Source of the DNA: Elsinoe ampelina
Lineage: Eukaryota
Length of the DNA stretch: 38,115 bases
Reading direction: 5' to 3'
Assembly: GCA_010093995.1 (NCBI GenBank)
Contig: ML992544.1
Span: 1 to 38,115, forward strand
Of this stretch, positions 1-38,115 are shown one piece after another; the first letter of the stretch is position 1, and each line of letters starts with the position of its first letter. A program made the position numbers and the translations under genes. The notes below the pieces were generated by a model, which was given only the letters and a program-made list of their open reading frames with translations, made no database searches and was not told the origin of the DNA.

Positions 1-147
1 AGTAAGGATATTTGCCTGACTTTTGCTCTTGTGTATGCTGCTGGTGCGTCCGCGTCTCTTGGTTTCAGGCAAAGAAGACGTGGACGCACTGTGCTTGATT
101 CCTGGCGAATTATCAGTCGTCTCACCACTGAATGAGACCGGTGCCAT
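1..147 (-). CDS. Possible N-terminal part of a gene running off the left edge (MAPVSFSGETTDNSPGIKHSASTSSLPETKRRGRTSSIHKSKSQANILT...)
   Basis: ATG at 147-145 in AAGATGG context, open for 49 codons to the window edge. Ser/Thr/basic composition; no recognisable domain. Confidence 0.35.
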   Translation of the reverse strand, partial: MAPVSFSGETTDNSPGIKHSASTSSLPETKRRGRTSSIHKSKSQANILT

Positions 148-1350
148 CTTCCGTGAGTATATGGCCAGGAGCACGAATTACATCCTGGTAGCAGACAAAC
201 ACATCTCGCATAATGGGAAGTAGACGCAGATGAACAATCGAGCAGTAGGAGAGCGATATCAATCATGTCGTACATGATCAGAGCAGCCCACCTTCATGCA
301 TGACAACACAGCGCCGGCGTGGCTGCAGGCAAGGTACAGATGCCCAATTAAGACGCCGGCCTGCATAATGCTGCGCTGGCGGATTGTGGTCGTGCAATAT
401 CTCCATCCCGCAAATGATCGATCATACATCTCGACCGCGGCGTCGGCCGTCTGAATTGATACGGATCGGCTTGAGCTATGCCTTCATCAACAACGGCTAT
501 TGCAAAAGGACAAATGGCGAGTGAGCTGGAAGAGAGGAGCGTGCTCCGAAAGCGGAAGGCAGAAGCGGGCGGAAAGACAATTAGCCGAGGTTATGTGGTT
601 GACCCACAGGAAGGAATCGTTTGCTCACGCGATCTCTCCTCCAAAGACATCCATCTCGAAAAAGCATACATCTCAAGACACATCTCAGCCATCATATTCC
701 TTCCGCTGTCTCCCCGCGTCTTTCAGGCTCTACTGCAATGACGCAGACGTGTTGAAGTCGACGAGGTTGACCAGCCTCACTGACCGTGCGTCCTCAACAT
801 GCCGAGCACATGACGGCAGGATCATCATGTCCGTTCGGACCCTGTACATTTGGGAATTCGAAGGCTGGACTTTGGCAACAGTATCAATCCATGTCCTGTA
901 TTGAGAAGAATTGGCAGGGCTGGAAATCACCGTTGAAATACACCCAACGGCCCGCAGTCATGTTCGCATGACCTTGTCTGCAGGGTCCGCAGGGCTGAAG
1001 ATTGGTGCACACTGACATCTTTACATTCTTGACAGCCTTGCCAGTTTGTATGTGAGTGTGATGGACCAGTAGAATATTCATCGAGGTTGGTAGGTATGTC
1101 TCTCTCATTCTCACCCGCCTCTACTCCGCATTCCTCAGTCGAGCCTCACGAACACCCACAAAATCAGAAAGTAGAATCGATTTTAACGGTGTCAACTGCC
1201 CCTAGCGATTAGATAGTGACACAATCTTCAACGGTCAGAAATTGGTCTTTTGAGCTCTCTAGATATATGAAACATTACCATGAAGACGATCTTCTACTCA
1301 CCTGGTCACGACACTTGACTGCTGTCCACACATTCCTTACACCAGCAACC

Positions 1351-2272
1351 ATGGGCTTCCAACAGACTCTCCGCTTGGTCCAAATGACCAGGGCCATCAC
1401 AATTGTCTCATCATGTATCTCGGTAATCATGTTCGCCTTTATTGTCGACATGAGGTATGGTGCGAGGAAGAACTTTGCCCATCAAGTTCAACAGGCACTC
1501 CCTGGTATCTTTGAGTCAAAGACACCTACCAGGAGCGCCTTTGGAAGTCTGGCTCTTCTTGGGGTATGTTAGTTGTAGCAGTAATAGTGATCTCTGCTGA
1601 CAACCATAGCTTGCCCTCTCCTTGATCTGGAATGGTCTCTGCATGTTCGATCTTTGCGTCAAAAAGCACTACCGCTTCGACCGCAGGATCTGCATCTTCG
1701 TCGACATCTTCGTCGCCATTGCTCTCCTGATCACCGGCTTCCTCAACTTTGGCTTCGACTGCATCCTCTATTTTGCACTCGACATTGCACCCAAGTCGCA
1801 GATGCGTCTGGAGATCGCAGCGATCATCTTCCTCGCGACAAGCTGGTCAGTCTGTCCTACTAATACCTTCGAGCTCACCTGACATGTGTATAGTCTCCTC
1901 CACTTTGGCTTCTTCTGCTACGGCTGCAAGGACCCTGCTGCCCACGCTCTCGAGTTCGAGCACGTGCCCCTTGAGCCTACCTCTCCCATGCTCCTCAACC
2001 GCGACTTTGACCCCGAGTACACTCGCAGCCGTGGTAACACTCTTGAGAGGCAGGCAAACGGCCTTGTCGAGATTGACCTCGGAAAGAAGGTCCAGATCAT
2101 CAAGGTGCAGCAGAAGATGGATGCGGCACGGACGCCACCCAGGACACCTCGCGAGGATGACAACAAGCGTTCAGGATTTGTTGGCACTCCTGCACAAATC
2201 TCTCAAGGCCACCCACAAGAAGCATCTCCGTTCCTTGATGACCGTCATCAGCATGGCCAGGAGTGGATCTAG
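1351..2272 (+). CDS. Hypothetical ~275-aa membrane protein, four hydrophobic segments (MARVEL-like topology) plus a polar C-terminal tail
   Basis: Exons 1351-1563, 1610-1845, 1894-2272. Introns GTATGT..CTGAC..TAG (46 nt) and GTCAGT..CTGAC..TAG (48 nt) join ORFs 1216-1572, 1622-1882 and 1886-2272 in frame. ACCATGG start. Confidence 0.7.
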
Positions 2273-3316
2273 GTGTGCTGTTTCAGGCGTTCGGGGAATA
2301 AGCATTATACCATAGCAGGGCAGAGTCTTTACTATTATTCTCTTCGGAAGTCGCTGTTCTGGCCCCGTCCCACCTTTTGGACGGATCGCCAGGCGGGACG
2401 ACCCTGAATCTTAAGTTGTCCATGGACAGACACCCCTGGGCAAGCTTGGTGCAGGGAAGTTCTGCATCAGGGCGACCATTTGTACAAAATCAATTGATCA
2501 ATCTTGTATTGTCTCGAGACTGTGACGGTGTGCAAACCGCTTTCAGATGGCTGAACAATGCCCGGGGCGGGCGCGTGGAATGTGGCACGAGTCATGGACG
2601 GACCAGTCAGATTGCTTGTCTGATGAATGGACCAAAAGACCCCGCCAGGGCCACCGGACCATCACTCTACAGGCACCACCTCACCACGCACATTGCTCCC
2701 TTACCTATTCATGCCCGTTGACTTTTGAATCAATTCCACCGTCGATATCCGTCCTCCATCAGCTGCTTCTATCTTCACTTCAGCTCCGTCCTCGACTTAC
2801 CGTCCTCAATCCTACCAATTGACTCCTGAAACACGACCGACAGCTGGCCTGTTGCAAAGCGCTCATCAATCAATCCGCACTGACCGCCTGCACTTGACAA
2901 GGGACTCCTTCCCCTCCCTTTCGCCCATCAATTCGCCGACCAGCAACTCTTCTCGGCCGCCATCTCATATATCCGGAGGAACGACCAACCTGATCTCTGG
3001 GGTAATCCAGGTACGTGTCTCGTGTCCTCCCAGCTCGTCGATCCCGCATGGAACCCTACCTTCAGGGCGCCTATCTAAAGAAGCTACCCGCTCAGCTTCG
3101 AGCCTCACATGACATGGCTCCATCATGGAACAAAGACTAATCACAAGCGGCGCAGGTATCCAGTGGGCGCCAGCTTGTACTTCTTTGTCCCCCGCCGTTT
3201 CGAAAGAGCATTGTCAGATCTTATACCTCTGCCTCCAACCTCTCGACTTTACCTCTCCATTACTGCAAGCAGCATACTCTGCAGTTTCAAGCTATTGGGG
3301 CTCGCCTACAACAGAC

Positions 3317-4474
<1,158 letters not shown>

Positions 4475-4985
4475 AGAGAGCCGCACGAACCGGGCAAGGG
4501 CGATGCTGTGGATCTCTCCGAGGCTTCTCATTCTCACGACAGCTTCCATATACAAATTTCTGGATCAATCAAGTGTAGCATAGTGTCTGGCGTTGGGATA
4601 TGTGGGTCTCGACCTCTCAAAGGAGGTGACCTGAAACATGGCAGGTACGAAGTTGCAGATAGCAGCTATCAATGCATAAACATCAAATTGACCGTCAATC
4701 ATTGGTCCTCAAAATTGTGGATGGCAGTCTGCCCGTGTGACTTTGCTCGAGTTGTGCAAGGCACATACCTAGCGTAAGCCTCACGCATACTCGCTTCCTA
4801 CTTTTATCCGTCAAGCTCCTGCATAACAAACTTGACATTCTATATTCCTGCTTGGAATTTTTTGTGATCTAACTGTGAAAGGCTGCTAGATCCCCCACAT
4901 GTCCTGGGAGTAGAATCTGATTGTCAATGGTTGCTGTCCATGGCTGTGCCGTCTTCCAATCCGCCACCCTTCCCTCAATCCTGAC

Positions 4986-6394
4986 ATGACGCTGGGAGTC
5001 CCCCGATTCGTAACATGTTCCTTTCATGGCTGCCATCGCCCTGGAGTACGAAGACGTAGCTGTTCACTCTGTCGACGACATCTATGCATCGTACATCTGC
5101 AACCAAGTGTGCACACTTGCGCCGCAGAGGTAAGTGCTGAGATGTACCTCCCGCGAGCCCCCCGTTGACAGCAAACAGGACATCGACGACGAGACCTGGA
5201 CACGGCAGCTAGACGAGGAGATAGAAGGACTGACGTCCAGCCTTGACATACCCGAGCTCGAACAACATGCCTCAAGCTTACGTGCTGGCGCGGCATGCAA
5301 GTTTCGACCGAGCAGAGAGGTTATTGGCCGCAACCTCCTGGGGTGTGCGAATTACCATGCTTTCGTTGACTTTGTCGACGGTGTGCAATGGCTGGTTCGT
5401 ATCCCGAGGAAGGACTTCTCTGACTTTCCTGACGATCTGGTCGACTATCTGGTAGAGAGCGAGTTCGCCACGTTGAAGTATCTCGGAAGCATTGGTGTGC
5501 CTGTGCCGCGTGTTCATGGCTGTCGGATTGCTTCAAAGGGTAGAAATGGTACATCTGGGAGCAGCTATATCCTGATGGACAGAGTGGAAGGTAAGCCCTA
5601 TGATTCTTGGACCGCTTCTCTGGAGGTGAAGCAGAGGGTGATGAGTGGTGTCGCTGATGTCCTCATTACCATGTCCAAACATGATTTGACAAGCGGGATC
5701 ACTCATTCCCTCGGATCATGGTGGCCCCGTGGTATCAGGTTGCGCAAGCACCCGCTTTGTCAATGTCGGCAAGCTGGGACCCTTTCAATCAGACGAGGAG
5801 TACTACACTGGGTACATCCAGCACTATCTCGACCTCATTGCCGCCGGGCAACTATACGTCAATTACCCAGACATCGCTTTCCGCTTCTACCACACTATGC
5901 TAGCGGCTGTACCCTTGCTATGTACTCCATCAAGGGTTCCAGCATTTTATATCAAACATGTGGACGACAAAGGCGATCACATCATGATAGACGACCAGGG
6001 CAACATCACAGGGATCATTGACTGGCAATTCGCTCGCTGTGTCCCAGCGTCTGAGGCGTTCGGGGCTTCATACCTGACAGCGAATATGGATGCCATCTAC
6101 GCCGGTCGCATCGAAATCTCGGAAGATGACAGGGCACTAGCAGCTGTAGTGCGAGACAAAGGCTACCCGGAGCTGGCCGCCCAACTCGAGGCGTTCCCGC
6201 TCGCCCGTACATTCGCTCACGGCATGCCTGATCGACTGAGCAGGGACGAGGCGGAGGAATTCCTACGAAATATTCATGGATCTCTGCGGCAAGTGCGACA
6301 CTGGAGAGAGGAGATGTCGTCGAGCCATCTTCAGGACAAGAGATGGTCAGCCGTACTTGACCTGGTAGCGCTCACTGCACCGGACAGGCAATGA
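4986..6394 (+). pseudogene. Zn-finger + APH/choline-kinase-like phosphotransferase paralog 1, with a frameshift at ~5689-5692
   Basis: Exon 1 4986-5129 is Cys/His rich (CSFHGC..CSLCRRHLCIVH..HTC). Intron 5130-5178, then WLVRIPR, ESEFATLKYL, PVPRVH in one frame. The protein resumes in the +1 frame (AGSL..GPF..HVDDKGDHIMID..GIIDWQFA) with no usable GT-AG intron at the junction. Confidence 0.75.
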
Positions 6395-6563
6395 TACACA
6401 AGAAAGTCATGCTTCATGGCTCAGGATACATCTCTTGGAGAGACGGATTTCATTGTGGAGAGCTATATACTACAAGCGAGTGAGAACAGTCAGACATCCA
6501 CCAGACCCATACCTCGCCACCGTAGCCCAACGAAAGATGTGCATGTATGGATTCGCATCTAGC

Positions 6564-6773
6564 TTAGCGCTGGTCTGGTACGTTGTCAGTATAGGAATGC
6601 TGAAAATATTAGCGGCGATGCCTACGGCTAAAGCAGTAGCGAGAGCCAGCGACTGCCCAGCTGTTGCGGCCGGACGCTACACATCTCTGACTTGAGGCGA
6701 CTTCGTTGACAGGGGCCACGATGACCGGAGCCTTCTGCTGGGTGGGAAGAGTGGTAGCGACGGTTGGAGTCAT
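6564..6773 (-). CDS. Putative 52-aa micro-protein MTPTVATTLPTQQKAPVIVAPVNEVASSQRCVASGRNSWAVAGSRYCFSHQR
   Basis: Exons 6773-6626 and 6574-6564; 51-nt intron GTAGGC..ACTGAC..CCAG (6625-6575). ATCAAGATG start, A/C-rich leader, TATATATA ~110 nt upstream. Confidence 0.6.
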
Positions 6774-6880
6774 CTTGATGGTTTGTGTTGAGGGTTCTGA
6801 GAGGGTTGTTTGTGTTTTGGTCTGACGGTGGTGTGTTGACGTTTTGCTGATTTGTTTTCTCGGTACTGTTACTTGCTGGC

Positions 6881-6888
6881 TATATATA
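6881..6888 (-). promoter_or_regulatory. TATA box for the micro-ORF at 6773
   Basis: TATATATA followed on the minus strand by a CA-rich leader without ATG up to 6773. Confidence 0.5.
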
Positions 6889-7618
6889 CCTTGTGTGTGA
6901 ACGTCCTGTCCAAAACGGGATAGCTAAACTACGCGCCCTGCCCTCGCTCTGTCCGAGCAACGCCTCCTCGATGCAGACATCGAGATCCAGTCAAGGGGAA
7001 AGAGGATCACGAAGATCATTCAGGAGGTGGCATAGAGAAGCAGCACGCGCTGATGAGGCTTACCTGGCCAGCTTCACTAGCAGACGGAGTAGAGCTCAGC
7101 CTTAGCCAGACATACGTGCGTGTTGTGTAACCTTGACGCCAGATTCCAAGCTAGGTTCTCGGGGCCGCGTGGCTCGTTCAGGACTGGACGTGAGCTTCCA
7201 ATGATACGCAGACACCAGTATCAGGTTCCTCGTAGGCAGTGCCACCATACGGGATACAAACATGACTACATCATTGGATGTGAGAAGTGCAAAAGGAAGA
7301 GCCCGCGCCGCGCAAGAATCAGATTTTGTGGATGCGCGCTTACAGTACCGGACTTGGGCGGCGCGTCTAGAAATCATCCAATCAGATCTTGTCGCGGCAG
7401 CTATTTAGCGCGTTTTGTCTTCAGTCCGGTGTTGTTTTGCCTGGCTCTGTCTTATGTCAATGATAGAACATGTGCCGCACAGCAAAGCTGAGCCTCCGTT
7501 GTAGTGTGAGGTCAACCCTCCCAGGGATCGTCTGTCCGATGTCACTCCAAGTCTTTGTGTTCCTATTGCATACTCCGCCTGTTCGACATCGATTGTGTGT
7601 AGAGCAATCAATCCCGCC

Positions 7619-9072
7619 ATGAGCTTCCGTGCACCGCGCCATTGGAGTTGCAGCATACCATCATGTACGAGAGCAAGTGTCCTGATGCTAGGCGAGTGTG
7701 AGAACTGTCGCTGCCATTACTGCATACTGCACCTCAAGGAGCCATACCATATATGCAAAGTAAGGGGCGACTTGTTTGGCCTGTGACACACTGCTTACGG
7801 ATGCAGGATGAGTTCTTAGACGACAATGCCTGGAAAGCACAGCGCGACGACGAGGTCCAAAAGACACTTGCTATGATCAACATGCCAGCTCTGCTCGATC
7901 TCGTCGTCAAGTTGAGCGGCCACGAAGCCTCCTTGGACAGCACAGCGGATCTGGCCGGTAGCTTCATGGGAGGCATGAACCTACATGTCCCGATCGAGCT
8001 GTCCTCAGGGACCAGGTGGCTTCTGAGAATACCTCGTCGCATCTTCACGGCGTTCCCAGACCACATCACAGACGCTATCATCGTGAGCGAGGTCGCCACT
8101 ATGAAATGGTTGAGTGGTAACACTTCGATACCCGTACCGAAGGTCTACTCGTATGGCTTGTCTTCGTTTGATAGGAACGGAATTGGGGTGCCGTATATGC
8201 TCATCGAGGAGATACTGGGGAAGCCCTTCATGGCGCTGGATGCGAGCGACGGGGAGAGGCAGAAGGTGTATGAGCAGGTTGCGAGGATGATGGGGGAGTT
8301 GAAGGAAAGACCATTCGGGAAGCTGGGGAGTCTGACGCTCAACAAGAGTGGCGAGGTAGAGGTCGGTCCGGTCGTGGGGGAGAGGACCGGTAGTTTACAT
8401 CCTCATGGGCCATTCATGCGGTCGGAGGCAGGGTATCTGGCTTGGGTGGAGCAGTGTCTGGATCTGATCGCTGACCAGCAGCTGCATGTAGGGTTTTCGG
8501 TGGATGCGTACCTGGTGTATGACTTCTTGAGGGAGGAATTGCAGCAGGAGAGTCGAGAAGCGCATATGAAGGCGACACCGGGTGACGGGAGGTCTTACCT
8601 GAAGCATACTGACGACAAGGGTGATCACATCTTTGTTGACCCGGAGACTTTTGAGGTGACTGGGCTGATTGACTGGACCTTCGCAAGGACGGTACCGTTG
8701 GAGGAGGCGTTTGGCCCATCACTTTGGACAGCAGACATGGATGCTATGTATGGTGGTCGGCTAGGGTTGTCGGGCGAGGACCAGAAATATGGCAGGATCT
8801 TGCAAGCTACATGTGGTAAAGAGATTGGCGACCTGTACCGGGATGAGCTGAGAGGTGACAGATCGAGGAGGCTGATATTCGGACTGGCCACCGGTGTAGA
8901 TATTGCGTGGGACGAGGCGAAAGAGATCGCGGTAGCACTCCTGTGGCTGTTCGGGGAGACGTCAGATGGTGATGAGAGCTGGAATATATGGCGAGAAAGA
9001 CGTCGTGCGCGGTGCATCGAAACAGACATACGTTTCAAGACGCTGGTCGAAAGTGTAGCCATTACTATGTAG
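7619..9072 (+). CDS. Zn-finger (AN1-like Cys/His spacing) + APH/choline-kinase-like phosphotransferase paralog 2, ~468 aa, intact
   Basis: Exon 1 7619-7759 (CSIPSC..CENCRCHYCILH..HIC), intron 7760-7806, exon 2 7807-9072. Motifs GGMN, WLLRIPR, SEVATMKWL, IPVPKVY, HTDDKGDHIFVD, GLIDW. Confidence 0.88.
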
Positions 9073-9734
9073 CATGGACAGAGCGTACCCCAAGAGCGAT
9101 ATTCTATGTGAGAGGGCGACTTACACCAGTCCACGGGTGCTTCCTGATGAAGGACAGAAGCACGAACCATACCTGCAAGCCTGTTGGTTATCAGCACGAG
9201 CCTATCAAAGCCTGCATGAATTGCAACCATGTGCCTGCATCTGACAACTATGTCATGCGATTCGTTCTTCGTTCCCGTTGATCTATTTTAGGATCCGTTG
9301 TTACCGACATGGCTCGAGAAGCATGTGTCAGGTCCCAGCCCAGTGCACCGGATCCAACGACACATGGCGGATATTGAACGACATTCCACCATTTTGCATA
9401 GAAAATTGGTCATGACTTGTGCTAAAGTGGTCGTATGAAGCCCAAATTTCGTAGAGATGTCCTTGAGCAGCCAATGAAGCACTCCAAGTACTCGAACTTT
9501 GACCGAGTCACTGTGTCGAGCGATTTGCTTCCCAAGTGACGACTAAATTTTGACACTATCTGCTCGATCGATTGACTACCATATTGCCTACAATATCCAT
9601 GCCGGCTGAAGACCGGCTTTTGCTGATCCTATCACACGAGTACGGTTCTGCTCGGAACCGATTCTCAACTCCCACCAGCTGTGTGTAGCAATATATATTT
9701 CGTTGGAGCTCGATCCTTCATCCAATCAAGCAAT

Positions 9735-9936
9735 TCCCTCATAGCTCAGTTGGCTAGAGGTTAGTACACCAATCGGCTAATCTTCGGACTATCGGCTAAT
9801 CTTCGGCTCAGCGTTCGACTGTTAGACACTGTCATTACACCAGTAGATCTCAATCGAGAGGGTGAGCAAATCTTGTCTGTTCAAATCGAAGCGAAACTGA
9901 CCATTACAGTCGATGGTTCGAGCCCATCTGAGGGAG
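9735..9936 (+). tRNA. tRNA-Asn(GTT): tRNA-Asn (GTT) with three introns: spliceosomal-type 9760-9811, canonical tRNA intron 9825-9852, spliceosomal-type 9862-9909
   Basis: Exons 9735-9759, 9812-9824, 9853-9861, 9910-9936 total 74 nt. Acceptor stem TCCCTCA/TGAGGGA + G73; D-stem GCTC/GAG|C; anticodon stem TTCGA/TCGAG with loop CT-GTT-A|A; variable loop AGG|TC; T-arm GATGG-TTCGAGC-CCATC. A and B boxes intact. Confidence 0.93.
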
Positions 9937-9939
9937 TCC

Positions 9940-9944
9940 TTTTT
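9940..9944 (+). terminator. RNA polymerase III terminator (T5) of the tRNA gene
   Basis: TTTTT starts 4 nt after the discriminator base. Confidence 0.75.
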
Positions 9945-10866
9945 GGCATCTTCAGAGTGAGGGCTTTCGATAGATACTACTTTTGTTCAAATACATGGAC
10001 TTTTGACCAAGTTGTGATCTTTTTGCTATGTGTGGGCATGGATTTTTGGAAAAACCTGCGCTAACTAAACAGCAATATGCTCTTCGGAGACCTTACAGAC
10101 CATCCCATCATTTGACAGCTTCAAGAGATTCAAGATTCAAATGTGATAATATCACTCAAATGTGGCAAAAGTGATCGAGTACCTATACAGATTTGCTATA
10201 CAAGTACCTCACTTTCCAGCATGATCACTTCACCACCAGATGTCCGAGCTGTCACCTTTTTTTTCGGATCATGTTAGGATTGCATATAGCAACAGAGCAC
10301 GTCTACTTCAAGTATTTACAGCACGAGGTTAGATACATCCCACAACTCCTGTCTTTCGTATTCGGATAGGATGTTGTCACTATCCCATGCATGGATGGCT
10401 TAACGTTAGGACGGGGCCTGTGCCCTGCCTCGCACACGATATATGAAGCCGGACCTCATGCTCTTGGCTGTAGGCTTGTGATACTTCGGCTTGAAGTGTT
10501 TTGGTACTACCAGAACTATGTAGTGAAGCACATGTGTCAGTCAATTCAAGGGATGGCTTGCCTGCCTCGCGAGGATTCGATGTTCAATTGCATCGATATG
10601 AAAAAATGCCACGGGGGCGTCAATGGCAATGAGTCGAAGACCGTCGAAGCACAAACTGGCAATGCTGACAGCATCACGCATCCTTGCCTTACATAGCATG
10701 GCGCAGATCACAAGGATCGGGTCATACTGTTGCCCAACTGGGGACGTTCTTGCTCATCTTACCGATGCCTGATATCATATTCTAGGCCCTGAATGCCAGG
10801 CTACACAACCCATAGCTCGAAGTCAACGCCAAACTGTACAGAACGTATACTCATAACCTATACACA

Positions 10867-12331
10867 CTACTTCTTCACCCCCCTCGCCTCACTCGACGCA
10901 CTCGCTTCCCCTTCGGACCTCACCTCATCAACATCCACCATCTCCCTTCCTCCAGCCACAACCAACTTATCCTCCTCCCCCTCCTCCGCCTCCCCACTCA
11001 ACATCCCCTCCCTCTCCCCCCTCCCCTCCCCTTCCTCGCTACTCACACTCTCATACCCCTGGCCCCCCTCCTTATCCATGATAAACGCATCAATGATATA
11101 ATACTGAATCGCATTCATCGCCAACGGAAACAAGAACATGACAAACGCAATCTGCAAACTCTCATTCCCCTCCGTCCAGCGCAGAGCCCAGTCGCCGATC
11201 CAGGGCAGCCAGGGCAAGGCGGAGAACATAAAGAGCACGAACAGCTTCATCCCGAAGAGGCCGAGGAAGTAGATGAAGCATTGCTTGATCCACCATTTGA
11301 CGTGGGGCGGGGAGCCGTAGTGGCCTGACTTGAGGGATTCGGGGGGGTTGGCGAGGGGTGTGCGGAGGAAGAGGGAGTGCAGGATTTTGAGCAGGACGAC
11401 GAGGATGGGAATGCCGATTGTGGTCTGCAAGGATTAGTAGGGTTTGGGAATGGGGAATGGGGAATGGGATGCTTACGTCGATGGCGAGGTTGAGCAGGTA
11501 GAAGGAGCAGGGGTTGGGGATGCGGTCGCCGTCATCGGCGCTTTGTTCGGCCATGGCTTTGACTTTGCGTTGGGGGTCGACGTCGGTGCTGCTGAGCATA
11601 CTCATGGCGAGATTGGCGACGTGGAGGAGAGCGGTACCGACGACTTGCTTGGAAGCGTCGAAGAGCCAGATCTTCATTGGGCGTCGGGGCTTTTCTCGCC
11701 ATCGCTTGAAGACGAGGGAGCCGAGCGCCAGGATGCCGAGAGCGCCTTGCACGATGATGGCAAAGGGTCCGAGAAGGTGGCACTCTCCACTTTGTGCCTG
11801 AGGGCCATCTTCGCTTCCCTTGTCATCCTCTGCCTTGACCGGCGGCGGTGCTTCTAAGCTGTCCCCAATCTTGGGCATACCCTCCTTCTCATCCTTCTCC
11901 TTCCCTGCCGCCTTGTCCTCTTCCTTGATCTCCTCTTGCTTTACACCCTTGATGTCCATCAACTGTGTCTCAAAGATCAAGATCGCGTTGGGCGGGATCA
12001 GCCCGGATCCCCTTGATCCATATGCCATCTCGGAAGGTATTGTCAACTTCCTCCTCGTGCCTACGCACATGTCTAATAATCCTTCATCCCACCCAGCGAT
12101 GACCTGTCGTGCTCCGAGCTTGAATGTAAAAGGCTGCCCACGGTCCCATGATTCGTCAAACTGTAACCCGTCGACCAGTGTCCCTCGGTAGTGTACAGAA
12201 ACCGTGTCGCCCTTCTGTGTCGGCCGCTTGCAGGCAACGTGTTTGGTGTCCTCATATTGGAGGCCAGACGGCTTGGTGATGACTTCTGCGAGGGCCGCGG
12301 GGATGAGGGCGAGTAAAGTGAGTGGAAGCAT
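10867..12331 (-). CDS. fpr2-like: Secretory-pathway FKBP-type peptidyl-prolyl isomerase fused to a multi-pass membrane domain (STIMATE/TMEM110/YPL162C-like), ~470 aa
   Basis: Exons 12331-11477 and 11424-10867; intron GTAAGC..CTAAT..CAG (52 nt). Signal peptide MLPLTLLALIPAALA; FKBP motifs GDTVSVHYRGTL, FDES, GQPFTFKLGARQVIAGWDEGL, LTIPSEMAYG, IPPNAILIFE. Membrane-domain motifs CHLLGPF, KRWREKPRRPMKIWLFDASKQ, NPCSFYLLNLAIDTTIG, PLAMNAIQYYIID. Confidence 0.9.
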
Positions 12332-12795
12332 GGCCGCCTGCGTCCTGTCTAGTGTCGTGAGAGCAGGAGGTAAGATCAGGAGGCGGAAATGAGGTCGGGG
12401 AGTTTCTCCGCGTCTTTCAGGTGGTCATGTTCGCGAAACAGCAGGGTGAGTGGTAGGGTATTCGCAATCCTGCTTCTTGTTGTTGTCGAACAGGAGCCAG
12501 GAGTCTCGACGAGCGTATCAGGTGGGAAAAGGCCAACGTTGTGGTTCACGTTGGAAGGCTGACGGGATGGATTGAAGCAGGATGAGGCAGACGTGACCTG
12601 GTAGGTGGTTGTCTCTAGCCAATCAGAAGCCAGTGGAGAAGCCGTCGTCTGCACTCTTTGAATGCGGGCATCATCCCGCAAAAGGCTCGTGTAATATTTT
12701 CAGGGAGATCTTTGATAATCTCAAGACCCTGCTTTATCCTAGAACGGATGTCAAAATCATTTCGTAGACGTGGGGGCTATCAGACATGAGCATCG

Positions 12796-14197
12796 ATGAG
12801 TCCAGGCACTCCAGACTGGCGAGGCTCATTAAGCTTTAGCGAGAGATTACAGTCGATTCTTCGAATGTAGGTCGCGTCTCAAATTACCATGAATTTTACT
12901 GATTGCTAGTCAAATTGCCCAGACTCATCGCGACGACACATCCTCAACCGAATCACAAATTCGGGCAAAGGCTCGTGAAAATGAGATATACAAGACAGCC
13001 ACTTCTCGAGTATGACGCCGGTCTTACATCACAGCCGAATTCGATACTGATAATGTCCAGGATCTGTACGAGATCTTGGTTGGGAACCACATTCGTAACC
13101 TCGAAAGCATACCCGTTGTGGGCGGGGCCCTGGAGGAAGCCGACTTGAGCGATGATGTTGACCAGTTACTGTCCGGAGGGGTCACCATTGGCGACTATAT
13201 CAACGCACAACACTACAAAGATGGCCAGACCGCTATCATCTACAAGGCAAAGTCGATCAAGCAATGTCCTTCTAGAGACAGTATATGGAAGGGCGGCTTT
13301 GTGGCGTTGAAGGTCACAAATCCGTCAACCATGACACCGCCGCACGACTCGAAGCGGGAAGCAAGACTTCTCAGAGCATGTGCGTCAAAACAAGTCGTTC
13401 CATTGCTTGACGCGTTTGACGCCAAAGGAGGACAATTTGTCCTGGTATTTCCGTTTCTGGCTATAGATCTGGACGAACTGCTTCGTCGTGGAGCCATCCC
13501 TGAGGTCCGTGGCAAGGCTATCATGAAGGATGTGCTATCCGCCTTGGTCCACGTTCATGGAATTGGCATGATACATCGAGATATCAAGCCGTCGAATATC
13601 CTGTTGAAACATCCGAATGGACCTGCTTGGTTGGGTGATTTCGGTATAGCCTGGTCACGGGACGATCCAGCTTCAGAATCGTTCGACAAGAAGATACTGG
13701 ATGTCGGCACTACGTGCTACAGACCTCCAGAGCTCGTGTTTGGTAATGAGAGATATGGTGCGAGTCTGGACATGTGGGCTCTCGGTTGTGTAGCTGCGCA
13801 AGTCTTTGATCTTGGTCAACGAACTTTGTTTGACTCGGGCGATCTTGGTAGCGATTTGGCTTTGATCAAAAGCATTTTCGAGACTTTGGGCACACCGAAT
13901 CTCGATATCTGGCCTGTAGGTTGTCCGTTCAACCCATACCGTCTATACTAATCCCCGGCAGGAAGCCAGAGGATTTCCGGACTGGGGCAAGATGGCTTTC
14001 AAGGAGTATGAGAGCCGGTCGTGGGGTGTCATATTGCCCAAGGCGTCCCCTGAAGCACGAGACTTCGTTTCCCAGCTTGTCTGCTACGAGAGTAAATCAC
14101 GATTGATACCCGCAGTGGTGAGCTCCTGCCAGATTGACAATGAGTAAAGCACCGAAAACTAACTCTTTAGGCACTGGATCACCAGCTTTTGAGATGA
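12796..14197 (+). CDS. csk1-like: CDK-related Ser/Thr kinase, Csk1/Cak1 (CDK-activating kinase)-like, ~402 aa, with an N-terminal helical KIX-like segment
   Basis: Exons 12796-12866, 12910-13009, 13061-13915, 13962-14117, 14171-14197, all GT-AG and frame-consistent. VALKVT, HRDIKPSNILL, DFGIAW, DVGTTCYRPPELVFG, DMWALGC, FPDWGKM. No GxGxxG loop (YKDGQTAIIYKA), as in monomeric fungal CAKs. Confidence 0.8.
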
Positions 14198-14563
14198 TAA
14201 TTACGGCGCCTTTAAGACCAGTCGTACTTGAGCGTGGTGTTGGCACAACGGAGGTTAATGGATTGCTTGCTTAACAGACGAGTCCTGGATGAGGCGAATA
14301 TGATACCCCCGTGAATGATGTTTGTCGACGCAGCCAGAGCCGCAGATAAAGGTGGGGCCAAGATCGTCTCTCGGCCCGTGGATCCGTCGGCTACTTTCTC
14401 TATTTGTTGATCGGCGCAATTGTGTGGGGTTGCAGGTCGTCAGGGTCATTCAAACTCACGGTATTCATACCTCTCGCCAAACTTGGATATCTTCATGGTC
14501 GCTTTACTTCGAGCTCGCGCGCAAAGTGGCGCATCAGACTAGCGGTCCAGTACACGAGACACG

Positions 14564-15898
14564 ATGGCTTTCCTCTTCGGACGAGCTCGTGGGAAGTCCA
14601 CCACCGAGCTTGTTCATGCGACTCAGGATCTAGTACTAAAGTCGATTGCCGAAGACAAGCCAAATGCAAAGGTGATTGCTTACAGAAGTCCTGCTACTGC
14701 TCACGCTGACAATGGACAGATTGATGAAGAGCTCGGCAGGAATCTGGCGTCCATGAAGGTCATGCTACAAGGCACTCCTGGTATGGAGAACAGCACCTTG
14801 CAGACATCTGGCAAGCTGACTCACGACTGCAGACGTAGAAAGCAGTCCCGATCAAGTCTTCCAGCTCTGCAATCTTCTGGTCAAAGAGGACCTGTTGCGA
14901 CTCCTCACCGAGAATATTCACCGCTTGCCATTCGAAGCTCGAAAAGACACACAGGCCATCGTCTCGAATGTGTTCAGATTCAAACAGCCAGGAGACACAT
15001 CAACGGAGCCAGTCGCACTTCAATACGTCATTGCCAATCGGCCAGAGATCATCATCGCACTGTGTCAAGGTTACGACAAGAGAGAGAGTGCTATGCCATG
15101 TGGAGGCATCCTGAAAGAAGCATTGAAACACGATGCAGTCACAGCACTGATATTATACCACGAACCGAGTGAGGATGGCAAACCTATGGATCTCTCGACC
15201 ATCGACACATCACAACCAGCATCCGGCAAGGGTGTCTTCTGGAAGTTCTTCGACTGGATTGATAAGAGCTTGTTTGAAGTCAGCACAGATGCATTTGACA
15301 CGTTCAGGGTCAGGGGAGCACATCCGAAGCACATACGCCATACTGATGATCTACAGAACCTGATGATCAAGCACAAACCCATGGTGGCCAAGTACATTGA
15401 CACCAACTTCGACATGTTTTTCGACAAGTACAACAACACGCTGATCAAATCAGAATCATACGTCACGAAACGCCAGTCAATAAAATTGCTGGGAGAAATC
15501 TTACTTGACCGCCAATTCTACGAGATCATGACGAGATATGTAGAGTCGGGAGAGAATTTGAAATTGATCATGTGGCAGCTCAAGGACGACAGAAAGATGG
15601 TACAATACGAAGGCTTCCACGTATTCAAGGTAATTATATCCGTACCGCCATTTGCTGACCCACATGTGCTCACGCGAACAAGATCTTTGCAGCCAATCCA
15701 AACAAATCTCCGGAAGTACGACGGCTACTCATCATGAATCGGCAGCGGCTACTGGATTTTCTGCCCAATTTTTTGTCAGACCGACAAGAAGATGACCAGT
15801 TCAACGATGAGAAATCATACTTGATCAAACAAATTAAACTCCTTCCGACGACGCCTGGCGGAAGTGCAGCACCCAACGGAAATGCACCGGGTAAATAA
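14564..15898 (+). CDS. hymA: Mo25/CAB39-family scaffold protein (HymA)
   Basis: Exons 14564-14671, 14720-14780, 14833-15308, 15357-15629, 15683-15898. Motifs LPFEARKDTQAI, FEVSTDAFDTFR, SYVTKRQSIKLLGEILLDR, VQYEGFHVFKIFAANPNKS, DDQFNDEKSYLIKQI. Confidence 0.95.
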
Positions 15899-16213
15899 AG
15901 ACAGAGACAGAGTCAGGCGGAGATTTCTCCCAACCATGGATCAAAGCTCAAAATGCCACGCGCCGCGAAAACGCCCGCGATCTTCTGATGCAACGCGCTA
16001 GGAATGGGTAGTCGACGGCAGACATGGCTGACGGCAGAGGCCACCACGCCTGAACGAGGATTGAAGACCGAGACTCGTCCGACCGTGGCCGATCAGGAAG
16101 CATGTACAGCAGATTTTTATTACTTGGACACACGAGGCATGAAAGGATGAAAGCATGAAGAATGTACATGACAAGCAAATGCATACAGGGCTGCGATGCA
16201 TTATGGAGCAGTA

Positions 16214-16257
16214 ACGTTCTCCACGGGGATACGAGCCTATCCCTAGAGACGAGCCTA
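16214..16257 (+). repeat. Left terminal inverted repeat (44 bp) with two internal GA(T/G)ACGAGCCTA sub-repeats
   Basis: ACGTTCTCCACGGGGATACGAGCCTATCCCTAGAGACGAGCCTA is the exact reverse complement of 18724-18767. Confidence 0.97.
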
Positions 16258-17271
16258 TTGCCAGAGCTGGAAAGCGGTGAGATATCCCCGGAGATACACC
16301 GACCTGCCTTTTTTGGTGAATGATATACTTCTTAGTATATTTTTAAGCTTTTAAACTTGTATAACTTTAGTATTAATTCATGTCGGTAGTATAGAGGCTT
16401 TTAAGGCTAAGGCTTAGAGTTAGTGTTTTTAGCTTGTAATTAAGACCTTAGAAAGCGCTAAATAGTCTATTATATAGTATAGAATTGCTTCCTTATGTCC
16501 TTTAGTTATATAGCACTATAATCTAACTCTAGCTATCTCTAATCTCTAGTAGTAGAGTGCCTTAACTATTTAAGGGCTTAATAAAGAAGGATTAACTATT
16601 ATCCTTAGTTAGCTAAGTAATAGTGTTAGCCTTATCTACCTTAATACTATTAATCTCTAGTGTAAAGTAATAACCCCTTATAGCCTCTTACTCTTCCTTA
16701 GCTATATAGAGGCGTTAGATAGTAGCTTAATAATTCTTTACTAACTCTTAGTGCTAAGATTAAAAGCTAGTATAGTTAGCTAAAGAGGTAGATTAGTAAA
16801 CTTACTTAGCTAGTTTAGTTCTCCTTTTATAAGCCTTATCTCTTTATTTATCTACCTCTTTTACCTTCTTATTAGTAGCTAACTACTTACTAACCTTCTT
16901 AGTACTAAGAACTACTCCTCTAGAGGGGTAGCCTTTACGCTTCTTCCTTACTAACTCTTTATATATATACTAAGTTACCTTATTAAGTTAATCCTTAAGT
17001 AAGATAGCCTTTTACCCCTCTACCTCCTTACCTTTATAAGCTTAGATAAAGGCCTTATAAAGTTGTTAAATTATACTCTACTAGTAGCTAATAACTCGCT
17101 ACTAAGTATCTATACGTTACTTAGTAAGGTAATTAAGCTTCTAGTAGAACTACTAGTCGGTTTTAATAGGAGTATTACTAGTTAGTAAGGAGTTAGAGTA
17201 CTAGTAAGATAGTATTAAAGGTAGAGGAGAAGTTAATAGTTATAGTTAAAAATTCTATAAAGAGCTTAACG

Positions 17272-17316
17272 AAGATTATAAAGATTATAAAGGCTATAAA
17301 GACTATAAAGACTATA
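17272..17316. repeat. Five copies of a 9-bp tandem repeat (AAGATTATA/AAGACTATA) inside the transposase remnant
   Basis: aagattata aagattata aaggctata aagactata aagactata. Confidence 0.8.
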
Positions 17317-18723
17317 AGGATTAATGTTAAATTTAAGCAATTATAACCTCTAGATCGAGAGGTATTAGACTAGTAGCTCTAAAGGCTGTTATCTACTCTA
17401 ATTTATTAAACACCTTATTACATATAGTAGTATAAGCCTCGAGAAAGTAGTACTTATTAATGTAGTTAACGCCCTTATATATAATATTATAGATAGCCTT
17501 ATAGTAGTTATACTTAAGTTATAAGAAGATAGAGATATTACGAGGCTAAAGAAAGTAAGAGGTATAAGGGGGTAGCTTAGCAAGAATAATATAGTACTTA
17601 TAAGCTAGCTAAATAAAGTTAGCTATAAGGTATAAGTAATAACTATTAAGGATAAGTAGCTACTAGTAATACTTTAAATCCTTCTTCTTTATAGGCTAGC
17701 TATAATTATCTACTAGCTAAGTATAAGGGATAAAGTACTACCTTATCTAGTAAAGAGTAATCTTATTATTTAACTAGCTAGTTAGTAAGGTAGTAATAGT
17801 AGCCTCTTTATATAAGAAGTACGCTAGTAATTAGACTAGCTCTTTAAGCTAATCCTCTATTAGTGCCTTCCCCTTTAAGATAAAGAAGAGAGGTACTTTA
17901 TAACTAGCTATATTAGTTATCTTAATTGTAGTAGCCTACTTATATTAGCCTAGCTACTATAAATATATTTAGTACTAATCTTAGATACGTACCTATATCT
18001 AATTAGACCTAATTATACTAATATAGTAGCTAATTTTGTCTATATTATAAAGGTTATATTCCTTAACTTAGTACTTCTTATAGAGCTCTCTAATTAAGGA
18101 GTACTACTTCTATATCTTCTAAAAATCCTCTATCTCTTTAAGCTAAATAATATCTATAGCTAGCTATCGAGATAGGCTAATTTAAGAGTGCCTCTATTAA
18201 AATCGTTTATACTAGTAAGCCCTAAGAGGCCGAAAGGCTACGTAGTATAGAAGGGAGAGTAAGGTCCTTAATAGTAAAAGGTATATATATTTAGTAAGTT
18301 AGCAACTATTAGGATTAAAGCCTCTAGCTACTAGATACTCTAATAGCTTAATAAGAGTAAGTTCTTATGCCGGCGTAAGTCTTTATTAATCCTAATAAGC
18401 CTCCCTTAGTGATAATTAAGTGCCTAATAGTTACCTTCTTAGAGTCTTATATTTAACTAAAGAAAAGCGTTTTAAAAGCTAGTAAAGGGTAACTTAGCCT
18501 TTAGAGGCTTAATACTTATAGATAGTAGCGTTTAGCTATGTTTTACGCTCTAAATTACAATTGTTTATTATTAACAAGGAGGTAGAATAGGTAGAGTATT
18601 AAGGCTTAAGGGAGAGGATTATAGAAGTTTTAATTACTTAATTAGGCGACGGGATCGGTGTAGAACAAGCACCTCCGATTAGCTATTCGGCCTGTAAAGC
18701 CTATAATGGTAAGCTAAGCGAGG

Positions 18724-18767
18724 TAGGCTCGTCTCTAGGGATAGGCTCGTATCCCCGTGGAGAACGT
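18724..18767 (-). repeat. Right terminal inverted repeat (44 bp)
   Basis: TAGGCTCGTCTCTAGGGATAGGCTCGTATCCCCGTGGAGAACGT followed by TA. Confidence 0.97.
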
Positions 18768-19748
18768 TAATTTAGCGACGTTTGCAGCAACGAGGTTCCA
18801 GACTGTCCAGACTGCGGCTCCAAGACGGCCAAGTGACCCCGTTTGTGGTCTCCCGCCGTTCTAGAAGACATGGAAGGCGATCCAACAAATCCTTCCTCAT
18901 CAACATCACACACTTGCAGCTAGCAGACGAAACATATCGCCGTGATTGGGTGCTGATTGAATGAGAATGCTGCCGCAAAGTTCTCGACCCCTTGCCACAA
19001 TTCTATCTGATTATTTGACACCTCGAGAGAAAGTTCAACCCATGGTTCTCGACGTCCGATCAGTGTCGATCTCGATCGTCTATGAGATGTATCCAGCTTG
19101 ACAGTTTTATGCGCCCTGCTGATCGTGTCGATTCGTGCATATGCTAGCTTGCAACAACCCTTACTGATTTGACCTCAACCGGTCCAGAAACAATAGGGTA
19201 GTAACAAGTGACTCGTGCACGGAGGGTGGCAGGTCCCAGAGACCTCCTTTGGGGAATGAGCATGCCCAACTCTATTTTGTCATCCGCGGGCCTCTCCACC
19301 ATGGGATTGTCTCAGTGTAGGTCAAAACATAGCAAAATACAGACACAAGCGAGACTGTCGCAATCGACGAAAATCTAGTCGAGCAATCTTCCTTTGTGTT
19401 GTCGGTGAGCAAAAGTGCTTTGCTGCTCACGGCAGTCGACTCTTTTCCCGGACCTCCCAAAACTACGTCACCGACAGCGACCTGAGGTGAAGCCCGTTCG
19501 AAGACTGCACCTTTCCGCGCTGCACCCACACACTGAACTCCCACAACCTGTCACGGACCTCTGGTCTGCCTTGCCTCTGCTGCCCGTCTCTTGGTACACA
19601 AATAATCCTACATCTTGTCAATACTATTTACCACTTGACGACGAATTCCACCCATGCGATTCCTACTTTCGACACCTCCCGCGCGGTCGAGTTGGTCTGC
19701 AACCACTGAGATCCTCACGCGCGCTCACCCACAGCTGCTTCGACAGCA

Positions 19749-22700
19749 ATGAGACCAACCTCCCAGTACTCGGCTTCACAGAGCAATAAACTCGGAAGGT
19801 CATCAAGTGAAGAGACGGCTTCCAGGACAGATATTAGACCGCTGGTTCGGCCATCGCTGAAAAGAGTCTCTGCGACGTCACCGGAGGACAAAACTTCACA
19901 TTCAGCACAGAGTTCAGGAACAAGCACAGGAGAATCTTCCGGCGACGATAGCCAAGATAGCTCGGGACGAGAAAGTGATAGCACTACACCTCTGGCAGAT
20001 CCAGAAAGAAGAGCAGCAGGAGGGGCTTCCAAATTACAAGATGGTCGGCCACCCAATGAGCAAGAGCTCGCAAAGCTCAGAGCTGCTGTGAACAGAAGGC
20101 TCATGTCGGAACAACAACGAGCCACCAAAAGTGGCAAGGCACCACCGCCAGCAGTGCAAAGAGCTATTAGTGGTTCATCACTCAGGCAGGTCAGAGGCTC
20201 TTCGCCAATCACGGAGGAATCTCCGCAGATTGCCCCATCAGGTCAACCATCCTCGACAGAATCGACTCGTACTGTACGTGGGGTTGGGGTCACTCCTGGA
20301 GCTCAGGCTGTGCGGACACCATCTTATCCCTTTCCTCACATGAACTCACCCCGCGTCTGGTCACCAGCTTTCCACCAGCCCTTCACTATCCTCTCTCCTA
20401 CGACCTCGGCAGAACCTTCATCAACACCAGGTGACAGCACCATATCTGGCGCAAGCACTCCTGGGGCATCTTACGCCGCTTTCGCTCCTCGAGGAGTAAT
20501 TGATGCTGAACCAAGCGACCCTCGCTATCCCAACCCTAACCTATATGAGATCGTCCTACAACTGACAGCAGAGCCTGGTCTAGATACATGGTGGAACGCA
20601 GTGACAAAGATCCTTCACGACTCGTACCTAGCAGACCGAGTCACACTTGCTCTACCAGCAGATGCCAATGATATCGAGAACGTCCCGTGGGGCCAGAAAG
20701 CAACCTTCAACGTCACAGGTCGAGCTGAAGAAAGCGAATCGTCTAGCTTGTCCAGTCCTCAACGACAGCAGCTTGGTACGCCCGGCGAATTACGAACGCC
20801 TTGGCCACACATACTGCATGCCCGGCCCGGGCTGGAGTCACGGCATTCATACGCTGGTGTTGGACTGACATTGAAAGACCAGAATATCAAACGAGAAAAT
20901 GCCGGCACTCCAGCACGTCCAGCAGGACCACTACGAACCGTCAGCCATATGCCTAGCATGCTCCGACATGAAAGCTCGTATAGCAACACTGGCTTCACAC
21001 CCATCAGCGAAGCGCGGCATGCTTCATTCAGCGACCCCGATTTCAGCAGCGTTGGCGGCGATCGCCAATTCATCCCCCACGTATCGATGTTCCCAATACT
21101 AAGAGGGCTGGGAGCTGAGGTGGATAACTTGATTGACGCAAGCGGGGTAAACAAGGTGTTGGAAAGGGGCAATATGGTCACTTTAACGAGGGACTACTCA
21201 TTGGAGCAAAGTCCAGGCTATTCAGAAGGTAAAGATCTCCCCACCCCCAAAAATGCCGCCGCCGCCTCTGCCCAAAAGTCGCCTGCCAAATCAGCTTTGC
21301 CGTACCGGAGTATCTTTTCAACGACGGATCCTGGAAATCAAAGGAGAGGCTCGGCCTACGAAGAATACGAACAGTCGCCGCCATCGCCCTGGTCTCAGTC
21401 ACCCGCTCCATCACCGGCAATCCAGGCCGACCCGGCGGAGAATCCTTTCTTCACTGGCGGAGACTCGGTCGAGGATACGTTTGATCCCCCAGCTGCTTCT
21501 CCTGATTATTCTAATCTACAGGCCATCGAAGCCATTGGTGTCGACAAAGCCAACACAGTTATCCATCTTCCACTCATCCATCCTACCCTTTCAGGCAGCA
21601 TGCCTTCACACGGCGATGAATCTCAGCTACCAAGTGCTCAATCAACGCCCGACCCTCGTTACCCACCGGGGATGGGGAGACGTGAGAGAAAAGCACCAAT
21701 TGCTATTATATCCATCCTTAGTCCGGCTGTGCCATACCCACAGAACCTGACGAATTCACTCAAGATGCTCGGACCGCACTTGGCAGCTTCCTACTCAATT
21801 GCAGAGCAGCTTTCAGCAGTACAGTCACAAGCATGGGCGAACAGGCACAAGCGAGGTATTTCTGGAAAGGTGCCTGCTCCACTCGCTCTACAAGCATCGA
21901 ATCTCGACCACTTGATGCGCAATGAATATGATGATTCAAATGCGTCGGTTTCCGGTAGCATCACAAGTCCATCCGACTACTCTGGACGATCGAAGCATAG
22001 CCCCAGCAGCTCCATAGCGGGCACTCCAGGATGGGATACTCTACTTGCAGGAAACAGGTCAGTCGCTGGTACTCCGGCACATACTCACGAAGCAGCAGAA
22101 GGCTACTTTGAGAAGAGAAGAGCTGGTGTACCGAGATCTGCGAGTCTAACAAGTGGCGGCGTCTCGCCAGTGACACCTATCAAGGGTGGTCGAAAGTCTC
22201 CAAATACCGAAGGAAAATCATCATCAAAGAAGATGGCGCAAGACGAGGATCGAGAACGACGCCTGCGTACTTCTTCATCGAGTAAGCCGGAAAAGTCGCC
22301 ACTGCGAGTTATGGCTCCGCGTGATCAAAGTCCACCTCGTTCGACCGACACTTCATCCCCTCGCAGGCCTAACTTTCGTCACTCAGCTTCAATTGACCTC
22401 AACGCCGACAATGCAGATCGCTTACACTCCGTCCTCCATTCATATGGCGCGGACTTTGCCTCTACTTTCCAATCACTCCCCGCATCGGCAATCCCTAAGA
22501 CGCCCGCCGGAAGCAGTGGATCCTCACACAGCCGAGATACTCCAACGACCGAGCCTCAGGATATGCCACCTCCATCCGAGCGCCTACTGCGGACCATCAT
22601 TGACTCGCTGCCCGTCCAGATCTTTACCGCAGCTCCAATTTCTGGCGAGCTTACTTGGGTTAATTCTAAATTCTTGGTCTACCGTGGTCAGGATTCGAGA

Positions 22701-25700
22701 CAAGTACTAAAGCAACCTTGGAATGCAATTCACCCCGAAGATCGACAATCATATATGGAGCAGTGGAACAAGTCCCTTCGCACTGGTCAACAGCTTCAGC
22801 AGAAAGTACGCTTGCAGAGATTTGATGGCAACTACAGATGGTTCTACGTACGAGCAGCGCCCCTCAAGGATAAACGACAGAGCATAGTGCACTGGATTGG
22901 CACCAACATGGACTTCCACGAACAGCATTTGGCCGAGTTGAACGCCGCAAGACAGCAAGAGACAGCGGCGTCCGAGGCCAAATACCGAGCGCTTGCTAAC
23001 AGCAGCCCTCAAGTTGTCTTCACCGTCAATCGCACCAAAGGTATAACATTCTGCAACTCTCAATGGACAGATTATGCTGGTCAGTCCGAAGCACAAGCGC
23101 TTGGCCTCGGCTTCATGGAGCATGTACACCCTGATGACATTGTCAAGTGTCGTTTACCGAATTTTGACGACGGCACGAGAATCCCTACAAATGTACCGAC
23201 ATCTGTACCATCTGGGCCCACCCGAACTTTCTCATCTTCTCAGAACTCATCTTCTGGATCATCAGACACCGAAAAAGCGCCCACCAGTCCTATGCAATCA
23301 TCACCATCGACCTCTTTACCTCAGCGTAAGCTGTCTGAGTTGGCGTCGACAGGTATCCTCAAAGTCACTCGCGACGCAGATGGCAAAGCATCGTACTCTA
23401 CCGAAGTACGCTTACGTTCCAAGGATGGCGAGTATCGCTGGCATTTGGTTCGCGTGGTTCTTGCAGATTCATCTTTACGCATGGACGGTGACGAGGAGAC
23501 TTGGTACGGCACTTGCACCGACATCAACGACCATAAAGCGCTTGAGCGCGATCTCAAAGAGACCATGGACGAGAAGTCGCGTTTCTTGTCCAACATGTCT
23601 CACGAGATCCGGACACCCCTGAACGGCATCACTGGCATGGTGAACTTCCTGATCGACTCCAATTTGACCGACGAACAAATGGAGCATGTCAACATTATTC
23701 GAGCTTCCACTGAAGGACTGCGCGGATTGATCAACGACATCCTGGATCTGTCCAAGGCTGAAGCGGGCATGATTACACTCAACATGGACTGGGTACATGT
23801 CCGCTCACTTATCGAGGAAGTCAACGATCTCACCTCGGCAATGGCAATCGACAAAGGCATCGAATTGAACTACATTGTCGAGCAAGAAGTGCCTGCTCAG
23901 ATCAAGGGTGATCGGTTCAGGATCAGACAGATTCTGCTCAACATCATTGGCAATGCGATCAAGTTCACGCAGGTCGGGGAAGTCTTTGTGCGTTGTTCGG
24001 TTTTGCATAACACGGAGAACAACGATCATCCATTCAAGGAAGGTGAGAAGTTGATCCAATTCGAGATCATTGATACTGGTCAAGGCTTCACAGAGAAGGA
24101 AGCTCAGTACTTGTTCAAGCGATTTAGTCAGATCGATGGCAGTAGCACAAGGCAACACGGTGGTACTGGCTTGGGCTTGGTCATCTCGAGACAGCTGGCT
24201 CAATTGCACGGCGGTGACATGAGCGCCAAAGGGTACCCCGGCAAAGGAGCCACGTTCATCTTCTACATCAAAGGCACCCTCCCAAGCGAGGCCGATCAGC
24301 CTCCGCCGGATCCCCTTACTCCTGGAATTCGCCAGATGCCATCGATCCCGACCTTGGCCAAGCAGCTTCCAAAGGCATTACCTAGTATCACTGGGAAGAT
24401 GATTCAAGGATCTCCACTCACTCAAGAAGTCATGCAAACAAGCCCGACTCAGCGCTCGCCCGATCCTACACGACCATCACCTAGCATTAGCATATCCTCA
24501 TCAAGCTCTGGGCCGTCTACTAGGACTTCTCGAACCAGTACCAGGTCCGAGCGGTCCTCCGCCTCTTCGATCCTGCCCATCGATGCTCAGATTCCTCCTC
24601 GTCTTCCTCTCGAGCTAGCCATGCCCAAAGACAAAGCTTGGTCACGAAGCGAGAGCGTCAGCTCGGACAAGAGCACCGACTCGATCGACTCGTCGCCACC
24701 ACCGATGTTCTCAATTCTTGTTGTGTGCCCACTCAAGCACAGTCGCGACGCCACGGTACGCCACATGGACATGACACTGCCCCGTAATGTTCCGCACCAG
24801 ATCACTGCCAGGGAGTCTTTGCTCGAGTGCCAGAAAATGATCGGAGGTGATGGAGGGGAAGAGACCATGAATTTTACTCACGTCGTTCTGGTCTTGCAGT
24901 CTGTTCCGGAGATCATAGCATTCATGGACCAGCTGCTTACTTCGGCTGCACATGTGACCACCCAGCTCATCATCATCACCGATCTCAACCAGCGTCGCAA
25001 GATCATGGATGCTGCTCCGAGCTACAACTATGACAAACTCACTGCTGGGCATCGCTTGCAATTCATCTTCAAACCGCTTAAGCCGAGCAAATTTGCAGTC
25101 ATCTTTGATCCGCAGAAGTCACGAGAGATGAGCACAGACAGGAACCAGGATTCAGCACAACAAGTCGCCCTTACGCAGAAACAGCTTTATGACGAGATGA
25201 CAAAGAGGTTGGGCAACAAGGGCAAGAGAGTACTTCTTGTGGAGGATAACAAGGTCAATCAGATGGTGAGTGCCCACGACTCATGGCGACGTCCTCCAGC
25301 TAACAAGGTCTCAGGTCCTTCTCAAATTCTTGAGCAAAGTCGCCGTAAACGTGGATACAGTTCTCGACGGCCAGCAATGCACCGAACGTGTCTTCTCCAA
25401 ACCCCACGGGTACTACTCGATCATCTTGGTACGTCATCCCCCCCCCCCCCCCCTGTCCTCTCTGGTCCAAGCTAACCTCTCACAGTGCGACCTCCACATG
25501 CCCAACAAAGACGGGTACCAAACCTGCCGCGAGATCCGCAAGTGGGAAAAGACCAACAAGTATCCATACTTCCCCATTATCGCCCTCAGCGCCAACGTAT
25601 TGGGCGATGTCTATGCCAAATGCGTCGACGCAGGGTTCAACAGCTACGTCACGAAGCCAGTCGACTTCAAGGAGTTGAGTAATGTCATGCTGACGTTTCT

Positions 25701-25755
25701 GGATCCGGATGATCCTGGGAGGAAGGTGGAGTTTATGAGGATGAAGAGGAAGTGA
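19749..25755 (+). CDS. Hybrid histidine kinase with PAS/PAC sensors, HisKA, HATPase_c and receiver domain (probably fungal group V, HHK2-like), ~1966 aa
   Basis: Exons 19749-25265, 25315-25428, 25486-25755. PAS motifs (IHPEDR, VHPDD, GEYRWHL); H-box FLSNMSHEIRTPLNGI; N-box QILLNIIGNAIKFT; DTGQG; LFKRFSQ; GGTGLGL; receiver VLLVEDN..CDLHMP..IIALSAN..TKP. The group assignment is an inference. Confidence 0.93.
25438..25453 (+). repeat. Poly-C tract (16 nt) in the second histidine-kinase intron
   Basis: Direct read of the sequence. Confidence 0.9.
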
Positions 25756-26343
25756 GCTTTCCCCTCAAATGGAGAGGTAGAAGGCGATCGGGAGGGGAAT
25801 TTCTTTTGTCAACACGGAGCCAGGTGACACGGACCACACCATCTCGGGCTGGAGACGAGTCGAGCGCGAATAAGAAGAGCGTAGGGCGAGGAGGATAATC
25901 GAAAGTAACAATGAGAGATGGACGCAAGTACAGCAGCACTTTTTCCACGACCGCATCATGAAAGCATGGCGTTACACTGTACAATACAACACGCATGGGG
26001 TCATCAGGGGGGGTTTTTAGATCCTCTTGTTCCTGGAAAAAGGGGTAGGGAGGGGTAATGATGCATAGATATCCGGGAAGAGGACGGGCCGTGGTCTAGC
26101 GATCGAAGTGGTGGAGTAGTGGCAAGGGGTAGGTCGAGATGTGGGAGGAGAGAAAATGGAAGCAGGGAAGCTAGGGGGTGGCATGGGGTCAGGGGACAAG
26201 GGGACGCTATGGGGTAGAGGTAGTGCAGTAAGTGGTGGTGGATTCTACCTATGCTTCGCACCTGGTGATGAGGGAGGGTAATGAACATGTTAAAACTACG
26301 TATGGGGTATCGTGGTTGTTCGTGAATGCTACGTGAGGGGTGA

Positions 26344-27555
26344 TCATTGATAGGAGGTGAGGGTACGAGAGCGGCGATCCGGGCCTCGCGGGCGCCTCTT
26401 GGGTTCCTTTCGGTGATCATGTCGGTCGTGAGATTCATGGATGTCGTATCTGTCGTTTCGATGGCTGTGGTCATGTCGGTCATGTCGGTCGTGTAGGTCA
26501 TGTCGTTCATTCTTCTCGCGGCGGTCTTCGTGCTCGTGCCGCCTGTGCTTCTGCGTCTCCTCCCTGATACCCTCATCGTCCAGGGTGAATCCTTCTAGAC
26601 TATCGGTGCTCCCTCTCCGCTCCCGTCCCTCGCTCCGGCGCCTGCTATCTCGTACCACATCTCTTGCGTCCCCTCTCGAATGACTGCTCCTCTTCTCGAC
26701 CTTCTCCTCCCTCCGCTGCCGTCTCTCCTTCCTCCTCCGTCTTCTCTCCGCGGCCTCCTTATCCATCCTTGCCAGTTCCTCCCGCCTCTTCATCTCGTAT
26801 GCCTCCTTCTCCCTCTCTGCTTGCTTCAGGGATGTTTGTGCTCGCGCCATCATCGCCATTGGATCATTGCCTGCTGCTCGTGCTGCGTCGCGCTCTTTGC
26901 GCTTGGGGTCGGGGCGGCCGAATGCATCCCGGCCTGAGGCTTCTGCGTCTGGGAGGGCGGGTTGAGAGTTTGCACGGGAGGTAGTAGAGATGTACCATGG
27001 CTTTGAGGGTGCGTTGTATCCTGCTGCGTCAGCGAGGCGGACACCTTCGTCTCGCTCTTCGAGCTTGCGCTTTCGTTTTGCTCCGGTCTGATCTTCATCC
27101 GCCGGCGCGGAGAAGAGTGTGATATGCCCCCTTTCGTCGGTCAGGGAAGGCTCTGCCTTCTCGCTTGAGGATGCGGTCGAGTCCTGAGCGAGACGTGATC
27201 GTGTTTCCTGTGCTCGCTCGGCGTCGAGGCGAGCGAGGCGGATGGCATGAGAGGATTCATCTTCCTCTTTGTGGCGGCGGCGGAGTCTGCGCTCTTCTCG
27301 AGTATAGGGATCGGTACCACGAGAAGAAGTGTGGGGGACCGGATCAGAAGGAGAAATCGCTGGCGGAGGGGTGGTAATGGGAGGAGGTGCTTCCCCTCGG
27401 AGTATGGCGGTGCGGCGTGCGGCATCCTCTTCCTGCATGCGCTCATCTTCGGCGGCTTCGGCTGCTGCTGCGAGGGCTTCGTCCCGCTTCACGCGAGCGA
27501 TGGCGTCGGCGTTGTAGACGTTCCATGATTTCTTGCCAAGGAGGTGGAGAGGCAT
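26344..27555 (-). CDS. Cir_N-domain (CIR1/LENG1/Cwc25-like) charged nuclear protein, probably splicing-associated, 403 aa
   Basis: Single ORF. N-term MPLHLLGKKSWNVYNADAIARVKRDE matches the Cir_N pattern; also GHITLF, KPWY, NDPMAMM and an Arg/Glu/His-Asp-rich tail. Confidence 0.85.
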   Translation of the reverse strand: MPLHLLGKKSWNVYNADAIARVKRDEALAAAAEAAEDERMQEEDAARRTAILRGEAPPPITTPPPAISPSDPVPHTSSRGTDPYTREERRLRRRHKEEDESSHAIRLARLDAERAQETRSRLAQDSTASSSEKAEPSLTDERGHITLFSAPADEDQTGAKRKRKLEERDEGVRLADAAGYNAPSKPWYISTTSRANSQPALPDAEASGRDAFGRPDPKRKERDAARAAGNDPMAMMARAQTSLKQAEREKEAYEMKRREELARMDKEAAERRRRRKERRQRREEKVEKRSSHSRGDARDVVRDSRRRSEGRERRGSTDSLEGFTLDDEGIREETQKHRRHEHEDRREKNERHDLHDRHDRHDHSHRNDRYDIHESHDRHDHRKEPKRRPRGPDRRSRTLTSYQ

Positions 27556-28782
27556 GTTTGGAACTATAAGATCCTCTGAGATCGATTCTACTCATTGGAA
27601 GATGACGTGAGCGATTGAGGTCGTGACTACATTGCCATTTGGCAAGGATTGAGGTGGTAAGAGGGATCCTTTACCCATATACTCGCGACAAGGCGTTCCG
27701 AGTAAAGACGTCAGCTCAGAGACAGTCGGATCAAAGAATCGAGTGTTGATGGATTGAAGAACTTGAGAACATGGCCGGATAGACGGCGCAATTTAACCGA
27801 CGTTTGGCCGCTTGATATTGCTCTCGCTGTGACGATACAGCAGGTCCCTGCTAATGAGAATTATTGTCGAGCATGAGGCGTCGACATCTACAGGAGTGAA
27901 TTTGTTCTGAACGACCGTGCCTCAAGTCAGTTAATGATTTTCCGAGCATCTTATACCTATTGTTGTTGATGAATGTCATTGGATGTCATGTACTGTTGGA
28001 CTGGGTGTATAGCATAGTGACTTTTTGGACACCATCGCAGCACGCCTCGCAGCCAACAATCGCGGGCTTGCCATTGTTCCAGCAAGTTGCGTAAGATCAG
28101 CGATTCAATATCTCATTCCTGTCATCGGATGATTTTTCCCTGTCAAGGTTCACCCCAGACAGCGCTATACCAGACGAGGTTTAACGTCAAGGTTGTGGAT
28201 CGACGGGCGGTCCGGGGAGAAGATTCCGAGCACGGCGACTCGCCAGCCACAGGTTCTGGACATCAAGAAGAAGTTCAAGCTTTTAATTTTGACATGCATC
28301 TCCTCATTTCCTGACCTGCCATTGACAATTGCGTATCAATCTTCAACTTTGCAAGTCGCTACCTTATCCACCACATACAGAACGAAGCTGGCTTGCACTA
28401 CCTGAGAACGACAATCTACTGGGTGACGGCATAAACTCCACCCCGCCTTCAGCTCTGGTCACCACCGATTGATCCCCTTTCAGGCCTTGTGCGACATATT
28501 CAGGACTGGCAACACTGCACCCAACCGACTGCATGGACGTGGCTCGAGTCGATTGACGGTCCTTTCCCCCTTCCGCCAGCGGTTTGTGTGACCGTTGACG
28601 CCGCCCTTGACCAGCCGCTCAACTCCCACTTCATTCCTCACATCACTCACGCGCCTTCATGTCTCGCACATAACCACCCTCTCTTTGCGACCAACTCCCT
28701 GACTCTCACAAACCGATCACTCTAGATGTGAAGTGCTCACGCCCAAACGCCTTGACAAGCGGACTGTTCACAATTTCTCAAC

Positions 28783-29780
28783 ATGCCGGTCTACCTCCTA
28801 CACGGCTTTCGCTGGCCACGACCTCTCGTCCGCATTCATGTCATCCTCCAGAACCTTGAGGACGTGGCTGCCGAATGGCTCGTTGCCCCAAACACGACTG
28901 AATCTCTTTTAGAGAACTTTACCGAACTCTACCCGCAGCTCATGGAGCACCTCCCGAATCTCCGCTTCGTGGAGCAATATGATCCAAACGACTTTGGACC
29001 AAACGCCGGATCACAGCCATACGCATATATTGCCGACGTCTGTCACGAGATCAAGCTCGGTATCGACGTGGACGAAGTGCGCGGCAAGGGGGTGTCAAAT
29101 GAGCAGTGGGCGGCGCTCCTGGAGCTCCGCGACAAGCTGGCGCATGAGGAAAAAGTTGGCTGGTTCATAGTCGTGTGTGGGGACGAAGAGAGACTTGCGC
29201 CTGAAGTGGAGGAAGAAGAGGAAGAGGAAGAGTCAGCACTGCCACAGATACCCGTCAGCATTGGACCACCCTTGGTGTCCATGCCAACAGCTGCAAATGG
29301 ATACACTCCTCGCATGGAATCATACACGAATGGAGGTGCCGTGCAACAGCATGCACACAGCAACGGTCATGGCGATAATACCCATCAATATGACGTCGCG
29401 CATAGACCGAGGACCGCCGGCAGCTCTTTCACATCAAAAAGCTCGGCAACGACAGTATGTACAATCGACCCTTAGTGATACCAGCTTACTGACTCTCTTA
29501 GCGTAAGGATTATAGCAGCCCCGAGATGTCCCGCAAGTCGTTCGGCAGCCCAGAGGCGAACCGCAAGGATATTCGCGGGCCTGATGCACCTCCACGAGGC
29601 ATCAAGAAGCTGCTCGGAGCCTTGTCGAGGAGGAAGAGGTATGTCAAAGAGTTTGCAGCCTTATATCAGCTACTGACAAAAGATAGTCGCTCCAGCATGA
29701 AGGACATGTCGTCTCCTGCCTCGACCCATTCACAGTTCGGCGCTCCGCCTGTGCCTCCCCTTCCCCGCCAGGCTGTTTGA
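28783..29780 (+). CDS. flbE-like: FlbE-family developmental regulator-like protein
   Basis: Exons 28783-29454, 29502-29638, 29687-29780. MPVYLLHGFRWPR..RIHVILQNLEDVAAEW, LRFVEQYDP, SQPYAYIAD, ELRDKLA..EKVGWFIVVCGDEER, followed by an acidic tract. Confidence 0.82.
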
Positions 29781-30177
29781 TCGCAGCTTGCCTGAGTCTC
29801 AGAACGATTTTCATGACGAATTTATGCGAAACGGCCTAGAGGAGATCCGGATGGCATGGCGTGGACCAGGTAAGTCGGTCCAGGAGACTCAATGCCTGTC
29901 GAATGACGGTCAGAAAGCATGGCTTGAGACCTCAGACTTATCCAATAATGTATCATGACGAAATGAATATTCCGCCTCTATGACTTGACATGTCGATGTT
30001 CTGAATGATCGACTTCTCATCCATGGTTGATTTGCTTCGGTGACAGATCCGCCCCGCACCTGGCCCAGCCCCACGTTGACGTCGCATCTCTCGAATGGGC
30101 AATTCACATTGCTGCCTCACCAACAGAACGACCATCCTCCTCCACTGAACGAGGCGCTCTGCGCGATAGCCACAATC

Positions 30178-31191
30178 ATGCCTGCGACATCACCACTAGT
30201 AGTATGGCTTCCTCACACAAAGCAATGCCACGAACTCGCCATCTGACAAGTCCTAGAACAAGCTCAAGGTGCAGCTCAAGCTGTCCATCTCTCGACTACG
30301 AATGGTACAACAGAAAGACACAGCGATAGCGAAACAACAACGGCGGGGCATGGCACAGCTTCTCGAGGTAAGTCAGCCAACCCTGCACCATCCCCTCGCC
30401 CCTGCCCCCGGACCTCCTCCCAGTGCGCAACCCAACCTAACCCCCTCCCCCAGCAAGGCAAACTCGAATCCGCCCGCATCCGCGTCGAAAACATCATCCG
30501 CTCCGACCTCACGACCGAACTGCTCGAAATCCTCGAACTATACTGCGAACTCCTCCTCGCGCGGGCCGGCCTGCTGGACAGCAAAGAATGCGACCCGGGC
30601 CTCGAAGAAGCCGTGCAATCCCTCATCTACGCCGCGCCCCGCACCGAAGTCAAAGAGCTGCACAACGTGCGCCAACTACTCGCCGAGAAGTTTGGGAAAG
30701 AGTTTGCGCTTGCGGCGGCGGAGAACACGGAGGGCAAAGTGGCCGCGAGGGTGTTGGAGAGGTTGAGGGTGGAGCCGCCGAAGAATGAGCTGGTCGAGGC
30801 GTATTTGAGTACGATTGCTGAGGCGTATGGGGTGGATTACCCGCCTGGTAGTAAGAAGCGGAGGGAAGGGGGAGGGGAGGGTGGGGATGATGATGATGAT
30901 GAGCCGGGGAATGGGGAGAAGGTCAAGGCATTGGAGGCGCCGGTGGAGGCCGAGGAGTTGAGTAGAGCAACGCCGCCGAGGGCGGTGGGTCCGAAGAGTC
31001 CGGTGAGCGTGAACCCGCCGAAACCGAGTACGGAGAATCCGAAGCCGGAGGTGAAAGTGCCGGGTCCGTTGGAGTTGAGGCCGGGGGCGAAGATGCAGAA
31101 GGCGAGCGGTGGGGGAAAGGGGGATGGGCCGGGGGGGAAGATACCGGATGTGGATGAGTTGGCGAAGAGGTTTGCGCAGTTGAAGCGGTGA
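30178..31191 (+). CDS. IST1: IST1, ESCRT-III-associated regulator of Vps4
   Basis: Exons 30178-30201, 30257-30367, 30454-31191. KLKVQLKLSISRLRMVQQK, GKLESARIRVENIIRSD, LEILELYCELLLAR, GLEEAVQSLIYAAPR, KFGKEF; C-terminal MIM-type DELAKRFAQLKR. Confidence 0.95.
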
Positions 31192-32653
31192 TGGACAATG
31201 GCATTGGGAGGAGGCTGGTGCTTCTGGGGGTCACAAGCTGCAGGGCAAGAACGCCAGTGGCAAAGAGCAGCATATCCGCGGCATTGGAGATGCCATTTTT
31301 TGATAGCAGAGGCCAAGCAGGATGACCCGAGAAGCAGGCTGCAGCAATTGTGTACTAACTTACCTGATTGCTAAGAATACTCACTGCCCTGCACTACCAA
31401 TAGATTGTGCAGTGTGCACTTCGCAGCCTCAACTCATTGACAGCCACACGTATGCAGTGCATGTAGTAAGCAACACGCGTACCATGTACAAAGTCAGGTA
31501 CAATCCAACAAGCTGGTCAGTGATCTCCGGCATGACAAGTAGCCAGGTACAAGATCGACAGTCGAATCCCCCCGGCGGGCGTCGATTCGTGGAACCCGGT
31601 GGCATGAAATTAATATGAAATAACATCGTCATACATTGTTCGTGCCGCATGGTCGATGAATGACGATGATGAAGAGTGCAATTGATCAGTAATGGACGGG
31701 AGTATCAATCGTTGATGATGAAAAAGAGCCGGCACATTCTCCTCGAGCAAGACGACACCCGAGCGCCCGCAGAATGCCATCTGCATTATTCCTCGTTAGG
31801 CCAAGGTGGGTCGGCGAATTGACATGTTGTTGGTGATCGACGGGGGTGCATCCGACGGGCGATCAAAGTCCTGCTTTTTCGAGAATAGCGAAGCGAGGTC
31901 GAGGATAGGCAGTTGTCTCGGATCCCACGTGGATTGGGAGAGGCGAAGAGGATGAACAAACTGCGCTGATCAGTCGTATCCACAACGAAGAACCATGAGA
32001 GATGAGACAGACTCGAAAAGTGTCCCACTCTTGCTCGTGGCCCTCGCGTGGCTCACGGCTTCAACCGAGCAAGAAAATGGCCCGAAAGTGATCCCGGCGC
32101 TCGATAGGCTTGCAGATCTTCTGGAGTCTCCTCCAGTTGCGGAAAGGGCAGATGCACGCACTTTGCAACTGTCACTGGGCTACAGCTCTTTTTTTTTTTT
32201 GACTGAGCTGCAGCCCGGTCTGCAGGTGCAGGGCAGGCTTGACGGGCTTGCAGCCACGGAAACTACTCCTCCACCTTGGTCTCGTCGTCGTCTTCTGTCG
32301 CATTCAGTCTCTGTTTCTTCAATCATACAGCTTCACCCTGAACCACAATTGTTACAACCACGAACCCTAGCTGTCACGTCGCGACCGTCGCGACCGTCGC
32401 GCGCACCCAATCTGCTGGAATTGCATTCGCCCGGCCCGCTTCCGTGGCTCTAGTCGCTTCACATTGAGACGCATCCCATCGTCTCAGCGTCATACCCGAT
32501 TTTTGGATACGTTCCATTTTGCTTGAACCCCGGCACGCGAGAGCCCGTCTCGACCACAACACCGCCTTACTCCCCTGATACGATCGCGTTAATCTATGGT
32601 TCTCACTTCTCTGGATTTTCCACACCTCGTGCGAGCGTCTGCGATGCCTTGCA

Positions 32654-35600
32654 ATGTACCAGTCCAGTCCCACCAAACACGAGCAATCGCCGCGGGACAA
32701 ATTAGCCAGAAAACCACTACCGCTGCGCGATCAGAAAGATGCTGGGTTTGAGAGTCTTCGGAAGAGTCCAGGTCCACAGAATGCAATCAGTCCACCTAGA
32801 CCACAAACAGCGAGAGGACCAAGAAGACCGTCAGATGCTGCCATGCAAAACACCGAGCGACACTTTGCTGTAGCCAACGTGGGAGACGACGGGACAATCT
32901 ATCTCAGGTACGATCAACACGAGGAGGGTCAGGATACCTACAAGCAGGCCTTTAATGACCCTAGACCTATTGAGAGAGCTCCATCTTCCTTTGCCGCGCA
33001 TCCGCCAGCGTTTGGACTTCCTCCGTCACCACCCATGTCACCTTCGGAACTGGAGATGGACTCTCCAAATTACTGGCATGACGGACTACACGAAAGTGCT
33101 GCCGCAGCGACGAGTGTGTCTGTCCCCCACCACACAGGTGTACCTGGTGTACATGACCTGCGTGCCTCGAGTACGGGCTCTTCGATCCGGAAAGATACTG
33201 GGAGAAGAAGCTCATTGACTAATCCCCATTACCCAACGGGACCCGTACCCAGCGCGTTACAGCAGAACCCGCCTGCACGACCTTCACCGCGGGAGCGAAC
33301 AGAACGAAACCCTGCTTACGACACGAATCGTCTTCACCCTGGCATGGCCCGGAGGCATTCGATAGACAGGCCTACACCTGTGGACTCACCTATGATCCTC
33401 CAGGTACCTATCCCTTCTTATCGCATAGGCACGCCCAGAATCGGTGATAGAGGCACTGTATATCTGCACTCCTTCTACAGCGAAGGATCAGGGACCGAGG
33501 ACAACAGAGTCTCAAACTTCTCGCACCTTGAACTGGACGACGTCTTCCCTGCTCCACCCGGCATGCAAACACCAACAGCTTTCTTGAATTACAATCCCTC
33601 TCGCGCACTTACAGCAGCACCGAACCCGCCTGAAGCCACACAGGGAATAGACCCAAATATCTACAACGCCTTCGTCTTTGACTCGGAAAATCCTAGATAC
33701 ATTCGATACATGGCGAATGGCTCGATCCTGGCAGCAACACCAGCACGCCTAATAGCACAGATCACACACGTCAAATTCCTCGATTATGACCTCCTCTCCG
33801 ATTTCTTCCTCACATACCGCTCTTTCCTCTCTTCCAAAGACCTACTCCGCTATCTGATTGCGCGACTCCGATGGGCAGTCTTCTGCGGTGGGTCTGGCCG
33901 CATAGTCCGTGTGCGCGCTTTCGTCGCTACTCGACATTGGATACTCAACTACTTTATGGATGACTTTGAACCCGACTACGATTTACGACTTCTCTTTTGC
34001 AACCTTGTTAATAAATTGGCGGCGGATTTGTTCAGTAGAGCAGACAAAGGAGGAGGTGATCTGCAGGTTATTGGAGAGCTTAAAAAGTGCTGGAGAAGAG
34101 TATGCGATGTTATCTGGGGCACAAATGATGGCGGACATCCTTTCCCCGCCACGCACGACATCTCCCCTGGCGGGCCAGGCGGCAGCATGCTCATCGCGAA
34201 CGGGATCGAACAGCAAGATCATGCCAGGAGACAACAGGAAGTGCAGGAGGACTTTTTCAACCAGCCCAGCTTTACCCAAAAGCATGCTCGCATCGTTTCA
34301 TACGATCCGATGGACATGGCGAACATGGTCACGAGCCCAACTTCTCCTTGGAGGGCGAGGCAGGACAGCATGGATGTTACGTCCTGCTCGATCCCAATGT
34401 GGAGGAGATTCGGCAACGCGTCACCATCGTTCCGCCCGCGAGCCCTCATGCCCGTGACGGAAATTACTCGACCTATGGGCGATGTCGCAAAGCTTCCATC
34501 AAGCGCCCACCGCCACAAACAGAGCAAAGGATCAAAGAGCAGCACTGAAACAGCCATCGTCATCAGCCCGCCGCAGGAGGATCCAATCATTTTTCATCCA
34601 AGGAACGAAGTCGGTCCCTTCAACAGTGGAGATCTGATTCGTGGCGTCTTGGTTCCCCCGCCTCTCCCGCAGGTCACTAAGCAAGTCCGTGTGGGCAAAG
34701 AGATTGGCTTTGACAGCGATGTTGAGAACAGCGATCGCGAGACGAAGAGAACCAATATGGTCGGGCAGGTCAAGAGGAAGCTCAGTAGCCGGAACGGCAC
34801 ATTTGGTTCGAGCAGAGATGGGTCTGCAACTTCATCACCAAAACGTCAAGACACGGGTAACAAGCGTGCAAAAATGCCATCCAAGACGGTTCTGATTAGC
34901 CGATCCGATTTTCTGGCATCTCGAGTTGCAGAGGCCTATGAGAAGCTGATTCGCGAGGACCAAGACGAGAATCGAAGCACGCCAAAGCCAGAACATCAAC
35001 TCCAGTTGACAAATGGTCTGGATCACGGTGAGCCAGGTCAGCACGAGCGTCAAGGTTCAGTAGTAGACATTGACAAGGACCTGCCACCGCCACCCAAGAA
35101 GTCCGATCGCTTGAACAGCCACATGACTACCAGCAGCCGATCTATCATGATCATCAACGACATCGACTCTACGCCAGTACCGGCAATGCCTACTTTTGAC
35201 CTCCATGACAAGATCACTCCTTCCGACAACAGGATGTGGCAGCGCTCTCCTCGGAGAATCCATGACGCCTTCGATATGCAGAATGGGGATTTGCCCCTCG
35301 GCTTTCCTCAACGTGACGGTGCTTTGTCGCCTGCCTCGGGAAAGAGTCTTCAGCCAAGCATCAATACTCTTCGCATTGGCAGCGCTTCAGAGAGAGTGCA
35401 GTACAGTGCTTCCACCTCTGCCAGATCCGAGAGTCCCCCTCAAGGACTTGGTCTCATGCTACCGGGAGCTCCACCAGGATCTCCTGATGGCGAGTTTGAC
35501 ACTGACGTCTATCGTCAGTCCTCTACGATTGAGCCCTTCGAGGCCGCTTCTGACATCGGCGGTGCATACCCAAAGCAGCTCCGACGACGACCTGGTGGCG

Positions 35601-38098
35601 ATTTGCGCGCGGCCGACAACGTTGATGAGCTGCACAGCGCTCGACCGCGACGGAACTCGACTGGGTCCATTGCATTGAACAGGATGTCACGAACTACCTC
35701 GGCCACCTTGTCGACTGAGATCGTGGACGCTCAACTTGGGTCGAAACTCACCAGAGCGAGACTCATCAGCCACCATACCAATGACAGAGATTCTGGACCG
35801 ATCCGGAGGAAGTCGTTGCAACTGTTGAGCACTCATTCGTCTCGGCCTAACCTTCGACCTTCATTCCAGTTTGAGGTCGATAAGCTCGCGAAGCTGCCTA
35901 ACGATGAAGAAGACGATGGTGGCCTGGAGTCTACCTTGGCTAAACTTGAAGGGCGATCTCCACTGGCGTCTCCCACCTCCGGGTCGATGTCGATTACATC
36001 GCCCATAGCTCCACCTGCCTCACCGGAAGGACAGCAGCTAGCTCCGGCACCTTCTCCTGATCAGGTCCCAAGCCCTCCTGCGAAGCCCAAGCGCCGCAGC
36101 AGAGTTCAAGTGATCGGTCATCCTGATCATCCAGAGACTAGTCGTCTGAACCTCGACGACCAGCACAGCCCACTCACCGAGACCATGGGTGCAAGCATCT
36201 ACAACCCTTCGAGAACATCGAGAGGCACTCCAGAAGATCGTCTTCGCGACTCAGCCATGTCGGAAGATCCGTATCTGATCAATGGTGACCGAGCTATCTC
36301 CTCGAACGGTGGACGATGGTCACATATGGCTGCTCCCACCCCTCGACGGTCAAACTCGATCAGCAAGAGGAACTGGCCACTGGTCGGGTCGAAGGATTTC
36401 TCAAACGAGCAGCCACGGTCCTCTAATCGCGCGTCCTCAAACACTCCCAAGTCGTCCTTCTTACTGAATGACGACGAATCGCTTAGCTCAGGCGATGACG
36501 AGGAGGAACCTCACAACACCTCGCAAGCTTCCGGCCGTAAATCCCAAGGTGACCGCAGCTTCTTCATTGATGAAGACGGCGAGGAAGACGGAAGGGCTCG
36601 GACACCCACTTTTGGCGCCTTTGACCCGCCACTGAGCCCGCCACCGTCAACGCCTCTGCCAGCGATCCCCTTTGCGCCACCATTGTACGATCCAATTCCA
36701 GACAAGGCTGCTAAGCGACTGAGGACACCCGGACCAGATCCCTTCGAGCAGCAGCAGTCTCTCAAGGAAGCTGCATCATTCCCCTTCCCTCCGACATCAA
36801 AGTCGCCGATTCCAAATTTCAGCTTGAATCAGCCGCCGAAATCGGCCATGAAGTCGAAGCATATTCCTCTCAATTCTAGCCAGGCCAGCACGCAGATTGC
36901 AAGGTCACTTCATGCATCTCACACGCCGTTCGTGTTGGCTTTCCCATCTTCACTACTCGCTTCTCAACTCACGATCATTGAGCGAGACGCACTATCCGAG
37001 ATCGATTGGCAGGAGTTGGTGTCGCTGAAGTGGTCTGCGGTCCCGCCGATGGTACAGAATTGGGCGGAATATATGCGGCTCCCGTCCCAATCCGGAGTGG
37101 ACATTGTGATTGCCCGCTTCAACCTTGTCGTAAAGTGGGCTGTCAGTGAGATCCTGCTCACCAATGATGTCCACGATCGAGCCAGGACGATCAGCAAGTT
37201 CATCCACGTCGCTGCTCACTCTCGACGACTTCGAAACTTCGCCACCATGTACCAGCTGGCGGTTGCGCTTTGCTCCGAAAAGGTTGTTCGACTCAAGCGA
37301 ACTTGGATGCTTGTTAGCGCCGCCGAGAAGGAAGTGCTCAAAGCTTTGGAGGACTTTGTTCAACCCATGCGCAACTTTGCCCGTCTCCGTGGCGAGATGG
37401 AATCTGCGCTTCTTGCGCCCGCGCTGTCTCCCGAGGATGCCCTCACACCTCCCAGGTCCGAGAGTCGATCCAACAGCCGCGCCGGTCTGCGCACCGCACA
37501 CTCCCAAGCATCCTTCGACGCCAAGCCAGACATCGTAGTCAGAGCAGGCGCATGCATTCCTTTCATCGGCATCTACACCCACGACCTCGCCTTCAACGCC
37601 CAAAAGCCTGCCTTTGTCGACCCCGAACCCGCGACGCAGAACAGCAGCCAGAACTCCCTGCCTTCCGCCCGCGGTGCGTTCTCAGCCAACACCACACCCA
37701 AAATGGGTCTCACGAACAGTCTCTCTCCCTCCCCTGGTCCATTCGCGTCCGCGGATCCACCCTCAAAGGACCTCCAGTCCCAGAAGAAAGCCGACAAGGG
37801 CTCCACGCCACTCAACGGCACCGTTTCTGCGGACGAAGAGTCAATGGTCAATTTCGAGCGTTTCCAGACCAAAGCGGGGATAGTCAAGAACTTGCTGAGA
37901 TTGCTGGAGGCGAGCGCGAGGTATAGTGTGAGGCCGAATAAGGAGTTGGTCGCGAGGTGCTTGTGGTTGGCTGCTTTGGAGGAGGGGGAGTTGGAGCAGA
38001 GGGCCAAGGGGTTGGAGCCGGGGACTGCGGGATCGGGGGTGGGGAGGGTGGGGAGTGCGATGGGACGGACGGGGAGTGCGTTAGGGGTGGGGAGGTAG
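32654..38098 (+). CDS. lte1-like: Ras-family guanine nucleotide exchange factor, Lte1-like (REM and CDC25 domains separated by a long low-complexity linker)
   Basis: 1814-codon ORF, probably with an in-frame 57-nt intron at 32908-32964 (GTACGA..TAG). REM: ATPARLIAQIT..FLDYDLLSDFFLTYRSF..RHWILNYFMDDF. CDC25: LASQLTIIERDALSEIDWQEL, IARFNLVVKWAVSEILLT, RRLRNFATMYQ, RLKRTW, CIPFIGIYTHDL, MVNFERF. Confidence 0.88.
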   Translation: MYQSSPTKHEQSPRDKLARKPLPLRDQKDAGFESLRKSPGPQNAISPPRPQTARGPRRPSDAAMQNTERHFAVANVGDDGTIYLRYDQHEEGQDTYKQAFNDPRPIERAPSSFAAHPPAFGLPPSPPMSPSELEMDSPNYWHDGLHESAAAATSVSVPHHTGVPGVHDLRASSTGSSIRKDTGRRSSLTNPHYPTGPVPSALQQNPPARPSPRERTERNPAYDTNRLHPGMARRHSIDRPTPVDSPMILQVPIPSYRIGTPRIGDRGTVYLHSFYSEGSGTEDNRVSNFSHLELDDVFPAPPGMQTPTAFLNYNPSRALTAAPNPPEATQGIDPNIYNAFVFDSENPRYIRYMANGSILAATPARLIAQITHVKFLDYDLLSDFFLTYRSFLSSKDLLRYLIARLRWAVFCGGSGRIVRVRAFVATRHWILNYFMDDFEPDYDLRLLFCNLVNKLAADLFSRADKGGGDLQVIGELKKCWRRVCDVIWGTNDGGHPFPATHDISPGGPGGSMLIANGIEQQDHARRQQEVQEDFFNQPSFTQKHARIVSYDPMDMANMVTSPTSPWRARQDSMDVTSCSIPMWRRFGNASPSFRPRALMPVTEITRPMGDVAKLPSSAHRHKQSKGSKSSTETAIVISPPQEDPIIFHPRNEVGPFNSGDLIRGVLVPPPLPQVTKQVRVGKEIGFDSDVENSDRETKRTNMVGQVKRKLSSRNGTFGSSRDGSATSSPKRQDTGNKRAKMPSKTVLISRSDFLASRVAEAYEKLIREDQDENRSTPKPEHQLQLTNGLDHGEPGQHERQGSVVDIDKDLPPPPKKSDRLNSHMTTSSRSIMIINDIDSTPVPAMPTFDLHDKITPSDNRMWQRSPRRIHDAFDMQNGDLPLGFPQRDGALSPASGKSLQPSINTLRIGSASERVQYSASTSARSESPPQGLGLMLPGAPPGSPDGEFDTDVYRQSSTIEPFEAASDIGGAYPKQLRRRPGGDLRAADNVDELHSARPRRNSTGSIALNRMSRTTSATLSTEIVDAQLGSKLTRARLISHHTNDRDSGPIRRKSLQLLSTHSSRPNLRPSFQFEVDKLAKLPNDEEDDGGLESTLAKLEGRSPLASPTSGSMSITSPIAPPASPEGQQLAPAPSPDQVPSPPAKPKRRSRVQVIGHPDHPETSRLNLDDQHSPLTETMGASIYNPSRTSRGTPEDRLRDSAMSEDPYLINGDRAISSNGGRWSHMAAPTPRRSNSISKRNWPLVGSKDFSNEQPRSSNRASSNTPKSSFLLNDDESLSSGDDEEEPHNTSQASGRKSQGDRSFFIDEDGEEDGRARTPTFGAFDPPLSPPPSTPLPAIPFAPPLYDPIPDKAAKRLRTPGPDPFEQQQSLKEAASFPFPPTSKSPIPNFSLNQPPKSAMKSKHIPLNSSQASTQIARSLHASHTPFVLAFPSSLLASQLTIIERDALSEIDWQELVSLKWSAVPPMVQNWAEYMRLPSQSGVDIVIARFNLVVKWAVSEILLTNDVHDRARTISKFIHVAAHSRRLRNFATMYQLAVALCSEKVVRLKRTWMLVSAAEKEVLKALEDFVQPMRNFARLRGEMESALLAPALSPEDALTPPRSESRSNSRAGLRTAHSQASFDAKPDIVVRAGACIPFIGIYTHDLAFNAQKPAFVDPEPATQNSSQNSLPSARGAFSANTTPKMGLTNSLSPSPGPFASADPPSKDLQSQKKADKGSTPLNGTVSADEESMVNFERFQTKAGIVKNLLRLLEASARYSVRPNKELVARCLWLAALEEGELEQRAKGLEPGTAGSGVGRVGSAMGRTGSALGVGR

Positions 38099-38115
38099 AG
38101 GGGAGGTAGAGGGGA

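Follow-up and report, generated by a model that had tools for sequence, protein, structure and literature searches.

The tRNA-Asn(GTT) gene found in the window - the whole stretch of 38,115 nt of Elsinoe ampelina DNA (contig ML992544.1) analysed here - seems to be a working nuclear gene with two U2-type spliceosomal introns, which split the D-stem at 24/25 and the variable loop at 46/47, in addition to an intron at the canonical 37/38 site. On this reading, which we hold to be moderately probable, the transcript, probably made by RNA polymerase III (Pol III), would have to pass through the spliceosome and then through the TSEN endonuclease before a mature tRNA is obtained. Read from the + strand between 9735 and 9936, the gene has four exons of 25, 13, 9 and 27 nt that are separated by three inserts of 52, 28 and 48 nt (Table 1), and our re-reading returned the same pieces, coordinates and lengths, for exons and inserts alike, as a first-pass annotation of this DNA had given. 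The A box, the B box and the T5 terminator, which that annotation had described as intact, are all in place, and the B box is the sole motif of its kind on the + strand of the window.

Table 1. Features of the tRNA-Asn(GTT) gene and its flanks (window coordinates).
Feature	Position	Strand	Description
TATA-like AT-alternating run	9690-9700	+	35-45 nt upstream of the tRNA 5' end; candidate promoter element
Exon 1	9735-9759	+	tRNA positions 1-24: 5' sides of acceptor stem and D-stem, the D-loop and the three initial bases of the D-stem's 3' side
A-box region (our assignment)	9742-9753		presumed A box, in exon 1, unbroken
Insert 1	9760-9811	+	52 nt, putative spliceosomal-type intron at 24/25, within the D-stem's 3' strand; donor GTTAGT, acceptor CAG
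Insert 1 branch motif	CTAAT 9796-9800	+	A at 9799, 12 nt before insert end
Exon 2	9812-9824	+	tRNA positions 25-37: C25, which closes the D-stem, then the 5' side of the anticodon stem and the loop bearing anticodon GTT
Insert 2	9825-9852	+	28 nt, canonical 37/38 site; no GT..AG ends, no branch motif; presumed TSEN substrate
Exon 3	9853-9861	+	tRNA positions 38-46: 3' side of the anticodon stem and the three bases that open the variable loop
Insert 3	9862-9909	+	48 nt, putative spliceosomal-type intron at 46/47 in the variable loop; donor GTGAGC, acceptor CAG
Insert 3 branch motif	CTGAC 9897-9901	+	A at 9900, 9 nt before insert end
Exon 4	9910-9936	+	tRNA positions 47-73: T arm, acceptor 3' strand, discriminator G
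B box (our assignment)	9915-9925	+	presumed B box, in exon 4, unbroken
T5 run	9940-9944	+	three bases past the discriminator; Pol III terminator-like, putative function

Once the three inserts are cut in silico, the joined 74-mer is recognised by ARAGORN as tRNA-Asn(GTT), a cloverleaf with the right anticodon loop and with all four stems paired (including one G-U), which bears out the earlier claim that excision at the GT/AG borders restores every stem. With inserts 1 and 3 cut only, the permissive intron mode of the same program proposes Glu(CTC) instead and puts insert 2 at 33/34; we prefer the Asn over the Glu reading because eukaryotic tRNA splicing follows a canonical 37/38 rule. In the unspliced window, ARAGORN reports no gene at all, be it with or without intron mode, and Rfam at gathering thresholds returns nothing on the unspliced DNA, nor anything at E values up to 10 on 9500-10200. 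Hence, standard finders miss the Asn gene, just as had been anticipated from its architecture.

As for the nature of inserts 1 and 3, the claim that they match the window's own mRNA introns can be held against 14 introns between 3000 and 16000 that are defined by contigs of four public runs. These runs were taken as RNA by their behaviour (they skip short GT..AG segments, and there is one poly(A) end at 9095) and not by their record. In the GT..AG register the 14 introns are 43-53 nt long, with G at +5 in 12 and a YAG end in 13; a strict CTRAY motif whose A lies 7-13 nt ahead of the 3' end is found in 11, and a looser one, YT(A/G/T)AY at the same place, in 13. When GT, G at +5, CTRAY at 7-13 nt from the end and YAG are used together as four splice-signal criteria, inserts 1 and 3 display all of them and also fall within the length range of the mRNA introns, while insert 2 displays none. 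Thus, in length, G at +5, branch point and acceptor the two inserts resemble the local mRNA introns, and the likeness breaks down only at +3 of insert 1, where a T makes for an atypical donor: the 14 verified introns have A in 10 cases, G in 3, C in 1 and T in none. Of the 15 joints and the contig pieces listed from the four runs, none falls on 9735-9936, which is evidence neither for nor against splicing of this locus. Depth of one of these runs (X1) is low in the bin 9510-9943, roughly as expected from a contig that ends at 9668. The proposition that inserts 1 and 3 would be of spliceosomal type by every feature that can be tested in the sequence is supported.

Could the resemblance have arisen by chance, or through an artefact of assembly? 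When windows of 48 or 52 nt were taken from both strands, 10 out of 152,260 satisfied all four criteria, a count that includes the real introns. Furthermore, the tRNA structure leaves no more than three equivalent border registers for insert 1 and two for insert 3, and in each case one of these is the GT..AG register. Because of this low rate, which applies to each insert, and the small number of registers, chance is no serious explanation, and since the same architecture recurs in independent metagenome assemblies (see below), we regard chance and artefact alike as extremely improbable.

A different option is that a protein endonuclease and a ligase take out inserts 1 and 3, with TSEN acting at non-canonical sites as it does in archaea, red algae and nucleomorphs, and that their GT..AG ends are incidental. 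Non-canonical introns in D and variable regions do exist in archaea and some algae, where they are defined by a bulge-helix-bulge (BHB) (PMC10485636 and PMC13578239), and the Asn gene would already use the TSEN pathway for insert 2. However, when strict 3-4-3 BHB geometry (two 3-nt bulges with the splice sites in them, set apart by a central helix of 4 bp) was tested in every equivalent register, a fully paired central helix occurred in none of nine non-canonical introns (the two described here and seven metagenomic ones), the best case having three of four pairs; for inserts 1 and 3 themselves the number of central pairs ranges from 0 to 3 of 4, whichever register is chosen. Both inserts also folded less stably than shuffled versions of themselves (z +1.8 for insert 1, +0.9 for insert 3). 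As to location, the 37/38 position on which the eukaryotic ruler mechanism relies is occupied by insert 2 alone, which sits at the standard site without splice signals as first annotated, and according to a 2023 review (PMC10485636), fungal TSEN, with its four subunits, removes introns at 37/38 only. Taken with a full set of spliceosomal signals that is far beyond chance and recurs in relatives, these points render removal of inserts 1 and 3 by TSEN very unlikely to our minds, and we continue with the spliceosomal reading.

That other tRNA genes may be split by GT..AG introns, a possibility raised by the first-pass annotation, received an answer from metagenomes, in which we found five distinct tRNA-Ile genes with an intron at 24/25. 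The scan pattern consisted of the 3'-terminal 18 bases of exon 1, two of them free to vary, and GT directly thereafter, a sequence that is impossible in an intact D-stem, and it returned 50 loci, which comprise 600 nt to either side and next to no coding sequence. All 50 were passed through a strict parser that demanded a fully paired acceptor stem (7/7), an AG and, next to it, the D-stem-closing C, an anticodon stem of 5/5, a T-stem of 5/5 together with the T-loop motif, and correct remaining lengths. Ten of the 50 loci were resolved in this way and eight of them are tRNA-Ile; L029 and L030, which also parsed, were rejected as split genes, for they are bacterial-type false positives in which one tRNA is nested in another. 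The remaining 40 have the look of GC-rich bacterial sequences, or fragments, that resemble tRNAs. In a control on a prokaryote genome collection, the same pattern gave 11 loci, only one of which parses, with implausible inserts of 7 and 131 nt, and this one, too, is a nested tRNA and not a split gene. A brute-force approach, removal of any one or two GT..AG segments followed by ARAGORN in intron mode, generated 8,127 candidates and 'tRNAs' in 17 loci; we dropped it in favour of the strict parser because it was too permissive and offered many conflicting solutions.

The eight parsed loci, together with a truncated one (L040), amount to the five genes, and the spliced forms of all eight are 74-nt tRNA-Ile according to ARAGORN. 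Four genes are Ile-AAT (L001/L002/L041, L024, L031 and L038/L040) and the fifth is Ile-TAT (L014/L016). Each is split precisely at 24/25 by a GT..AG intron (49-83 nt, the longest being the 83-nt D-stem intron of the Ile-TAT gene) and has a 37/38 intron of 20-39 nt that is free of splice signals. Two of the genes go further: L024 has an additional GT..AG intron at 45/46, and the third intron of L038, again GT..AG, lies at 46/47 and hence at the very site of insert 3. Since the 5' GT of the metagenomic D-stem introns was imposed by the scan pattern, it is no evidence in itself; not imposed were the acceptors, the branch motifs and the third introns as a whole. Every D-stem intron of the Ile genes ends in a CAG acceptor, and branch-like motifs 9-12 nt from the end occur in six of the seven metagenomic non-canonical introns, the exception being the 83-nt intron of L014. 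In pairwise comparison of the four Ile(AAT) genes, identity is 97-100% for the mature sequence (shuffled 55 ± 4%), 57-62% for the D-stem intron (shuffled 52 ± 5%) and 42-52% for the 37/38 intron (shuffled 45 ± 7%), which puts the intron interiors at shuffle level. The sole exon difference is a double change from T-A to G-T, by which the acceptor pair 5:68 is kept. Such a pattern marks out working genes in which the introns are kept fit for removal, and it applies to tRNA-Ile rather than to the Asn gene, of which no orthologue turned up.

The Ile genes bear on yet another view of the locus, according to which the Asn gene is a dead or dying copy: introns would have been inserted into a redundant gene, no functional tRNA would be made, and intact tRNA-Asn genes elsewhere would suffice. 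The tRNA gene families of fungi are usually multi-copy, a point in favour of this view. Yet stems, boxes and terminator of the Asn gene are intact after at least three events, namely two insertions and a duplication within insert 1, where a 16-nt direct repeat (9772-9787 and 9791-9806, with a period of 19 nt) duplicates the branch motif. Neither has lost its splice signals, which inserts 1 and 3 both retain in full. In addition, the same architecture is seen for tRNA-Ile in four diverged lineages with nearly invariant exons and a preserved 5:68 pair, which also speaks against decay. We therefore judge it quite unlikely that the Asn gene is a dead copy and favour a functional one, with the proviso that actual splicing, the polymerase, the order of steps and the need for the Asn copy are things we infer.

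Which polymerase might transcribe such a gene? Features of a type-2 Pol III gene, i.e. A and B boxes plus a downstream T run, are present; all three inserts lie between the two boxes, and the longest T run in any of them is 2, as compared to the T4 found in two of the window's 14 mRNA introns. Placement of the boxes, absence of T runs from the inserts and the adjacent T5 weakly favour Pol III. Upstream TATA boxes are described as functionally important for the tRNA genes of certain plants and fungi (PMC3978253), and on this ground the TATA-like element may have a role in transcription of the Asn gene. The four fungal-type Ile loci have an ATATAT element in the 60 nt upstream as well as a CAA-rich stretch just 5' of the gene, both as in the window. 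Alternatively, the same introns could be removed by the spliceosome from a Pol II precursor, either a capped non-coding RNA or read-through from a neighbour, with RNase P and RNase Z subsequently releasing the tRNA in the way known for certain Pol II RNAs with tRNA-like ends. Coupling to Pol II is the normal way in which the spliceosome is recruited and, to our knowledge, spliceosomal processing of Pol III transcripts other than U6 is not established; moreover, the TATA-like element could just as well serve Pol II. Speaking against a Pol II origin are the T5 run located 3 nt past the discriminator, the intact boxes that enclose every insert, inserts whose T runs never exceed two, and the transcript of the upstream gene, which ends in poly(A) 640 nt before the tRNA. 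The Ile-TAT relative is the one case that points the other way: L014/L016, to which L062 of a giant-virus bin is identical over the compared part, contains a T5 run within its D-stem intron and lacks any T run in the 40 nt that follow the gene, and for this reason Pol III would be unsafe as a generalisation. All in all, a Pol II precursor of the Asn tRNA strikes us as unlikely, and Pol III is what our model assumes.

In this model, a Dothideomycete tRNA-Asn(GTT) gene would have gained two ordinary U2-type introns on top of its protein-spliced 37/38 intron. That the host is an ascomycete of this class is borne out by a MAP-kinase exon of the window, which shares 96-98% identity with proteins named from Cladosporium, Cryoendolithus, Aureobasidium and Hortaea. 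A precursor of ~205 nt would be made, most likely by Pol III, from the TATA-like element and the A/B boxes to the T5 run; the spliceosome would remove inserts 1 and 3 with lariats formed at CTAAT and CTGAC, respectively; the cloverleaf would fold thereafter; and TSEN together with tRNA ligase would take out insert 2, with the ends being matured as usual. Folding predictions agree with this spliceosome-first order, which had been suggested before on the grounds that the cloverleaf depends on loss of the D-stem intron. In the full precursor the cloverleaf is predicted to lie 27.9 kcal/mol above the minimum-energy fold, and removal of insert 3 only brings this down to no less than 22.6 kcal/mol. 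Removal of insert 1 only, in contrast, reduces the gap to 6.3 kcal/mol, and that of both inserts to 4.8 kcal/mol, which is close to the value predicted for the mature tRNA (4.4 kcal/mol). Insert 1 is thus predicted to be what prevents cloverleaf folding.

The closest parallel may be U6, another Pol III-transcribed RNA, whose intron in S. pombe the spliceosome takes out (Tani and Ohshima 1989, as cited in PMC5855946). Fungal U6 genes can have up to four introns with canonical signals, most of them without experimental validation (Canzler et al. 2016 survey, cited in PMC5855946), and they resemble the Asn gene in being small, structured Pol III-type RNA genes in which several short introns are possible and in which these introns show the canonical signals at 5' splice site, branch site and 3' splice site but no conservation beyond them. 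There are differences, too. The host here is a tRNA, which stands outside the spliceosome, and splicing of S. pombe U6 is known whereas the Asn gene has been read from sequence alone. Because tRNA is not part of the spliceosome, the origin proposed for U6 introns, reverse splicing at the active site, does not directly apply. Also, in contrast to U6, the Asn transcript has an intron of TSEN type as well, and one RNA would thus be served by two splicing systems that are unrelated. Other fungal small-RNA genes (U3 snoRNA, U1, U2 and U5) likewise have normal spliceosomal introns at few recurrent positions, with lineage-specific gains (PMC5832005, PMC5855946), but in no case is their host a tRNA. 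U3 is called Pol III-transcribed in one of these papers (PMC5832005). As tRNA genes are concerned, up to three introns per gene, including ones in the D and variable regions, are described for archaea, red algae (C. merolae, C. crispus) and nucleomorphs (PMC10485636, PMC13578239, PMC3978253), and such split genes are, like the Asn gene, missed by eukaryotic tRNA finders. Those introns are, however, BHB-defined and cut by the tRNA endonuclease, while inserts 1 and 3 have GT, branch and AG signals in place of a BHB, and their host is a fungus, with a TSEN of the type described as 37/38-limited. Insert 2, by contrast to its two neighbours located elsewhere in the tRNA, is like any canonical eukaryotic intron, i.e. 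at 37/38, short and without splice signals.

The hosts of U3, U1, U2 and U5 introns are mostly Pol II genes, and what would be new here is that spliceosomal introns, known as they are from small-RNA genes, reside in a tRNA gene and are combined with a TSEN intron. The received view is that a eukaryotic tRNA gene has at most one intron, that it lies at 37/38 and that it is removed by proteins only, with fungal TSEN limited accordingly (PMC10485636, PMC13578239, PMC8450103); the limit of one intron is laid down in the tRNAscan-SE 2.0 paper (PMC8450103). Our full-text literature searches, whose coverage excluded subscription journals, returned no description of spliceosomal introns in tRNA genes, and such introns are absent from the accessible sections of reviews on TSEN, on tRNA repertoires (2026) and on disrupted tRNAs as well as of the tRNAscan-SE 2.0 paper (PMC10485636, PMC13578239, PMC3978253, PMC8450103).

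Tentatively, and stopping short of calling it probable, we would go one step further and see spliceosomal introns as a fourth, overlooked class of tRNA intron, to be found in Asn-GTT, Ile-AAT and Ile-TAT genes of Dothideomycete-like fungi and, apparently, of at least one giant-virus or algal lineage. They would recur at two places, one immediately behind the A box and one immediately ahead of the B box; transcripts of Pol III would pass the spliceosome before TSEN, the supply of some tRNAs would depend on mRNA-splicing capacity, and genes of this kind would be systematically missing from annotations. Should this be true, a tRNA that needs first the spliceosome and then TSEN ties together two splicing systems thought to be unrelated, and the example set by U6, a Pol III-type gene processed by the spliceosome, is carried further. 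It would also provide a natural substrate with which to ask how the spliceosome gets recruited without Pol II, and it would mean that tRNA gene sets are under-annotated in many fungi and perhaps in other eukaryotes and giant viruses.

Finally, recurrent insertion after AG or GG and between the promoter boxes may inform intron gain. So far as the 38-kb window and the 50 metagenome loci go, inserts 1 and 3 have no similar copy, and their predicted folds are not stable, in both of which they would differ from introner-like elements. Introner-like elements are nonetheless known in Dothideomycetes (PMC4457414), a class with recent intron gain and the one to which the host of the Asn gene belongs.

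The D-stem intron of the window's tRNA-Asn(GTT) gene (insert 1) contains a 16-nt direct repeat (9772-9787 and 9791-9806, a period of 19 nt) that doubles its branch motif; with the duplication taken away the intron would measure 33 nt, as against a local minimum of 43 nt for mRNA introns. Over its 3'-terminal 16 nt (9796-9811), from branch motif to acceptor, insert 1 agrees at 14 of 16 positions with the 3' end of the D-stem intron of L001, a metagenomic tRNA-Ile(AAT) gene. This likeness could reflect common descent of one intron across different tRNA genes that have the same D-arm; alternatively, constraint together with luck could account for it. In L024 and L038, two further metagenomic tRNA-Ile(AAT) genes, the variable-loop (third) intron sits at 45/46 and at 46/47 respectively, and in the window's tRNA-Asn it is at 46/47: either the intron has slid by one base, or there were independent gains at adjacent sites.

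A split tRNA-Ile(TAT) gene, with a GT..AG intron of 83 nt in the D-stem and a 39-nt intron without splice signals at 37/38, is carried by two metagenome contigs and by a third contig, 5.5 kb long, that belongs to a giant-virus bin (its record is named IMGVR_UViG_GVMAG...). The neighbour of this tRNA gene encodes an exostosin-family glycosyltransferase. A T5 run lies inside its D-stem intron, and a search of up to 40 nt downstream of the gene found no T run. Around the L014 copy, two weak matches to an HDV-like ribozyme model (Rfam RF02682) scored 25.6 and 26.1 bits (E 0.14 and 0.1), both below the gathering score of 44, and are probably due to chance. Their placement, one on each side of the gene, is odd.

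Features located outside the window, by locus
Feature	Locus and position	Strand	Source or model
Split tRNA-Ile(TAT) gene	L014:594-789	+	metagenome
Split tRNA-Ile(TAT) gene	L016	reverse	metagenome
Split tRNA-Ile(TAT) gene	L062:594-789	+	giant-virus bin
Weak HDV-like ribozyme match	L014:530-590	+	Rfam RF02682
Weak HDV-like ribozyme match	L014:815-872	+	Rfam RF02682
GC-rich, bacterial-looking tRNA-like loci	L005, L007, L009, L013, L021, L022, L026, L044-L046 and similar		metagenome
Bacterial-type tRNA 5' part with later complete tRNA	L029, L030		metagenome
Bacterial-type tRNA 5' part with later complete tRNA	L049, L053, L055, L061		Candidatus Kaiserbacteria records

Among the metagenome loci, many GC-rich ones of bacterial appearance have tRNA-like genes about 87 nt long, with an unusual D-stem closure (GAGGT rather than GAGC) and an unusually long anticodon arm. 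At six loci, a bacterial-type tRNA 5' part stops at the expected D-stem closure and a complete tRNA begins some 60-110 nt further on; in L029 and L030 the outer tRNA is completed by a 3' part that lies downstream of the inner one, so that one tRNA is nested in another.

In the public runs over the window that behave as RNA contigs, one joint runs from 14116 to 14170 in run X1 and from 14115 to 14170, with one additional C between, in X2, X3 and X6. In X3 the stretch 7118-7216 is also substituted by 15 other letters; both are probably strain differences.
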